From positions 1,541,414 to 1,605,413 of the forward strand of contig JADJRA010000001.1 of NCBI GenBank assembly GCA_016712475.1: a stretch of 64,000 bases of DNA, in the 5' to 3' direction. Made by a program: the position numbers and the translations under genes. Source of the DNA: Deltaproteobacteria bacterium. Its GTDB lineage: Bacteria; Myxococcota_A; Polyangia; Nannocystales; Nannocystaceae. This document shows, piece by piece, positions 1 to 64,000 of the stretch. Position 1 is the stretch's first letter. Every line of letters starts with the position of its first letter. A model generated the notes under the pieces. The model saw only the letters and a program-made list of their open reading frames with translations, searched no databases and was not told the DNA's origin.

Positions 1-417
1 ACGATCGAGCACGGCGCGGAGCAGCTGCGTTGCGTTCGCCTGAGCGAGAAGGGCCTCATGCGTTGGTACGCCGCGTGCTGTCGCACGCCGGTCGCCAACG
101 CGGTGTCTGGCAAGGTGCCGTTCATCGGGGTCGCCAAGGCGATGCTGCCCGAGGTCGGCGACGCCGAGGTCGGAGCCGCGATCGGCATCCACGGCCGACT
201 CGCCCCCGGTGGCTGTCCGCCCGGCGTGCATCCACGGGGTCCGCTCGGCCTGGTGTTGCACGCCTCGCGACTGATGTTGCGCTGGTGGTGGCGTGGCATG
301 GGCCAGCCGTCGGCGTTCTATGACGAGCACGCGCAGCCCCGCGTGGTGCCCGAGGTACTCGGTGCCTCGACGCGCACGTCGCTGGCCGAGCGGGATCGCA
401 TCGCGACCCCGGCTTGA
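1..417 (+). CDS. Hypothetical protein, 5'-truncated at the window edge; frame 1 reads from base 1 (TIEHGAEQLRCVRLSEKGLMRWYAACCRTPVANAVSGKVPFIGVAKAMLPEV...).
   Basis: The open frame runs in from the window start and shows protein-like composition (K, F, Y, W, cysteine pairs). I recognise no family. Confidence 0.4.
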   Translation, partial: TIEHGAEQLRCVRLSEKGLMRWYAACCRTPVANAVSGKVPFIGVAKAMLPEVGDAEVGAAIGIHGRLAPGGCPPGVHPRGPLGLVLHASRLMLRWWWRGMGQPSAFYDEHAQPRVVPEVLGASTRTSLAERDRIATPA

Positions 418-512
418 TGCGCCGCGGCATGGTCAGCGGCACTGCGACGCGGGCACGAACGCCATCCCCTCGGAGTGCGCGTGCACGCACGCGTCGCCCC
501 GCGCCACGCTGC

Positions 513-1247
513 TCAGCACAGGCCGATGCCGAGGTCGCAGACGCACACCATCGACACGCACTCGGCGGTGCAGCTGTCGGCCTCGCTGCAGCCGATGACG
601 CAATCGCTGCCGCACGTCAGCGTACAATCGCTGCCGGTGTGACAGCTCTGATTGCAGCTCTCGGCGCAGTCGAACGTGCAGTCGCCACCATCGCAGCTCT
701 GCTGGCAGTCCGCGCCGTTGCAGGTGAAGTCACAGGTCGCCCCGGCATCGCAGTCCTGCGGGCAGCCGCCGCCGTCGCAGCTGAACGTGCAGGTCGCCCC
801 GGCCGCGCACTCCTGCTGGCAGCCACCACCCGAGCAGGCGAAGCTACAGACCTGACCGGAATCGCAGATCTGGCCGCACCCGCCGGCGGGGCAATCCTCG
901 CCCGCACCGGTCTCGGCACCGGTGGGATCGGTGTCACCACTGTCGCTGGTGTCGGCGCTGGTGTCGGCGGTGGTGCCGGCGCTCGTGCCGGCGCTCGTGC
1001 CCGCGCTCGTGCCCGCCGTCGTCCCGGCGCTCGTGCCCGCCGTCGTCCCGGCGCTCGTGCCCGCCGTCGTCCCGGCGCTCGTGCCCGCCGTCGTGCCTGC
1101 GCTCGTCTGCGAGTCGCCGGTGTCACCGCCATCGTCGGCGTCGTCGCCGGTGGTCAACACGCAGCCGCCGGAGGGCACTGCAAGGCCGAGGGTGAGCAGG
1201 GCGGGGAACAGCAAGGAGTTCAGGGGAGCGCGCAGCTTGGATGACAT
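513..1247 (-). CDS. Secreted lipoprotein with a Thr/Ser/Ala/Gly repeat linker and a Myxococcus-type cysteine-rich repeat domain.
   Basis: Signal peptide with lipobox (LLTLGLAVPSGGC), then TSAGTTAG repeats, then a Cys-rich block (CDSGQVCSFACSGGGCQQECAAGATCTFSCDGGGC...) that resembles the TIGR02232-type myxobacterial Cys repeat. Confidence 0.7.
   Translation of the reverse strand: MSSKLRAPLNSLLFPALLTLGLAVPSGGCVLTTGDDADDGGDTGDSQTSAGTTAGTSAGTTAGTSAGTTAGTSAGTTAGTSAGTSAGTSAGTTADTSADTSDSGDTDPTGAETGAGEDCPAGGCGQICDSGQVCSFACSGGGCQQECAAGATCTFSCDGGGCPQDCDAGATCDFTCNGADCQQSCDGGDCTFDCAESCNQSCHTGSDCTLTCGSDCVIGCSEADSCTAECVSMVCVCDLGIGLC
975..1110. repeat. Tandem 24-bp (12-bp sub-unit) in-frame repeat, GCGCTCGTGCCCGCCGTCGTCCCG, at least three exact copies plus degenerate flanking copies.
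   Basis: The periodicity is directly visible at 975-1110. It lies inside the CDS at 513..1247 and encodes the GTSAGTTA linker. Confidence 0.8.
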
Positions 1248-1305
1248 TGCCGCGCGGTAGAGAACCGAGCGGGTCGAATCGATTGCGCCGCCGGTGTGGC
1301 GGCCG

Positions 1306-1783
1306 TCACGGCCCGTCGCAGGCGAGCGCCTGGGTCGAGGGCTGCCACGGGTCGGGGGTCACCGTGAACACGCGCTGCGTGGCCTCGCGCGTGCGCAGCA
1401 CCAGCTCGCGGAGCTCGTCGTCGTCGTAGCCCGGTGCGATCCAACGCGAGCGCATAGACCGTGCGCGCGTCATCGATCGCGACCGGCGCGACCCCGCCGT
1501 ACCGCGAACCACCGAGGTCGTCCCACCGGGTGAGCTCGTCGCCGCTCTCGGCATCGATGATGCTCACCCACCGATCGATCGCGGACTCGTCGTACCTCGG
1601 CGAGACCGAGCCCTCGTCGACGCCACCGACCACGAGCCAGTGGCCATCGGGTGAGGCGACCGTCCCGATTCGGGCGAAGGGGAACCACCGCACCCACGTC
1701 GCCTCCGGCTCGTCCGCGGGTGTGCGGCACGCCAGCAGCCCGAAGAGGGCGACGACCGCGACACGCCGATCCTTCGCGCGCAC
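1306..1783 (-). pseudogene. Lipoprotein gene with an apparent frameshift near 1440-1460; the N-terminal part is VRAKDRRVAVVALFGLLAC...GGVAPVAIDDARTVYALA and a second frame continues WIAPGYDDDELRELVLRTREATQRVFTVTPDPWQPSTQALACDGP to a stop at 1306.
   Basis: Two adjacent minus-strand frames each carry a protein-like segment and the switch falls near 1450. A GTG start at 1783 is followed by a lipobox signal peptide. Confidence 0.35.
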
Positions 1784-1846
1784 GCAGCCATGGTCGCACG
1801 GCGCGTGGTCATTGACGAGCTGGCGGCGCTCGGGAAGCATCGAGCC

Positions 1847-2506
1847 ATGACGACGGTGACGCAGCGAGCTCGGTGGTTGATGGTGTTCTCCCTGTCGCTC
1901 GCCTGCGAGCGCGCGGCCACGACGACGCCGGAGCCGGCAACGACGGCGACCGGCTCGGGCGCGGCCGCCAGCAGCAGTCTCGACGCCGAGCTCGTCGCCA
2001 TCGCGCGCAAGCAGGGCGTCGCGCAGAAGGCCAAGCTGCGCGTCGACGGCAGCGGCAACCTGCAGAAGCAGTCGCTCTACCACAGCGATGCCGCCGCGGT
2101 GCCCGAGGCCGCACGCGCGCTGGTCGAGAAGCGGTGGCCGGGCGCCAAGGTGCGCGGCTACGAGTCCGAGCGCTACGCCGAGCATGGACGCGTCGACGAG
2201 ATCGAGGTCACCACCGCCGAGGGTGCCGAGTGCGAGCTGGCCGTGAAGCAGGACGGCTCGACGCTCTACGAGGAGTGCCGCATCGCGCTCGACGCGATGC
2301 CGCCCGCGGTCGCTAGCAAGGTCGCGGCGCTGTTCCCCGATGGCAGCATCCACGAGGCCGAGACCAAGAAGGGCGAAGGCGTCGACGAGCTCACCATCGA
2401 GGTCACCGCCGGCGGCAAGGAGTACTACCTGCGCATGCGCCCCGACGGCGAGGTGCTCGCGAAGCTGCTGCGGATCCCCGCCGTGCTCGAGGTCCCGATC
2501 GACTGA
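1847..2506 (+). CDS. Hypothetical lipoprotein (MTTVTQRARWLMVFSLSLAC...).
   Basis: Good K/E/Y-rich frame. The lipobox signal begins at the internal ATG at 1847; the longer ORF from 1790 would overlap the divergent gene. Confidence 0.6.
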   Translation: MTTVTQRARWLMVFSLSLACERAATTTPEPATTATGSGAAASSSLDAELVAIARKQGVAQKAKLRVDGSGNLQKQSLYHSDAAAVPEAARALVEKRWPGAKVRGYESERYAEHGRVDEIEVTTAEGAECELAVKQDGSTLYEECRIALDAMPPAVASKVAALFPDGSIHEAETKKGEGVDELTIEVTAGGKEYYLRMRPDGEVLAKLLRIPAVLEVPID

Positions 2507-2549
2507 CGCGCGTCCCCACCGCGCGGCGCATTCGTCTACATTGCGGCCC

Positions 2550-3227
2550 GTGCCCGACCGCACCCGTGAGCTCCTCGTCGGACCCGCCCCTGATCGCCCG
2601 CGCACGAGCACCGGTGAGATCCTGCAGGTACCCGCGGGCTGGGAGCTGCTGCCGCCCGGCGATGCCGGCCTCACGCGGCGCGTGAAGGCGGCAGGTCCGA
2701 CATGGACGATCCGCGAACCCAAGGGTCGCAAGATGTTCTCGCGCGGACTGTGGGCCCCGCGCGAGACCATCGCCCGCGAGCGCGCCAAGCTCGATGAGGA
2801 GCGCGCCGATCCACGTTGGGCGCAGCGCCTCGAGGCCGATCGCCGCCGTCGTGACGCCGCGCAATCGGACTACGTCGAGACCTTCTTCGCGGCGGTCTAT
2901 CGATTCCTCGCCTTTGCCGACCGCCACCGCGAGCTCGCCGCGTTGGTCGCCAAGGCGATCACCGATCACGCGGTGCCGGTCGGCAGCGGCACCGTCGCGC
3001 GCACGCAGCGGATCCCGATCGAGCGCCGCGCCGAGGCAGCGACCATCGCATGGCTGCGGCACCAGACCACCGCCTATGACAGCATGTCGATCCCGCGGGT
3101 CCGTGGCATGCGACGCGAGGTCCGGCGCCTGCTCGCCGAGCAATCGCGACGCGTGCTCGGTCGCTATCGCAGCAGCGAAGCGGTCGACGAGGCCACATGC
3201 GTGCTGCGACGCGCCTTGCGAGCGTGA
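2550..3227 (+). CDS. DUF2293-like protein.
   Basis: The conserved-looking block VPVGSGTVARTQRIPIERRAEAATIAWLRHQTTAYDSMSIPRVRGMRREVRRLLA matches my memory of DUF2293. The start is taken as GTG at 2550 (or TTG at 2541), after the upstream stop at 2506. Confidence 0.5.
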   Translation: MPDRTRELLVGPAPDRPRTSTGEILQVPAGWELLPPGDAGLTRRVKAAGPTWTIREPKGRKMFSRGLWAPRETIARERAKLDEERADPRWAQRLEADRRRRDAAQSDYVETFFAAVYRFLAFADRHRELAALVAKAITDHAVPVGSGTVARTQRIPIERRAEAATIAWLRHQTTAYDSMSIPRVRGMRREVRRLLAEQSRRVLGRYRSSEAVDEATCVLRRALRA

Positions 3228-3242
3228 CACGCCGACGCAGAG

Positions 3243-4619
3243 CTACCCGACCGGTGGCGGAGGCGGCGGCGGCTTGTCGTGGCACACGCTGATCTCGAGG
3301 ATCATGTACAGCAAGATGAGCTCCTGCGGATTCAACCCGGGGTGGGCGACGCTGGAGTTCTCGAAGGTGCTGTACATCATGCGGCCGCAGCCCCACTGAC
3401 CGCTGATCGCCATGGGGCGGATCTTCGTCGGGTCGCTGCAGCTCGTGCACGGGCCCTCGACCCAGGTGTGGTGGCCGACGTCGACGTCCATGCCATCCTC
3501 GTCTTGCACGATGATCGGCGTGGTCGACTCGATGCCAGAGTAGTTGAGCTGCAGCTCGACGCTCGGCAGCGCGTTCAGTGTCGGGTTGCCGCCGCCGATG
3601 TCCTTCAAGCCAGGCGGCAGCGCCTGCAGCCACGCGAGCAGCTCGTCATCGACCACGCTGCCGTTCACGTCGTAGGCGGGCTGGATGTCCGGCATCCCCG
3701 GCGAGTGGAACTCTTGGTAGTCGGCGAACGGGGCCTCGATGTACTCGTTCGAGTGATCGGTGGCGTACCACTTGCCGCCGCCGGCCACGTAGTCGCGGAT
3801 GTTCTGCGCGCGGAGGATCGGCACCGACGGCGCGCCCAGCCAGAACTTCGTCGCCGCGCAGGGCACGAAGATGATGTGGTACTGGCTCATGCCGATGAAG
3901 TCGTCCATGAACGCGCCCTGATCGGAATCCGAGATCAACGTGAACTGCTGCGTGCCGGGCACGAGCTCGCCGTTGGCGGACACCTCGCCGAGCCCGAACT
4001 TCGCGAGCACGTTGAACACGCGATCGGGATCGGTCTCGTACACCGCGATCTTGGGGATCCACATGCCCGCCGCGGGGTTCCATTCGCCGGGTAGGCTGCT
4101 CTGCTCGGCCGGCACCGGGTTGCCGCCCTCGACGACGTCGAAGTCGACGACGCGGAGGAACTCGCCCTTCTGCACCACCAGCTGCTGGCCGGGGCCCGCG
4201 GTCGCCGGCAGCGAGAAGCTGCCGTCGGGCTCGGTGAGCACGAACGGCGTGTCGCACGAGAGCTCGACGCACGACGAGCAGTAGACCTTGTCGGGCACCG
4301 GCTCGACCTCGTCGTCGGTGAGGTAGACCAGCGCGCCGCTGATCGGGATCTGCATGTTGGGCGCGTAGACCGTGCCCGTGAGCGTCGCGTTGGACCCGGG
4401 CAAGGGCGGGCAATCGTTGCCGCCCTCCTCGCCACCGCCGGTCACACCCCCCTCGCCGATGTCGAAGCGCTCGCCGGTGTCCACCCCGACCGGGCCCGTG
4501 CTCGGGCTGCTCCCCGCGGTGTTGGCCGTGACGCTGACCTCGACGGGATCCTCGCGCACCGTGGTCCCACACGCCCCAAGCGACAGGGACACGACCGACA
4601 GCAGTGGCACGGCGCGCAT
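3243..4619 (-). CDS. Secreted lipoprotein of unknown function; poly-Pro C-terminus.
   Basis: Start MRAVPLLSVVSLSLGACG with lipobox. The frame is long and protein-like (many Y, F, W, K). The N-terminal 95 codons of the listed ORF are antisense noise. Confidence 0.7.
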   Translation of the reverse strand: MRAVPLLSVVSLSLGACGTTVREDPVEVSVTANTAGSSPSTGPVGVDTGERFDIGEGGVTGGGEEGGNDCPPLPGSNATLTGTVYAPNMQIPISGALVYLTDDEVEPVPDKVYCSSCVELSCDTPFVLTEPDGSFSLPATAGPGQQLVVQKGEFLRVVDFDVVEGGNPVPAEQSSLPGEWNPAAGMWIPKIAVYETDPDRVFNVLAKFGLGEVSANGELVPGTQQFTLISDSDQGAFMDDFIGMSQYHIIFVPCAATKFWLGAPSVPILRAQNIRDYVAGGGKWYATDHSNEYIEAPFADYQEFHSPGMPDIQPAYDVNGSVVDDELLAWLQALPPGLKDIGGGNPTLNALPSVELQLNYSGIESTTPIIVQDEDGMDVDVGHHTWVEGPCTSCSDPTKIRPMAISGQWGCGRMMYSTFENSSVAHPGLNPQELILLYMILEISVCHDKPPPPPPPVG

Positions 4620-4764
4620 GGTGCCGGCCACGTTACCCCAGGGCGCCCCGCGGTTCCTGATCCGGCTAGGATTTCGTGTGGCGCTGGATGGGCTGAGGTG
4701 GTCAGGGACGCCGCGTCGGCGCGCAGGTTCGCGCGGCCGAGCGCGGCGGCCCACCCGCTGCGCG

Positions 4765-6075
4765 TCATAGACACGCGCAGAGGTTGATCGCGCCCGGCGA
4801 CACACCGTAGGTACCCGCGTCGCAGTGGCTGATCGCGACCTTCGGGCCCCGCGAGTGCGCACAGACCGAGGCCGGACACACGCCGAACGGAACATACACG
4901 CCACACGTGTCGAGCGGGAGCAGCTCGATGACGTCCTTCACCACGCCGGCGCCACCGATGAGTCCGCCGAGGCCACCGTCAGGGCGGGGCGCCTTCTTCG
5001 CTTCGGCAGCGATGGTGGTCGCGAGCATCTGCATCGGTTCGGTCGTGCCGCGGCCCACGAACGCGTGGCTGCCGTCGTCGCCGCGAAACCACACGTCGCC
5101 GCAGACGGTCCGCATGTCGCCGCCGTCGAGTTCGTCGAGCAGCGATGCCGCGCCGAGGTTGAAGCGGTCGGCGGTCGTGAAGCTCGCGCCCGCGAAATCG
5201 ATGGCAACGGTGAGGCCACCGCTGCTGTCGAGGGTTGCCGCTTCGTCGGCCGCGAGCCGTACGCCGATGCGGAACTCGGGCAGCTCCTGCAGCGGGAACG
5301 CAACGGAGTACAGGTTCTCCGCGGGGTCGAAGTCGCCGGCCGACACGACGATCTCCACCGCCGTCGTGCCCTCCAGCACGTCGACGATCGATGGCGTCCG
5401 CTCCTCGATCGGCGATGCCGTCATCGTGCCGAGCGCACCAGGACGCAGGACCCAGCTCGCCTCACCCGCATCGGCATACGGCAGTGCCGACTCGTAGTTG
5501 CCCGCCGTGTAGGCAGCGACCAGGTCGCTGCTATCGACATCGCCATCCCCATCGAAGTCGCCCTCGGCCCAGCCGACCTCGCCATCGACGTCGGGCGACT
5601 CGTAGTGCCCAGACTCGAACATCGCGACGAGATCGTCCGACCCGAAGCGACCATCGCAGTTCGCATCGCCCGGCTGCGGTCGCAGCAGCGTGATCTCTGC
5701 ATCGACGGAGCCAGACACCGTCACGGTGTGGTAGCCCGGCGCGACGCCGGCGTCGGGCAGGATGAGCGCGACGAAGCGCCCCGACCCGCTGGGCGCGAGC
5801 TCGAGCGGGAAGCCGTCGAGCGTCGCATCGAGCGCGAAGACGCCCGCCGTCTCCTCGACCGAGCCATCGAAGCCGACCGCCAGGATTGCGCCCTCCCCAT
5901 GCGGGGTCCAGCAGTGCGGCGCGGCGAGGCGGCCGTCGAGCACGGCTGCCCAGGTCGCCGCAGGCGTCTGCGCCCGCGTGGGGTTCTCGAGCTCCAGGGC
6001 TGCGCGGGGACTCTCGTTGTCCGCGCAAGCAACGAGGACGAGCAAGGTCATGAGGTGATGTCGACACATGTTCAT
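4765..6075 (-). CDS. Secreted lipoprotein with dockerin-like calcium-binding repeats.
   Basis: Start MNMCRHHLMTLLVLVACADNE. Two dockerin-type segments: DANCDGRFGSDDLVAMFESGHYE and DFDGDGDVDSSDLVAAYTAGNYE. Confidence 0.7.
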   Translation of the reverse strand: MNMCRHHLMTLLVLVACADNESPRAALELENPTRAQTPAATWAAVLDGRLAAPHCWTPHGEGAILAVGFDGSVEETAGVFALDATLDGFPLELAPSGSGRFVALILPDAGVAPGYHTVTVSGSVDAEITLLRPQPGDANCDGRFGSDDLVAMFESGHYESPDVDGEVGWAEGDFDGDGDVDSSDLVAAYTAGNYESALPYADAGEASWVLRPGALGTMTASPIEERTPSIVDVLEGTTAVEIVVSAGDFDPAENLYSVAFPLQELPEFRIGVRLAADEAATLDSSGGLTVAIDFAGASFTTADRFNLGAASLLDELDGGDMRTVCGDVWFRGDDGSHAFVGRGTTEPMQMLATTIAAEAKKAPRPDGGLGGLIGGAGVVKDVIELLPLDTCGVYVPFGVCPASVCAHSRGPKVAISHCDAGTYGVSPGAINLCACL

Positions 6076-6176
6076 TTGCTTCCACCATCCGCGGCCGCCG
6101 GCCGCCATCGGGTTCGCAGATGGATTGCCGGTCGAGTCGAAACGGATGCATGATTTCGTGTGGTCGGGTGGGTGGC

Positions 6177-8726
6177 ATGACCGGTGGTGATGGCGACGAC
6201 GCGGCGTTCGGCCGTGCGCTGGGAGACGTGCGGCAACTCGAGCTCGCGGACGAAGCGACCGTGCGCGCCGACCTGTTCGCGCGGATGGGCATCGCTCCGA
6301 TCGCCGCGCGCCTCGGAGGTCGCTACACACTCGGTCGTCGCCTCGGAAGCGGCGGTTCTGGGGCGGTCTACGCCGCGCGTGACGACAAGCTCGGTCGCGA
6401 CGTCGCCATCAAGCTCGTGCGCGTCGGCGGCCTCGATGGCTTCGATGACTCGGCCTCCGAGGGTCGACTACGCCGCGAGGCGAGAGCCATCGCCCGTCTC
6501 GCCCATCCGAACATCGTCGCGGTGTTCGATCTCGGTCGCTACGACTTCGGCGAGCTCGGCTACGAGCTCGCCGACGCTCCGGCGCGCGGCCTGTACCTCG
6601 TCATGGAGCTCGTCGACGGTGGTGACCTCGCCGGGTGGGCGGCCTCGGGGGCGAGCTTCGCCGCGCGCATCGAAGTCTTGATCGGCGTGGCCCGCGGTCT
6701 GCACGCAGCTCACGGCGCGGGCCTGGTCCACCGCGACGTCAAGCCGGCGAACGTCATCATCGCCCGCGACGGGACGCCGAAGCTCGCGGACTTCGGTCTC
6801 GCGCGACCCCCGGCCGAGACGACCCGAGATGCCGGGTCAGCGGACGATGACGAGGCGCCGCGCGACGACGTGACGGCACACGGCACGGTCGTCGGAACGC
6901 TGCCGTACATGGCGCCCGAGCAGTTCGGCGGCAGCTCGAGCGCCGCAAGCGATCAGTACGCGTTCTGCGTCACGGCGGTGGAAATCCTGCTGGGTGAACG
7001 GCCGTTCGTCGGTGACGCGAGCGAACAACTCGCGGCGAAGCGCGCTGGCCGAGCCCCCGCGCTCGAGCGACTGCCGCCGCGACTGCGCGCTGCGCTGCAA
7101 CGCGGCCTGTGCACGGATCCCGCGGATCGATTTGGGTCGATGCTCGAGCTGAGCGAAGCGCTCGCCCCGGCGCCGCAACGGCGCTTCGCACTCGTCGGCG
7201 CCGCGGCGCTCCTCGGCATCGCACTCGCAGGGTGGATCGCCACCCCCGACGACGCCTGTGCACCGCTCGCGCGGGCCGCCAGTGCGGTCGAGCGCATGCC
7301 GTCGGCGGCCGCACTCGCCGCGACACTCGAAGACGAGGCATCGCGCCTTCGCGCCACACATGCGGCCTGCCTCACCCTCGACGACCCGGACACGCGCGCG
7401 TGCATGGGCCAGCGTGGTCGTCAGCACGAGCGCCTGCTCGCGAGTCTGGGCGACATCGATGCCCCTGCGATGCTCCGAGCGTTCCACGCGCTGCCCCCCG
7501 CCGACGAGTGTGTCGCGCTGCGTGCGGTCGCGTCGGCACCGCCCGAAGCGCTCCGCGACGGTGTCGATGCCGTGCACGAGTTCGTCGTCACCGCACGAGC
7601 ACTCGCCGACGCAGGCGAGCTCGAATCTGCAGCGGTCCAGGCGGGTCACGCCATCGCGACCGCACGACGCCTCGACTGGCCGCCGGCGCTCGTCGAGGCC
7701 AGCATCGTGCACGCGCACGTCGAGTTCGGCCTCGGCCGGGTCGACGCCGCAGAGATCGAGCTCGTCGACGCCTACTGGTCGGCGGTCGAGCTCGGCAATC
7801 TGCCGGAGACCGAGCGCGCGGCTGAGCATCTCGCCCACCTGCACGGCCGTCCTGGAGGCGACCGCGGCGAGGCGGAGCGCTGGGAGAAGCGCGCGAATGC
7901 CTCGCTCGACGGCATGGGCCGACCACCGTTCGCCGAGGCTCGCCTCGCCGCGATCCGCGGTGCGAACCGCAACGCGTGGCACGACGAGCCGGCAGCCATC
8001 GTCGAGTTCCGCCACGCGCTCGCACTGCTCGAAGCGCAGGGTCTCGACTACCGTCGACAGATCGCGACCCTGTCGAGCAACCTCGGCGAGATGCTCACAC
8101 GGACTGGCCAGCACGCCGAGGCGGAGCGCATGCTGCTGCGTGCGATCGAGCTCGGCGACCCGGAGGGCATCGCATCGGTTCCCGCCCTGATGCACCTCTC
8201 GACCCTGCGACGATCGCAACAGCGCCTCGACGAGGCCGACGCGCTGATCCGCGACGCGATTGCGCGGCTCGACACGGCGGCACCTGCCGGCCATCCATGG
8301 CGCGGGCAGATCTTCAACAACCTCGGGGTCATCGCAACACTGCGGCCGGACTTTGCGTCCGCGGCCGACGCGTTCGCGACCGCGGTGCGATCGCACGAGC
8401 AGCTCGGCCTGCGCGACGCAGCGTGGGCGGGGTACCACAAGAACTGGGCCACCGCGGCGGCGCGCATGCACGAGTGGAGCACGGCGATCGAGCACTTCGA
8501 GATTGCGCTCGCGGTGCTCACGAGCGCCGACCCTCGCCGCGACCAAGCGCTCGTCGGCCTCGCCGAAGCCAACCTCGAACTCGGTGACGTCTCGGCCGCC
8601 GCGACCCGCCTGCGCGAGGTCGACCCGTCCCTGCTGGCCCGCGATGCGAGCATGGTGGCCGAAGTCGACGCGCTGCGCGCTCGCATCACCGCCGCCGAGG
8701 CCGAGCGGATAGGATCCCCCGAGTGA
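6177..8726 (+). CDS. Serine/threonine protein kinase with a C-terminal TPR-like alpha-helical domain.
   Basis: Gly-rich loop LGSGGSGAVY, catalytic lysine in AIKLV, catalytic loop HRDVKPANVII, DFG motif (KLADFGLAR) and APE motif (YMAPEQ). A TPR-like repeat region follows. Confidence 0.85.
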   Translation: MTGGDGDDAAFGRALGDVRQLELADEATVRADLFARMGIAPIAARLGGRYTLGRRLGSGGSGAVYAARDDKLGRDVAIKLVRVGGLDGFDDSASEGRLRREARAIARLAHPNIVAVFDLGRYDFGELGYELADAPARGLYLVMELVDGGDLAGWAASGASFAARIEVLIGVARGLHAAHGAGLVHRDVKPANVIIARDGTPKLADFGLARPPAETTRDAGSADDDEAPRDDVTAHGTVVGTLPYMAPEQFGGSSSAASDQYAFCVTAVEILLGERPFVGDASEQLAAKRAGRAPALERLPPRLRAALQRGLCTDPADRFGSMLELSEALAPAPQRRFALVGAAALLGIALAGWIATPDDACAPLARAASAVERMPSAAALAATLEDEASRLRATHAACLTLDDPDTRACMGQRGRQHERLLASLGDIDAPAMLRAFHALPPADECVALRAVASAPPEALRDGVDAVHEFVVTARALADAGELESAAVQAGHAIATARRLDWPPALVEASIVHAHVEFGLGRVDAAEIELVDAYWSAVELGNLPETERAAEHLAHLHGRPGGDRGEAERWEKRANASLDGMGRPPFAEARLAAIRGANRNAWHDEPAAIVEFRHALALLEAQGLDYRRQIATLSSNLGEMLTRTGQHAEAERMLLRAIELGDPEGIASVPALMHLSTLRRSQQRLDEADALIRDAIARLDTAAPAGHPWRGQIFNNLGVIATLRPDFASAADAFATAVRSHEQLGLRDAAWAGYHKNWATAAARMHEWSTAIEHFEIALAVLTSADPRRDQALVGLAEANLELGDVSAAATRLREVDPSLLARDASMVAEVDALRARITAAEAERIGSPE

Positions 8727-9334
8727 CGGAGATCGGTGACGAAGCGCTGCTCGCGGCATGGCAGGCCGGCGACAAGGCTGCCGGCGACGTGCTCGTGCGG
8801 CGCTACTTCTCGCTGCTGTTCCGATTCCTCAAGCCGCGTGTCGCCGAGCACACGGCCGACCTCGCGCAGCGCACGTTCCTCGCCATCTCGCAGTCACACG
8901 AGCGGATCCCTGCGGGCGTCAGCTTTCGCGCCTGGCTCCTGGGGGTCGCACGCAACCAACTGCTCGCGTTCGGGCGCGCGAGCGCAAGGCGCTCCCTCGT
9001 GGTCGGCGGCGCGCCGATCTCGGGGGTCGCAGGCGACGCGACGCCCAGCGAAGTCGTCGCGCACCGCGAGGAGCAGCGCGTCTTGCTTCGCGGACTGCGA
9101 ACCCTCCCGATCGAGATGCAGCTCGTGATCGAGCTCTTCTACTGGGAGAACATGTCGCGGGAGGAGATCGCGGCGGTGCTCGGCGTCGAGACCAATACCG
9201 TCAAGTCGCGACTGCAGCGCGCGAAGGATCGCCTGCGCGAGCTGCTCCCGCGGCTCGATCCCGTGACCGGCAGCGTGACAGCGGCCGATCTGGAGCGCTG
9301 GGCGCAGTCACTGCGTCCGCCGGATTCGGCCTGA
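8723..9334 (+). CDS. ECF-type RNA polymerase sigma-70 factor.
   Basis: Sigma70 region 2 (YFSLLFRFLKPRV...AQRTFLAI) and region 4 (NMSREEIAAVLGVETNTVKSRLQRAKDRLRELL). The ATG overlaps the kinase stop (ATGA). Confidence 0.85.
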   Translation: MTEIGDEALLAAWQAGDKAAGDVLVRRYFSLLFRFLKPRVAEHTADLAQRTFLAISQSHERIPAGVSFRAWLLGVARNQLLAFGRASARRSLVVGGAPISGVAGDATPSEVVAHREEQRVLLRGLRTLPIEMQLVIELFYWENMSREEIAAVLGVETNTVKSRLQRAKDRLRELLPRLDPVTGSVTAADLERWAQSLRPPDSA

Positions 9335-9499
9335 CGCGAGTCCGTCGACGCCGCGAACCACTGCGCCCCCGTTGCGAGTGTTCTCCTCCGGCCGCACCCG
9401 ACGGTCGGGACACCGGTCGAACGATCGTCCGCTGCGCGCTACCGATCGATCACGCGACCTCGGGTTGCATGCCCCGCGTCGTCCGGCACCCTGTCCGCG

Positions 9500-11017
9500 T
9501 TGTCGAACGAGACCACCGCGGTGCGCAGCCTCGTTCCCGCGCGGATGGACCGCCTGCCGTGGAGCGGGTTCCACTGGCGGGTCGTCATCGCGCTCGGCAT
9601 CACATGGGTGCTCGACGGCGTCGAGATCGGTCTCGCGAGCGCGATCGGTGACACGCTGCGCGACGAGCAGACGCTTGGCCTCGACGCCCAGACCATCGGC
9701 TTCAGCGCGGGGGTGTACCTCGCGGGTGAGGTCACCGGCGCACTGTACTTTGGTCGCAAGGCCGACGAGCTCGGCCGCCGGCGATTGTTCATCGTCACGC
9801 TCGCGCTCTACCTGCTCGCGAACGCACTGACGGCGCTGTCGTGGACGACGTGGTTCTTCGTCGCGACGCGCTTCTTCGCGGGCATGGGAATCGGCGGCGA
9901 GTATGCGGCGATCCACAGTGCGATCGACGAGCTCACGCCCGCGAAGTACCGAGGCCGGGTCGACATCGCGATCGCCGGCACGTACTGGGGCGGCGCACTG
10001 CTGGCCGCGACGGCGCAGCTGCTGCTGCTCGATCCCGAGCTCATTCCGATCGACCTCGGCTGGCGCCTCGCGTTGCTGCTCGGTCCCGTGATCGGCCTCG
10101 CGATCTGGCCGCTGCGCAGGTTCATCCCCGAGAGCCCGCGCTGGCAGCTCACACACGGCTACGAACAGGAGGCCGAGGCCACCGTCGCGCGCATCGAGGC
10201 CGGCCTGCGCGACGCGGGCGTGCAGCTCGACGACGTCGATCCCGCGCGCGCCATCGTGCTGCAGCGCCACGACCTCGGCCTCGTCGAGGTGGGCAGGATA
10301 CTCGTGACGAAGTACCTGCGACGGTTGTGGCTCGCCGCGACGCTGATGATCACGCAGTCGTTCCTCTACAACGCGATCTTCTTCACCTACGTGCTGATCC
10401 TGCGCGACTTCTACGACGTGCCGAGCGCATCCGTCGGCTGGTACATCTTCGCGTTCGCCGGCGGGAATCTGCTGGGCCCGTTCGTGCTCGGGCCAGCGTT
10501 CGACACCATCGGGCGACGCAAGATGATCGCGGCGACCTACTGCACGTCCGCGCTCTTGCTCGCGATCACGGCGTGGCTGTTCGGCCGAGGCATGCTCACG
10601 GCGCAATCCCAGACGGTGCTGTGGTGCGTGATCTTCTTCATCGCATCGGCCGCGGCATCGTCGGCCTATCTCACCGTGAGCGAGATCTTCCCCGTCGAGA
10701 TCCGCGCGCAGTCGATCGCACTCGTGTTCGCCGTCGCGCAGGGGGTCGGCGCCACGGCACCGGCGATCTTCGGTGCAATCATCGAGGCGGCAAAGGACCC
10801 CGCGACCGGTGCGGTCGTCTCACGTCTGCCGCTGGCGCTGGCGTACCTCGGCAGCGCGGCGATCATGGCCGGTGGTGGCGTGGTGGCGTGGCTGTTCGGC
10901 GTCGATGCCGAGCAGCGATCGCTCGAAGACATCGCGCCGCCGATCACCTCGGTCGCGGTGTCGCATGCGACAGCCGCCGATGCGCCGGCCGGTCCGCCTC
11001 CGCCCGGCACCGTCTGA
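9500..11017 (+). CDS. MFS transporter.
   Basis: About 12 predicted TM segments and an MFS-type N-terminus (MDRLPWSGFHWRVVIALGITWVLDGVE; the alternative start is at 9545). The MFS signature GRKADELGRRR sits in loop 2-3. Confidence 0.85.
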   Translation: MSNETTAVRSLVPARMDRLPWSGFHWRVVIALGITWVLDGVEIGLASAIGDTLRDEQTLGLDAQTIGFSAGVYLAGEVTGALYFGRKADELGRRRLFIVTLALYLLANALTALSWTTWFFVATRFFAGMGIGGEYAAIHSAIDELTPAKYRGRVDIAIAGTYWGGALLAATAQLLLLDPELIPIDLGWRLALLLGPVIGLAIWPLRRFIPESPRWQLTHGYEQEAEATVARIEAGLRDAGVQLDDVDPARAIVLQRHDLGLVEVGRILVTKYLRRLWLAATLMITQSFLYNAIFFTYVLILRDFYDVPSASVGWYIFAFAGGNLLGPFVLGPAFDTIGRRKMIAATYCTSALLLAITAWLFGRGMLTAQSQTVLWCVIFFIASAAASSAYLTVSEIFPVEIRAQSIALVFAVAQGVGATAPAIFGAIIEAAKDPATGAVVSRLPLALAYLGSAAIMAGGGVVAWLFGVDAEQRSLEDIAPPITSVAVSHATAADAPAGPPPPGTV

Positions 11018-11046
11018 TCGCCCGCATCCGGGGTGGCGCGACGCCC

Positions 11047-11245
11047 TCAGCGTGGGCGATCGTGTCGATGCACCCGGTGCGGCCGATGCCGCCCCGGCGG
11101 CTGCGCGCTCGCTTCGGCGACCGCGTCCTCGGCGAGGAAGCGTTCGGCCACGTCGACGTGCTCGTCGAAGTACTGCTTCTCCTGCGGAGAGCAGAACGCG
11201 AAGGTCTTGCCTGCCAGCGTCGAGGTCAACGTTACACCCCGCACT
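11047..11245 (-). CDS. Possible small ORF (VRGVTLTSTLAGKTFAFCSPQEKQYFDEHVDVAERFLAEDAVAEA...).
   Basis: A short K/F/Y/Q-rich stretch, atypical for noise in this genome. Only a GTG start is available and the C-terminal 20 codons look poor. Confidence 0.25.
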
Positions 11246-11489
11246 GGTCGCGCGGCAGCGGGACGTGGCAACTGCTGAGCCTCCAGCTCGAGCGCGGCGG
11301 GGTCGAGGACGCGCGCGAGCTGTGGTTGCGGACTGGGGTCTGGGTCGGACGCTCCTCGCGCGCTTCGTCGCCCAGAAGCCGTCGCCACCGCCACCGAGTT
11401 CCGGCCTTGGCGCCCCCACCGACCGCACGCACGGGGTGCGGCAAGATTGATCGCGTCGGCGAACGCGCGGTCGTGGTAGCGATCGAAGC

Positions 11490-12893
11490 ATGCCGTTGCT
11501 CGCCCTGCTGCCGCTCCTGCTCGCCGCCGACCACGAGCTCTTCGGCAAGCCCGTCTTCCGGCCCGCACCGCCCGAGCAGCAGACCCTCGAGACGCGACGT
11601 GAGGGCTTCGAGCGCATGCTCGACGAGCGCGGCTGGGTGCAGATCGACGATCAGGTGCGCCCCGCCGCCGAGGACGGCAGCTTCGCGCAGCCGATCATGC
11701 CGCAGGCGGCGTGGAGCTCTCCGCCGCACCGCTCGACGATCTTCCTAAACTTCTTCGGCACCGAGAGCCTCAAGCCGGGCACGAACTCCGACCTCGACGA
11801 GTCGTCGTGCCTGCAGGGCGAGATGCCGTGGCCCGGGTTCGGCGGGACCGAGCAGCAGGCGCTCGCGCTCATCGAGATCTTCGAGGTCAAGATGGCGCCG
11901 TACGGCGTGCGCATCGCCTATGACGAGCGTCCGCCATCGCATCTGCCATACGCGATGGTGATGATGGGCGGCTCCCCCAACATGCTGGGCCTCGGCAACG
12001 GTGTGCTCGGCGTGTCGTGCAGCTCGGACTGCGGCGACCTCTGGTGGCGTGACACCACCTTTGCGTTCACCGATGCCATCAACCCCAACAACGCCGATGT
12101 GCTCGGCACCACGGCACTGCACGAGGCTGCCCACGCATTCGGTCTCGCTCACATCGACGATGCGACGCGGATCATGAATCCATTCGTCGGTAGCGGTGAC
12201 GTCGACTGGGCCAACACGTGCACGCCCTACAACGACGCCACCGGCGGCATCAATTGCCAGCCGACCCACGACGAGTTCTGCGGCGGTGGTGCGCAGAACT
12301 CGGACGCCGAGCTCCTGGCCTACTTCGGCGAGAACAGCCCCGACATCGAGCCTCCGGTGGTCGAGATCCTCTCACCGGTCGATGGCACCGAGCTCGAGGT
12401 CGGTGGCAGCGTGATGGTCGAAGCCGAGATCACCGACGACCACGAGGGCGTGGGCTGGAAGCTCGTGCTTCCCGAGGTGGGTCAGGAGTCGGTGGCGTAT
12501 CAGTTCGAGAAGAGCTGGCCGCTCGGCAACCTCCCCGCCGGCGTGTACACCCTGCGCGTCGAGGCCATCGACCACGATCGCAACGAAGCCTTCGACGAGG
12601 TGACGATCTACGTCGGCGTGGATGCTCCAGCCGGGACCAGCGGCAGCGGTGGCGACTCGGAGGGCGGCGGCGTCGACTCGAGCGGGAGCGGCGGTGGTGA
12701 GGACGGCACCGGCTCGTCGGATGCAGGCGCGACCACCGACGTCGACGGCGGCAATCAGGATGCCAGTACCGTGGACAAGGAGGGCTGCGCGTGCGCTGCC
12801 ACGACGCCCTCGCCGCGGACCCCCTCCGTGCTGCTGGCGGCGGGCTTGCTGATGCTGCGCCGCCGCCGACGCTCGTGCGTCGCAGCGCGGTAG
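11490..12893 (+). CDS. Secreted zinc metalloprotease-like protein with a MYXO-CTERM sorting domain.
   Basis: Signal peptide. Zincin motif HEAAHAFGLAH (HExxHxxGxxH). C-terminal GCACAATTPSPRTPSVLLAAGLLMLRRRRR matches the MYXO-CTERM pattern. Confidence 0.75.
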   Translation: MPLLALLPLLLAADHELFGKPVFRPAPPEQQTLETRREGFERMLDERGWVQIDDQVRPAAEDGSFAQPIMPQAAWSSPPHRSTIFLNFFGTESLKPGTNSDLDESSCLQGEMPWPGFGGTEQQALALIEIFEVKMAPYGVRIAYDERPPSHLPYAMVMMGGSPNMLGLGNGVLGVSCSSDCGDLWWRDTTFAFTDAINPNNADVLGTTALHEAAHAFGLAHIDDATRIMNPFVGSGDVDWANTCTPYNDATGGINCQPTHDEFCGGGAQNSDAELLAYFGENSPDIEPPVVEILSPVDGTELEVGGSVMVEAEITDDHEGVGWKLVLPEVGQESVAYQFEKSWPLGNLPAGVYTLRVEAIDHDRNEAFDEVTIYVGVDAPAGTSGSGGDSEGGGVDSSGSGGGEDGTGSSDAGATTDVDGGNQDASTVDKEGCACAATTPSPRTPSVLLAAGLLMLRRRRRSCVAAR

Positions 12894-13025
12894 CAGCGTC
12901 CGCGCGATCGAGCGTTGCGGCACCTGAGGCGGCGACGCATGCGTCCTCTCGCAGCCGGCTGCGGTGAATCACCACGGTCGTTCGACTCGCCCGCGCCATC
13001 AGAGGCTGCTAGACCGCCGTCGACC

Positions 13026-14213
13026 ATGCGACGCACGCGGACCTCCGAGGATGCACACGACCAGACTCCGAACGCCGCTGCGCGCGATGCAGACCAGCAC
13101 CCCCGCGTCTCATCGCGGGTCCTCGCACGCATGGTCCCGATCGCGCTGGTGCTGTGCGCAGCGCTCGCGGGGGGCACGGCGATGTTCCTCCGACGCCACC
13201 GCGCGGACGCCAGCGACGCCGATCGCTTCGCCACCATGCATGGCGACCACGCGCGACTCGAGCCGCTGTGGTCGATCCCGCCGTTCGAGCTGCAGGACCA
13301 ACACGATCGCCCCATCAGCCTCGAGAGCCTCCGCGGCCGCCCGTTCATCGCCGACTTCATCTTCACGCAGTGCACGAGCGTGTGTCCCACGCTGACCTCG
13401 AACATGCTGCTCGTGCGAGATCGACTGCACGACCGCGATGTCCAGTTCGTTTCGTTCTCGGTCGACCCTGCCCATGACACACCGGCCGTGCTCTCCGACT
13501 ACGCCGCACGCTGGGGTGCCGTCGGCGACGACTGGACGCTGCTATCGAGCTCGTCGGCGCAGCTGAGCGACGTGCTCGCCGGGTTCCGCGTCGCTGCGCG
13601 CCCCACCGACGATCCGAGCGAACCGATCGTGCACACCAACCTCTTCTTCCTGGTGGACGCCACCGGCACCGTGCGCGGCATCTACCACAGTGACATGACG
13701 TCCGATCTCGACGCGCTGGTCGAGGACGCCCGCGTACTGGCGGCACCGCGGGTCGGCAGCGACCCGGTCCCACGCACCATCGCGAGCCTCGGATGCACCG
13801 GCTGTCACGCCTCACCCGCCATCGCACCACCGCTGGGAGCCGCGCTCGGCGAAACACGAATGACCGATGACGGACGACGGGTCACGGTCGACGCGGCGTA
13901 CCTGCGGCGAGCGCTGCTCGATCCGCGCGCGGACGTCGTAGCGGGGTATCCCGGCGTCATGCCGAGCTACGCCGGTGTCCTCAGCGATGCGGAGGTCGAC
14001 GAGATCCTCGACCAGCTGCGGTCCATGACCGACGCGGCTCCGCCAGCGACGCCAGCCGCCCTCGCGATCGATCCCGTGTGCGGCATGAAGGTGCGCGTCA
14101 CCTCGGAGGCGCACCACGCTCGCCACGACGGCGAGGATGTCTACTTCTGCGCCGAGGCGTGCAAGGACGCGTTCCTCGCTGCGCCGGCGCAGTACGAACG
14201 ACACCGGCAGTGA
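13026..14213 (+). CDS. SCO1/SenC-family thioredoxin-like protein fused to a cytochrome c domain and a YHS/TRASH metal-binding domain.
   Basis: TM anchor (MVPIALVLCAALAGG). SCO1 CxxxCP motif (FTQCTSVCP). CxxCH haem site (CTGCHAS). YHS-like C-terminus (DPVCGMKV...YFCAEACKDAF). The start is ambiguous between 13026 and 13131. Confidence 0.7.
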   Translation: MRRTRTSEDAHDQTPNAAARDADQHPRVSSRVLARMVPIALVLCAALAGGTAMFLRRHRADASDADRFATMHGDHARLEPLWSIPPFELQDQHDRPISLESLRGRPFIADFIFTQCTSVCPTLTSNMLLVRDRLHDRDVQFVSFSVDPAHDTPAVLSDYAARWGAVGDDWTLLSSSSAQLSDVLAGFRVAARPTDDPSEPIVHTNLFFLVDATGTVRGIYHSDMTSDLDALVEDARVLAAPRVGSDPVPRTIASLGCTGCHASPAIAPPLGAALGETRMTDDGRRVTVDAAYLRRALLDPRADVVAGYPGVMPSYAGVLSDAEVDEILDQLRSMTDAAPPATPAALAIDPVCGMKVRVTSEAHHARHDGEDVYFCAEACKDAFLAAPAQYERHRQ

Positions 14214-14285
14214 CGTTGGCGGCCTGACGTTCCGCATCCGACGGGTGTGCCGTCGCGGCGGGCCCGTCAGATGCGCGGCCGACGG

Positions 14286-15080
14286 ATGCAATGGTTTGCA
14301 CGGCCCATGGCGTTCACGCGAAAGTTCATCCTCGTCGTCGTCGCGCTGGCGGTGGTCGCCGCGACCTGGATCGTCACGATCTGGCCGCGCGCGCGCGAGA
14401 CGGAGCCCGACGGCCCTGCGCCCGTCGTGCGGCAGGAGCCGCGGAGCGCAGACATGCACGGCACGACCGACGCCCACCCGCGTGCGAAGTCGGCCGCGCC
14501 CATCAGCCCCGCCGAAGCCGAGGCGCGACGCGTCGCGCGTGCCCGCTGGGAGGAGCGACGGGCCCGCATCCTCGCCGCCCACGCGACGCCGGCCGAGCGC
14601 GACGCAGCACCGGAGACACCGAAGTGTGTCGGCGAGGATTGCCCGCCCGATCCGGGCGACTTCGGCGGCGACGTCGTCTTCGCGTCGTTCGTCGGCGAGA
14701 CCCAGACGCTCACACGTGGCTGCGAGGAGCTCATGGGTGAGAAGCCGCAGTCGGTGCGGATCAGCGCGCGGCTCGTCGGCGCGCCCGGGGTCGGCACCAT
14801 CGTCGACAATGTCACCGTCACCGGCCCCGGCGAATCCATGGACGAGCTCACCCAGTGCCTCCAGCAGGGCATGTACACCCTCGAGCTCGGCGACGCCGCG
14901 GCGAACTTCGAACGCAACGCGACGCTGGTGCACGGCCTACTCGACGAGGTCGCCGGTCAGCAGTGGCTGTCGCCGGAGGAGCTCGCGGGGATCCGGCAGC
15001 AGATGATCGATGGCGGACTCGACCCGGCCGCCGATCCAATGGTCGCGGTCAACGCCGGCGAGCCCGCCGCCGAGCCGTGA
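14286..15080 (+). CDS. Hypothetical membrane-anchored protein.
   Basis: N-terminal TM segment (FILVVVALAVVAATWIVTIW) followed by a good coding frame (K, E, Q, M, Y present). Confidence 0.55.
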   Translation: MQWFARPMAFTRKFILVVVALAVVAATWIVTIWPRARETEPDGPAPVVRQEPRSADMHGTTDAHPRAKSAAPISPAEAEARRVARARWEERRARILAAHATPAERDAAPETPKCVGEDCPPDPGDFGGDVVFASFVGETQTLTRGCEELMGEKPQSVRISARLVGAPGVGTIVDNVTVTGPGESMDELTQCLQQGMYTLELGDAAANFERNATLVHGLLDEVAGQQWLSPEELAGIRQQMIDGGLDPAADPMVAVNAGEPAAEP

Positions 15081-15196
15081 GTGCCACGCTCGGCGCTTGG
15101 CCTCGCCTTCGCAGCGCGGGCGCGCCGCGAAGGCCGGGTCCGCAGCTGCACTGCCCCCTTCCCGCGATTGGCGAAGTGCACGTATCCTCGATCTCG

Positions 15197-16135
15197 ATGG
15201 TAGGCAGGACGTGGATGGTAGGGGTGTGCCCACTGCTGGTGATCGCATGCGGTCCGGTGGTCCTGGCCGGCGACGACTCGACCACCGGTATGAACGAGAC
15301 GACCAGCAACAGCGCCGGCCCGTCGACATCCTCCGATGCCCCGCCGACGACGACGATCGGCAGCACGTCCAGCGCAGACACCTCGGCGTCCGCGACCTCC
15401 GGCGTCGAACCCGACACCGGGCTCGACAGTGCCGACTTCCTCATCGAGTACGACGTCGCCCGGCCGATCGAGTGCGACCTGTGGAACGATGATTGCCCGC
15501 GCGGCGAGAAGTGCATGCCGTGGGCGAACGATGGTGGCAACGCTTGGAACTCGACCCGTTGCTCCCCGGTGGACGAAAATCCCCACGCGGTCGGCGAGCC
15601 CTGCACGGTCGAAGAATCGCCGGTCAGCGGGATCGACGACTGCGTGGCGAACGCGATGTGTTGGAACGTCGAGGCCGGGACGAACATGGGCACGTGCGTC
15701 GGCTTCTGCACCGGCTCGCGTGCGCAGCCGCTGTGCCCGGATGGCTCCTCCTGCTCGCTGACGGGCGACGGCGTGCTGATCCTCTGCATCCCCACCTGTA
15801 ACCCCCTCGCAAGCGATTGCCCGGATGATCAGGGTTGCTACCCGTACGTCAACGGCGAGTTCGCATGCTTCCTCGACGAGTCCCATTTCGAGGGTTGGCC
15901 GGGCGCAGCGTGCGAGTACATCAATGCGTGTCAACCAGGCTTGTTCTGCGCCGACGGCGAGCTCGTACCCGGCTGCGCCGACACGGGATGCTGCTCGCCC
16001 TACTGCGATCGGAGCGACGGCATGGCGGACGCGACGTGCGATGCAGCGCTGCCGGGCACCACGTGCACCGCGTGGTACAGCGAGGGCGAGGCCCCACCCG
16101 GCCTCGAGAACCTGGGCGTGTGCGTGCAGGGCTGA
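15197..16135 (+). CDS. Secreted cysteine-rich lipoprotein.
   Basis: Start MVGRTWMVGVCPLLVIACG, then an S/T-rich linker and a Cys-dense domain (about 40 Cys). Confidence 0.7.
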   Translation: MVGRTWMVGVCPLLVIACGPVVLAGDDSTTGMNETTSNSAGPSTSSDAPPTTTIGSTSSADTSASATSGVEPDTGLDSADFLIEYDVARPIECDLWNDDCPRGEKCMPWANDGGNAWNSTRCSPVDENPHAVGEPCTVEESPVSGIDDCVANAMCWNVEAGTNMGTCVGFCTGSRAQPLCPDGSSCSLTGDGVLILCIPTCNPLASDCPDDQGCYPYVNGEFACFLDESHFEGWPGAACEYINACQPGLFCADGELVPGCADTGCCSPYCDRSDGMADATCDAALPGTTCTAWYSEGEAPPGLENLGVCVQG

Positions 16136-16261
16136 CGAGCTCGGCGCACGATTCGGGTCAAGCCAGCAGGCACCCGCCGAGCCAGTCGCCGTCGAGGACG
16201 CACGTCGTCGTCGGGTCGTCGCACGAGGACTCGTCTGCACCCGAATTCGTTGGCGCCCAAG

Positions 16262-17191
16262 TCACTCCTCGAAGTCGTCCACGCGAAAGGCTTCGCGCGC
16301 GCGCACCTTCTCCGCCACCCCCGGCGACAGCTCCACCGCTCGCGAGTACACCCGCGAGTCGCTCATGCAGCTCGCCGACTCGTAGCTCAGCTCGGCGATC
16401 CCGACGCCGGTCGCGTCGTCGACGAACACGCCCACCACCGCAGGGTCGCTGCGATCCAGCGTCATCTCTGGTTCTTCGCCGCGCCAGCCCGGCATGCGCG
16501 TCGACTGCAGCACCTGTGCACCCCGCACCCGCACGATGAAGTGGCCGCCGTGGTACAGCGCCTCGGCGGCTCGCTGGCCGGGCTCCGGCAGCTCATCGAC
16601 AGGCGGCAGCTCGGGGCCGCTGCCGCGGTACCAGTACGGCTGCAGCGGCAGCGCTTGCATCGGTCGCCAGCCGATCGCGAGCTCGGCGTTGATCGACGCA
16701 ATCCGCTGGGCGATCTGCTCCCGCTCGTCCCGGCAGGGCCGACCCCAGGCCCCCTCGGTCGCCTCGTAGATCGCTTCGCCGTCGAGCACGATCGAGCGCG
16801 AGAGCACCGACTCGTCGCGGCGTCGCAGCTCGATCGCCAGCTCACCGACGAAGTCGGCGTTGCCACCATCGTCGCGGTCGACGACCGCGATCGCACCGCC
16901 ATCCAACCGCACCGCCGGAAAACCCTCGGCGAAGACCTCGTGCTCGCAGTCGCCACTGCCGGCGGTTCGCGGCTCCAGCCGCAGTCGCGGTGCATCATCG
17001 GACGGGCGGATCGAACCCAGGGCGTCGATCACGTTGCCGTCGTCGTCGGGGATCGCAGCGCGCCGGACGGCGAGCTCCGTCGCCCGCGGCGCGACCTCCA
17101 GCGGCTCGTAGTTCGCCTCGAGGGGCGGCGCCATGCAAGCACTGGACGAACCCAACACGAGCAGCACAGAGATCCGCCTCGGCATCGTCAT
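16262..17191 (-). CDS. Hypothetical lipoprotein.
   Basis: Start MTMPRRISVLLVLGSSSAC (lipobox) and a protein-like frame. It is convergent with the upstream gene. Confidence 0.65.
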   Translation of the reverse strand: MTMPRRISVLLVLGSSSACMAPPLEANYEPLEVAPRATELAVRRAAIPDDDGNVIDALGSIRPSDDAPRLRLEPRTAGSGDCEHEVFAEGFPAVRLDGGAIAVVDRDDGGNADFVGELAIELRRRDESVLSRSIVLDGEAIYEATEGAWGRPCRDEREQIAQRIASINAELAIGWRPMQALPLQPYWYRGSGPELPPVDELPEPGQRAAEALYHGGHFIVRVRGAQVLQSTRMPGWRGEEPEMTLDRSDPAVVGVFVDDATGVGIAELSYESASCMSDSRVYSRAVELSPGVAEKVRAREAFRVDDFEE

Positions 17192-17275
17192 CACTCGATG
17201 TGCCCGACGCGCGACCTGGCCGCTCGGATTCCCAACCCGCGCCCGGCCCGCGCAGCGCCGCACCGGGCGCTGGAT

Positions 17276-19540
17276 TCACAGCGGCGCGCAGCCGTCGATG
17301 GCGCACGCGAGGCGCCGCCGCACCGACTTCGCCTGCACGGCCTCGTAGCTGTGATCGCCGGCCCGCGTGGTGCGGAAGCCGTCGATCGACAGGGCGCTGC
17401 CCGCGAAGCTCCCGTCGGCCTTGCCCGGGTAGACGTAGAGCACCTGCGAGGGGTGCACGGTCACGAGATCCGCACGACCGTCGCCGGTGACGTCGAGCGG
17501 CGCCAGCACGTCGAAGCCCTCGCCGTCGAACAGCGAGGTCGGCATGGTGCCGGCGAAGCTCTCGACGCGGGTGCCGAACACACCGGTGGTGGTGCCGAGG
17601 TACACGTAGGCGGTGCCGTCGGTGTGCAATGTGACGAGGTCGGCCTTGCCGTCGCCGTCGACGTCGCCGAGGCCGATCGGCTCGAAGCCCTCGCCGTCGG
17701 GCAACGCGGGATTCATGGTGCCCGCGAACGATTCCACCGCGCTGCCGAAGGTGCCATCGGGCTTGCCGGGGAACACGTAGGCGCTGCCGCTGGTGTGCAG
17801 CGTGACGAGGTCGGCGCGGCCGTCACCGGTGACATCGGCGACATCGATCGAGAAGTGCCCTTCGCCGTCGAAGGTCGCGGAGTCGAAGGTGCCGGCGAAC
17901 GAGCTGCTCGAGCCGCCGAACCGCGCGTCGGCGAGGCCAGGGTGCACGAACACGGAACCGCCGCGGGCGCTCACGAGATCGCCGCGGCCGTCGCCGTTCA
18001 CGTCGGCGACGGCGATGGGCTCCCAGCTCGCCGCGTCGGTCAGGCTCACGGGGTACGTGCCGGCGAACGACGAGACGCCGCTCGCGAAGGTGCCACCTGG
18101 TCGGCCGGGATAGACGTACGCGCTGCCGTCGTCGTAGGCGGTGACGAGGTCGGCGAGCAGGTCGCCATCGACGTCCGCGACGTCGATCACCAGGTGACCG
18201 GGCCCGCCGAAGATCGCCGTCGGCATGGTGCCGCCGAAGCTGGGCGGCGCGGGCAGCAGCACGCCATCGGGCGCGCCGAGGAACGGATACGCCGTGCCGT
18301 CGACCAGCGTGACGACATCGGCGATCTGATCGCCGTTGATGTCGCCGCGGGTGGCCTTCGACGGTGAGCTGCCGGCGTGGCAGTTGCCGCTGGCCTGGCT
18401 GTACGAGTTGCTGCCGACGAAGAGGTTGCCGAAGAAGTAGCGCTGGATGATCGCGGTGCCGGCCCCCTGCGACTGTCCGAAGCAGTTGTCGTCGATGTAC
18501 GCCCCGACCTTGGGCTTGCCACGGATGACGATGCCCTGCTCGGTGCCGAGGAAGGTGTTGTGGTGGATGTCGATCACGTCGCCGGCCCACGGCGAGCCGT
18601 CGCCGTCGGCCTCGTCTTGGCCGTGCATGTCGAGCGCGTGGCCGTTGCGCGTGGCGCCGATGTGATTGTGGCGAGCCTCGTACGAGATGCCGAGCCGGCC
18701 GGTGCCCGCGATCGAGTGGCGATTGGCGTTGTACTCGTTGTACTCGAAGATGCCGTCGGCCTCGTGTACGAGCACGGTGCCGTAGCCGAGGCCCGTGCGT
18801 CGGTTGTGGTGGATCGCGTCGTGGTCGACGCGCGCCCGCACGGCGTAGTCGAGCAGGATCGCGGCGTGCGACCAGCCCGAGAGCTCGCTGTGGTCGACGC
18901 GCAGGCCATCGGCATGCATCGCGCGCACGGCCCGACACAGCGGCTCGCCATAGGCCGACGCCCCGATGTCCTGGTCGGGGCCGAGCAGTCGCACGCCGGT
19001 GACGCGCACACCGTCACCCCCGGCGTCGAACAACGACGGCGTATCCTGGGTGTTGGTGCGAAGGATCGCTCCGCCTGCGCCGCCGTTGCCACCGCCGCCC
19101 GACAACGTGACCTGCGGCGGGATCACCAGACCACTCTTGCCGCTGAGATCGAGATCGGCACCGGCCTCGATCTCGATCACCGAGCCCGGGGTCGCAATCA
19201 TCAGCGCGCTCTCGAGCTCGGCGACGGTGCCGACCGGGAGCACCACGACCTCCGACGGCGGTGGCTCGACCGGCGGCAGCCCGGCGTCGCCGGTCGACGC
19301 GTCACCGCCGGAGCTGTCGGCCGCGGTGCCGACGTCGCTGCCCGAGCTGCCCTCGATGCCACCGCTGGTGCCGTCGGCGGCGGACGATGCCTCGCCGGCG
19401 CCCGTGCTCAGACCATCGTCGGTGCTGCCGGACGACCCGTGCGCCGGCGCATCGGCGCACGCGACGAGGAGCGCGGTCGGAAGCAGGATGACGAGCGATC
19501 GCACGCGATCACGCTGGCACGCTCGCGACGCCGCCAACAA
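17276..19540 (-). CDS. Secreted lipoprotein with a right-handed beta-helix (pectate-lyase-like) domain followed by FG-GAP / integrin-alpha-like repeats.
   Basis: Lipobox signal (LLPTALLVACADAP). A His/Asn-rich beta-helix-like region. About six repeats of the form DVxGDGRADLV...G..Y. Confidence 0.8.
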   Translation of the reverse strand: MLAASRACQRDRVRSLVILLPTALLVACADAPAHGSSGSTDDGLSTGAGEASSAADGTSGGIEGSSGSDVGTAADSSGGDASTGDAGLPPVEPPPSEVVVLPVGTVAELESALMIATPGSVIEIEAGADLDLSGKSGLVIPPQVTLSGGGGNGGAGGAILRTNTQDTPSLFDAGGDGVRVTGVRLLGPDQDIGASAYGEPLCRAVRAMHADGLRVDHSELSGWSHAAILLDYAVRARVDHDAIHHNRRTGLGYGTVLVHEADGIFEYNEYNANRHSIAGTGRLGISYEARHNHIGATRNGHALDMHGQDEADGDGSPWAGDVIDIHHNTFLGTEQGIVIRGKPKVGAYIDDNCFGQSQGAGTAIIQRYFFGNLFVGSNSYSQASGNCHAGSSPSKATRGDINGDQIADVVTLVDGTAYPFLGAPDGVLLPAPPSFGGTMPTAIFGGPGHLVIDVADVDGDLLADLVTAYDDGSAYVYPGRPGGTFASGVSSFAGTYPVSLTDAASWEPIAVADVNGDGRGDLVSARGGSVFVHPGLADARFGGSSSSFAGTFDSATFDGEGHFSIDVADVTGDGRADLVTLHTSGSAYVFPGKPDGTFGSAVESFAGTMNPALPDGEGFEPIGLGDVDGDGKADLVTLHTDGTAYVYLGTTTGVFGTRVESFAGTMPTSLFDGEGFDVLAPLDVTGDGRADLVTVHPSQVLYVYPGKADGSFAGSALSIDGFRTTRAGDHSYEAVQAKSVRRRLACAIDGCAPL

Positions 19541-19640
19541 GCCCGCGGCCTACGCAGGAATGCCGAGCGCTCCGTCTTCGGGGCCGGCCTCGCGCGCCCA
19601 CGCGCTCGGCGACCCGATGAACGGGTGAGCCCCGCCGCGC

Positions 19641-20711
19641 TCAGGGCAGCGTGTGCTCGGCAAAGAAATCGAGCATGCGCTCGGTGGCGTCGACGGTGTC
19701 ACTGTAGGGGCCGATGAACGAGTAGCACATCTCCGGCGTGCGGCCGGGCCAGCAGTGGCCCATCGGATCGAGGGTGCACATGCGGACGTCGCCGTCGCCG
19801 TCGCAGTCGGTCCACCTGCGGCAGCTGCCGCCGTCGAGTTCCTCGACGATCGGCTCGGGATCGCAGCCGTCGATCTCGACCCAGCGATCGATCGTCGCGT
19901 TCGCGGCGGCGATCGGCACCAGGGGATCCTGCACGCCATTGAAGGCAAACACCGGCATCGGTCGCTCGGGTGTGCAGGTGTCGAGGGGGATCTGGAGCGA
20001 CCCGACCACCGGCGCCACGGCGGCGAAGAGATCCGAGGCCTCGCAGGCGAGGCGGTTCGACATGAAGCCGCCGTTCGACAGCCCCGTGGCGTAGATCCGC
20101 TGGGGGTCGACGCACGCGGCCGACGCGATGTCGGCGACCACGGCGCGGATGAAACCGACATCGTCGACGCCGCCCGCCGACGAGTTGCCGCAGCACGCAC
20201 CGGCGTTCCACGAGTTGTTCAACCCCTCGGGATGGGCGACGACGATGCCGCGAGGATCGGCGGCGTCGATCATCTGCGACCACTGCGACTGCATCGTCGG
20301 GTTGGACAGGAAGCCATGCATGTTGACGATGAGCGGCGCCGAGGACTCGGCGGTCGGCGAGACGTGGAGGTAGTAGCGTCGTTCGACACCGTCGAAGTCG
20401 AGCGTGCGCTCGTAGTCGCCGGGCGCCAGGGGCAGCTCCACGTCGCAACCCGCCGCCGGCGGGCCGCTGTCCTCCGACGAGCTGCCGTCGCTGTCGCCCG
20501 CGCCGTCGGTGGTGTCGGCCGTGGTGGGCTCGGCCGTGGTCGCGCCGCCGGTGGTCACGCCACCCTCGGTGGAGGAACCCGCAGTGCTCGCCCCGGCCTC
20601 CGAGGAGCCGGAGCTGCCGGAGCTGCTGCCGTCTTCGCTCCCGCCGCCCGAACCACCCGTCGAGCCACACGCACCGAGCACCAAGCAGATCGATCCGACG
20701 AGAGTCCGCAT
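19641..20711 (-). CDS. Esterase of the PHB-depolymerase (LpqC-like) family; lipoprotein.
   Basis: Start MRTLVGSICLVLGACG. A GxSxG-type nucleophile elbow (ATGLSNGGFMSN). The overall fold pattern resembles COG3509-type esterases. Confidence 0.6.
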   Translation of the reverse strand: MRTLVGSICLVLGACGSTGGSGGGSEDGSSSGSSGSSEAGASTAGSSTEGGVTTGGATTAEPTTADTTDGAGDSDGSSSEDSGPPAAGCDVELPLAPGDYERTLDFDGVERRYYLHVSPTAESSAPLIVNMHGFLSNPTMQSQWSQMIDAADPRGIVVAHPEGLNNSWNAGACCGNSSAGGVDDVGFIRAVVADIASAACVDPQRIYATGLSNGGFMSNRLACEASDLFAAVAPVVGSLQIPLDTCTPERPMPVFAFNGVQDPLVPIAAANATIDRWVEIDGCDPEPIVEELDGGSCRRWTDCDGDGDVRMCTLDPMGHCWPGRTPEMCYSFIGPYSDTVDATERMLDFFAEHTLP

Positions 20712-20839
20712 GAGGGTGCGCTTGGGTTGGATCCGAGGCGCGCGAGGTTCCGGCGATGCCCGCGACCACGGGCGACGCCGGCTCGGACCGCGTTCGTCGA
20801 GGCTTGTCCGGGGCGAGCGCAGTGCGATCGGGCACCGCG

Positions 20840-21982
20840 TCATCGCAGGCGCTTGCTCGCCTCGAGGCGCTCGCTCGCGTAGCCCCGCTGCAGCAGCCCG
20901 CGCACGAGCCGACTCCGGTAGATCCCGCTGCCGACCAGCACGTCCATCGCGTCCTGCACCGCCAGCCGCATGGCGCTGGGCACCGCGATGTCGGCGAAGC
21001 GCCGCCGCTTCATCTGCGCGAGCGCGGCCGCGGTGCCGCCGTGCAGCGCGGCCTCACCCGCGAGCATGCCGGTGTGCAGCGCCTGCCAGATACCCTCGCC
21101 CGCGAGCGGGTCGACGTTGTAGCCGGCGTCGCCCGCCACCAAGAGTCCGGGCACGGTGTGCGGCGCCGGTGGGACCGCCAGCGGCAACGCCCAGCTGCGC
21201 GTGCGACCGACCAGCTGCGCGTGTGCGAAGCGATCGCGGTGCGTGGCCTTGAACGCCTCGAACAACGCGACCAACGAGCGGCCGTGGGCGTGGAATCGAT
21301 CCGCGCGCTGGTACACGCCGACGTTCGCGACGCCATCGACAGCCGGGAAGATCCAGCCATAGCCCGCCCGCAGATCGTGCTCGAAGAAGTGCTCGGCGGC
21401 GTCGGGCCACGCGCCCGGTTCCACGCCCGTCATGTACGCCGTGAGCGCGACCGCGAGGTGTCGGCCGCGACGGTACGGCTGCCCGAGCGCGCTCTGGGCC
21501 AGCGAGCCCGGCCCGTCCGCCGCGATCACGACGTCGGCATGCAGGCACTCGCCGCCGGCGAGCTCGACCCCGGTCACGCGCGCGCCGATGCGGCGCAACC
21601 CGGTCGCGCGGACCCCCTCGCGCAGCTCCGCGCCAGCGCGCTCGAGCCCGCCGCGCAGCGCGTCGTCCAACGCGAGCCGCGGCACGATGTAGCCCGGCCG
21701 CGCGCCGAAGCTGCGGACGATCGCACCGGCCTCGGGCAGCAACGCGACGCCGGTGTCGACCCGTGCGTGGGGCACGGCCGCCAGCGCGCTCGCGGCATCG
21801 CGTGCGCCAGTGAACTCCGCGAACAGCTCGGCGGCGCGGTTCGAGATCGCGTCGCCGCAGGTCTTCGGCCGCGGAAATCTCGCGCGATCGATCACGATCA
21901 CGCGCGCGCCGGCGCGCGCGACCACCGTGCCCGCCGCGCAGCCGGCCGGCCCGGCGCCGATGATCACGACATCGATGGGCAT
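20840..21982 (-). CDS. FAD-dependent oxidoreductase, geranylgeranyl-reductase family.
   Basis: Rossmann dinucleotide-binding motif (VVIIGAGPAGCAAG), the GDA motif (TCGDAISNRA), and a typical length of about 380 aa. Confidence 0.8.
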   Translation of the reverse strand: MPIDVVIIGAGPAGCAAGTVVARAGARVIVIDRARFPRPKTCGDAISNRAAELFAEFTGARDAASALAAVPHARVDTGVALLPEAGAIVRSFGARPGYIVPRLALDDALRGGLERAGAELREGVRATGLRRIGARVTGVELAGGECLHADVVIAADGPGSLAQSALGQPYRRGRHLAVALTAYMTGVEPGAWPDAAEHFFEHDLRAGYGWIFPAVDGVANVGVYQRADRFHAHGRSLVALFEAFKATHRDRFAHAQLVGRTRSWALPLAVPPAPHTVPGLLVAGDAGYNVDPLAGEGIWQALHTGMLAGEAALHGGTAAALAQMKRRRFADIAVPSAMRLAVQDAMDVLVGSGIYRSRLVRGLLQRGYASERLEASKRLR

Positions 21983-21985
21983 GCG

Positions 21986-23599
21986 TCAGCGGGCCGCCAC
22001 GCCGACGAGGCGATCGTTGGCGGTCGTGCGGTAGATCCACCGGTTGTCGGGGGTGGTGAACGACCAGATGCGCGTGGGGTCGTGGCTCTCGTCGAGCTCG
22101 CGCACGCGCGCGTTGACCTGGCCCTGGGCGCCGAAGATCGCGGCGTCGGTCACCAGCAGGTGGCCACCGGCGATGCGATCGGCGTCGCCGGCGAAGATCA
22201 CCTGGAACGGTGGCTCGTCGTCCTCCCACGCCACGCTCGCGGTCATGCCGACGTCGTCGAGTGCGTAGCGGACCGCACGGGTCTCGACCGCCAGCGGCGA
22301 GATGTACGGGTTGCCGTTGCCGTTGTCGAACAGCAGCAGCGTGCCGTCGTCCTGCCACTGCGGCGCGTGCTGGTGGAAGAACCACGTGTCGCCACCATCG
22401 AGGGCGAAGTCGCCTTCGTCACCCAAGCGCCACAGCACGTCGCCGGTCGCGTAGTCGATCGCGATGATCCAGTCCTGGTGACGCAGGGACATCGTGATCA
22501 CACCGGTGGTCTCGTCGAGCAACACCGCGTTGGCATGGGTCCAGTCGAGCGCACTCTCGCCATCGACGGGATTGACGATGAGGTCCTCGCCGTTCTCGCG
22601 GCGCCGCTGCGGATCGAGGTGATCGAACGAGTTCCAGCTCCACACCACATCGCCGTCGAGGGTGAACTCGACGATGGTGTCACCGACGGTGTAGCGGGTG
22701 CCGAGGTCGGGGTAGTCGACGTCGCGGAAGTCCTGCGAGATGGCCATGAAGTTGCCGTTCGACAGCTCGATGACGTCGTGGTGCAGCGTCGGCAGCCCGA
22801 GGTCGACGGCGTGGATCTCGGTGAGCACGTTGCCGAGCTCGTCGCGGATCCAGAACGTGTCGCCGCTGATGCCGAGGATCGTGCCGTCGGCGCGCAGCCG
22901 CACGGCCACCCACACCGCCGGCGGACCCACCAGGGTCGTGGGCGCCGAGAGGTACCAGCGGGTGATGCCGGCCGGATCGATCATGATCGCACCCGCGAAG
23001 TCGCCGGCCGGCCACGGGTTCCAGTCCGACATGCGAAAGAGCGGCGCAGGCTCGACGTCGCTGGTCTCGAGCGCGAAGGCGCCGACGAAGCCGTTCAACG
23101 CCGCCGGCGTCTCGAACTCGACCTCACCGCTCGTAGCCGCGCCGCCCTCGGTGGCCGCGACCTCGAACTGCAGCGTGTGCATGGTCGCCGGTGCCAGGCC
23201 ACGCACGCGGAAGTGCAGGTGCGTGTCGTCGCCGCCCTCGGTCGCCGCGATCACCACGCCCTGATCGGTGGCGTGTGCGACGCTCGCCGAGCCGGCCGCG
23301 CTCAGCGTCAGCACGAGATCGGCGACCATCGGCTGGCCGTCGTAGGTGGTGATCTCGGCCTCGACCTCGATCGGCACCACGCCGCTCGAGCTGTCGGCCG
23401 CGCTGCTCGAGCTGTCGGCCGACGTGGTCGTCGCGCTCGTCATCGTGGTCGATGCAGTGGTGGTCGCGGTCTCGCTGCCGCCGTCACTCGACGACGACGA
23501 CGACGCGCCGGCCTCGTCGGCGGCGGCACCATCGTCGGCGCAGCCGGGGGCAAAGGGCACGAGCGCGAGCGAAATCCAAGTCTTCGTCAGGGCCTTCAT
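21986..23599 (-). CDS. Arylsulfotransferase (ASST)-like beta-propeller lipoprotein.
   Basis: Lipobox signal (MKALTKTWISLALVPFAPGCADDG). Composition and length are reminiscent of the ASST family. It lies 4 bp downstream of the oxidoreductase in the same orientation. Confidence 0.5.
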   Translation of the reverse strand: MKALTKTWISLALVPFAPGCADDGAAADEAGASSSSSSDGGSETATTTASTTMTSATTTSADSSSSAADSSSGVVPIEVEAEITTYDGQPMVADLVLTLSAAGSASVAHATDQGVVIAATEGGDDTHLHFRVRGLAPATMHTLQFEVAATEGGAATSGEVEFETPAALNGFVGAFALETSDVEPAPLFRMSDWNPWPAGDFAGAIMIDPAGITRWYLSAPTTLVGPPAVWVAVRLRADGTILGISGDTFWIRDELGNVLTEIHAVDLGLPTLHHDVIELSNGNFMAISQDFRDVDYPDLGTRYTVGDTIVEFTLDGDVVWSWNSFDHLDPQRRRENGEDLIVNPVDGESALDWTHANAVLLDETTGVITMSLRHQDWIIAIDYATGDVLWRLGDEGDFALDGGDTWFFHQHAPQWQDDGTLLLFDNGNGNPYISPLAVETRAVRYALDDVGMTASVAWEDDEPPFQVIFAGDADRIAGGHLLVTDAAIFGAQGQVNARVRELDESHDPTRIWSFTTPDNRWIYRTTANDRLVGVAAR

Positions 23600-23716
23600 G
23601 GGGGCCCTTGGAGCCTGCCACATCGGCGCGTGGCGAGCGTGGGACGGCGCTCGTGCGTTCTCACCCACCCTCGTCGATGCGTTCGTGGCACGGAACCACT
23701 GGTGCCGCGGCCAAGG

Positions 23717-24649
23717 CTACGAGCCTGCGTTGCAGCGACCCAGCACGCAGCGCGCCCCCGAAGGGCAGCCAGCATCGACGACGCACTCGCGGTCGCCGGA
23801 CAGGCACGCCCCGACCTCGCAGCGGGTGCCGCCGGGGCAATCGCCGTCCTTCCAGCAGTGGCGCGCGCCGCCGAGGCAGCGACCGAACTCGCACCGCGCC
23901 TCGCCCTCGCAGTCGAGATCGCGCTCGCACTCGCGCTTGCCGGTCGCGCAGCGGCCCATCTCGCAGCGACGCTCGCCGCCGCAGTCGCGATCGACCATGC
24001 ACTGCCTCGTGCCCTCGGTGCAGCGATTGAACTGGCACCGCTTGCCGGCGGCGCAGTCGGCATCGCGCAGGCAGTCGCGACCGCCCTCGACGCAGCGACC
24101 GAACACGCAGCGACGCTCGTTGCTCGCGCCGCAGTCGACGTCGAGCAGGCACTCGCCCGCGGTCGCGACACAGGCCCCGAACATGCACAGCTGATCGCTC
24201 TCGGGGCACGCTCGTCCGTCGCCGCAGCTGCGCACACCTGGCAGGCAGGTCGATTGCTCGCAGCGCGCAGCGGCGCCGCAGTCGTCGTCCTTCTCGCAGT
24301 TGTGCTCGCCGTCGACGCAGAAGCCCCCGTTGCAGCGCTCCCACGGACTGCACTCCGCATCACGCTTGCACGTGGTCAGCACGATCTCGCCGCCACCACC
24401 GGGCCCCGGTGGCAGACGGATCTCGTGGGGCAGCTCGGGCGGAGGTTGGGGTGTCGTCGCATCGGGCGTCCCCTCGGATGCGACCGTGGGCGGCTTCGGA
24501 CGCGGCGTCACGGGGCCGGGCGTCCGCGGCGGAGCGGGTCGCTCGACCCGCACCGCCGGCGTGGTCGTGCGCGGCCGGACCACGACCCACGCAGTGGTCC
24601 CGACCACCGTCGTCGCCGCCGCCACCAGGGCCCATCCGACCAGACGCAT
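23717..24649 (-). CDS. Membrane-anchored protein with multiple myxobacterial cysteine-rich repeats.
   Basis: N-terminal TM segment (MRLVGWALVAAATTVV), a Pro-rich linker, then about ten C..G.C......C.D.DC repeats. Confidence 0.7.
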   Translation of the reverse strand: MRLVGWALVAAATTVVGTTAWVVVRPRTTTPAVRVERPAPPRTPGPVTPRPKPPTVASEGTPDATTPQPPPELPHEIRLPPGPGGGGEIVLTTCKRDAECSPWERCNGGFCVDGEHNCEKDDDCGAAARCEQSTCLPGVRSCGDGRACPESDQLCMFGACVATAGECLLDVDCGASNERRCVFGRCVEGGRDCLRDADCAAGKRCQFNRCTEGTRQCMVDRDCGGERRCEMGRCATGKRECERDLDCEGEARCEFGRCLGGARHCWKDGDCPGGTRCEVGACLSGDRECVVDAGCPSGARCVLGRCNAGS

Positions 24650-24728
24650 GCAGGTGAGCACGATGGTAGTGCATCGAGTGCGCCGTTGCGAACCCAACGC
24701 CCGGGCGTGGGTGCTCGCGATGCCAGTG

Positions 24729-24798
24729 TCACTGGTGTCGTTTGGGGTGTCGTTTGGGGTGTCGCTCGGGGCATCGCTCGGGGCGTCGCCTGGGGGTG
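24729..24798 (+). repeat. Five imperfect 12-nt tandem units, each ending in GGGG (TGTCGTTTGGGG x2, TGTCGCTCGGGG, CATCGCTCGGGG, CGTCGCCTGGGG).
   Basis: Directly visible. It is intergenic, between the divergent starts at 24649 (minus) and 24814 (plus). Confidence 0.6.
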
Positions 24799-24813
24799 CT
24801 ACGATCGCGCGCC

Positions 24814-25608
24814 ATGTCCGGTTCCGATCGCGTCCTTCTCACCGTGACCGAGCACGTCGCCCACGTGCGACTGAACCGCCCCGACAAGCGCAACGGTCTC
24901 GACTTCGCGATGTTCGACGCGTTGGTGCGCACGGGGCTGTCGCTGCGCGATCGCGGCGACGTGCGGGCGGTGGTGCTGTCGGGCGAGGGCAAGGCCTTCT
25001 GCGCCGGGCTCGATTGGATGGCGTTCCTCGGCGGTGATGCCTCGCGCCGCGCCGAGCTGTTGCTGCGCGACGACGACAGCCCGGCCAACCTCGCCCAGCG
25101 CGCGTGCTGGATCTGGACCGAGCTCTCGATGCCGGTCATCGCGGTGGTGCACGGCGCGACCTTCGGTGGCGGCCTGCAGCTGGCGCTCGCGGCCGACCTG
25201 CGGCTGCTCGCCCGCGACGCGCAGCTGTCGGTGATGGAGATCCGCTACGGCCTCGTGCCCGACATGACCGCGTCGCAGACGCTGCTCCGACTGGTGCGCG
25301 ACGACCTGGCGCGCGAGCTGGTCTACACCGGCCGCGTGGTCGAGGCCGAAGAGGCGGTGCGCCTGGGGCTCGGCACCCGCGTGTGCGACGATCCGCTGGC
25401 CGAGGCACTGGCGCTGGCGCGCACCATCGCGGGCGCGTCGCCCTCGGCGATGCGCAGCGCCAAGCAGCTGTGCACGACCTCACCGCAGCTGTCGACCGCC
25501 GACGCGCTGCGGCTCGAGACCGAGCTACAGCTGGGCCTGCTCGGCACCGCCGAGCAGATGGAGGCGGTCAGCGCCTCGATGCAGAAGCGCGTGCCGGTGT
25601 TCGAGTAG
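24814..25608 (+). CDS. Enoyl-CoA hydratase/isomerase (crotonase) family protein.
   Basis: Crotonase-fold signature (VAHVRLNRPDKRNGLD...VVLSGEGKAFCAGLD). Confidence 0.85.
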   Translation: MSGSDRVLLTVTEHVAHVRLNRPDKRNGLDFAMFDALVRTGLSLRDRGDVRAVVLSGEGKAFCAGLDWMAFLGGDASRRAELLLRDDDSPANLAQRACWIWTELSMPVIAVVHGATFGGGLQLALAADLRLLARDAQLSVMEIRYGLVPDMTASQTLLRLVRDDLARELVYTGRVVEAEEAVRLGLGTRVCDDPLAEALALARTIAGASPSAMRSAKQLCTTSPQLSTADALRLETELQLGLLGTAEQMEAVSASMQKRVPVFE

Positions 25609-25642
25609 CGACGGCGCACGCGGCCGAGCCTTCGGCCCGTGC

Positions 25643-26668
25643 TCAGGCCGGGCGCAGCAGCTCGACCGCGAACCACTGCCGCTCGTCGGTCCACGCGCGA
25701 TCGACCCGCAGGCCCGCCGCGCGGGCCATCAGCGCGAAATCGTGGGGCCGGTACTTGTGCGAGTACTCGGTGACGATCGACTCGCCGTCGCGGAAGCGGA
25801 ACCGCTGCCCGGCGACGGTGACGATCTGCGCGCAGGTCGATACCAGCGTCATCACCACCCGCGACTGTGCATCGTCGACGAACGCGCGGTGACGGAAGCG
25901 CATCGGCTCGAAGTCAGCCCCGAGCTCGCGGTTGATGCGATGCAGCAGGTTGAGGTTGAACTCCGCGGTCACGCCGGCGGCGTCGTCGTAGGCGGGCTCG
26001 AGGATGGTCGGCGATTTCATCAGGTCGATGCCGATGAGCACCGCACCACCGGGGCCGGCCATGTGACGCATGCTCTCGAGCAGGGCGATGGCCCGCGGGC
26101 GCTCGAAGTTGCCGATCGTCGAGCCGGGGAAGTAGACCACCCGCGGGGCCGGCACCGCGGGCAACGGCAGCGGTCGCATGAAGTCGCCCGCGACCGGGAG
26201 GATCTCGATCGCGGGGTACTGTCGCCGCAGGCCGACCGCGGTGGCCTCGAGGTGCTCGCGCGAGATGTCGACTGGGACGTAGCTGCGCGGCCGATCGAGC
26301 GCATCGAGCAGCAGCCGGCTCTTGGTCGAGCTGCCGCTGCCGAGCTCGATGATGCTCGCGCCGGGGCCGATCGCATCGGCCATCGCGCCGGCGTACTCGG
26401 CCATCAGCGCCAGCTCGGTGCGAGTGACGTAGTACTCGGGCAGATCGCAGATCGCGTCGAACAGCGCCGAGCCGCGCTCGTCGTAGAAGAACTCGGTCGG
26501 CAGGCGCTTGTCGGGCCGCGCGAGCCCCTCGAGCACGAGCGCACGGAAGCGGTCGACACCGGCGAGCGCGTTGGCGGGCTCTTGATCGAGCACCGCCGTG
26601 GAGTCGGCGAACGCGTCGTCGCGGTCGAGGCCTTGCCGCGCGGTGCGGGGCGATGCTGGACGTGTCAT
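25643..26668 (-). CDS. egtD: L-histidine N-alpha-methyltransferase EgtD (ergothioneine biosynthesis).
   Basis: EgtD-specific blocks FFYDERGSALFDAICDLPEYYVTRTE, IIELGSGSSTKSRLLLDAL, YVPVDIS and FPGSTIGNF. Length is about 340 aa. Confidence 0.85.
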   Translation of the reverse strand: MTRPASPRTARQGLDRDDAFADSTAVLDQEPANALAGVDRFRALVLEGLARPDKRLPTEFFYDERGSALFDAICDLPEYYVTRTELALMAEYAGAMADAIGPGASIIELGSGSSTKSRLLLDALDRPRSYVPVDISREHLEATAVGLRRQYPAIEILPVAGDFMRPLPLPAVPAPRVVYFPGSTIGNFERPRAIALLESMRHMAGPGGAVLIGIDLMKSPTILEPAYDDAAGVTAEFNLNLLHRINRELGADFEPMRFRHRAFVDDAQSRVVMTLVSTCAQIVTVAGQRFRFRDGESIVTEYSHKYRPHDFALMARAAGLRVDRAWTDERQWFAVELLRPA

Positions 26669-27963
26669 GGATCCCTCACGAGTCGAATGCCCGAAAACTG
26701 CCAGCGTGCAGCCGGGTCGAAGAAGTTGCGGTACGTCGGGCGGACGTGCGAGCCCGGTGTGACACAAGATCCACCACGCAGCACGAACTGGTTGCACATG
26801 AATTTTCCGTTGTACTCGCCGAGTGCACCGGCGGGCGCGCGGTATCCGGGGTAGCCCCCATACGCGCTGGCAGTCCACTCCCAGGCATCGCCGAACAGCT
26901 GGGCGGGAAGCGAGGTCGCGGTGTCGCAATCCGTCACGGGGCACGGATGCAACCCGCCCACCTCGACGAAGTTACCGACCATCGGAGCGCCCGCCGCGTT
27001 CGACTCCCACTCCTGCTCGGTCGGCAGGCGTGCGTCGGCCCAGCGTGCGTAGGCATCGGCCTCGAAGTAGCTGACGTGGGTCACCGGCGCCGCGAGCTCG
27101 AGCGGGCGCTGGCCGGCGAGCGTGAACTCCTCGAAGCCATCACCGGTCGCGCGCCAGTACGCGGGCGCGTCCCAGCCGTGCGTCATCACGGTGTCGTAGC
27201 CGATCGACAGCCACAGCTCGGGCCGGCGATAGCCGCCGTCCTCGACGAATGCGAGGAACTCGCCGTTGGTCACCAGCCGCGAGGCCAGCGCGAACGGCTG
27301 CAAGAACGCGCGGTGACGCGGGCCCTCGTTGTCGAAGGCGAAGCCGCGGCCGTCATGGCCGATCTCGACCACGCCGCCGTCGTCGGGCAGCCATCGCAGC
27401 GGTGTCGTCGCGACCGCTGGCCGCGTCGGCTGCTCGCGGTACACCGGCGCGATCTGGTTGCACGCGAACGCATGCAGCAGATCGGTGAGGATCAGCTCCT
27501 GATGCTGCTGCTCGTGGTGCAGCCCCAGCTCCACGATCGCGAGCACTGCAGGCGGCAACGTGCCGGCCGCGAGCGCCCGATCGATCGCGTCGTCGACGTG
27601 GGCGCGGAACGCCAGCACATCGGTGAGACCCGGCCGCGAGAGCACGCCGCGGGACGGCCGCGGATGGGCCGGACCGACCGACACGTAGTAGGAATTGAAC
27701 AGCGCGGCGTAGCGTTCATCGAGCGGTCGGTAGCGCGGCACGTGGGGCCGCAGCACGAAGGTCTCGAAGAACCACGCGGTATGGGCGAGGTGCCACTTCA
27801 CCGGACTGGCGTCCGGCATCGACTGGATCTGCATGTCCTCGGGCGACAGACCTGCGGTCAGCGCCGAGGTGGCCGAGCGCACCGCTTGGTAGCTCGCGCG
27901 GGGATCGTCGGCGAAGGCCTGCGTGAGCGCGCGAGGAGGCGGCACGTGGGACGCATTCGTCAT
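26665..27963 (-). CDS. egtB: Ergothioneine biosynthesis sulfoxide synthase EgtB (DinB_2 + FGE-sulfatase fold).
   Basis: DinB-like N-terminus (HLAHTAWFFETFVL, HHEQQHQELI) and FGE-like C-terminus (GDAWEWTASAY, GGSCVTP). It overlaps the egtD start by 4 bp. Confidence 0.85.
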   Translation of the reverse strand: MTNASHVPPPRALTQAFADDPRASYQAVRSATSALTAGLSPEDMQIQSMPDASPVKWHLAHTAWFFETFVLRPHVPRYRPLDERYAALFNSYYVSVGPAHPRPSRGVLSRPGLTDVLAFRAHVDDAIDRALAAGTLPPAVLAIVELGLHHEQQHQELILTDLLHAFACNQIAPVYREQPTRPAVATTPLRWLPDDGGVVEIGHDGRGFAFDNEGPRHRAFLQPFALASRLVTNGEFLAFVEDGGYRRPELWLSIGYDTVMTHGWDAPAYWRATGDGFEEFTLAGQRPLELAAPVTHVSYFEADAYARWADARLPTEQEWESNAAGAPMVGNFVEVGGLHPCPVTDCDTATSLPAQLFGDAWEWTASAYGGYPGYRAPAGALGEYNGKFMCNQFVLRGGSCVTPGSHVRPTYRNFFDPAARWQFSGIRLVRDP

Positions 27964-28092
27964 CGGGGCCCGCGAGGTTACCGACCGCAGTCGAAAGCCG
28001 GCGCAGCAATCGACCCCGCGAACACGAGCACGCTCACGGCGAGCGGTGCGATCCTGCCCTCGGCGCGATCACGGTTACACGCGTGCAACACC

Positions 28093-29061
28093 ATGGCGGT
28101 GGACGTGGCGCGATCATCGACGCTCGTCGGCGTGCTCGTGCTCGCAGCCTGCGTGCCGCTGGTGGACGGCACGGTCGCGCAGTCCGAGCCGCAGAGCACG
28201 GGTGAGCTCGGCGGCGACGCGCTCGACCCCTCGGCCACGAACGCCGAGTCCGGCGCCACCACGCCGCCCGATGCCAGCAGTGGCGATGGCACCGACGGCG
28301 CCGGCACCACCAAGGGCTCCGACGCCGAGGGCAGCACGGGCGTGCACGCCACCGACGGCTCCGACGGCAGCAATGACAGCAGCGGCAGCAACGGCGAGAC
28401 GAGCGACCCCGACGGGTCGTCGTCGACCACCGCGTCGCCGCCCGCCGAGCTCGCGCACTATCGCATTCGCATCGACAACACATGGTCGGAGCGCACCCAC
28501 CCCGGCACGGATCCCAGCTTGGTGCCCGAGTACGCGCACTTCTCGTGGCTCGGCGGCGCGACCCACGACGACGGCGCGGATTTCTGGGAGCTCGGTGCGC
28601 TCGCGAGCCCGGGCATGGTCCAGATGGCCGAGAGCGGCCTGACACTGGTGTTGATGGACGAGGTCCAGGCTGCGATCGACGGTGGCCATGCCGACGCCGC
28701 ACTCAGCTGGCAGCAGTGGTTTTGTCCGCCCGCGACCGACGTGCCCGGCTGCGGCGAGCCCGAGGTCGAGATCGACGTCACGCAGGCCTTCTCCCGCGTG
28801 ACGCTGGTGAGCATGCTGGGACCGAGCCCCGATCTGTTCATCGGTGTCGACGGCCTGCCGCTGTTCGTCGACGGCGCGTGGGTGCAGACCCTCGTCGTCG
28901 ATCTGCACCCCTACGACGGCGGCACCCGCAGCGACCACGACTTCACGATGGATGGCGCGCTGCAGCTGCCACCGCTGCCGATCAGCGTCATCGCGTCGAC
29001 CGACGACCACATCCTGGGCCCCGGCTCGCTCGGCACGATGACGTTCGAACGGCTGTGGTGA
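28093..29061 (+). CDS. Secreted lipoprotein with a spondin_N-like domain.
   Basis: Start MAVDVARSSTLVGVLVLAAC, an S/T/G/D-rich linker, then HYRIRIDNTWSERTHPG...FSWLGGATH, which is typical of spondin N-terminal domains. Confidence 0.6.
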   Translation: MAVDVARSSTLVGVLVLAACVPLVDGTVAQSEPQSTGELGGDALDPSATNAESGATTPPDASSGDGTDGAGTTKGSDAEGSTGVHATDGSDGSNDSSGSNGETSDPDGSSSTTASPPAELAHYRIRIDNTWSERTHPGTDPSLVPEYAHFSWLGGATHDDGADFWELGALASPGMVQMAESGLTLVLMDEVQAAIDGGHADAALSWQQWFCPPATDVPGCGEPEVEIDVTQAFSRVTLVSMLGPSPDLFIGVDGLPLFVDGAWVQTLVVDLHPYDGGTRSDHDFTMDGALQLPPLPISVIASTDDHILGPGSLGTMTFERLW

Positions 29062-29274
29062 CGGCCCCCGCACGCGGGGATGGTTTCGAGCGGGCGCCGG
29101 CGGCACATCGCTTGGGTCGATCGCGGGATTTCTCGACCTCGACGGGGGCAACGACGCGTCGTCGGTGATACACCTCGGCCCACGATGGGGGGTTCGAGCA
29201 AGCTTCGCCGCACACTCGCAACGCATCGCTCGCAGGGCCGTGGGTCCACGCGCGGGTTCTCGCCGTGGCGCACG

Positions 29275-30876
29275 ATGTCGATGGCGATGGCGTTCGCGTT
29301 CGCGTTCGCGCTCGCTGGCCACGCCCATGCGGGCCCCGCGACCCCGGCGACCCCGTCCGAGAAGGCGGAGCAGGAGCCGATCGCCGCGCCCGACTCGCCG
29401 CAGGCGGTCGTCGACGCGTTCCTCGAGCTGGGCGATCGCGGCGAGTTCGAGGAGGCTGCAGCCTACGTCGATCTCGGGCGTGGCGACGCAGCTCAGGGCC
29501 CCGAGCTCGCGCGACGGCTGCACGCGGTGCTGTCGCGGTCCGCCTCGATCAACCCCGAGCTGCTGTCGGGCAAGCCCGAGGGCGACGTTGCCGACGGCCT
29601 GCCGCGCACGGTCGAGCGCATCGGGGAGATCGTCCCCGAGGGCGGCGACGAGGCCGAGGCGGTCGACGTGCTGCTGCAGCGTCGCAGCCGCGGGACCCCA
29701 CGCTGGGTGTTCTCGCGCAAGACCGTGCAGAACGTCGATGCGTGGTACGAGTCGCTGCACGATCGCTGGCTGATCGACAACTTGCCCGAGCCGCTGCTGC
29801 GCACCGGCTGGGGTGGCCTCGCGTACTGGCAGTGGCTCGCGCTGCCGGGCTGGCTCGCGTTGGCGTGGTTCGCCGGCTGGGCGCTGGGCCGCATCACGCG
29901 ACGCATGGTCGGACCGCTGGTCGCGCGCACGCGGACCGAGGCCGACGACATGCTGCTACGGCGGTTCTCTGGCCCGCTCACGCTGCTGTGGACGCTGGCG
30001 GTGTGCCGCGTGACGCTGCCGCTGCTGTCGCTGCTGCCGCGCCCGGAGGCGCTGATGCACGAGATCTTCGGCGCGGTGCTGGTGCTGCTGGTGTTCTGGG
30101 GGGCGCTGCGCGCGGTCGATCTCCTCGCCGACATGGTCAACCGCTCCAGCTGGGCCGCGGCGCGCAGCGGCACCAAGGCCCTGCTGCCGCTGGCCTCTCG
30201 CATCGTCAAGGTCGTGGTCGGTGCGCTCGCGATCGTCGCGGTGTTCGCCAAGCTCGACTACCCCATCGCGAGCCTGCTCGCGGGCCTCGGCATCGGCGGT
30301 CTCGCGGTCGCTCTGGCCGCGCAGAAGAGCTTCGAGAACCTCATCGGTGCGTTCGCGATCGGGGCCGATCAGCCCTTCCGCGAGGGCGACTTCGTGCGGG
30401 TCGAGGACTTCGTCGGCACCGTCGAGGCCATCGGCCTGCGATCGACCCGGTTTCGCACCCTCGATCGTACCGTCATCACGATCCCCAACGGCAAGCTCGC
30501 CGACATGCGACTCGAGACCTTGGCTGCCCGCGATCGCCTGCGCCTGGCGTGCACGCTCGGCCTCACCTACGGCACCACCGAGGCGCAGATCCGCGAGATC
30601 CTCGAGGGCCTGCGCACGATCCTCGCCGAGCACCCCAAGACGTGGAAGGACAACATCATGGTCCGCTTCGTCGGCTTCGGCGCCTCGTCGCTCGACCTCG
30701 AGATCATGGTGTGGTTCGCGACCTCGGACTGGAACGAGTTCGTCGCGCTGCGCGAGGACGTGCTGCTGGCGTTCATGGGCGTGGTCGAGCGCGCGGGCAG
30801 CTCGTTCGCGTTCCCGACCCGCACGGTGCACCTCGTGCACGATGCCGTGGGCGAGCGACCCGCCGGCCCGGGCTGA
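29275..30876 (+). CDS. Mechanosensitive ion channel (MscS family) with a periplasmic N-terminal domain.
   Basis: Signal peptide, several TM helices, then the MscS beta-domain pattern (GDFVRVEDFVGTVEAIGLRSTRFRTLDRTVITIPNGKL). Confidence 0.8.
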   Translation: MSMAMAFAFAFALAGHAHAGPATPATPSEKAEQEPIAAPDSPQAVVDAFLELGDRGEFEEAAAYVDLGRGDAAQGPELARRLHAVLSRSASINPELLSGKPEGDVADGLPRTVERIGEIVPEGGDEAEAVDVLLQRRSRGTPRWVFSRKTVQNVDAWYESLHDRWLIDNLPEPLLRTGWGGLAYWQWLALPGWLALAWFAGWALGRITRRMVGPLVARTRTEADDMLLRRFSGPLTLLWTLAVCRVTLPLLSLLPRPEALMHEIFGAVLVLLVFWGALRAVDLLADMVNRSSWAAARSGTKALLPLASRIVKVVVGALAIVAVFAKLDYPIASLLAGLGIGGLAVALAAQKSFENLIGAFAIGADQPFREGDFVRVEDFVGTVEAIGLRSTRFRTLDRTVITIPNGKLADMRLETLAARDRLRLACTLGLTYGTTEAQIREILEGLRTILAEHPKTWKDNIMVRFVGFGASSLDLEIMVWFATSDWNEFVALREDVLLAFMGVVERAGSSFAFPTRTVHLVHDAVGERPAGPG

Positions 30877-31037
30877 CGGCCCGGGCTGACGACCCGAACC
30901 GTCACCCGGACGGCGCAGCCCCCCGGAAACGGCTCGCGCACGGTGCGGTCGCGAACGCACGCGCCGGTGGCCCGCGTTCCGCCCCAACTCTCGCCACCTG
31001 CCGTGATCGCGGCGGCTGGCGGTGACACCATCGATCC

Positions 31038-31709
31038 GTGACCCTGCCGTCGTTCATCCGAGGGACGTTGGTGTGCACGAGCGTCGTGCTCGCGGGTTGC
31101 AAGCCCTGCGAGGATCATCCGCCCGCCACGCCGCCGCCACCCGATCCCCACGCCGACGCGCTGCAGATCGTCGCCGGCGAGTTCCTCGACGGCGCGACCG
31201 TTCAGCTGGCGTTCTCGCGGCCGCTAGCCCCCGTCGACGGCGTCGACCCGAGCAAGTTCCGCCTCTCGGTCGCGTGGGGCCAACGCTACGATCTGCGCGC
31301 GCAGTGCCGAGCGTCGACCTACTATTGCGAACCCGCCCTGGGCCTGACCGACTTCGCCTGCGCGAGCTGCTACGCGAGCTCGTACGTCGCCGACGATGCC
31401 TGCCCTCCACCATTGGCGGTGACCTCGCTCGCGCGCAATCCCGACGACGCCACACAGCTGCGCCTCGGGTTGTCGATGCCGATCGATCCGCTGCTCTGCC
31501 TGCAGCTCGAGTACACCGCCGGCGACGCATTCCTGCAGGTGCACTTCTCGCGCCTCGACATGCCGACCATCACCGACCAGGACGGTGAGGCGCTCGCCGA
31601 CCTCTCGCCCCGCTGGGTGCTCGAGGACACCACCGAGACCCTACACGAAGGCCTGTTCCCGCTGCGCGACGCATTGGTGCCGATCCCGTGCCCCGAGGAC
31701 TTCGGTTGA
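31038..31709 (+). CDS. Hypothetical lipoprotein.
   Basis: Lipobox (LVCTSVVLAGCKPC) and a protein-like frame. Its stop overlaps the next gene's start. Confidence 0.55.
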   Translation: MTLPSFIRGTLVCTSVVLAGCKPCEDHPPATPPPPDPHADALQIVAGEFLDGATVQLAFSRPLAPVDGVDPSKFRLSVAWGQRYDLRAQCRASTYYCEPALGLTDFACASCYASSYVADDACPPPLAVTSLARNPDDATQLRLGLSMPIDPLLCLQLEYTAGDAFLQVHFSRLDMPTITDQDGEALADLSPRWVLEDTTETLHEGLFPLRDALVPIPCPEDFG

Positions 31710-32710
31710 GTCCGTCGGGGTGGCTCGCCGTGCTCGTAGGCCTCGCGGCGGTCGCGTGGCCGTGCGGGCAGGTTGCCGACGCTTGCAGCCTCGCGCCGCG
31801 CGTGCGCGCCGTCGATGCACCGGCCGACGGCGCGACCGACGTGCCGACCAACGCGGTGCTGTGGATCCCCTTCGACGTCTCGCTCGAGGGTGACGAACCG
31901 ACGACCTCGCGTCTTCGCAGTGACGATGGCGTCGAGGTGGCGCTCGATGTGCACGTGGTCGCTGGCGTGCGCGTGATGCAGCCGCTCTCGCCGCTGGGTC
32001 CGCTCACGCGGTACACCGTGATCGGCTGCCGTGATGGCGCGTGTCCGTTCGAGCTGCGCGCCTTCACCACCGGCGCGGGTCCCGATCTCGACCCACCCGC
32101 GATCCCCGTCGAGCTCGGCCGCGAGCTCGACGTCGAACGGATAGTCGGGTTCTGCGCGGGCACCTATCGCAGCGTGGCGATCGACCTCGAGTTCGACGGC
32201 CTCTTGGTCGCCGACCTGGGTCTGCCCGAGTTCGACGAACGCAGCCGGCGCGGCCAACCCGATGCGATCACGACCGAGATCGATCATCCGCTGGTGGTCG
32301 ACGAAGTCGAAGCGCCGTCCACGGAGGTTGCGATCCGCGTCGGCGTCTTCGATGCCGCCGGCAACTTCTCGGGCTGGCAGGAGCTCGACCCGCTCGAGTT
32401 CGGCGGCTGCAGCTGCCGCGGCGGCGACCCGACGGCTCCACCGCTGTGGTGCCTGGCGTTCACGCTGCTGCGACGACGGCGGTCCCGCAACGCCCAAAGT
32501 ACTGGAACGGACCCGTGGACGACTCGCCCGCGCCGGTGCTCTCGCCACCGTCGGAGGACGCCGCGCGGCCCACTTTGCATCGACGGCGCCGCTAGGACAG
32601 CGCGAGCATGCGGTCGATCGGCGCCTTGGCGGCCTCGCGCAGCGCGACCGGCATGTCGAGCTCGGGCGACATGTCACGCAGGCACACGTAGAGCTTCTCG
32701 AGCGTGTTGA
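31688..32710 (+). CDS. Secreted protein with a MYXO-CTERM sorting signal; the ORF runs about 70 codons past the tag.
   Basis: Signal peptide ([16 protein letters not shown]). [27 protein letters not shown] matches MYXO-CTERM. The tail after RRRR looks like noise and overlaps nadA convergently. Confidence 0.5.
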
Positions 32711-33536
32711 GCCGCATGAAGGGGCACTCGTTGCACGCGCACTGGGCCTGCGGCGGCGCGGGCACGAAGGTCTTGTGCGGGGCCTGCTTGGTCATCTGTG
32801 TGAGGATGCCGGCCTCGGTCACGACGATGAATGTGTCGTGCGGCGAGTTCACGGCGTACTCGAGCAGCCTCGTGGTCGAGCCGATGAAGTCGGCCATCGC
32901 CAGCACCTGCGGCTCGCACTCGGGGTGCGCGATGACCTGGGCGGTCGGGTGCTCGGCCTTGAGCGCGATCAGCTTTCGCTCGCTGAAGGTCTCGTGCACG
33001 ATGCACGAGCCCGGCCACAGGATCATCTCGCGGCCGGTCTGCTGCATGAGCCAGCGGCCGAGGTTGCGGTCGGGTGCGAACAGGATCGGTGTGCCCTCGG
33101 GCACCGAGTTCACCACCTTCACCGCGTTCGACGAGGTGCAGATGATGTCGCTGGCGGCCTTCACCTCGGCGGTGCAGTTGATGTAGCTGATGGCGACCGC
33201 GCCCGGGTGGCGCTCGCGCCAGGCCTTGAACCGATCGCCGGGGCAGCCGCTGGCGAGCGAGCAACCCGCGTCGAGGTCGGGCAAGAGCACCGTCCGCGTG
33301 GGATTGAGGATCTTCGCGGTCTCGGCCATGAAGTGGACGCCGCAGAACACGATGACGTCGGCGGTGGTGTCGCGCGCGGCCTGGGCCAGCTGCAGCGAGT
33401 CGCCGATGAAGTCCGCCAAGCCCTGGATCTCGCTCTCCTGGTAGTAGTGCGCGAGGATCACCGCGTTGCGCTCCCGCTTGAGGCGCAGGATCTCGTCCTC
33501 GAGATCGAGCCGTGGATCGACGTAGGGCTGTTCCAT
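32592..33536 (-). CDS. nadA: Quinolinate synthase NadA.
   Basis: Conserved NadA blocks ([32 protein letters not shown]) and three Cys ligands. The start is taken at MEQPYVDP (33536); an alternative ATG is at 33575. Confidence 0.85.
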
Positions 33537-33794
33537 CTGCGCGAGCAGTGTACTACCCGCCGGGCACGCGGCCATGCGATCACACACGCGACGGCTCACC
33601 TCGTCGGGCGGTGGCGCGCGGGCGACTACGGATGCCCGTGGTTCAGCCGGCGCGGTGCCAGCGGCCGGTGACCCGACGCGCGACCGCAGCGCCCCGCTCG
33701 AAGGCCCGCGCGCACGGGACCCGTCCGGTATCGGCGCACGAAACATCCGGTCGCTCACCTCCGTACCTCGTCACGCGGCACGAGCGCGACTTGA

Positions 33795-33835
33795 CGGGCA
33801 GCGTCGCTACGCTAAGGATTGACTGACCGTTCAAC
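33795..33835 (+). promoter_or_regulatory. Candidate promoter and operator for the tetR-MFP-RND operon: a TTGACG -35-like hexamer and the imperfect inverted repeat TTGACTGACCGTTCAA.
   Basis: Visible at 33795-33832, just upstream of the TetR start. The IR is only TTGA-N8-TCAA, so this call is weak. Confidence 0.25.
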
Positions 33836-33851
33836 CAAAAACCCCCGCGCC

Positions 33852-34496
33852 ATGCCCCGCTCCACCAAAGAGAACGCCGAGCTCCGTGAGGTGCGTCGCC
33901 GCCACATCCTCGATGCGGCGCTGCGCGTGTTCGCAGCCAAGGGCCTCGCACGCGCGAAGGTGGCCGACATCGCCCGCGAGGCGAACTTCAGCCACGGCCT
34001 GCTGTACCACTACTTCGCCGGCAAGGAGGCCGTGTTCGAGGCGCTGGTGGCCGAGGTCATGGAGCGCATCGACGCCGATCTGGCCCCCACCACCGAGCGG
34101 GCGATCGATCGCATCACGGCCTCGATCACGCGGCGCTGCGAGATGCTCGATGGGCCCGACCCGGTACGGGTCGTGATGCATGCGGTCTTCCAGGGCGAAG
34201 TCGGCACCCCCGAGCTCCGCGCGCGCCTGAGCAAGCACATGGTTCGCCTCCGTCGCCGCCTTCGCGACCTCATCGCGCGGGCGCAACGCGAAGGTGACAT
34301 CGATCCGAACATCGACGCCGACGAGATCGGCCGACTGCTGATGTTCCTCTTCCGCGGCCTGTCGATCGACGTGCCGCACCATCCGCTACCGCGCCCGGCC
34401 GCGGAGACCATTCTGCACCTGCTGGCCCCCGGCCGGCGCGGCGCCCCGCGCTGGGCCGCGCAAACCACGACTCGTTCACGGCGAACCGGAACATGA
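33852..34496 (+). CDS. TetR/AcrR-family transcriptional regulator.
   Basis: TetR HTH (AKGLARAKVADIAREANFSHGLLYHYFAGKEAV). The stop overlaps the MFP start (ATGA). Confidence 0.85.
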   Translation: MPRSTKENAELREVRRRHILDAALRVFAAKGLARAKVADIAREANFSHGLLYHYFAGKEAVFEALVAEVMERIDADLAPTTERAIDRITASITRRCEMLDGPDPVRVVMHAVFQGEVGTPELRARLSKHMVRLRRRLRDLIARAQREGDIDPNIDADEIGRLLMFLFRGLSIDVPHHPLPRPAAETILHLLAPGRRGAPRWAAQTTTRSRRTGT

Positions 34497-35704
34497 CACG
34501 CACGTTCACCCTCGCGAGCGCAGCTCTGCTGACGACGCTCATCCTCCCGCTCGGCGGCTGCACCAAGGCGAAGACCGCCGAGGTGGTCCAGCGCGACGAG
34601 GCCGCGCCGGTCGACATCCACGTCGCGGCGGTGCGCAAGATCATCCGCCCGGCCGAGCTCGTGCTCGACGGTACCCTGCTCGCCGACGAAGAGTCGCGTG
34701 TGACTTCGGTGGTCTCGGGCCGCGTGGTCGAGGTCTTCGTGGAGCGTGGCAGCCGGGTCGAGGCCGACGCGCCGCTCATCCGCCTGCGCGACGTCGACTA
34801 CGAGCTCGCGGCCAAGGCCGCGCGGGACCAGCTCGCACAGGCGCGCGCGCGCCTCGGCATCAAGGCCAACGGCGGCGCCCCCTCGCCCGAGACCCTGCCC
34901 GACGTGCAGGCGGCCAAGGCCGAGGCCAAGCTGGCACAGAGCGAGCTCGAGCGCAGCGAGAAGCTCGTCACCAGCGGCGCGGTCTCGGCTAGCGATCTCG
35001 ATCAGCTCCGCACGCGCGCGGCGTCGGCACAGGACCGCTACCAGAGCGCGCTGAACTCCGCGCGCGCGCAGGTCGCCGCGGTCTCCGCCGCCAAGACCTC
35101 GCTCGAGCAGGCGCAGACCCAGCGCGACGAGGCGCTGGTGCGAGCCCCGTTCGCGGGCGAGATCGCCGACCGCCTGGTCTCGGTCGGCGAGTACGTCTCG
35201 CCGCAGACCGCGTTGGTGCACCTGGTCCGCGTGCAGCCGCTACGCATCGAGCTCGCGGTCCCGCAGCAGCACCTGCAGCAGGTACAGCCCGGTCAGAAGG
35301 TGACACTGCGCATCGACGCGATCGCCGAGCGTACCTTCGAAGCCACCGTGCGCTACGTCAGTGCGTCGGTCGAGCGCAACACCCGAGCGCTCACCGTCGA
35401 GGCGGTGGTACCCAACGACGACGGCGTGCTGCGCCCAGGCCTGTTCGCCACCGCACGGCTGCAGACCGGCGAGCGGCAGACCGTGAGCGAGCTGCCCGCC
35501 GAAGCGGTCCGTACCGCCGCGGGCGTGTCGCGGGTGTTCGTCGTCAACGGCAGCAGCATCACCGAGCGTGTGGTCTCGATCGCCGATCGCGTCGGCGACA
35601 AGATCATCATCGCCGAGGGCCTCGGCGAGGGCGAACGCGTGGCGATCGACGGCTTCGACAAGCTGGGCGATGGCGTCGCGGTGAACGTGCTGGACGCGGA
35701 GTAG
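34493..35704 (+). CDS. Efflux RND transporter periplasmic adaptor subunit (membrane fusion protein), lipoprotein.
   Basis: Lipobox (ILPLGGCTK), a coiled-coil hairpin region and the beta-barrel/MP domain pattern typical of the HlyD/AcrA family. Confidence 0.85.
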   Translation: MTRTFTLASAALLTTLILPLGGCTKAKTAEVVQRDEAAPVDIHVAAVRKIIRPAELVLDGTLLADEESRVTSVVSGRVVEVFVERGSRVEADAPLIRLRDVDYELAAKAARDQLAQARARLGIKANGGAPSPETLPDVQAAKAEAKLAQSELERSEKLVTSGAVSASDLDQLRTRAASAQDRYQSALNSARAQVAAVSAAKTSLEQAQTQRDEALVRAPFAGEIADRLVSVGEYVSPQTALVHLVRVQPLRIELAVPQQHLQQVQPGQKVTLRIDAIAERTFEATVRYVSASVERNTRALTVEAVVPNDDGVLRPGLFATARLQTGERQTVSELPAEAVRTAAGVSRVFVVNGSSITERVVSIADRVGDKIIIAEGLGEGERVAIDGFDKLGDGVAVNVLDAE

Positions 35705-35714
35705 GAACCGAATC

Positions 35715-38700
35715 ATGCAGTGGCTCGCACGCATCTGTGTTCGGCACCCCGTGTTCACGTGGGTGCTGGTGCTCGCACTCTCGGTGTTCGGCATCGCCAG
35801 CGTCTCGGAGCTCGGCGTCGACCGATTCCCCAAGATCGACTTTCCCGCGATCGTGGTGACCACGGTATTGCCCGGCGCGTCGCCGGAGCAGATCGAGACC
35901 GAAGTCACCGAGCGCATCGAAGAGCAGCTGAACTCGATCGCCGGTCTCGACGAGCTGACCTCGAACTCGTACGAGGGCTTCAGCGTCGTGATGGCGCGCT
36001 TCGACCTCGAGAAGAGCCTCGGCGAGGCCTCCGAGGAGGTCCGCGACCGCGTCGCCCGCGTGGTCTCGACGCTGCCCGAGGGTGTCGAGCAGCCCCGGGT
36101 CGAGCGCATCGATCCCGACGCGGCGCCGGTCATGTTGGTCGCCGTCCGCAGCACCCGCTCGCTGCTCGAGGTCACCGACTACGCCGACCGCGTCATCCGC
36201 CGACGCATCGAGTCGCTCGGCGGCGTCGGTGGCATCTCGCTCTCGGGCAGCCGTGAGCGCGAGATCCAGGTGGTGGTCGATCCGCGCAAGCTGGCCGGCG
36301 TCGACCTCACCGTGCGCGACGTCCAGCGCGCGCTGGCAGCCGAGAATGTCGAGATTCCCGGCGGCAACGTCGATCAGGGCGAGCGCACGCTGCAGCTGCG
36401 CGTGGCCGGCCGCATCGCCGATCCCCGCGAGTTCGAGGCCATCCCGGTGGCGCTGCGCGGTGGCACCGTCATCCGCATCCGCGACGTCGCGGCGGTGCGT
36501 GACGTCGGCCGCGACCCGGAGTCGTTCGCCACCATCGACGGCGAGTCGGTGGTCGTGCTGAACGTGCGCAAGCAGTCGGGCGCCAACACCGTCGCGGTGG
36601 TCGAGGCCCTGCGCGAGCGCATCGCCGAGGTCGAGCGCGAGATCCCGCCGAGCTATCGGCTCGAGATCGTGCGCGACGAGAGCGAGTTCATCTCGAACTC
36701 CATCCACGCCGTCGAGGAGCACCTCGTCATCGGCTCGATCTTCGCGGCGCTGGTGGTGTTGGCGTTCCTGCGCAACGGTCGCTCGACCATCATCGCGGCG
36801 CTGGCGATCCCCATCTCCATCATCTCGACCTTCACGCTGATCAACGCGCTGGGCCTCACGCTCAACATGATCACGCTGCTGGGCCTCACGCTGTCGGTCG
36901 GTATCGTCATCGACGACGCGATCGTGGTGCTCGAGAACATCGTGCGGTTCATCGAGGAGAAGGGCTACTCCCCCAGTCGTGCTGCGGTCGTGGCGACCCA
37001 GGAGATCGGGCTCGCGGTGCTGGCGACCTCGCTGTCGCTGATCGCGGTGTTCCTGCCGATCGCGTTCATGAGCGGCATCATCGGCCGCTTCATGGGCAGC
37101 TTCGGCTTCACGATGTCGTTCTCGGTCCTGGTGTCGATGTTCGTGTCGTTCACGCTGACGCCGATGTTGTGTGCGCGCTGGCTCAAGGGGCCCGTGCGTC
37201 CGCAGCACCCCGCCGGCGAGGCCGCACCGATGGCACCCCACGACGTCGGCCATCCCGTCGCCGCTGCGGTCACGGTGCCGCTCGACGACGACGACATGGG
37301 CTTCATCCCCGACCCGGCCCCGGGCGATCGCAAGCTCGAGCGGGCGGAGTTCCGCGCGTGGGCCCGAGGTGAGCGCACGGTCGCGCAAGTGCTCGCCGCC
37401 GGCGGCCACCAGGAGCACAACGGTCGCTTCTATCGCTTGCTCGAGACCGGCTACCTGCGCCTGCTGGCGTGGTCGATGCGCTATCGCTGGGCGGTCGCGA
37501 TCGTGCTGGTCGCGGCCATGGCCTCGCTGGGCCCGCTCATCAAGGCCACGCCGAAGAACTTCCTGCCGAACGAGGACGAGTCGCGCTTCGAGATCACGAT
37601 CCGCGCCCCCGAGGGCACCGCGCTGGCTCAGACCGCGCTGTTCGGTGAACGCCTGGCGCGGGCGGTGAAGACCCAGCCCGAGGTCACGACCACCGTGCTC
37701 ACCGTCGGCGCACCCGCAGGTGACCTGTCGGGTCGCGGGCCCAACCAGGCTTCGCTGTACGTTCGCATGATCCCGGCCGACCAGCGCGAGCTCTCGCAGG
37801 ACGAGTTCATCGTGAAGGTCCGCGAGGAGGTGCTCGCGGGCGTGCTGCCCGACGACGTGACCGTGCTGATCTCGCCGATCGCCCCGTTCGGCGGCTCCGG
37901 CCAGCAGGCCGCACCGGTGCAGTACATCATCTCGGGCCCCGACATCGCGAAGCTCGACGAGTACACGCAGGAGATGCTGCGCCGCGTGCGGGAGATCCCC
38001 GGCGTGAGCGAGGCCAGCACGTCGCTCATCACCGGCCGCCCGGCGTATGCGGTCCGGGTCGACCGTCGGCGCGCCGCCGACCTCGGGGTCTCGATCGCCG
38101 AGGTCGCCAACGCGTTGCGTCTGCTGGTCGGTGGCCTCGCGGTCAGCGACTTCAGCGAGTCGGGCGAGCGCTACGACGTCATCGTCCGTGCCGAGCTCGG
38201 CGCGCGCGGTCGGCCCGAGCAGATCGCCCAGATGACGGTGGCGTCGCAGACCGGACGTCCGGTGCGACTGTCCGACGTCGCGACCATCGAGGAGACCACC
38301 GGCCCGGCGGTCATCACCCACTTCGGCCGCGAGCGGCAAGCGACGATCTTCATCAACACCCTGCCCGGCTCTTCGGAGCAAGACATCATCGACGCGCTCG
38401 AGCGCATCCGCGTCGAGCTCGACCTCGAGCCCGGCTACCGCGGCCAGCTCTATGGTCGATCGCGCGAGCTCGGTCGCGCGATGCAGAGCTTCTTGGTGGC
38501 GGTGATCCTGTCGTTCACCTTCATGTACCTGGTGCTCGCGGCGCAGTTCGAGAGCTGGCTGCTGCCCGTCACGATCATGGCCTCGCTACCGCTGACGCTG
38601 CCGTTCGCGGTGTTCTCGCTGCTCGTGCTCGGACAGTCGCTGAACCTCTACTCGATGCTCGGCGTGATGGTGTTGTTCGGCGTGGTGAAGAAGAACTCGA

Positions 38701-39152
38701 TCCTGCAGATCGATCACATGCGGACGCTGCGTCGCAAGGGCCTCTCCCGCGCCGACGCCGTGATGATCGGCAACCGCGATCGACTGCGGCCCATCCTCAT
38801 GACGACGATCGCGTTCGTCGCCGGCATGGTCCCGCTGCTGGTCTCGAGCGGCGCGGGCTCGGGCACCAACCGTGCGATGGGCTCGGTCATCGCCGGCGGC
38901 CAGACGCTGTCGCTGCTGCTCACCCTGGTCGCCACGCCGGTCATCTACAGCTGGCTCGACGACCTCGCGCACTCGCGGGTCGCCGGCTGGATCGGCACCG
39001 GGCTGAGCTGGCCGTTGGTGCAGATCGATCGCCTGGTGAGTCGCAAGCCACAGCCGCACCCGGTGGTGACGCAGACGAGCAAGACCGTGCCGGCTCCCGC
39101 GGCCCCGCGGACGCGGGCGCATCGCCCCGAGCCAGACGATCGCGACGGCTAG
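35715..39152 (+). CDS. RND efflux pump permease (AcrB/HAE1-type), 1145 aa.
   Basis: Twelve-TM RND architecture with two large periplasmic loops. The N-terminal block MQWLARICVRHPVFTWVLVLALSVFG... is typical of the AcrB family. Confidence 0.9.
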   Translation: MQWLARICVRHPVFTWVLVLALSVFGIASVSELGVDRFPKIDFPAIVVTTVLPGASPEQIETEVTERIEEQLNSIAGLDELTSNSYEGFSVVMARFDLEKSLGEASEEVRDRVARVVSTLPEGVEQPRVERIDPDAAPVMLVAVRSTRSLLEVTDYADRVIRRRIESLGGVGGISLSGSREREIQVVVDPRKLAGVDLTVRDVQRALAAENVEIPGGNVDQGERTLQLRVAGRIADPREFEAIPVALRGGTVIRIRDVAAVRDVGRDPESFATIDGESVVVLNVRKQSGANTVAVVEALRERIAEVEREIPPSYRLEIVRDESEFISNSIHAVEEHLVIGSIFAALVVLAFLRNGRSTIIAALAIPISIISTFTLINALGLTLNMITLLGLTLSVGIVIDDAIVVLENIVRFIEEKGYSPSRAAVVATQEIGLAVLATSLSLIAVFLPIAFMSGIIGRFMGSFGFTMSFSVLVSMFVSFTLTPMLCARWLKGPVRPQHPAGEAAPMAPHDVGHPVAAAVTVPLDDDDMGFIPDPAPGDRKLERAEFRAWARGERTVAQVLAAGGHQEHNGRFYRLLETGYLRLLAWSMRYRWAVAIVLVAAMASLGPLIKATPKNFLPNEDESRFEITIRAPEGTALAQTALFGERLARAVKTQPEVTTTVLTVGAPAGDLSGRGPNQASLYVRMIPADQRELSQDEFIVKVREEVLAGVLPDDVTVLISPIAPFGGSGQQAAPVQYIISGPDIAKLDEYTQEMLRRVREIPGVSEASTSLITGRPAYAVRVDRRRAADLGVSIAEVANALRLLVGGLAVSDFSESGERYDVIVRAELGARGRPEQIAQMTVASQTGRPVRLSDVATIEETTGPAVITHFGRERQATIFINTLPGSSEQDIIDALERIRVELDLEPGYRGQLYGRSRELGRAMQSFLVAVILSFTFMYLVLAAQFESWLLPVTIMASLPLTLPFAVFSLLVLGQSLNLYSMLGVMVLFGVVKKNSILQIDHMRTLRRKGLSRADAVMIGNRDRLRPILMTTIAFVAGMVPLLVSSGAGSGTNRAMGSVIAGGQTLSLLLTLVATPVIYSWLDDLAHSRVAGWIGTGLSWPLVQIDRLVSRKPQPHPVVTQTSKTVPAPAAPRTRAHRPEPDDRDG

Positions 39153-39182
39153 CAGCGAGAAGCGGCGAGCGGCCGCGCGCTG

Positions 39183-40486
39183 CTAAGCCTTGCGCTTGCG
39201 GAAGATCGCACCCACCGCGGCGACGATGCCAGCGCCCAGCAGCAGCAGCAGCTTCTTGCCCGCGAGCAAGACCTTGAAGAGGCCCGCGAGCAAGCCGGTC
39301 TTGAGCAGCACCTTGCCGGCGATGAGCCCACCGATGCCGTACGCCGCGACCTGGTCGATGTCGGGATCGAAGTCGTCGTAGCGCGCGCCCTGCTCGAAGG
39401 TGACCTTGGCCAGCAGCGTCTCCATCGCGGGATCGATCTGCTCGAGCTGGTCCATGGTGCCGACCGCGTTCAGCGACAGCACGCCGGTGCGACCGAGCAC
39501 GCGCACGTCGTAGTTGAGCGTCGCGGGTGCGTCGGGCGTGTGCAGCTCGCGGGCCCAGTACAGCCGGTGGTGCTCGGCGTCGTAGTGCGGCGTCTTGGCC
39601 CAGCCGGCGAGGGTCAGGGACGGCAGGCCGGCGGCCTCACGCGCGCGGTTGTCGGCGGCGTCCTGCGTGCGCATCTGTGCCAGGAGCTCGTCGTAGTCGA
39701 TGTCCTCGGCGTCGTCGTCGTCGACGTGGCCGTCGGCGACGTAGGTCACGACCACGCCGAAGCCGTCGCGCGCCGACACACCCATGCCCGCGGGCACGAT
39801 CATCCCGAGCGGCTTGGCGTCCGACGGCGGGTTCGACCACGCCTCGGTCAGCACGCGCTCGGCGTCGTCCGGCCCGAGGAAGCGAAAGCCCTCGCCGAGC
39901 TCGAGCGTGGCGCCGGCATCGGGCAGCGCGATGCTGCCGTGCTGGTAGCTCAGCTGGGCCTCGAAGGCAGCCCCGGCGGCGGCATCGAAGGCCTCGAGCA
40001 GCTCGCGGTCCTCCGGGCTCGCGGCGGCAGGGCCCTGCTCGATGAGCGCCTGCAACCGCGGCATCGGCATGGCCTCGATGCGGGCACGCAGCGGGGCCGG
40101 GAGCTGGGTCACCAGCGCAGCGAGCTCGGGGTTGGCACCGGCCGCCTCACCGACCGTCTGCACCGCGGTCATCAGCGCCACGACGGTCTCCTGCTCGTAG
40201 GTCCGGCTGTGCTCGGGCGTCATGAACGCGGCGTCGAAGGCCTCGGTCGTCATCGCCTCGATGCGCGTGCGCACCTCGGCGTCGAGCCGCGCGAGCTGTG
40301 CGGCGAGCACCGGATCCTCCTTGGCCGCCGCCGCGATGGTGCCTGCGGCGGGCTCCGGGGCCGCCTCGACGACCTCGGCCGGTGCCTTCGAACGCTTGGG
40401 CTTGGCCTGCGCGAGCGAAACCCGCGGCGAGCACGAGGGAACAACCGACCATCCAGGTCGCGACGTTGCGCATGGTGCCGAGCATG
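39183..40486 (-). pseudogene. Membrane-anchored protein (C-terminal double TM) whose signal peptide is in a different frame from the body, i.e. an apparent 1-nt frameshift near 40415-40425.
   Basis: Frame A (ORF 40147..40752) gives the signal peptide MLGTMRNVATWMVGCSLVLAAGFARAGQAQ and then noise. Frame B (ORF 39183..41696) gives a long protein-like body that begins with AQAKPKRSKAPAEVVEAAPEP... at the same spot. Confidence 0.4.
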
Positions 40487-40631
40487 GAGGATCGCAGCGG
40501 GCCTGACAACCTGACCCCGCGCGAACGAGCGAGGAACGTGGTCGACACGCACCCGTTCGTGTTCCAACCGAAGTCACGCGCGCGTCGGCCCCGGCTCGCG
40601 GTGTGGACAGTCGCCCGCGCGGGCGCGTAGC

Positions 40632-41690
40632 GTGCGGGACGTGCGTCTTGCCTCGCTCGCACTCGCTGCCCTCGCGCTGGTCGCCTGCCACCGCGCGACG
40701 GCGTCCCCATCGACCACCACGCCGTCGAGCATGGTGGTGGCCATGCCAGCACGCGCGACGGTGGACCCGACGCCGGCGCCCACCGACGCGACGCCGCAGC
40801 CGATCCGCGTGGCGATCACCGTCGACGATCTGCCCTCGCACGGCCCGCGTCCGCCCGGCGTCACTCGGCTGCAGGTGCACGAGCGATTGCTCGCGGCGTT
40901 CGCGGCCCACCACGTGCCGCAGGTGTACGGCTTCATCAATGGCGGTCGCGAGGCCGACGGCGACGACGAGCGCGCGTCGCTGGCCGCGTGGGTCGCCGCC
41001 GGCCAGCCGCTTGGCAATCACACCTTCTCGCATCCGCGGCTGCGCGACATCGGCCTGGCCGCGTACCTGAAGGAGATCGACGCCAACGAGGCCGTGCTCG
41101 CGCCGCTCATGGGCGACGATCGCTGGCGGGTGTTCCGCTATCCCTACCTCTTCGAGGGCACCGATCGCGCCACCACCACGGCGATCCGCGAGCACCTCGC
41201 GAAGACCCGGCATCGCATCGCCGAGGTCACGATCGACTTCTACGACTGGGCGTTCAACCCGCCCTACGTGCGCTGTCTGGCCAACCACGACGACACCGCC
41301 GTGCAGGCGCTGCGCGACACGTTCCTGCGCCACGCCATCCGCGTGCTGCAGTGGAACGAGGCCGCGAGCCGAGAGATCTGGGGCCGCCCGGTGGCGCACA
41401 TCCTGTTGCTGCACGTCGGCGCGTTCGATGCCGAGATGATCGAGCCGCTGCTGCAGGCCTACGAGGACCTGGGCGTGCAGTGGATCTCCCTCGACGAGGC
41501 GCTCGAGGACCCCATCTACGCCCACCTTCCGACCGCCGACGGCGTCACCCAGGGCACGCTGGTCGATCTGGCCATCGAGGTGGAGCACGCCCCGCATCCA
41601 CCATGGTTCGAGCACCCCGATGCACTGCTGGCTGCGCTGTGCAAGGAGCCGCAGCCGCCCCAGCCGCGACCCTCGAGCCGGCGTCGATGA
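40632..41690 (+). CDS. Polysaccharide deacetylase (NodB-homology) family lipoprotein.
   Basis: Lipobox (LALVACH). NodB motif 1 (ITVDDLP) and a His motif (HTFSHP). Confidence 0.65.
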   Translation: MRDVRLASLALAALALVACHRATASPSTTTPSSMVVAMPARATVDPTPAPTDATPQPIRVAITVDDLPSHGPRPPGVTRLQVHERLLAAFAAHHVPQVYGFINGGREADGDDERASLAAWVAAGQPLGNHTFSHPRLRDIGLAAYLKEIDANEAVLAPLMGDDRWRVFRYPYLFEGTDRATTTAIREHLAKTRHRIAEVTIDFYDWAFNPPYVRCLANHDDTAVQALRDTFLRHAIRVLQWNEAASREIWGRPVAHILLLHVGAFDAEMIEPLLQAYEDLGVQWISLDEALEDPIYAHLPTADGVTQGTLVDLAIEVEHAPHPPWFEHPDALLAALCKEPQPPQPRPSSRRR

Positions 41691-42967
41691 GCCCAAGCGC
41701 CGGGCTACGGCGCGTGGTCGGGATCCCCGGCGCCATCGCGATGGGCCTGGGCTCGATCGTCGGCACCGGCATCTTCGTGAGCATCGGACTGGCCGCCGAG
41801 ATCGCCGGCGCGGCGGTGCTGCTCGCGGTGGTGCTGGCCGCGTGCATCGCCGCGGCCAACGGCCTCTCGAGCGCGCAGCTGGCCGCGGCCCACCCGGTCA
41901 GCGGTGGCACCTACGAGTACGGCCATCGCTACCTGTCGCCCGCCTGGGGCTTCACCGCGGGGTGGATGTTCCTGTGCGCCAAGTCGGCGAGCGCCGCCGC
42001 GGCTGCGCTCGCGCTCGCCGCCCACGTGCTGCAGCGACTCGGCCACGACGGCGCGCTGCCCCGCAGCGGACTCGCGCTCGGCGTCGTCGCGCTGCTGACC
42101 TTCGCGGTCGCCGGCGGCATGCGCCGCTCGAGTCGCATCAACGCGGTGATCGTCGGCACCACCGTGTTGGCCCTCGGAGCGCTGGTCGCCACCGGCACGC
42201 CGGTCGCGCTCGCGCGCGGCGTCCATCCCGGCGTGCTCGACGATCTGCGCGCCGGCTCGGCGGCGTCGCTGCTGCACGCCACCGCGCTGATGTTCGTGGC
42301 GTACACCGGCTACGGCCGCATCGCGACCCTCGGCGAAGAGATCCGAGAGCCGGCGCGCGACATCCCGCGGGCGATCCTCGCGACCCTCGGGCTGTCGGCG
42401 CTGCTGTACACCGCCGTCACCTGGGTCGCGATCGCCACGCTCGGGGCCCCGGGGCTGGCGGCACACACCCGCGACACCGCGGCCCCGCTCGAGGCGGTCG
42501 CGGCCGCGATCGCACCGGCGTGGCTACCCACGGTGGTCGCCGTCGGTGCGGTCGCGGCGATGGCCGGCGTGGTGCTGAACCTGCTGCTCGGCGTGTCGCG
42601 GGTGGTGCTGGCGATGGCGCGGCGCGGCGATCTGCCGACCGGGCTCGCCGCGGTCGAGGGTGTCCACGCATCGCCGGTGCGGGCGGTGCTCGCCACCGGG
42701 TCCGCGATCGCGGTGCTCGTCGCGGTGGGCGATCTGCACGCGGCGTGGAGCTTCAGCGCGTTCACGGTGTTGGTCTATTACGGCATCACGAACCTCGCGG
42801 CACTGCGGCTGCCAGCCCACGAGCGTCGGTTTCCGCGGGCGATTGCGGTGTTCGGCCTACTCGCATGTATCGGTGTCGCGGTGTTCATCCCGTGGCACAC
42901 CTGGCTCGTCGGCGTCGCGCTGCTCGGCCTGGGTGCGCTCGGTCGTCGACTCGCCCGTCGCACCTGA
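41687..42967 (+). CDS. APC-family amino acid permease.
   Basis: About 12 TM segments. The N-terminal motif block (LGSIVGTGIFVSIGLAAEIAG) is typical of APC transporters. The ATG overlaps the deacetylase stop (ATGA). Confidence 0.85.
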   Translation: MSPSAGLRRVVGIPGAIAMGLGSIVGTGIFVSIGLAAEIAGAAVLLAVVLAACIAAANGLSSAQLAAAHPVSGGTYEYGHRYLSPAWGFTAGWMFLCAKSASAAAAALALAAHVLQRLGHDGALPRSGLALGVVALLTFAVAGGMRRSSRINAVIVGTTVLALGALVATGTPVALARGVHPGVLDDLRAGSAASLLHATALMFVAYTGYGRIATLGEEIREPARDIPRAILATLGLSALLYTAVTWVAIATLGAPGLAAHTRDTAAPLEAVAAAIAPAWLPTVVAVGAVAAMAGVVLNLLLGVSRVVLAMARRGDLPTGLAAVEGVHASPVRAVLATGSAIAVLVAVGDLHAAWSFSAFTVLVYYGITNLAALRLPAHERRFPRAIAVFGLLACIGVAVFIPWHTWLVGVALLGLGALGRRLARRT

Positions 42968-43024
42968 CCATCCGATCATTTGACCCCGCGGGTCCGGCCG
43001 CGCGAGGCTTGGTGCAACCTGGGC

Positions 43025-46000
43025 ATGGACGCACCGCGAACACTGCGATCACTCGCGAAGGACCTCGGGCTGGAGTGGATCGACGGGCCCGCGACCGCCA
43101 CGCTCGAGGCCGACATCGCCCGCGCGAATCGAGCGTTCAACAGGAACGACCACGAGAAGATCGGCTTCGGCGCCAGGGATGTCAGCACGGCCGGTGCGCT
43201 CGTGGGCGCGCTCGCGTCGCTGGTGCGCAAGCCCAACCTCGCGCCGATGCTCGCGCGCGTGCGTGCTCGCGTCGACGAGGTCACGCCGGCCGAGGGCGAG
43301 CCCACCATCGACTTCGGCGTCGGCGAAGCCATCGCCCGGGCCGCCCGCGACGACACCGACCGCGTCTTCGATGACCTCTTCCTCGCCCGCGCGCTCCTCG
43401 AGCAACCCGGCGAGCTCGTGCACGGCGGTCTCGCGCCGTTCGGGCTCTCGGCCGAGGCGCTACGGGGCGGGCTGGACGATGCACTCGCGCTCGAGCTCGA
43501 CGGCGAACGCGATCGACCGCTCGCCGACAACCAACGCGAGCTCGACGACGCGGTGTTCCGTGCCGCCGGCCGTCGGCTCGGCGACCTCGGCGAGGCCGCG
43601 CGGTGGCTCGAGCGCGGCCACGACGGCGACGAGGCGATGTACGCCGCCGGTAGCCCGAGCGCGCGACGCATCGGCTCGCACCGCGCGCTGCGACGACACG
43701 CGCGCAGCAGCGGTGAGCTCCGCCTGGTGCCGCGGTTGCTGGCCGACTTCGCGTTCTCGGACGCGGCCCGCGAGGTGCTGGGGCTGGCCGATCGCTTGCG
43801 CGGCGATGCTCGACACGTCCACGTCGAGCACCTGATCGTCGCGCTCTACGACGCCAAGGCGAGTCCCGCCCGCGCGGCGTTCGATCGAGCCGGCGTCTCG
43901 CGCGACGCCATGCTCGCGCGGCTGCACGGCAGCGAGCTCGCCGAGCAGCGCTCGGCAACCTACGTCGCCAGCGAGCGCGTACCGCCGCTGTCGTCCCATG
44001 CCGCGCTCGCGCTGGTCCACGCCGCGCGGCACGCCGCGAACCGCGGCGATGCGACCCTCCGCGGTCGCGATCTGCTCACCGGCGTGTTCGCGGTCGAGGG
44101 CTGCCACATCGTCGAGAAGTTCACCGACGTCCGCGTCGCGCTGGCCAGCGGACCCGCGCCCGCGCGCGAGCCCGACGAGACTCGGACCCCCGCCGCGCCG
44201 CAGCATCCGATGGTCGTCGCGTCGAGCGTGGCGCGCTTCGGCGGCGACGGCCTCGACGGCCCCGACGTGCTCGGCTTCACGCTCGAGGTCGATGCGCTCG
44301 CGCGCTTGATTGCCTCGGAGGGCATCGATCCGCCGCTGTCGATCGGGCTCTTCGGTGAGTGGGGCTCGGGCAAGAGCTACTTCATGCGACGCCTGCGCGA
44401 GCGGATCGAGCAGCTCGCGGCCGCCACCCGCCGTCGCCGTGAGCGCGACGACGTGCCGCCACCGGCGTACGTGGGCCACGTGGTGCAGGTCGAGTTCAAC
44501 GCGTGGAACTACGTCGAGGTCGATCTGTGGGCGAGCCTGGTCGCGCACATCTTCGATCGGCTGCACGCCCACGTGATCGACGAGCCCGGCCTCGAGCAGC
44601 GCCAGTGGGAGAGCTTGCTGCACCGCCTCGACGACGCCGAGAACCGCCGCCACGATGCCAAGCAGGCGCTCGAGCTGGCGCAGGCGCGGCTCGACATGCG
44701 CCGCCGCGAGCAGGCGGCCCGCGAGCGCACGCTCGCCTATCAGATCGAGATCCTCCGCCGCCACGCCAAGCTCAAGCGACCGATCGCGGAGATCGAGGGC
44801 ACGCTCGGCATCGCGGCCGCGCGCGAGTTGTGGGACGCGATCGTGCTCCGCAGCAGCCGCGCGACCGCGGTCATCAAGGCCATGCCCGACTCGCTGCGGG
44901 CGGCACGATCGCTGTTCACCGGTCCGGCAGCGTGGTGGCTCATGGCTGCGATCGTGCTCGTGATCGGCGGCTTGCTGCTGGCGCGCCAGCTCGAGTGGCT
45001 GCCCGATCTCGCGGCGGTGGCCGCCGCGATGCCGCTGCTGCTGGCGTGGGTGCGCAAGGCGCTCGGCCGTAGCGACGCGCTGCTCGCCGCCATCGAGGCG
45101 TTCCAAGAGGGGCTGCTCGAGCTCGAGCGCTCGAAGCAGGAGGTCGATCGTGAGGCACTCGAGCGCCTGCGCGACGACGCGATGGCGGTCGAACAGGCCC
45201 GCGCCGAGCACGACGCCGAGCGGGCGCGCGTCGACTCGTTGCGCGACGAGATCGCGCGGCTGTACCCCGGTGAGCAGCTCGCCGATTTCCTGGCCGATCG
45301 CGCGGCCAGCAGCGACTACCGCCGCCACCTCGGCCTGCCCGCGCTGGTGCGACGCGACTTCGAGCGGCTCGGCCGACTGGTGCGGCCGCACACCCACCGC
45401 CTACCACGCGATCACGTGACCGGCCTCGCACTGGCCCAGGCGCCGCAGCACCTACTCGACATGCTGCATCGCCTCGAGCCCGACGCGACCGAACCGTTCG
45501 AGGTCGTGCGAGTCGAGCGGTCCGGCGACCGCGTGCGAGCGTTCGCACCCGACGGGCGCTGCGCGATCTTCAGTTGCTGCGAGCCGATCGAGGGCGACGA
45601 GCACCCTGCGCCCTACGAGATCGATCTGCGCTCCGTCGACGACGAGCCGCTCGGGGGCCCCCGCGACGAGCTGGGCCGTCTGGGTCGGCGCGTGCCGGAG
45701 CGCCTGGTCGACGGCCTGCGACCCGCGATGATTCCCGCGCGTCTCGCCGAGCTGCTGCGCCGCGATGCGCCGCTGCGGGGCGAGCGACTCGTGCACGACA
45801 CCACCCTCGACCGCTGGGTGCTGACCGATCACGACGGCGCCCGCCGGGTCGAGATCGGCTTCGACGGCGAGCTCGCGATCGTCGAGATCGGTTGGCCGAT
45901 GCACCCGACGATCGAGCGCATCGTGCTGTACATCGATGACCTCGATCGCTGCCCGCCCGAGCGCGTGGTCGAGGTGCTGGGCGCGGTGCACCTGCTGCTG

Positions 46001-47074
46001 GCGTTCCCGCTGTTCGTGGTGGTGGTGGCCGTCGACGAGCGCTGGCTGGTGGGCTCACTCGAGGATCAGCACGCCCAGCAGCTGCGACCCGCCGCGGCCC
46101 CGAACGCCGGCAACACGCTCGCGATGGGCGCGTTCGACGGTCTCGCGACCCCCCGCGACTACCTCGAGAAGATCTTCCAGATCCCGTACTGGGTGCCGCG
46201 CATGACCACCGCGTCGGCGCGCGACCTCATCGCCGACATGGTCGCGCAGGGCGAGCGCATCGAGCTGCCGCGCGCCGACCCGACCCGCGTGGTGTGGGTG
46301 GATCGCCCGCGACCGAGCTCGACGCCGCCGCCCGCGGACGGCCCCCTGCCCGAGGCCGAGACCGCGCCGGCCGAGGTCCCGGGCCCCGACGTGGAGGACG
46401 AGCCGAGCGGTGGCAGCGTGCCGGGACCCGACGTCGAGTCCAGCGAGGGTGACGACGGCGGCATGCCGGGCTTCATGAGCCTCGCCGGTACCGCGGTGAG
46501 CAACGCGGTCGAGGCGATCTCGGAGGCGTTCTCCGGCGCCGCCGAGCCCACCGCCGCGCCGACGACGGACGACGAGTCGGGCGCCGACGACGAGCTGCTC
46601 CGCGTGCAACCGATCTCGATCGGCGAGCGCGAGCGACTGGCGCTGCAGGCCCTGGTGCCGTTGGTGCAGAAATCGCCGCGCGCGGTGAAGCGCTTCGTCA
46701 ACGTCTATCGCGTCATCCGCAGCACGCTCGGTGATCAGGCCGACGTGTTCATGCAGCACGACGACGACGAGGTGCCGTTCGGACCCGCGACCGTGCTCAT
46801 CGCGATGATGGTCGGCGACCCCGAGGCCGGCGCCTCGTTGATCGCCGCGCTCGAGCAGGACGGTGACGACGACGGCTCGCTGCACGACAGCATGCAGCGG
46901 TGGATCGACGCCAAGCCGACGCTCGGCGAGGCCACGAGCATGGCGCTCACGCTCGCGCTGACTCGCGCCGGCTGGGCTCGGCAGCGTCGGGTCGATCTGC
47001 GGGGCGTGGTCGGTCGCGTGCGCCGCTTCTCGTTCGGCGCGCGCAACCTCGGCGTCGGCCAGCAGCGACACTGA
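43025..47074 (+). CDS. KAP-family P-loop NTPase with TM helices inserted in the NTPase domain and N-terminal Clp_N-like helical repeats; about 1350 aa.
   Basis: Walker A (GLFGEWGSGKSYF). KAP-typical FNAWNY. Two TM helices (WWLMAAIVLVIGGLLLA and AAVAAAMPLLLAWV). Walker B (IVLYIDDLDRC). N-terminal Clp_N-like repeats (HVHVEHLIVALYDAKASPARAAFDRAGVSRDAMLARL). Confidence 0.75.
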   Translation: MDAPRTLRSLAKDLGLEWIDGPATATLEADIARANRAFNRNDHEKIGFGARDVSTAGALVGALASLVRKPNLAPMLARVRARVDEVTPAEGEPTIDFGVGEAIARAARDDTDRVFDDLFLARALLEQPGELVHGGLAPFGLSAEALRGGLDDALALELDGERDRPLADNQRELDDAVFRAAGRRLGDLGEAARWLERGHDGDEAMYAAGSPSARRIGSHRALRRHARSSGELRLVPRLLADFAFSDAAREVLGLADRLRGDARHVHVEHLIVALYDAKASPARAAFDRAGVSRDAMLARLHGSELAEQRSATYVASERVPPLSSHAALALVHAARHAANRGDATLRGRDLLTGVFAVEGCHIVEKFTDVRVALASGPAPAREPDETRTPAAPQHPMVVASSVARFGGDGLDGPDVLGFTLEVDALARLIASEGIDPPLSIGLFGEWGSGKSYFMRRLRERIEQLAAATRRRRERDDVPPPAYVGHVVQVEFNAWNYVEVDLWASLVAHIFDRLHAHVIDEPGLEQRQWESLLHRLDDAENRRHDAKQALELAQARLDMRRREQAARERTLAYQIEILRRHAKLKRPIAEIEGTLGIAAARELWDAIVLRSSRATAVIKAMPDSLRAARSLFTGPAAWWLMAAIVLVIGGLLLARQLEWLPDLAAVAAAMPLLLAWVRKALGRSDALLAAIEAFQEGLLELERSKQEVDREALERLRDDAMAVEQARAEHDAERARVDSLRDEIARLYPGEQLADFLADRAASSDYRRHLGLPALVRRDFERLGRLVRPHTHRLPRDHVTGLALAQAPQHLLDMLHRLEPDATEPFEVVRVERSGDRVRAFAPDGRCAIFSCCEPIEGDEHPAPYEIDLRSVDDEPLGGPRDELGRLGRRVPERLVDGLRPAMIPARLAELLRRDAPLRGERLVHDTTLDRWVLTDHDGARRVEIGFDGELAIVEIGWPMHPTIERIVLYIDDLDRCPPERVVEVLGAVHLLLAFPLFVVVVAVDERWLVGSLEDQHAQQLRPAAAPNAGNTLAMGAFDGLATPRDYLEKIFQIPYWVPRMTTASARDLIADMVAQGERIELPRADPTRVVWVDRPRPSSTPPPADGPLPEAETAPAEVPGPDVEDEPSGGSVPGPDVESSEGDDGGMPGFMSLAGTAVSNAVEAISEAFSGAAEPTAAPTTDDESGADDELLRVQPISIGERERLALQALVPLVQKSPRAVKRFVNVYRVIRSTLGDQADVFMQHDDDEVPFGPATVLIAMMVGDPEAGASLIAALEQDGDDDGSLHDSMQRWIDAKPTLGEATSMALTLALTRAGWARQRRVDLRGVVGRVRRFSFGARNLGVGQQRH

Positions 47075-47082
47075 CGCTGGCG

Positions 47083-47605
47083 TCACGCGCCCGGATCGAG
47101 CTCGCCGGGTGGCGGATCGGTGCCCGGCGGCTTGCTCGGCCCGCCTTCGCTGGGATCGAGCTGACCGGGGGCGCCGCCGCCGGGCGATGGCACCTCGACG
47201 GTGTGCAGCTGACACCCGCCGCAGCTCTGGCCGTCGTCGGAGATGCCCGAGCACTGACCGCTGCAGGTGAGCACGCGGTCGCTGCCGCCCGCCTCGCAGG
47301 CCTGGGCCTCGCTGCACCCACTGGCGCAGCGACACTGGAAGCCGGTCACGCCGTCGTCGAGGTAGACGACGCCGTTCTTCGGATCGATTTCGTAGTCGAC
47401 GCCATCGGCGAGCACGATCTCGGTGGTGGACTTGACGGCGTAGGTCTTGGTCTGGGAGCCGACCTGCACGACGTCGTCGTCGCTGCACTCGGTGACGTCG
47501 TCGAGCTTGCCGCCGCGTAGCTCGAGACTGTCGTCGTCGTCGAGCGCCGCGCAGCCGAGGCCGCCCAAGAACATCGAGAGGAGGATCGAGGTGGTGTAGC
47601 GCATG
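47083..47605 (-). CDS. Small secreted Cys-rich lipoprotein with a Pro-rich C-terminal tail; paralog A.
   Basis: Start MRYTTSILLSMFLGGLGCAALDDDD. A Cys cluster (CRCASGCSEAQACEAGG...CSGQCSG...CGGC). Tail DPSEGGPSKPPGTDPPPGELDPGA. Confidence 0.6.
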
Positions 47606-47620
47606 GGTGCTGGCTCCGCT

Positions 47621-48130
47621 TCAGAACGTGGGGTCGACCGAGCCGGGTCCGGGGTCGCTGCCCGGCGGCTTGGGGTCGGGGGTGTTGGTGGGGTCGAGCT
47701 GGCCCGAGCCGGGATCGGCCGGATTGGGCGGTGGATCGGCGCGGTGCCAGCCGCAGCCCCAGCACGGCCGACCATCGCTGCTGATGGTGCCGTCGCAGGT
47801 GCCGGTGCAGATGGCGTCGATCGGGCCGGCGCTCACCTGGCAAACGCTGCCACCGCAGCCGCCGTCGCAGCGGCAGACGTACGTCGCCGCCTTGTCGATC
47901 GTCACGGTGGTGCCGCCCTTGTCGAGCTCGATCTCGTCGCCGAGCGACTCCAACCGCGATGGCGAGCTGATGCGCGCGTATTCGTCTTCGTAGGTCTGAT
48001 ACGCCGCGCCCGGATCGACGCACTCGAGCGCCTCCCCGCGGAACTCGTCTGCATCGCCGCGACTGCGTGCGACCGGATCGCAGCCGATCGCGAGCGCCAG
48101 CACCCCCCACGTCCATGGTCGTCGATTCAT
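47621..48130 (-). CDS. Small secreted Cys-rich lipoprotein; paralog B of 47083..47605.
   Basis: Start MNRRPWTWGVLALAIGCDP. Cys cluster (CRCDGGCGGSVCQ...CTGTCDG...CWGCG). Tail DPGSGQLDPTNTPDPKPPGSDPGPGSVDPTF. It shares architecture and several motifs with paralog A. Confidence 0.6.
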   Translation of the reverse strand: MNRRPWTWGVLALAIGCDPVARSRGDADEFRGEALECVDPGAAYQTYEDEYARISSPSRLESLGDEIELDKGGTTVTIDKAATYVCRCDGGCGGSVCQVSAGPIDAICTGTCDGTISSDGRPCWGCGWHRADPPPNPADPGSGQLDPTNTPDPKPPGSDPGPGSVDPTF

Positions 48131-48248
48131 GCGCAGCTAGACCCGGCGGCGAGGATTTCGATCGTGCAAAGTGCCCGCGACCCGCGGGGCCGAGAGAACC
48201 TTTGCCGCCAGCCGCTGTCCTCGCTTCGTGCGTCTTCGCCTGGCCACC

Positions 48249-49655
48249 TCGATGCTCCTGCTGCCGTGCTGCACGCCCGTCGTGGCCGCCCCCCGGTCGA
48301 CCACCCCCGCGCAGACCACTCCCGCGCAGACCACTCCCGCGCAGACCGAGGCTGCTCCGATCGCGGCCGCCGACGACGACCCCGCGACGCCGCGCTGGTG
48401 CATCCCGAGCGCTCCACCGCCGACGCCACCCGGTCCGAGCGTCGCCCACTACGATTGCCAGCGTCACGCCACCGCGGTGGTCCGCGCGGTCGATGCCCGA
48501 CTGCGCAAGCTGTGGACTCCCGCGCGCTCGCCCAGCCGGCTCGAGATCCATCGCACCTGCGATCCGCTCGCCGACACGATCACCCGCGTGGTGATCGAGA
48601 GTGGCTACGGCCACGGCTTCAGCCTGCACCTGTGGCAGCTCGAGCGCACCGACGACCGCGACTGGGCGGTATCGCGGCTCGACTACCGCGGCGACAGTGC
48701 CGATGGCGTCGCGAGCGTCGGTCGCGTCGGCGCACGCGTGATCGATCCGCTCCTCGCGGCCTCGCGCGTCGCGTTGGTGTCCGACGCGTTCGAGGTCACG
48801 CTGCCGTCGGAGGGACTCAGCCTGACCGCGGCGATGGGCTCCGGCGACTTCCATCGCGTCGTGCGCCTCGAAGACGACGACGGCGACGTGCTCGAGCGCC
48901 GCTTCACCGGCTACCCCGGCAACGGCCTCGAGGAGGCGCCCGTGGTGGTCGCCAGCGACGCGCTGCTCGAGGTGCTCGAGGCGGTGCCGCTCGCCGAGCG
49001 CCCCGCCGAGCCAGTCGATCGCGGGTTCTTCGTCGAGCGCTACGCCGCCGCCGCGCCCCACTTCGACGACGAGTTCTTCTGGTGGGTCACCGAGCGCTAC
49101 ATCGTGATGGCGCGCTCGTTCGGGCAGGCCTCGCTGATCCCGAGCCTGGTCGAGCGCGCCACCAAGCCCGGCGAGCACTCGGTCGCGCGCGCGCGTGAGA
49201 CCGCCGTCGCCGCGCTCGCGGCGGTGACGGGCCACGACCTGCGTGTCGGTGCCGACGGCAAGCCCCGCGCGCTCGAGCTCGCGGCGGCCGACTACGCCAC
49301 TGCATGCCTGCCGGCCGGCCCGCCAGTAGGGCTGCACGCGAGTCCGATGGTGCGCCGGGCGGCGTGTCGGCCAAGCCGTGGGCCATCGGCCAATCTGCTG
49401 ACCACTCGGCTGCCGAGCTGGCACCGCAGCACCATCTTCGTCTCGAAGGAGAGAGACGATGACCATGGACATGCACGACGAGATCGCGATCGTCACCGGG
49501 GCGAGCCGCGGGCTCGGGCTGGCACTGTCGCACGCGCTGGCACGACGCGGAGCGAAGGTCGCCATGCTCGCCCGCGACGAGGACGCGCTGGCACGGGCGG
49601 CGCGCGAGGTCGGCGAGTTCGGCGAGGTGCTGGCGATCGCCGCCGACATCGGTGA
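48249..49655 (+). CDS. Hypothetical secreted protein with TTPAQ x3 repeats; the true 3' end is uncertain and probably lies before the SDR start.
   Basis: Signal-like MLLLPCCTPVVAAP and a protein-like middle (YDCQRHATAVV..., FFWWVTERYIVMARSFGQ). The last ~90 codons of the listed ORF are Arg/Gly noise overlapping the SDR gene. Confidence 0.4.
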   Translation, partial: SMLLLPCCTPVVAAPRSTTPAQTTPAQTTPAQTEAAPIAAADDDPATPRWCIPSAPPPTPPGPSVAHYDCQRHATAVVRAVDARLRKLWTPARSPSRLEIHRTCDPLADTITRVVIESGYGHGFSLHLWQLERTDDRDWAVSRLDYRGDSADGVASVGRVGARVIDPLLAASRVALVSDAFEVTLPSEGLSLTAAMGSGDFHRVVRLEDDDGDVLERRFTGYPGNGLEEAPVVVASDALLEVLEAVPLAERPAEPVDRGFFVERYAAAAPHFDDEFFWWVTERYIVMARSFGQASLIPSLVERATKPGEHSVARARETAVAALAAVTGHDLRVGADGKPRALELAAADYATACLPAGPPVGLHASPMVRRAACRPSRGPSANLLTTRLPSWHRSTIFVSKERDDDHGHARRDRDRHRGEPRARAGTVARAGTTRSEGRHARPRRGRAGTGGARGRRVRRGAGDRRRHR

Positions 49656-50187
49656 TCCCACCCAGGCGCCGTCGATCGCCGCTCGCGTCGCGGCGCGCTT
49701 CGGGCCGGCGACCCTCGTGGTGCACAACGCCAGCACGCTGGGCGCGGTGCCGCTGCAGCTGCTGGCCGACACCGACCCGCGGATGTTCGCCGCGACGATG
49801 GCGACCAATCTCATCGGCCCGTTCGCGCTGTCCCATGCCGTGGTCGGATCGATGGTGCTGCGCGGGCACGGCACGCTGGTGCACATCAGCTCCGACGCAG
49901 CGGTCGAGCCGTATCCGCGCTGGGGCGCCTATGCGGTGTCGAAGGCTGGCCTCGATCACCTCGCGCGCATCTGGGCCGCGGAGCTCGACGGCACCGGGGT
50001 GCGAGTGCTCGCGATCGACCCCGGCGAGATGGACACGCAGATGCACGCCGACGCGATCCCCGACGCCGACCGCGGCACGCTGGCACGCCCGAGCGACGTG
50101 GCCGCGCGCATCGTCGCACTGCTCGGCCGAAGCGAGCGCGCCTTGCCCGTGCGCTTGCAGGCCGCCGACATCGAGGTGACGACATGA
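49459..50187 (+). CDS. SDR-family NAD(P)-dependent oxidoreductase.
   Basis: TGASRGLG cofactor-binding motif and catalytic YAVSKAG (YxxxK). Confidence 0.85.
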   Translation: MTMDMHDEIAIVTGASRGLGLALSHALARRGAKVAMLARDEDALARAAREVGEFGEVLAIAADIGDPTQAPSIAARVAARFGPATLVVHNASTLGAVPLQLLADTDPRMFAATMATNLIGPFALSHAVVGSMVLRGHGTLVHISSDAAVEPYPRWGAYAVSKAGLDHLARIWAAELDGTGVRVLAIDPGEMDTQMHADAIPDADRGTLARPSDVAARIVALLGRSERALPVRLQAADIEVTT

Positions 50188-51236
50188 AGGCCCGCGGTAC
50201 CCCCGACAAGGGTGGCGACACCCAGCGCCTGCTGGCGATCGACAGCGCCAGCGGCGAGGTCTTCGAACGCACCGTGGGCGAGCTGCCGCAGCTGCTGCGC
50301 GCCGGCGATCTGGTGGTGCTCAACGATGCCGCGACGATGCCGGCCTCGCTGCAAGCTCGGGCCAACGGTGCCGCGATCGAGCTGCGCCTGGCGGGCCCGC
50401 CCGAGCAGGGTCGCTGGCTCGCGGTGCTGTTCGGCGACGGCAGCTGGCGCGTCGACACCGACGCCCGACCGGCACCGCCGCGGCTGGAGCTGGGCGCACG
50501 CATCGAGCTCGACGGGCGCGTGCAGGCCCACGTGGTCGCGGTCGATCCCACGTCGACGCGGCTGGTGTGGCTGGCGTTCGACGTGCCGGAGGCAGCGGTC
50601 TGGTCGCTGCTGTATCGACGGGGTCAACCCGTGCAGTACTCGTACCTGGCGCACGCGCTCGCGCTGTCCGACGTGCAGACCAGCTATGCCGGGCGACCGT
50701 GGTCGGTCGAGATGCCGTCGGCCGGTCGACCGCTGACGATCGCCACACTGTTGGCGCTGCGACGTCGTGGCATCGAGGTCGCGATGCTCACCCACGCCGC
50801 AGGGCTGTCGGCGACGGGTGATCCCGCGCTCGACGCCCGGTTGCCGCTGCCCGAGCGCTACGACCTGCCGGCGAGCACCGTCGTTGCGGTCGCGGCCGCG
50901 CGGGCACGGGGCGGCCGCGTCGTCGCGGTCGGGACCTCGGTCGTGCGCGCGCTCGAGGGCAGCGCGGCGCAGCACGGCGGCGTGCTGCGGGCCGGCTCGG
51001 GGCTCACCGATCTGCGGATCTCGCCGACGTTCACCCGTCGCGTCGTCGACGGCGTGCTCTCGGGCGTGCACGAGCCTGGCAGCAGCCACCACGCGCTGCT
51101 CGGAGCGTTCGCGGATGCATCGCTGCTGGAGCACGCCCACGCGTGGGCGCTCGCCCACGACCTGCAGGTGCACGAGTTCGGCGACTCGACGCTGGTGCTG
51201 CCCGGCCTCGCCCACCGCGATCGGCTCGCGGCCTGA
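50184..51236 (+). CDS. queA: S-adenosylmethionine:tRNA ribosyltransferase-isomerase (QueA)-like protein.
   Basis: QueA-like blocks (LLAIDSASGEVFERTVGELPQLLRAGDLVVLNDAATMPASL; HEPGSSHHALLGAF), about 350 aa. It overlaps the SDR stop (ATGA). Confidence 0.55.
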   Translation: MKARGTPDKGGDTQRLLAIDSASGEVFERTVGELPQLLRAGDLVVLNDAATMPASLQARANGAAIELRLAGPPEQGRWLAVLFGDGSWRVDTDARPAPPRLELGARIELDGRVQAHVVAVDPTSTRLVWLAFDVPEAAVWSLLYRRGQPVQYSYLAHALALSDVQTSYAGRPWSVEMPSAGRPLTIATLLALRRRGIEVAMLTHAAGLSATGDPALDARLPLPERYDLPASTVVAVAAARARGGRVVAVGTSVVRALEGSAAQHGGVLRAGSGLTDLRISPTFTRRVVDGVLSGVHEPGSSHHALLGAFADASLLEHAHAWALAHDLQVHEFGDSTLVLPGLAHRDRLAA

Positions 51237-51238
51237 CG

Positions 51239-52558
51239 TCACTGCACGTCGAGCGTGTACATGCCACCGGCGGCCGCGGTGACGAATACGAACGCATCGT
51301 CCTGCGCGCCGACCTCGAGCGAAGCACCGCCGACCGGATCGACCACCGTGATGGTGTCGGTGATCGTGAACGCGCGCGCGCCGATGCCCGCGCCCGTGGC
51401 GGTGATCGTCAGCGGGCCGGGACCGATGAGGCGGTACACGTCGAAGCCACCGGGGTACACCGCGCCCGTGGCCCCGTCGCCCGCCACGAGATCGCCCTCG
51501 CGCGCGACCTCGCCGACGTCGAAGGTCTCGAAGCCGTAGCCGAGCTCGGGGCGGTCGGCGATCATCGCGACACCCATGTCGAGGAACACCGTGAAGGCAT
51601 CATCGTCACCGACACTGGCGAGCGCGGCGTCGAGGCCGGCCCAGTCGTTGGCTGCCTCGGCCGTGATCGCGGTCATCAAGGGCGCGCCGCCGCGCTCGTA
51701 GAGATACGTGCCCCACAGCAGCCCCGCGCCATAGTTGAAGGTGCCGAAGTCGACGCCACCGGGGCCCCAGTCCTGGTCGGGGTCGAGGCGGAAGTCGTCG
51801 AGCCACTCGTCGTCGGTGAAGAAGCCGTTGGCGCTCATCGCCGCCTCGGCCATGCTCTCGTCGATCCACGCCACCTCGTCGGCGTCGTAGCCGCGATGGA
51901 TGATGTGGTAGCTCTCGTGCGCTGCGATCGACAGCGCGTCGTCGCCGTCGAGCGGCGTGAGCACGGTACCGTCGAGGTGCAGCTGGGCATAGTCGCACCA
52001 GCTGCACAGGTAGCCATCACCCCCGCCGTTGGTGTCGACCACGAAGATCGCGACCTTGCCCCCGGGCAGGCCCGCGGCATCGAGCGAGCCGAACACCGCC
52101 TCGTCGTTCACGATCACGCCCCTCTCCGGATCGATCGATCCCGCGGGCGTGAAGAGCTCGTAGCGATGCATGAAGCCGGCGACGTCACTCTGATCGATGC
52201 CCTGCTCCCAGAGGTCGTCGGCGACGATCAGGAAGGTGCGCTCGCCCTCGGCGCGGCAGGTACCGCTGACCGACGAGATCTGGTGGGTCTGCCCATCGTA
52301 GACCTGCGTCGAGGCCGGCATGCCGTAGCACGGCGAGTCGGTGTAGTCGGGCAGTCCGCCGGTGGTCGTGCCGCCGCTCGAGTCGGCCGCACCACCGGAC
52401 GATCCGCCCGAGCTGCTACCGGTGCTGCCGTCGTGGCCGCCACTCGACGACTCGCCCGTCGTCGGGCCCGAGCTGCCGCTGCCGACGTCACCCCCACCTC
52501 CGGTGTCCGCGCACGCGAACAGCAGCATCGACACCGGCACGCCCATCATCCGTCGCAT
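51239..52558 (-). CDS. Secreted lipoprotein, possible zinc-dependent hydrolase.
   Basis: Lipobox (MLLFACADTG), an S/G-rich linker and the HExxH-like motif IAAHESYHIIH. Confidence 0.55.
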   Translation of the reverse strand: MRRMMGVPVSMLLFACADTGGGGDVGSGSSGPTTGESSSGGHDGSTGSSSGGSSGGAADSSGGTTTGGLPDYTDSPCYGMPASTQVYDGQTHQISSVSGTCRAEGERTFLIVADDLWEQGIDQSDVAGFMHRYELFTPAGSIDPERGVIVNDEAVFGSLDAAGLPGGKVAIFVVDTNGGGDGYLCSWCDYAQLHLDGTVLTPLDGDDALSIAAHESYHIIHRGYDADEVAWIDESMAEAAMSANGFFTDDEWLDDFRLDPDQDWGPGGVDFGTFNYGAGLLWGTYLYERGGAPLMTAITAEAANDWAGLDAALASVGDDDAFTVFLDMGVAMIADRPELGYGFETFDVGEVAREGDLVAGDGATGAVYPGGFDVYRLIGPGPLTITATGAGIGARAFTITDTITVVDPVGGASLEVGAQDDAFVFVTAAAGGMYTLDVQ

Positions 52559-52678
52559 GCCGCGAAGCCTACGCCGATCGCCCGTGCCTGCGCGATCGGA
52601 TTGCTCCGCGCGTGCCAGGGGGCTAGCGTTACGACGCGAACGACCTCGCGCGCGGGCGCGAAGTCACATGTCTCCGAG

Positions 52679-53257
52679 ATGGCGCGCGCGCGACAGTTCG
52701 ACGTCGAGATCGCGACCGATGCAGCGGTCGAGCTGTTCTGGGACCGCGGCTATACGGCGTGCTCGGTCCGCGATCTGTGCGAGGCGATGGCGCTGCAGCC
52801 CGGCAGCTTCTACGCGGCCTTCGGCAGCAAGCAGGCCTGCTTTCGTCGTGCACTCGAGCGCTACCTCGCACGGGAGGCCGAGCGCAACGGACTGCTGCGA
52901 GGCCCCGGGCCCGAGGCCATCCGCGCGTGGCTCGACACCATCGCGTCGCCGCGCCGACGCCACCGCGGCTGCCTGCTGGTGAACACCGCCGTCGAGGGGC
53001 CCCACCTCGACGCACCGACCCGCGCGTTCGTGGCCGCGCGCATGGCCGCGATGGAGCGCTTCTTCACCGCGTGTCTGGGCGGCGGCCCCGACGCCCACCG
53101 CGGCGCGGCCCTGGTGTCGAGCACGGTGATCGCGATCCACGTGCTGGCCCGCGCCGGCACCACCGCCCCCCACCTGCGCAGCCTCGCCGACCAGACCCTC
53201 GGCACGCTGCAGCTGCCGCTGCTCGGCGGTTCGCGACGCTCGGCCCGGCGGGCTTGA
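52679..53257 (+). CDS. TetR/AcrR-family transcriptional regulator.
   Basis: TetR HTH (DRGYTACSVRDLCEAMALQPGSFYAAFGSKQA). Confidence 0.8.
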   Translation: MARARQFDVEIATDAAVELFWDRGYTACSVRDLCEAMALQPGSFYAAFGSKQACFRRALERYLAREAERNGLLRGPGPEAIRAWLDTIASPRRRHRGCLLVNTAVEGPHLDAPTRAFVAARMAAMERFFTACLGGGPDAHRGAALVSSTVIAIHVLARAGTTAPHLRSLADQTLGTLQLPLLGGSRRSARRA

Positions 53258-53287
53258 CGATTCTTGAGCGATCGCTCAAGAATCGTC
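53256..53287. promoter_or_regulatory. Perfect 32-bp palindrome GACGATTCTTGAGCGATCGCTCAAGAATCGTC; candidate TetR operator (and possibly terminator) between the TetR gene and DUF1304.
   Basis: I checked the reverse complement by hand and it is identical. The palindrome begins inside the TetR stop codon, ends 4 nt before the DUF1304 start, and is AT-rich relative to the genome. Confidence 0.6.
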
Positions 53288-53291
53288 GCCG

Positions 53292-53633
53292 ATGGCCGCC
53301 ACCGTGATGACCCTGCTGGTCGCGTTCCTCCACATCGTCTTCATGGTGTTCGAGACGTTCCTGTGGACGACGCCCGGCGTGCGACGCCGCTTCGGCCAGA
53401 GCGCAGAACAAGCCGAGACCACCCGCGTGCTCGCGGCCAACCAGGGCGTGTACAACGGCGCGCTCGCGGGCGCGCTGGTGTGGGCCACCACCGCCGGCGA
53501 CGTGCCGGCGACCCGCGTGCTGCTCGGCTTCGTGATCGTGGTCGGGCTGTACGGCGGCTTCACGGCCAAGCGCAGCATCTTGGTGCTGCAGGCGCTGCCG
53601 GCCGCGATCGCGCTGGCGCTGACGCTGGTCTGA
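53292..53633 (+). CDS. DUF1304-like small membrane protein.
   Basis: 113 aa with four predicted TM segments. The N-terminal HIVFMVFETFLW block resembles the DUF1304 signature. Confidence 0.6.
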   Translation: MAATVMTLLVAFLHIVFMVFETFLWTTPGVRRRFGQSAEQAETTRVLAANQGVYNGALAGALVWATTAGDVPATRVLLGFVIVVGLYGGFTAKRSILVLQALPAAIALALTLV

Positions 53634-53721
53634 CGAGCGCAGCCGCGAGCCTGCTCGCGACGGCCCAAATCGGTCCGCGGCTTGCCGCCCATGGCCACCG
53701 CGTTATCTCTCGATCGCGGCC

Positions 53722-55743
53722 ATGGCATCACTCGTCCAGCTCCAGCGCCGCCCCGGCGATTCCCCCGCGTCGTCACGTCCGGCCAAGGTGCTGCTCGTCT
53801 CGCCGCGCTACAGCTCGTCGTACTTCCCGATTGGCTTGGCCTACGTCTCTTCGTACATCCGCCAGTGCGGACACGAGGTCGTGGCGTGCAACCTCAACCA
53901 CCACGATCACGACGCAGGTCGGGCCGAGCTGGCCCGGCTGCTGCGCGAGCACGCATTCGACGCCATCGGCATCACCGGGCTCACCGTCGCGTTCAACGCG
54001 ATCGAGTCGTTGATCGAGTTCCTGCGCCCCCGCTGCGCTGCGCCCATCGTGCTGGGCGGCGGCATCACCTCGTGCGAGAGCGAGCTGGTGATGCGGACGC
54101 TGCGACCGGACTACATGGTCGTGAGCGAGGGTGAGCTGATCTTCCGCGATCTGCTGGCCGTGATCACCGCTGCGGGCGACCCCGCCAGCGTCGCCGGCAT
54201 CTGGTACTGGGACGGCGAGACCCCCCGCGCGACCGGTGACGGGCCCTCGATCGCCAACCTCGACGAGCTGCCGTTCCCCGACCTCGAGCTCTTCGGCATC
54301 GCGCGCGAGATGGAGCTGCAGTCGACGATGCAGGTCACGTATCACGAGACCCGCTTTCACGCCGGCAAGACCGTGCCCATCACCGCCAGCCGCTCGTGCC
54401 CGTTTCGCTGCACGTTCTGCTACCACGCCGGCATGGGCAAGTACCGGCGACACTCGATGGAGAACGTCGTCGATCACATCGAGTCGATCCTCGCCCGTAC
54501 CGACGCCACCCACATCTCGATCTACGACGAGCTGTTCTCGGCCAACAAGAAGCGCATCGTCGAGTTCTGCGACCTCCTCGAGCAGCGCGGCATCCAGGTC
54601 TCGTGGTTCTGCCAGCTGCGCGTCGATCAGCTCGACCAGGATCTGCTCCACCGCATGCGCAGGGCCGGCTGCCGGCACATCTCGTTCGGTTTCGAGAGCG
54701 GCAGCGATACCGTGCTCGACAGCATGGACAAGAAGATCACCGCCGCGCAGATCGCCCGCGCGGTGGAGCTCACGCGCAACGCGAAGATCGGCATCCAGGC
54801 CAACTTTCTGTTCGGCGACCCGGCCGAGACCGAGCAGACGCTGCAGGAGTCGCTGGCGTTCCAGCGCGAGCACGACCTCATGTTCGTCGACTGGTCGGCG
54901 GTGATCCCCTACCCCGGCACGCGGCTATACGCCCGCGCGCTGGAGCGGGGGCTGATCGGCGATCGCGTCGAGTTCATCCGCAGCATGTGCGACATCTCGA
55001 GCTACCTGTGGCGCGGGCAGGTCAACCTCACCGAGCTATCCGACGAGCGCTTCCTCGAGCACTACGTCGCGCTGCGCGAGCTGAACGACCGCAACCACCG
55101 CACGCGACCGGCGATCGTCCGCCACGGCCGTGCGACCGGCCCCCAGCACTCGTGCATCACCGTCGAGTGCCCCAGCTGCAACCACGCCGAGACGCTCGAG
55201 CTGCCGTATCCGCCGGGGCCCGGCGACACGCCGATCTCGACGCGGGCGATCGTCGGCGTGCAGGGCTACAACATCGTGTGCGATGCGTGCAATCGCAAGA
55301 TGCACCTCGCGGCGCGACGCATCCCCCACGTCGCGTCGTTCTACGCCGACTTCCAGGCCGCGCTCGATCGCTGCAAGGCCGCAAGCACGCCGGTGGTGAT
55401 CGTGCCGGCGATGGACCGCTACTTCGGCGTGTTCGCGCAGGATGTGGATCTCGAGGGGCTCGACGTGGTGGCCGCGCTCGACTGGCGCGCGCACCGGGCC
55501 GGCGCCGCCTTCATGGGCGTCACCGTCGAGAGCCTCGACCACGCGCATGTGCAGCGTCACCGTGACGCCACCTTCGTGGTGCTGCCGTGGGTCGAGTCCG
55601 ACGATGCGGTCGCGCTGCTGCGCGCCGCGGGGGTACAGGATGAGGCGATCCTTTGTTGGACCGATCGCTTCGCCACGCACACCCGGCCACAGCCACGCCT
55701 GCTGGCGCGCGCCTCTGGGGCTCGCGCGGCCCGCGGGTGCTAA
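53722..55743 (+). CDS. B12-binding-domain radical SAM enzyme with a C-terminal Cys4 zinc-ribbon-like extension.
   Basis: N-terminal cobalamin-binding Rossmann domain (KVLLVSPRY...PIGLAYVSSYIRQCGHEVV). rSAM cluster motif CPFRCTFCYH. C-terminal CPSCNHAE...CDACNRK. Confidence 0.8.
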   Translation: MASLVQLQRRPGDSPASSRPAKVLLVSPRYSSSYFPIGLAYVSSYIRQCGHEVVACNLNHHDHDAGRAELARLLREHAFDAIGITGLTVAFNAIESLIEFLRPRCAAPIVLGGGITSCESELVMRTLRPDYMVVSEGELIFRDLLAVITAAGDPASVAGIWYWDGETPRATGDGPSIANLDELPFPDLELFGIAREMELQSTMQVTYHETRFHAGKTVPITASRSCPFRCTFCYHAGMGKYRRHSMENVVDHIESILARTDATHISIYDELFSANKKRIVEFCDLLEQRGIQVSWFCQLRVDQLDQDLLHRMRRAGCRHISFGFESGSDTVLDSMDKKITAAQIARAVELTRNAKIGIQANFLFGDPAETEQTLQESLAFQREHDLMFVDWSAVIPYPGTRLYARALERGLIGDRVEFIRSMCDISSYLWRGQVNLTELSDERFLEHYVALRELNDRNHRTRPAIVRHGRATGPQHSCITVECPSCNHAETLELPYPPGPGDTPISTRAIVGVQGYNIVCDACNRKMHLAARRIPHVASFYADFQAALDRCKAASTPVVIVPAMDRYFGVFAQDVDLEGLDVVAALDWRAHRAGAAFMGVTVESLDHAHVQRHRDATFVVLPWVESDDAVALLRAAGVQDEAILCWTDRFATHTRPQPRLLARASGARAARGC

Positions 55744-56912
55744 GACTTGGGTCGCTGCAGCACGCGGTTCTTCGTGATCCAGTAGAGCGAGGCGTCGTCG
55801 ACCGCGATCGACCTCGCTTCGTTCTGCTGCGTCGCGAGCACGACCGGCGCACCACCTCGGTGTGGCGCCGACTTCACCTCGGTCGAGTCGGTCCAGTACA
55901 CCGAGCTCGCGTCGGCAGCCACACCCCACGGTGCCATCTGACCGCTCGCGAGGACGCTCGCTTCGCCGCCGACGGTGGCCAGGCTCATGATCGTGTTGGG
56001 GTTGTTCGCGGCCGCGCCATCGCCGTGGGCCCAGACGAACGAGTCGCCGACCGTCGCGAGTCCCCAGGGTTGCGCCAGCCCAGTCGCGAGGATCTGCATC
56101 TGCATGCCGTCGGGATCGCCCGCGAGCGGTACCGACACCAACGCGCCCACCGAGTCGTCCGGCGGAGGGGGCTCGATGAACGTCACGCCGCCATTGCCGG
56201 GCTCGGGATCGTGTGACGTGACGTAGAACCTCGTGCCGTCGAGCACGATGTCGGCGATGCCGGCGTACGCGCTGAGCAGGTTCTGCGAGCTGCCGCCCGC
56301 GAGCGGCGCGCGCCAGACTCCGCCGCTCCCCGAGCCGAAGGTGGTCCAGTACACGTGCGTGTCATCGACAGCGAGCGCGCGCGGGCGGTCGGTGGTGTCG
56401 TCGAGGACTTCGCTCGCACCACCCGCGATCGGCATCCGAGCGACGACGCCATCGTCGACGAACCCGGTCCAGTAGACCCACGCACCGTCGACGACGACGT
56501 CGTAGGGGGCCTCGAGCCCGGTCGCGAGCATCTCGATGTCGCCACCACCCTTGGCGACGCGCGCCAGCGTGCCGGCGCTCTGATCGGTGAAGTAGACGTG
56601 GGTGCCATCGACGGCGATGCCGCGCCCGCCGGTGAGTCCGTCCGCGAGCACGAGGCACTCGCCACAACCGGCGTCGGTCGGCCCGCCGCCGGTGCTCCCA
56701 CCCTCACTCGACGACGTGCCGACGCCGCCGGTGCTGTCGACCGCCGCGGTGCTGCTGTCGCTGGGCGCGGTGGTCGACGACGGACTCGCCGTGGTGCTGC
56801 CCGAGCCGCCGGTGGAGCTCGTTCCACCCGCGGTGGTGGTATCGCCCGCCTGCGAGTCGCCACACGCGGCCATGCAGATCCACCCTACCAACATCCGATG
56901 ACGGCATTTCAT
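55740..56912 (-). CDS. Secreted lipoprotein with a YWTD-type beta-propeller.
   Basis: Lipobox (MLVGWICMAACGDS), an S/T/G linker and repeated HVYFTDQ / WVYWTG / HVYWTT / VYWTDS / LYWIT blades. Confidence 0.7.
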   Translation of the reverse strand: MKCRHRMLVGWICMAACGDSQAGDTTTAGGTSSTGGSGSTTASPSSTTAPSDSSTAAVDSTGGVGTSSSEGGSTGGGPTDAGCGECLVLADGLTGGRGIAVDGTHVYFTDQSAGTLARVAKGGGDIEMLATGLEAPYDVVVDGAWVYWTGFVDDGVVARMPIAGGASEVLDDTTDRPRALAVDDTHVYWTTFGSGSGGVWRAPLAGGSSQNLLSAYAGIADIVLDGTRFYVTSHDPEPGNGGVTFIEPPPPDDSVGALVSVPLAGDPDGMQMQILATGLAQPWGLATVGDSFVWAHGDGAAANNPNTIMSLATVGGEASVLASGQMAPWGVAADASSVYWTDSTEVKSAPHRGGAPVVLATQQNEARSIAVDDASLYWITKNRVLQRPKS

Positions 56913-57020
56913 AGGCGCCCAGTGTGCCCCACCGATGCGCGGGTGGGGCAACCGCGAGATCGCCCACCGCCAGAACGCGCGTCGACGTGGGTTCTGGCGG
57001 GCGAGCGCCGGGGTCCGCGG

Positions 57021-58250
57021 CTACTTCTCGCCCATGAACTCGAGCGTGAAGCGACGCAGCCGCAGCACGCTGGGAATGCCCTCGCCGCTGGCAAAGCTGA
57101 GCGACTCGGCGAAGTGCACGTTGTCCGCGGCCTGCCACGCGATGAAGGCCCGCCCCGCGGCGGTGCCGAGCAACGCGTTGCGCTTGGCCTCGAACTCGGC
57201 GCGGACCTTGGCCAGCAGCAGCTCGCTCTGCGCCTCGAGGCGCGCGCTCACGCCGTCGGCCTCCGCACGCAGGCGCTGGTCGTACTGCAGGGTCTCGGCC
57301 TGCACGTTCTTGATGCCCAGCAGGTAACGATCGTCGAGCTTGCTGTGGTCCTCGACGTCGAGCTCGAGCGCGGCGGCGGCCCTGGCGATGAGCGCGGTGC
57401 GATCATCCGCCGACAGCGCCGTCAACATGGTTCGTGCGCCACCCGGGGTCGTGTCGTCGCCGACATCGACGAAGCCGACCTGGTAGGCGCGCTCGAGATT
57501 GGCACGGCGTTGGATCCACGCCTGCTCGCTCGAGGCCGCACGGGCCTGCGTGCCCTGCACGAAGTTGTCGAGCTTTTGCTGCTCGACGGCGACGGTCTGC
57601 ACCGCGGCGTCGAGCAGCTTCTTCTGCTCGTTGAGCTGGATCTGCTGCAGCTGCTGCTCGTACTCGGGGCGGAACGCGACCGCACGAATCAGCACGGTCG
57701 AGGCCTCGAGGTGCAGCGTCGCCAGCTCCTCGTTGAGCACGCGCAGGGTGTCGTCGGACACCGCGAGTCGGCGGTCGGTCGAGTAGAAATCCGCCGAGGT
57801 CAGCTCGGCCAGCCGCTCGCGCAGCACGCTGACGGTGGTCTCCTCGGCGAGCCGCTGGTAGCGGAAGGTGCCGTTGGCGTCGACCTGATGGTTGCCGGCC
57901 TGCACCACATTCCAGCCCTCGCCGAGCTTGATGCGGTAGGGCACCGACACGTCGAGCATGACGATGTTGTTGTCCTTGGTGCGGATCTGCAGCGGCTGCT
58001 GCGGGCCGGCCTCGTCGCTGGTGTAGTCGAGGTACGCGAAGCGCTTGGGCAGCACCAGGATGCGGTGCATGCCCGGTACGCGCCACGCCCAGCCGGGCTC
58101 GATGTCGGTCTCGGACACGCCCGAGAAGTTGCTCTGCCGCACGCCGATCTCATCGGGGCGGACCGTCACGGTGCACATCAGCGGCACCAGCCACAACAGC
58201 AGCGTCGCGACGACCGCGATTCTGGCGAAACGTCCGATCGCGTCCATCAC
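57021..58250 (-). CDS. SPFH/band-7 (prohibitin/HflC-like) domain protein.
   Basis: N-terminal TM anchor, an SPFH domain and a long coiled-coil. It directly follows the other SPFH gene, with a 4-bp overlap. Confidence 0.8.
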
Positions 58251-59359
58251 TTGCCTCCCCCGATCTGCTCGAGCTCGATCCGCGACGGGCGACCGTCGTT
58301 GGCGTAGGGCTGGATGCCGATCGTCACGCCGGCGAGCTTGCTGCCGAGCCGCTCCATCACGCGCTCGACGGGTTGGTCACGAAAGGCCTCGATCGAGGCC
58401 TGCTGGGCGCCGAACTCGGCCTCGAGCTGGCCCCGCAGCTCGTCGGCCTTGCGCTGGGCGGCGGCCACGGCCGCCTGACCCTTGGCGACGGTGTCGATGC
58501 GGTAGCTGTCGACGATGCGGATGGTCTCCGCCTGCTCTGCGATGGCGGTGGCGAGCGTGGTCTCGAGCTCGGCCCGCTTCTCCTGGATGATCTTGTTCTG
58601 GTCGCGATCGACCTCGGCCAAGCGGCGGCTGCGATCGGTGCCGGCACGGGTGAGCTCGGACTGGATCACCGCCAGCTGGTTCTCGGCGCCGTTGCGCGAC
58701 TCGATGAGGTTCTCGTACTCCTCCGAGAAGCGCGGCCGCGGCGTGACGATCTGCGTGACCACCAGGCCGTGGGCCTCGAGCACCTGGTTGAGCCGCGCTC
58801 GCGCGCGCTCGGTGGCGGCGCCGAAGTTGGCCGGGTTCGACACGCTGATGGTCGACTCGCGACCGAACTCGTCGCGCAGGATCGAGCGGGCGTAGGGTCG
58901 CATCCAGCGGCGGAAGGCCCCCTCCACGCCGGCGTCACGGATGGTGTCCTCGGCGCGGTCGCCCGCGACCTGGAAGATGATGGTGGTGTCGTTGAACAGG
59001 AAGTTCGAGCCGTCGCTCGCGCGCACCGTCAGCTCGACGACGTGGAGATCGTCCGTGTTCTGCGTGCCCTTCATGACGAAGGTCTGCGGGCTCGCGTCGA
59101 GCACGTAGATCGAGTGCAGGCCGAAGGGCGCCCGCAGCACCAGCCCCGGCTGCACGATGGTGTCGCGCGCCCCGGTGAGGTTGTTGACCCGAACGGCGAC
59201 CTGACCGGGGTCGATCACCGTGAAGGTCGACATCAGCGTCACCGTGAGGACCAGCAGCGCGACCCCGAGCCACACCAACGGGCCGATACCCCGCTTGCGG
59301 AAGTTCTCGAGGAGCACGACCACGGGATTGCCGGGGGGGCGGCCCTTGCTTGTTGCCAT
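58247..59359 (-). CDS. SPFH/band-7 (HflK-like) domain protein.
   Basis: TM anchor ([16 protein letters not shown]), an SPFH domain ([16 protein letters not shown]...) and a coiled-coil tail. Confidence 0.8.
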
Positions 59360-59457
59360 TGCAGCCAGAGTAACCCCAAGGGCGGCGGTGGCCGCTCGAC
59401 CCGCCGGGCGCGGGTACTGGCGTGCGCGTCGGGGTCGTGCTGAACTGCTGTGGCGCG

Positions 59458-59783
59458 TGAAGACCCGCCGGCCCTGGCTGCTGCTGCTGTTCGCGACCCT
59501 GTTCGCGATCGTCGGCGTCACGCGGCCGGTGACCGCGGCCCAACGCGAGGCGGCGAGCTCACGGCTCGACGCGTCGCTGCCGGTCGCTGCCCGCCAGGAC
59601 GCGCCCGATCGTCCGACCCGTGATCCGAGTCGCCCCGATCCCGACGTGGGTGAGGCCGGCTCGCTCGGCAGCGAGACCCCCGCCGCTGCGATCCACGTCG
59701 CGTCGCTGCTCGACGCACACGCTGGCTCGCCCGCGATCTCGCCGTGCGATCGACCGCGCGCGCGCGGTCCACCGACGGCCTAG
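59458..59783 (+). CDS. Possible small secreted protein (GTG start; [29 protein letters not shown]...).
   Basis: A signal-peptide-like N-terminus in an otherwise unannotated ~650-bp gap. The composition is only moderately protein-like. Confidence 0.25.
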
Positions 59784-60023
59784 CCACGCGCCAAGGCCCG
59801 CCTGTGCGCGCGCCTCCGTCGTCCTGCAGCGGTCGAGCACACGATCGCAGGACACCAGGAAGGCACGCACCTGCACGGCGCGACGATGCTCGGCTGCGTC
59901 GTCGGAACTCCATCGATTTCCCAGCGTGCTCCGGCGGCGGGCCCGATTGCCCGCGGATTCCCCGTGGAGAAACCACTCACCCATCCGTTTTTCACCCGCG
60001 CCGTCTCGTGGCTGCGCAACACC

Positions 60024-60506
60024 ATGAATCTCAGCACCGCAGTCCTGCCGGGCGATGCCATCGGCGATCCGCAGGACCCCTCTCGTGCGCGAATCGATGG
60101 CTATCTCGACGACAGCGAGTCGCGCTCGTTCGCCTCGCTGGCCATCGTCTCGTTGGTCTGCGCCGGCGTGATCGCCCTGGCGGCGTCACGCCCGGGTCTG
60201 TCACCGACGCAGTGGACGCTGACACACTACGGCAGCATCACGTTGGCGATCTGCGGCTTCGTCGGCCTCATCGTCGAGGTTCGACGGGCACGCATGCGTC
60301 GGCTCGAGGTCTCAGTGATCGTGTTGGCCGGCGACGCCGCTGCGCGCATCGAGCCCGAGCACATCGAGCGTTGGCAAGCTCGACCCGACCAGCGGCTGTG
60401 GCTGGTGAGTGAAGCGGGCCTGCCGAAGACCTCGATGGCCCGCGCCCGCGAGCTCGGCATGCGCTGCTTCATGGCCGGCGAGCAGGGCATCAGCGAGCGC
60501 GCCTAG
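60024..60506 (+). CDS. Hypothetical membrane protein (two TM helices plus a cytoplasmic tail).
   Basis: Start MNLSTAVLPGD. TM helices SLAIVSLVCAGVIALAA and ITLAICGFVGLIV. The C-terminus converges on hflX. Confidence 0.45.
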   Translation: MNLSTAVLPGDAIGDPQDPSRARIDGYLDDSESRSFASLAIVSLVCAGVIALAASRPGLSPTQWTLTHYGSITLAICGFVGLIVEVRRARMRRLEVSVIVLAGDAAARIEPEHIERWQARPDQRLWLVSEAGLPKTSMARARELGMRCFMAGEQGISERA

Positions 60507-61969
60507 CCGCTCGACTCCGCCGCCGCCACACGCTCGCGCAAGCGCGTGAGCACGGCCGCCGGCGCGCGCAAGGAGTAGCGCGTGCCGGTCTCGCCGTGGT
60601 GCTCGGCGAGCACGGTCGCGTCGTCGTACAGCTGCCCGATCACGCCGGCGGCCTGGTACGGCACGAACAGCTCCTCGTCCTGCATGTCGCCGTCGAAGAA
60701 CGAGACCACGAGGTCCCGCACGCGACGAACGTCGGCGGGATCGTGCGCACTGACCAAGATGGCATCGGGGAACTCCTGCGAGAGCGCGGTGGTGGCCGCG
60801 TCGTCGAGGCGATCGCGCTTGTTCAGCACCAGGCGCGAGGCGACCTCGCCGGCACCGATGCCGGCCAGCACCTCGCGCACGACCGCGAGCTGCTCGCGGA
60901 AGGTCGGGTCGGCGGCGTCGACCACGAACAGCAGCAGCGAGGCCTCGAGCGCCTCGTCGAGGGTGGAGCGGAACGACGCCACCAGCTCGTGCGGCAGCTT
61001 CTTGATGAAGCCGACGGTGTCGCTCACGAGGATGCGCGGCTCGGTCTCGGGCCGCAGCGCCCGCACGGTGGTGTCGAGGGTCGCGAACAGCTTGTCGGCG
61101 ACGTAGACGCCACTCGAGGTGAGACCGCGCATCAGCGAGCTCTTGCCGGCGTTGGTGTAGCCGACCAGGCAAACCCGCCGCTGCGACTGCCGGCTCGCGC
61201 GTCGCGTCGCGCTCTCGCGCTCGATGGCGACCAGCTCGCGTCGCAGCTCCGCGATGCGGTCGCGGATCTTGCGACGATCGAGCTCGAGCGCCGACTCGCC
61301 GGCCCCCTTGCCGCCGATGCCACCGCGCTGACGATCGCCTCCGGCACCGGCCTCGCGCAGGCGGGGTGCGACATAGCTCAGTCGGGCGATCTCCACCTGC
61401 AGGCGCGCCTCGCGACTCTTGGCGTGACGGTGGAAGATCTCGACGATCACGTGGGTGCGATCGAGGACCTCGGCACCAGTTGCGCGCTCGAGGTTGCGCT
61501 GCATGCGGGGCGAGAGCTCGTGGTCCACCACCACGACCTGCGCGCGTTGCTCGGGTGGACGCGGGCCGTCGTCGTCGCCGTCGTCGCCGTCGTCGGGATC
61601 GTCGGCGCTCGGCGCATCGGGCCCATCGTCACCCGCGAGATCGTCGTCACCCTCGAGCACGCGATCGTCGCGCAGGCCCATTCGCTCGCGGCGCTCGAGC
61701 GCCTTGTCACGGCTGGCGATCGTGGGATCGGTGTGCCCGTCGCCGCCGGTCCAGCGCGCCAGCTCGCGCAGCTTGCCCTCGCCGAGCACGGTCGCGGGCG
61801 ACACCGAGCCGCGTCGCTGCGTCACCCGGCCGATGACGTCGAGCCCGAGGGTCTTCACCAGCCGCCCCAGCTCGGCGACGTCGGCCTCGTGCTGCGCGTC
61901 GGAGACGGTCGGCAGCTGCACCGCGACCAGCACGGCGCGCGGCGTCTTCTCGGTCGTCGAGATGGTCAT
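60503..61969 (-). CDS. hflX: GTPase HflX, with an acidic insertion in the N-terminal domain.
   Basis: HflX N-domain (AVLVAVQLP...). G1 GYTNAGKSSL, G3 DTVGF, G4 LNKRD. The insert GDDDLAGDDGPDAPSADDPDDGDDGDDDGP is unusual for HflX. Confidence 0.9.
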   Translation of the reverse strand: MTISTTEKTPRAVLVAVQLPTVSDAQHEADVAELGRLVKTLGLDVIGRVTQRRGSVSPATVLGEGKLRELARWTGGDGHTDPTIASRDKALERRERMGLRDDRVLEGDDDLAGDDGPDAPSADDPDDGDDGDDDGPRPPEQRAQVVVVDHELSPRMQRNLERATGAEVLDRTHVIVEIFHRHAKSREARLQVEIARLSYVAPRLREAGAGGDRQRGGIGGKGAGESALELDRRKIRDRIAELRRELVAIERESATRRASRQSQRRVCLVGYTNAGKSSLMRGLTSSGVYVADKLFATLDTTVRALRPETEPRILVSDTVGFIKKLPHELVASFRSTLDEALEASLLLFVVDAADPTFREQLAVVREVLAGIGAGEVASRLVLNKRDRLDDAATTALSQEFPDAILVSAHDPADVRRVRDLVVSFFDGDMQDEELFVPYQAAGVIGQLYDDATVLAEHHGETGTRYSLRAPAAVLTRLRERVAAAESSG

Positions 61970-62081
61970 CGGCGGCGCAGCTTAGCCGCGACCGCGCCGC
62001 CGCGCCGCCTCGAACCCGGCCGGAGTGGACCGCCCTCGCCGTGAGATCGACGCGGATCGACGGCGCGGGCGACCCGCGGCG

Positions 62082-63689
62082 CTACCGCACGACGCGGATG
62101 ATGGTCTTGCGCGGCCGCAGACCAAGCTCGCTTCGGATGCACGTGCGCGCGGCGGGTTGACCGATCGCGCGCCACCCCGGCGCAGGCTCGAGCACGACCG
62201 GGGCCCCGCGCACGGTGATCTCGATCGTCTCGCCGCGGGGCAGGAACACCAGCGCGCCGTGGTCGGTCGCCCGCACCGCGAGGCCGCCGGCGACGAACCA
62301 CCGCAGGATGCCAGGCACCACCGGCGGCGCGAGCTCATCGGTGATCTCGAGCGCGTCACCGCTCCACTCGATGCGCCGGCGATGGGTCGCGACGCCGCGC
62401 CAGCCGCGGACCTCGGCGACGATGCGCTGCTCGCCGAGTTCGAGCAGGTTCGGTACGGCACGACCACCGATGCGGTGGCTCTTCCAGAGCTCGTGCTGAT
62501 CACGATCTTCGACGGTGACGGTGTTGTGCGCGTGGGTCGAGCGGGCGTAGTCGCGATCGAGGCCCGGCACGTAGGTGCCGACGCCCGCGTCGACCAGCAC
62601 GCGAGTGCGGCCGTGGGAGAGCTCGAGCGCGAGGCAATCGCCGTGGATGTGGCCGACCTGCTGCGGCAGCCCCACGCCGCCGCGGTTCCACAGCAACGTG
62701 AAGGGGCCCCAGCTACGCCGCGAGAAGCCGCTCTCGCGGGCGTCGTCGTTGCCGAGCACGAGCTTGGTGCCCACGCGATCGCACAGCCGCGCCGGCGTGG
62801 CGGGTGCGGCGAGCTGGCTGTCGCCCCACAGCGCGACATCGCCGTCGGGGTGGGTGAACGCCGGCAACGCGTCGACCATGCGCCGCAGCGCGACCCGCAA
62901 CGGATCGGCGAACCCTGGCAGTCGCGGCTGTGCCAGCGCCACCACCTGAGCCAGCTGCTCGGCCAGCAGGCAGTGGTAGCTCGGCGTGCGCTCGGCGTGC
63001 ACGCCGTCGCTGGCCAGCTGATCGCGCACGCACGCCAACAGCCGCGGTGCGCATCGCTCGAGCACCATGCTCGGAACGTGCCCCGTCAGCCCCAGCCCGC
63101 AGGCGACCAACGCGGCGAGGTTGGTCCACACGTGATTGCCGTCGAGGTGCAGCTCGACATGACGCTCGAGGTGCAACAGCTGTGCGCACATCGACGCCAA
63201 CATCAGCTCGAGCTCGGGCGCCGACAGCTGCAGGCCCTCGCGCGCGAGCCAGCCCAGCCAGTGCAGCAGTCGCATCGAGGTCGGGTACGGCTCCCAGCCG
63301 ACGCCCTCGCGGTGCTCCTCGATCCAGTCGAAGATGCAGCGACGGGCCTGCGCCGTCGGACACTGCGGGTCGCTGATCCAGCCGTGGTAGTGGAGCGTGT
63401 ACGTCCACAGCGGATCACCGCCCTGCCAGCCGGCCCGCAGGGGATCGTGGGCGGGTTGCCCGAGCAGGTGCACGCCACCGTCCTCGTCGATGCGGCCCTC
63501 GGGCGAGGGGCCACGAAATCCCTCCGGCAACGCCAGTGCGTCGACCCCGGGCGCCCGCGACTGCGCGGGCGTGCGCGCGGGGCCGCGGGTACGCTGCAGC
63601 GCGAACGCGGCCAGCTGCGACGCGCGCAGGTGACTCGCCGCGCGCAGCGTCGGGCCGAGGCGATCGAGTGCGCGTCGCAGCCGGGTCAT
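62082..63689 (-). CDS. Heparinase II/III-like (alginate-lyase-fold) protein.
   Basis: Overall similarity to the Hepar_II_III family as I remember it (W/H-rich alpha/alpha toroid N-terminal half, beta-sandwich C-terminal half). The start is taken at MTRLRRALDRLG. Confidence 0.5.
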   Translation of the reverse strand: MTRLRRALDRLGPTLRAASHLRASQLAAFALQRTRGPARTPAQSRAPGVDALALPEGFRGPSPEGRIDEDGGVHLLGQPAHDPLRAGWQGGDPLWTYTLHYHGWISDPQCPTAQARRCIFDWIEEHREGVGWEPYPTSMRLLHWLGWLAREGLQLSAPELELMLASMCAQLLHLERHVELHLDGNHVWTNLAALVACGLGLTGHVPSMVLERCAPRLLACVRDQLASDGVHAERTPSYHCLLAEQLAQVVALAQPRLPGFADPLRVALRRMVDALPAFTHPDGDVALWGDSQLAAPATPARLCDRVGTKLVLGNDDARESGFSRRSWGPFTLLWNRGGVGLPQQVGHIHGDCLALELSHGRTRVLVDAGVGTYVPGLDRDYARSTHAHNTVTVEDRDQHELWKSHRIGGRAVPNLLELGEQRIVAEVRGWRGVATHRRRIEWSGDALEITDELAPPVVPGILRWFVAGGLAVRATDHGALVFLPRGETIEITVRGAPVVLEPAPGWRAIGQPAARTCIRSELGLRPRKTIIRVVR

Positions 63690-63875
63690 CGGGTCAGCAG
63701 GCCCACGGTATCCACGACCGCGTGCCGATTGAACCACGCGCGCAGGAATTCCGCGAAATCACCGGTGCGGGCGCAGGATCGTCGATGCGCCGCCGCACGT
63801 CCACTGACCCCTTGGGCAGCGCGCGCTCGGCCACGCAGCCGTGTTCGGCGCGATGATGCATCATGGCCTCGGCGA

Positions 63876-64000
63876 TGGGTCACGCACGACGGCGGTGGAT
63901 CGCGGGCGCGGTGAGCCTCGGCCTGCTCGCGGGCGCTGGCATCTACGTCGCGCGCCGCTGGCGAGGCCCGGTGGTGACGACCATCCAGCCGCGACGTGGC
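63876..64000 (+). CDS. N-terminus of a membrane-anchored protein, possibly an efflux/secretion periplasmic adaptor; truncated by the window end.
   Basis: MGHARRRWIAGAVSLGLLAGAGIYVARRWRGPVVTTIQP is a typical adaptor-protein N-terminus; the frame runs off the window. Confidence 0.4.

What the first reader, a model, noticed from the sequence alone, without database searches (positions are those of the whole stretch)
42980..48130. Giant membrane-inserted KAP NTPase with N-terminal Clp_N-like repeats, flanked by a tandem pair of small Cys-rich secreted paralogs
The 1364-aa ORF has the full KAP P-loop signature: GxWGSGKS, FNAWNY, TM helices inserted between Walker A and the IDDLDRC Walker B. Its first ~420 residues look like two double Clp_N repeats (EHLIVAL...), a substrate/adaptor-recognition module I do not associate with KAP NTPases. 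Immediately downstream, on the opposite strand, sit two paralogous ~170-aa lipoproteins (Cys cluster plus DPxPGxLDP tails). KAP NTPases recur in defence islands and are largely uncharacterised. A Clp_N-KAP fusion beside secreted paralogs could be an undescribed sensing or abortive-infection-like module, or a membrane quality-control ATPase.
Basis: partly seen in the sequence, partly recalled or inferred. Interest (0 to 1): 0.6.

Follow-up and report, generated by a model that had tools for sequence, protein, structure and literature searches.

The report
Membrane KAP ATPase with Clp_N domain
A 1349-residue membrane-anchored ATPase of the KAP family carries one Clp-type substrate-recognition domain at its front end and belongs to a widespread, uncharacterised family whose relatives often carry immune-type effector domains, whereas the two small lipoprotein genes next to it are an unrelated cassette.

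Summary
The sequence features are real. The gene (most likely 43025..47074, 1349 aa) is a KAP-family P-loop NTPase. It has intact Walker A and B motifs and a two-helix hydrophobic hairpin, flanked by long coiled coils, inserted between them. Residues 244-385 are a genuine Clp_N domain by profile and by predicted fold. There is only one such domain, not two: residues 1-243 are a fast-evolving helical region with no significant Clp_N signal.

Clp_N-KAP is a recurrent architecture, not unique to this gene. This KAP subfamily has at least 528 relatives across many phyla, all with the hairpin at the same position and with highly variable N-termini (TIR, trypsin-like, WD40, PG-binding, Clp_N). The closest solved fold is RdrA of the RADAR anti-phage system.

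The two Cys-rich lipoproteins are true paralogs, but they are not partners of the KAP gene. The 58%-identical orthologues lack them, and the pair occurs elsewhere without a KAP gene.

Neither the window nor ten related loci look like defence islands, and no partner gene is conserved.

Best reading: a stand-alone, nucleotide-driven membrane switch of a conflict-type family, with Clp_N as the protein-recognition module. A defence role is inferred, not shown. I rate it a new variant of a known kind, of moderate interest.

The parts
43025..47074 (+). Clp_N-KAP NTPase gene (1349 aa from the ATG at 43025; the ORF opens at a TTG at 42980)
   Evidence: GC3 frame plot. Pfam KAP_NTPase E=5.9e-25. The N-terminus matches P0001 and the 1349-aa NCBI entries. 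dN/dS is 0.20 against the 94% orthologue.
43025..43753 (+). N1 region, aa 1-243: helical, lineage-specific and fast-evolving; not a demonstrable Clp_N domain
   Evidence: No Pfam hit at E<=1. Only sub-threshold Clp_N-profile matches at about aa 100-160. pLDDT is mostly below 60. Only P0001, P0004 and P0062 match this part among 1.84 billion representatives. dN/dS is 0.42.
43754..44179 (+). Clp_N domain, aa 244-385 (two repeats: '...HVHVEHLIVAL...' and '...LRGRDLLTGVFAVEGC...')
   Evidence: Pfam Clp_N at aa 265-295, 21.4 bits against a cut-off of 20.7. Model pLDDT 85-89. Foldseek top hits are ClpC1/ClpC/ClpB/ClpA N-domains, E 7e-5, TM 0.6-0.75 on the target. The family profile hits ClpC NTD 6emw at E=1.6e-13.
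44354..44377 (+). Walker A, GEWGSGKS (aa 444-451)
   Evidence: Sequence. G444, W446, G447, G449 and K450 are invariant in 45 relatives.
44495..44512 (+). FNAWNY motif (aa 491-496), a signature of this KAP subfamily
   Evidence: F491, N492, A493, W494 and Y496 are invariant. It was one of the two peptide patterns used to retrieve at least 528 relatives.
44591..44899 (+). Ascending helical arm: one long helix at aa ~523-577, then further, less confidently modelled helices up to aa ~625
   Evidence: AlphaFold model: long helix H124-178 in model numbering, i.e. aa 523-577. The only PDB profile matches of this part are coiled-coil proteins.
44924..45058 (+). Hydrophobic hairpin, aa ~634-678 (two predicted membrane helices joined by a loop of about 3 residues), inserted inside the P-loop domain
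   Evidence: Hydropathy peaks of 2.35 and 1.66. A hydrophobic 1-2 helix segment sits about 195 aa after Walker A in 78 of 78 family members.
45062..45307 (+). Descending long helix (aa ~680-761), leading into the conserved 'SSDYRRHLG...RRDFERL' block
   Evidence: Model helix H264-362, i.e. aa 663-761. Y765, G770 and D778 are invariant; R759 and R776 are nearly invariant.
45389..45892 (+). Lineage-specific beta-rich insert (aa ~789-956) just before the Walker B strand
   Evidence: Present only in the window protein and P0001-P0004. Walker A to Walker B spacing is 524 aa here against roughly 285-460 aa (mostly 360-415) in the family. pLDDT is 80-92 with beta strands. No Pfam hit. dN/dS is 0.15.
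45917..45952 (+). Walker B, RIVLYIDDLDRC (aa 965-976)
   Evidence: R965, D971, D972, D974, R975 and C976 are invariant.
46277..46594 (+). Acidic, Pro-rich low-complexity linker (aa ~1085-1190) inserted in the KAP domain
   Evidence: Sequence. pLDDT is about 30-39. dN/dS is 0.56. Relatives have a variable-length equivalent.
46595..47071 (+). C-terminal helical part of the KAP domain, with the 'SPRAVKRFVNVYR' block and the terminal 'RVRRFSF'
   Evidence: The Pfam KAP_NTPase best stretch runs to aa 1233. P1218 is invariant; R1219, K1222, R1223, N1226, Y1228, R1334 and F1337 are nearly invariant. dN/dS is 0.04.
47083..47604 (-). Cys-rich lipoprotein, 'F type' (173 aa). A neighbour, not part of the KAP unit
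   Evidence: Paralog of the next gene. Orthologues L007_199 and L010_186 are 44-45% identical. Absent next to the 58% KAP orthologues.
47621..48130 (-). Cys-rich lipoprotein, 'G type' (169 aa). A neighbour, not part of the KAP unit
   Evidence: Only 3 homologous clusters among 5.8 billion clusters. Orthologues L007_177 (38% identity) and L010_175 (48%) are each followed by an F-type gene, with no KAP gene nearby.

Best explanation
The gene encodes a stand-alone, inner-membrane-anchored KAP-family P-loop NTPase.

Shown by the sequence and the models:
- The order of parts is: a cytosolic N-terminal region, one Clp_N domain, then the first half of the P-loop (Walker A).
- A long helical arm leads to a two-helix membrane hairpin, and a long helix leads back.
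- A lineage-specific beta-rich insert follows, then the second half of the P-loop (Walker B) and the helical C-terminal part of the KAP domain.
- Because the hairpin has two helices, both halves of the ATPase and the Clp_N domain should lie on the same, cytoplasmic side.

Inferred mechanism:
- The protein oligomerises at the membrane and acts as a nucleotide-dependent switch.
- The Clp_N domain, perhaps with the fast-evolving N1 region, recognises a protein or peptide ligand, as Clp_N does for adaptors and substrates in ClpA/B/C.
- Ligand binding changes ATP turnover or assembly. The helical arms pass that change to the membrane hairpins, perturbing the membrane or arresting growth.
- This would resemble the membrane NTPases PifA and Tmn.

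Relatives place TIR or trypsin-like effector domains in front of the same Clp_N-KAP core. I therefore think the family belongs to biological-conflict (anti-phage or abortive-infection-like) systems. This member has no recognisable enzymatic effector, so the membrane core itself would be the output.
For: - KAP identity and intact catalytic motifs are established.
- Strong purifying selection acts on the P-loop, the helical arms with the hairpin, and the C-terminus (dN/dS 0.02-0.05). The N-terminal region evolves fast (0.42).
- The hairpin position is conserved in 78 of 78 relatives.
- The Clp_N homology and fold are supported.
- Of 51 proteins retrieved with the N-terminal 425 aa, 43 are KAP NTPases. 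Among the 51, 8 match the TIR_2 model (3 match the TIR model) and 6 match Trypsin_2.
- In an unselected sample of 75 family N-termini, 7 match TIR_2, 4 PG_binding_1, 3 WD40, 3 Clp_N and 2 Trypsin_2, and most match nothing. This is a hypervariable-module pattern.
- Clp_N is distributed patchily on the core similarity map, which indicates domain shuffling.
- No conserved partner gene appears in ten loci, so it is a single-gene unit.
- Published experiments show that KAP NTPases fused to variable regions give phage defence (PMC13552941). Tmn, a P-loop NTPase with two helices inside the P-loop domain, forms a membrane decamer that defends through ATP-coupled Mg2+ export (PMC13001434).
Against: - This member has no recognisable effector domain.
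- The window is ordinary chromosomal DNA: NadA, AcrB, a QueA-like gene, HflX-type GTPase domains, SCO1 and transporters. The only PADLOC matches listed are single-protein hits to kinase-type and other generic models, and no tRNA gene is present. Each summary table lists only the 25 commonest families, so a rarer integrase or transposase match could have been missed.
- Local synteny with the downstream SDR and QueA-like genes is kept at 58% identity, which suggests stable vertical inheritance.
- G+C content is the same as the surroundings.
- Ten related loci are mostly metabolic, with only single RT, Cas1 and kinase hits.
- Relatives are rare on plasmids (7 of 72,556 records) and absent from phage records.
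- Matches to the defence models QatA, PifA and PDC-S20 cover only the shared P-loop blocks and are far below cut-off (QatA 68.8 bits against 600).
- Oligomerisation, topology, ligand and output are all inferred.
Confidence: 0.45

Rival explanations
1. It is a housekeeping ATPase for membrane protein quality control or scaffolding. The Clp_N domain recruits misfolded or tagged proteins, or a Clp adaptor, to the membrane. The KAP NTPase drives assembly or disassembly of a membrane complex, with no role in conflict.
For: - In all characterised proteins, Clp_N is a substrate or adaptor docking domain of proteostasis machines; the PDB hits are ClpA/B/C, ClpC2 and Hsp104.
- The chromosomal neighbourhood is housekeeping and not mobile.
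- Synteny with the SDR and QueA-like genes is conserved at 58% identity.
- The core is under strong purifying selection.
- This member has no effector domain.
Against: - The family is scattered across phyla, and no relative above about 35% identity was found among 185,579 species representatives (one row shows 50% over its best segment only). This is atypical of a core housekeeping function.
- Relatives carry TIR and trypsin-like domains in front of the same Clp_N-KAP core, which is typical of suicide or immune effectors.
- N-terminal modules are shuffled.
- The nearest solved fold is a defence ATPase.
Confidence: 0.25
2. This is the first reader's module: the Clp_N-KAP protein works together with the two adjacent secreted Cys-rich lipoproteins, for instance as an envelope sensor pair signalling to the ATPase.
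For: - The genes are adjacent and convergent, with 8 nt between the stop codons.
- The arrangement is kept in the 94% orthologue.
Against: - The 58% orthologues have the SDR gene directly after the KAP gene, with gaps of about 124-134 nt and no lipoprotein genes.
- The 46% orthologue has a different, unrelated Cys-rich neighbour.
- The G-type/F-type pair recurs in L007-L009 and L010 without a KAP gene.
- The orientation is convergent, so they are not co-transcribed.
- The 94% locus is too close a relative to be informative.
Confidence: 0.04
3. It is a decayed or inactive remnant: a former effector-Clp_N-KAP defence gene that lost its N-terminal effector and now has no function, or a different one.
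For: - The N1 region has no detectable domain, evolves fastest (dN/dS 0.42), and shows a faint in-register trace of a Clp_N half-repeat.
- Relatives have 2-3 tandem Clp_N domains or enzymatic heads in that position.
Against: - The reading frame is intact over 1349 codons.
- All invariant family residues are kept.
- dN/dS of the core is 0.02-0.05.
- The same architecture is kept in orthologues down to 46% identity.
Confidence: 0.08

Closest known systems
KAP family P-loop NTPases (Pfam PF07693; named after Kidins220/ARMS and PifA; defined by Aravind, Iyer, Leipe and Koonin, Genome Biol 2004, cited from my own knowledge and through PMC13001434 and PMC13552941)
   Same: Pfam match well above cut-off. 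Walker A and the hhhhDDLDR Walker B are present. Membrane helices interrupt the NTPase domain. Accessory domains are variable.
   Different: This subfamily has long helical arms on either side of a two-helix hairpin, plus an acidic low-complexity insert. This member adds a Clp_N domain and a beta-rich insert of about 170 aa before Walker B.
RdrA, the ATPase of the RADAR anti-phage system (PDB 8fnt, 8fnu)
   Different: Only 13-14% identity. The PADLOC scan of the protein lists no RdrA model among its matches at E<=1. RdrA is soluble, with no membrane hairpin (my own knowledge). It works with the RdrB deaminase, and no deaminase family appears among the 25 commonest Pfam families listed for the window's genes.
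[quoted passage not shown]
   Same: A single-gene defence protein. Two membrane helices lie inside the P-loop domain. Long helical cytosolic arms act as the sensor, and the membrane assembly itself is the output.
   Different: A different Pfam family: YobI-ATPase did not match this protein at E<=1, though 3 of 51 relatives match it. The Tmn sensor is a C-terminal solenoid, whereas here the accessory domains are N-terminal. The oligomeric state here is unknown.
Enterococcal KAP-fusion defence proteins (EF_KAP and metagenomic relatives; PMC13552941), and PifA of the F plasmid
   Same: KAP NTPase fused to variable regions. Defence by EF_KAP depends on its Walker B motif; the other KAP fusions tested also protected against phage.
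   Different: Those proteins carry their variable regions C-terminally and are linked to serine recombinases on mobile elements. PifA lacks membrane helices (as stated in PMC13001434). The match to the PifA model covers only about aa 414-466.
Clp N-terminal domains of ClpC/ClpC1/ClpA/ClpB, and the stand-alone ClpC2 and ClpT
   Same: Homologous double-repeat helical domain. The Glu of the first-repeat 'EH' motif is conserved.
   Different: It is attached to a KAP NTPase rather than an AAA+ unfoldase. The second repeat has 'R[HD]LL' instead of 'TEH', and there is a family-specific, largely conserved Cys. The ligand is unknown.
QatA of the Qat system
   Same: It is the best NCBIfam and PADLOC model for the Walker B and following blocks.
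   Different: 68.8 bits against a cut-off of 600, and only about 100 residues are matched. No Qat model appears among the 25 PADLOC families listed for the window's other genes.

Membership tests
KAP family P-loop NTPase (PF07693) | Match to the family HMM above the curated cut-off | tested here: met
   88.5 bits against a cut-off of 20, E=5.9e-25, in two stretches.
KAP family P-loop NTPase (PF07693) | Intact Walker A (GxxGxGKS/T) and Walker B (hhhhDDxDR) | tested here: met
   GEWGSGKS at aa 444-451 and LYIDDLDRC at aa 968-976. The residues are invariant in 45 relatives.
KAP family P-loop NTPase (PF07693) | Transmembrane helices inserted within the NTPase domain | tested here: met
   Hydropathy segments at aa ~635-655 and 659-677 lie between Walker A and Walker B. 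The same position holds in 78 of 78 relatives. This is a prediction only.
KAP family P-loop NTPase (PF07693) | NTP hydrolysis | not testable with these tools
   Needs biochemistry.
Clp_N domain (PF02861, double repeat) | Match to the repeat HMM above cut-off | tested here: inconclusive
   21.4 bits against 20.7 when aa 1-442 is scanned alone, but 14.7 bits in the full protein; only one of the two repeats is hit. Orthologues carry precomputed Clp_N hits.
Clp_N domain (PF02861, double repeat) | Homology to solved Clp N-domains by profile | tested here: met
   The profile of 18 family domains, with the window sequence first, hits ClpC NTD 6emw at E=1.6e-13, and also ClpB, ClpA, ClpC1, ClpC2, ClpV and Hsp104.
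Clp_N domain (PF02861, double repeat) | Eight-helix pseudo-twofold fold | tested here: met
   pLDDT is 85-89 for aa ~240-380. The 50 Foldseek PDB hits shown are all Clp/Hsp100 N-domains or Clp_N-type proteins (ClpC2, ClpT); best E 7e-5, TM on the target up to 0.75.
   No Pfam hit at E<=1. The family profile scores -1.1 in the window protein and at most 9.0 bits in orthologues, over a half domain only. hhalign E 0.02-0.04 with probability below 4%. The model is of low confidence there.
Qat system (QatA) | Full-length QatA match and QatBCD neighbours | tested here: not met
   68.8 bits against a cut-off of 600, aa 962-1070 only. No Qat model appears among the 25 of 33 PADLOC families listed for the neighbours.
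RADAR (RdrA/RdrB) | RdrA sequence family membership and an adjacent RdrB adenosine deaminase | tested here: not met
Tmn / YobI-like P-loop NTPase (PF20693) | Match to the YobI-ATPase model | tested here: not met
   Not among the Pfam hits at E<=1 for this protein. 3 of 51 relatives match it at a best E of 3e-5.
Defence island / mobile element resident | Neighbourhood enriched in known defence or mobility genes | tested here: not met
   Window: the listed families are housekeeping, with only single-protein PADLOC hits to kinase-type and other generic models, and no tRNA gene. Ten related loci: mostly metabolic, with single RT, Cas1 and kinase hits. The sample is small, and each summary table lists only the top 25 families.
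   The pair is absent beside the 58% and 46% orthologues. The pair occurs without a KAP gene in L007-L010.

The most novel reading that the evidence does not exclude
The [effector]-Clp_N-KAP proteins could form an undescribed class of membrane-embedded immune sensors. In this reading the Clp_N domain, borrowed from the proteostasis machinery, detects an infection cue. Candidate cues are a phage protein, a phospho-arginine-type degradation tag, or a phage inhibitor or adaptor that normally targets host Clp unfoldases, so that Clp_N acts as a decoy or guard, as ClpC2 does for ClpC1-targeting antibiotics. The signal would then fire the KAP ATPase. The output would be either an N-terminal TIR or protease, or, in effector-less members like this one, the ring of membrane hairpins itself.
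Probability: 0.2. Interest if true: 0.7.

Novelty: new variant of a known kind. Interest (0 to 1): 0.42.

Why it matters
KAP NTPases were predicted twenty years ago to act at membranes in conflict systems, and they are only now being validated as anti-phage proteins. This finding points to a large, phylogenetically broad KAP subfamily: at least 528 loci among the species-representative genomes scanned. Its members share a fixed core of helical arms and a membrane hairpin, with swappable N-terminal heads.

A sizeable subset places a Clp_N domain directly in front of the ATPase, often behind a TIR or protease domain. If Clp_N is the trigger-recognition module, this would link the substrate-recognition logic of Clp unfoldases to bacterial immunity. 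It would also give a tractable single-gene system, because cultured Corallococcus and Myxococcus relatives exist.

For this particular gene the practical message is more sober. It is an annotated 'hypothetical protein' that can now be named. Its neighbouring lipoproteins should not be bundled with it.

Tried and rejected
1. I tested for a second Clp_N domain in aa 1-243 with Pfam at E<=1, hhalign of subregion alignments, a jackhmmer family profile and AlphaFold. Only faint, in-register, non-significant signal appeared at about aa 100-160, so I rejected it as a demonstrable domain.

2. I tested linkage between the lipoproteins and the KAP gene. It is rejected by the orthologous loci and by the pair's own homologues. 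The Cys-rich protein next to the 46% orthologue is unrelated.

3. The defence-island hypothesis found no support from PADLOC or Pfam scans of 44 window proteins and 111 neighbours of ten Clp_N-KAP loci. These summary tables show only the top 25 families and do not say which protein matched.

5. A search of 5.8 billion protein clusters with the beta-rich insert (aa 785-962) returned nothing, not even the 94% orthologue that contains it. I treat this as uninformative.

6. The promoter and terminator scan around the gene found nothing above chance.

7. The literature search found no paper mentioning both Clp_N and KAP NTPases. The 2004 KAP paper is not held in the library.

8. My simple gene caller mis-called the region 39-43 kb. 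I corrected it using the frame plot and the gene calls of L001.


Full report
**What is in the sequence**

The window has about 70% G+C, so long spurious ORFs abound. A GC3 frame plot shows one continuous + strand coding signal from about 43.0 to 47.07 kb. The ORF opens at a TTG at 42980 (1364 aa).

The first ATG, at 43025, gives 'MDAPRTLRSL...'. That is the N-terminus of the 94% orthologue P0001 and fits the 1349-aa entries in NCBI: 'hypothetical protein [Deltaproteobacteria bacterium]', MBK6922433.1 and MBK8235174.1, on contigs of up to 3.67 Mb. I therefore use 43025..47074 and 1349-aa numbering.

Pfam gives KAP_NTPase at E=5.9e-25.

Two hydrophobic segments, at about aa 635-655 and 659-677, lie between Walker A and Walker B and are joined by a loop of about three residues.

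**The N-terminus**

Pfam Clp_N is borderline on this sequence. It scores 21.4 bits against a cut-off of 20.7 when aa 1-442 is scanned alone and 14.7 bits in the full protein, and only aa 265-295 is hit. Three independent lines settle that aa 244-385 is a true Clp_N domain:

1. phmmer of aa 1-425 against 1.84 billion representatives found 53 proteins, nearly all matching aa ~244-425. Of 51 scanned, 32 pass Pfam Clp_N (best E 6e-13) and 43 are KAP NTPases.
2. A profile of 18 such domains, with the window sequence first, hits solved ClpC, ClpB, ClpA, ClpC1, ClpC2, ClpV and Hsp104 N-domains. The best is 6emw at E=1.6e-13.
3. An AlphaFold model has pLDDT 85-89 over aa ~240-380. All 50 Foldseek PDB hits shown are Clp/Hsp100 N-domains or Clp_N-type proteins (E down to 7e-5, TM on the target up to 0.75).

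The claim of two double repeats fails:

- aa 1-243 has no Pfam hit even at E<=1.
- A jackhmmer profile of the family domain scores -1.1 there in the window protein. It reaches at most 9.0 bits (E 8e-3) in an orthologue, over half a domain only.
- hhalign gives E 0.02-0.04 at probability below 4%.
- The model is of low confidence there.

The faint matches are in register with a first Clp_N repeat, and other family members do carry two or three bona fide tandem Clp_N domains (P0060, P0063, P0065, P0069, P0070, P0077). A degenerate remnant is therefore possible but not demonstrable.

**The KAP core**

An AlphaFold model of aa 400-1349, built on 45 sequences, has mean pLDDT 72.7, with 88-95 in the P-loop. 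In order it shows:

- the first P-loop half;
- a long helix (aa ~523-577);
- a poorly modelled hairpin region;
- a helix of about 100 residues (aa ~663-761);
- a confidently predicted beta-rich insert (aa ~789-956);
- the Walker B strand, then a disordered acidic/Pro-rich stretch (aa ~1085-1190);
- a helical C-terminal part.

**The family**

Of these, 528 were confirmed as relatives by tblastn, so 528 is a lower bound. They occur in Acidobacteriota, Gemmatimonadota, Actinomycetota, Myxococcota, Bacteroidota, Planctomycetota, Chloroflexota and Proteobacteria. Nearly all of the 80 loci kept are 23-35% identical to the window protein over their best segment; two reach 39% and 50%.

- In 78 of 78 family ORFs with both motifs, a hydrophobic segment of one or two helices sits about 195 aa after Walker A.
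- Walker A to Walker B spacing is roughly 285-460 aa, mostly 360-415, in the family and 524 aa here. The difference is the beta-rich insert, which only the close orthologues P0001-P0004 share.
- N-terminal regions are hypervariable. Of 75 scanned, 7 match TIR_2, 4 PG_binding_1, 3 WD40, 3 Clp_N (13 of 80 with the more sensitive local profile) and 2 Trypsin_2; most match nothing.
- Among the first homologue list are TIR-Clp_N-KAP (P0019, P0020), trypsin-Clp_N-KAP (P0018, and P0028 from Corallococcus llansteffanensis), EVE-KAP, LRR-KAP and tyrosinase-KAP.
- On a core-identity map, Clp_N-bearing members cluster only partly: 12 of 25 have a Clp_N-bearing nearest neighbour, against about 4.5 expected by chance. 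Outside its own orthologue group, the window protein's nearest relatives mostly lack Clp_N. This indicates domain shuffling.

**Selection**

Against the 94% orthologue, overall dN/dS is 0.20. By region:

| Region | dN/dS |
|---|---|
| First P-loop half | 0.02 |
| Helical arms plus hairpin | 0.05 |
| C-terminal part | 0.04 |
| Clp_N | 0.15 |
| Beta-rich insert | 0.15 |
| N1 (aa 1-243) | 0.42 |
| Low-complexity linker | 0.56 |

The gene is clearly functional. Its front end changes 10-20 times faster than its motor. This rests on a single pairwise comparison.

**Neighbourhood**

The 94% orthologue has identical synteny, which is uninformative. In the two 58% orthologues the KAP gene is followed, after about 124-134 nt, by the SDR gene. 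In L004, the longer downstream contig, the QueA-like gene follows the SDR gene. These are the genes that lie after the lipoproteins and gene H in the window. The one upstream region that could be read (L005) differs from the window's. The 46% orthologue has other neighbours.

So the lipoprotein pair and gene H are an insertion of about 2.3 kb in this lineage.

The window's other genes are housekeeping: NadA, a TetR-RND efflux set, DUF2167, a polysaccharide deacetylase, an amino-acid permease, the SDR and QueA-like genes, a radical-SAM gene, Band 7, HflX-type GTPase domains, SCO1 and enoyl-CoA hydratase. The PADLOC families listed are single-protein matches, mostly kinase-type models (PD-T4-6, C3a189, mad6) plus MkoA and PDC-M51A, and there are no tRNA genes.

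For ten Clp_N-KAP loci from different phyla I scanned 111 flanking proteins, within about 7 kb on each side in nearly all cases. No family was shared by more than three proteins, and the content was mostly metabolic. There were single hits to an RT, a Cas1 and a kinase.

Relatives occur on only 7 of 72,556 plasmid records and in no phage record.

The unit is therefore a single gene. In this small sample it is not demonstrably resident in defence islands.

**The lipoproteins**

The genes at 47083..47604 and 47621..48130 are paralogs (34% identity, E=7e-16). Both have signal peptides ending in a lipobox-like Cys, nine further conserved Cys (C...CRC..GC...C...C.G.C...DG..C..C..H) and Pro-rich tails with 'G-x-[LV]DP' repeats.

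Only three homologous clusters exist among 5.8 billion. In L007-L009 and L010 a G-type gene is again followed by an F-type gene, with orthologous pairing, and no KAP gene is nearby.

They are an independent, narrowly distributed two-gene cassette of unknown function.

**Interpretation**

Shown:

- KAP membership;
- intact motifs under strong constraint;
- one Clp_N domain;
- a conserved intramolecular hairpin flanked by long helices;
- hypervariable N-terminal modules in the family, including TIR and protease domains;
- no conserved partner gene;
- a nearest solved fold that is a defence ATPase.

From the literature:

- KAP NTPases fused to variable regions confer phage defence in Enterococcus; for the one tested in detail (EF_KAP) defence depends on the Walker B motif (PMC13552941).
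- PifA is a KAP defence protein acting at the membrane, as described in PMC13001434.
- Tmn, a related P-loop NTPase with two helices inside the P-loop domain, forms a membrane decamer. Its cytosolic arms bind a phage protein, and its ATP-coupled Mg2+ export arrests infection.
- ClpN repeats have been noted in another predicted conflict system (PMC7159879).

Inferred: this protein is a stand-alone, nucleotide-driven membrane switch. Clp_N, perhaps with N1, recognises a protein ligand, and the membrane core is the output.

The rival reading, a housekeeping membrane proteostasis or scaffolding role, is favoured by the ordinary chromosomal context, the conserved local synteny and the absence of an effector domain. 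It cannot be excluded.

**Novelty**

The Clp_N+KAP domain combination is already visible in precomputed Pfam annotations of public proteins, and the gene itself is deposited as a hypothetical protein. I found no paper that describes the combination. KAP-fusion defence proteins as a class are now published.

I therefore rate it a new variant of a known kind, of moderate interest. The value lies in the family-level pattern rather than in this locus.

Noticed in passing
window 47083-48130 (- strand); L007 8607-9752; L010 403-1505: The two Cys-rich lipoproteins form a conserved tandem cassette (G type then F type). They have nine conserved Cys after the lipobox Cys and C-terminal 'GxLDP' repeats. 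Only 3 homologous clusters exist among 5.8 billion. The function is unknown and there is no Pfam family.
   Followed up: partly
L010 1524-2099 (- strand): In a 2.1-kb contig, the gene convergent on the lipoprotein pair is the C-terminus of a Clp/Hsp100-type AAA+ ATPase (D2 domain: '[26 protein letters not shown]...'). In the window, the convergent gene is the Clp_N-KAP protein. This is probably coincidence, but it is curious.
   Followed up: no
window ~49325 (compare L001 ~16277-16286): A 10-bp deletion relative to the 94% orthologous contig removes the stop codon of the unknown 356-aa gene H (about 48252-49322). The ORF then runs on to 49655, overlapping the start of the SDR gene at 49459. 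This could be real variation or an assembly error.
   Followed up: partly
window 47083-49322 compared with L004 4178-4302 and L005 5953-6087: The lipoprotein pair and gene H are a block of about 2.3 kb present between the KAP and SDR genes in this lineage. The block is absent in relatives whose KAP is 58% identical. No repeats or mobility genes were examined at its borders.
   Followed up: partly
family loci L011-L090 (N-terminal regions, alignment A4): Four family members carry a PG_binding_1 (peptidoglycan-binding) domain in front of the KAP core. If those domains are functional, the N-terminus would be periplasmic in those members. That conflicts with the cytosolic placement assumed for TIR and Clp_N heads and would need an extra N-terminal membrane helix.
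   Followed up: no
L006 6554-7033 (- strand): The 46% KAP orthologue is also followed by a convergent Cys-rich secreted-type protein, but it is unrelated in sequence to the window's pair (BLASTP E > 0.4).
   Followed up: yes
window 45377-45910 (aa 785-962 of the KAP protein): The beta-rich insert is confidently modelled (pLDDT 80-92) but has no Pfam match. A word-indexed search of 5.8 billion protein clusters returned nothing, not even the 94% orthologue that contains it, which looks like a limitation of that search rather than a biological result.
   Followed up: partly
window 49459-51236; L004 4302-5929: An SDR gene and a QueA-like (Queuosine_synth) gene overlap by 4 nt, and the pair is conserved next to the KAP gene at 58% identity. 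A QueA-like gene paired with an SDR is an unusual arrangement.
   Followed up: no
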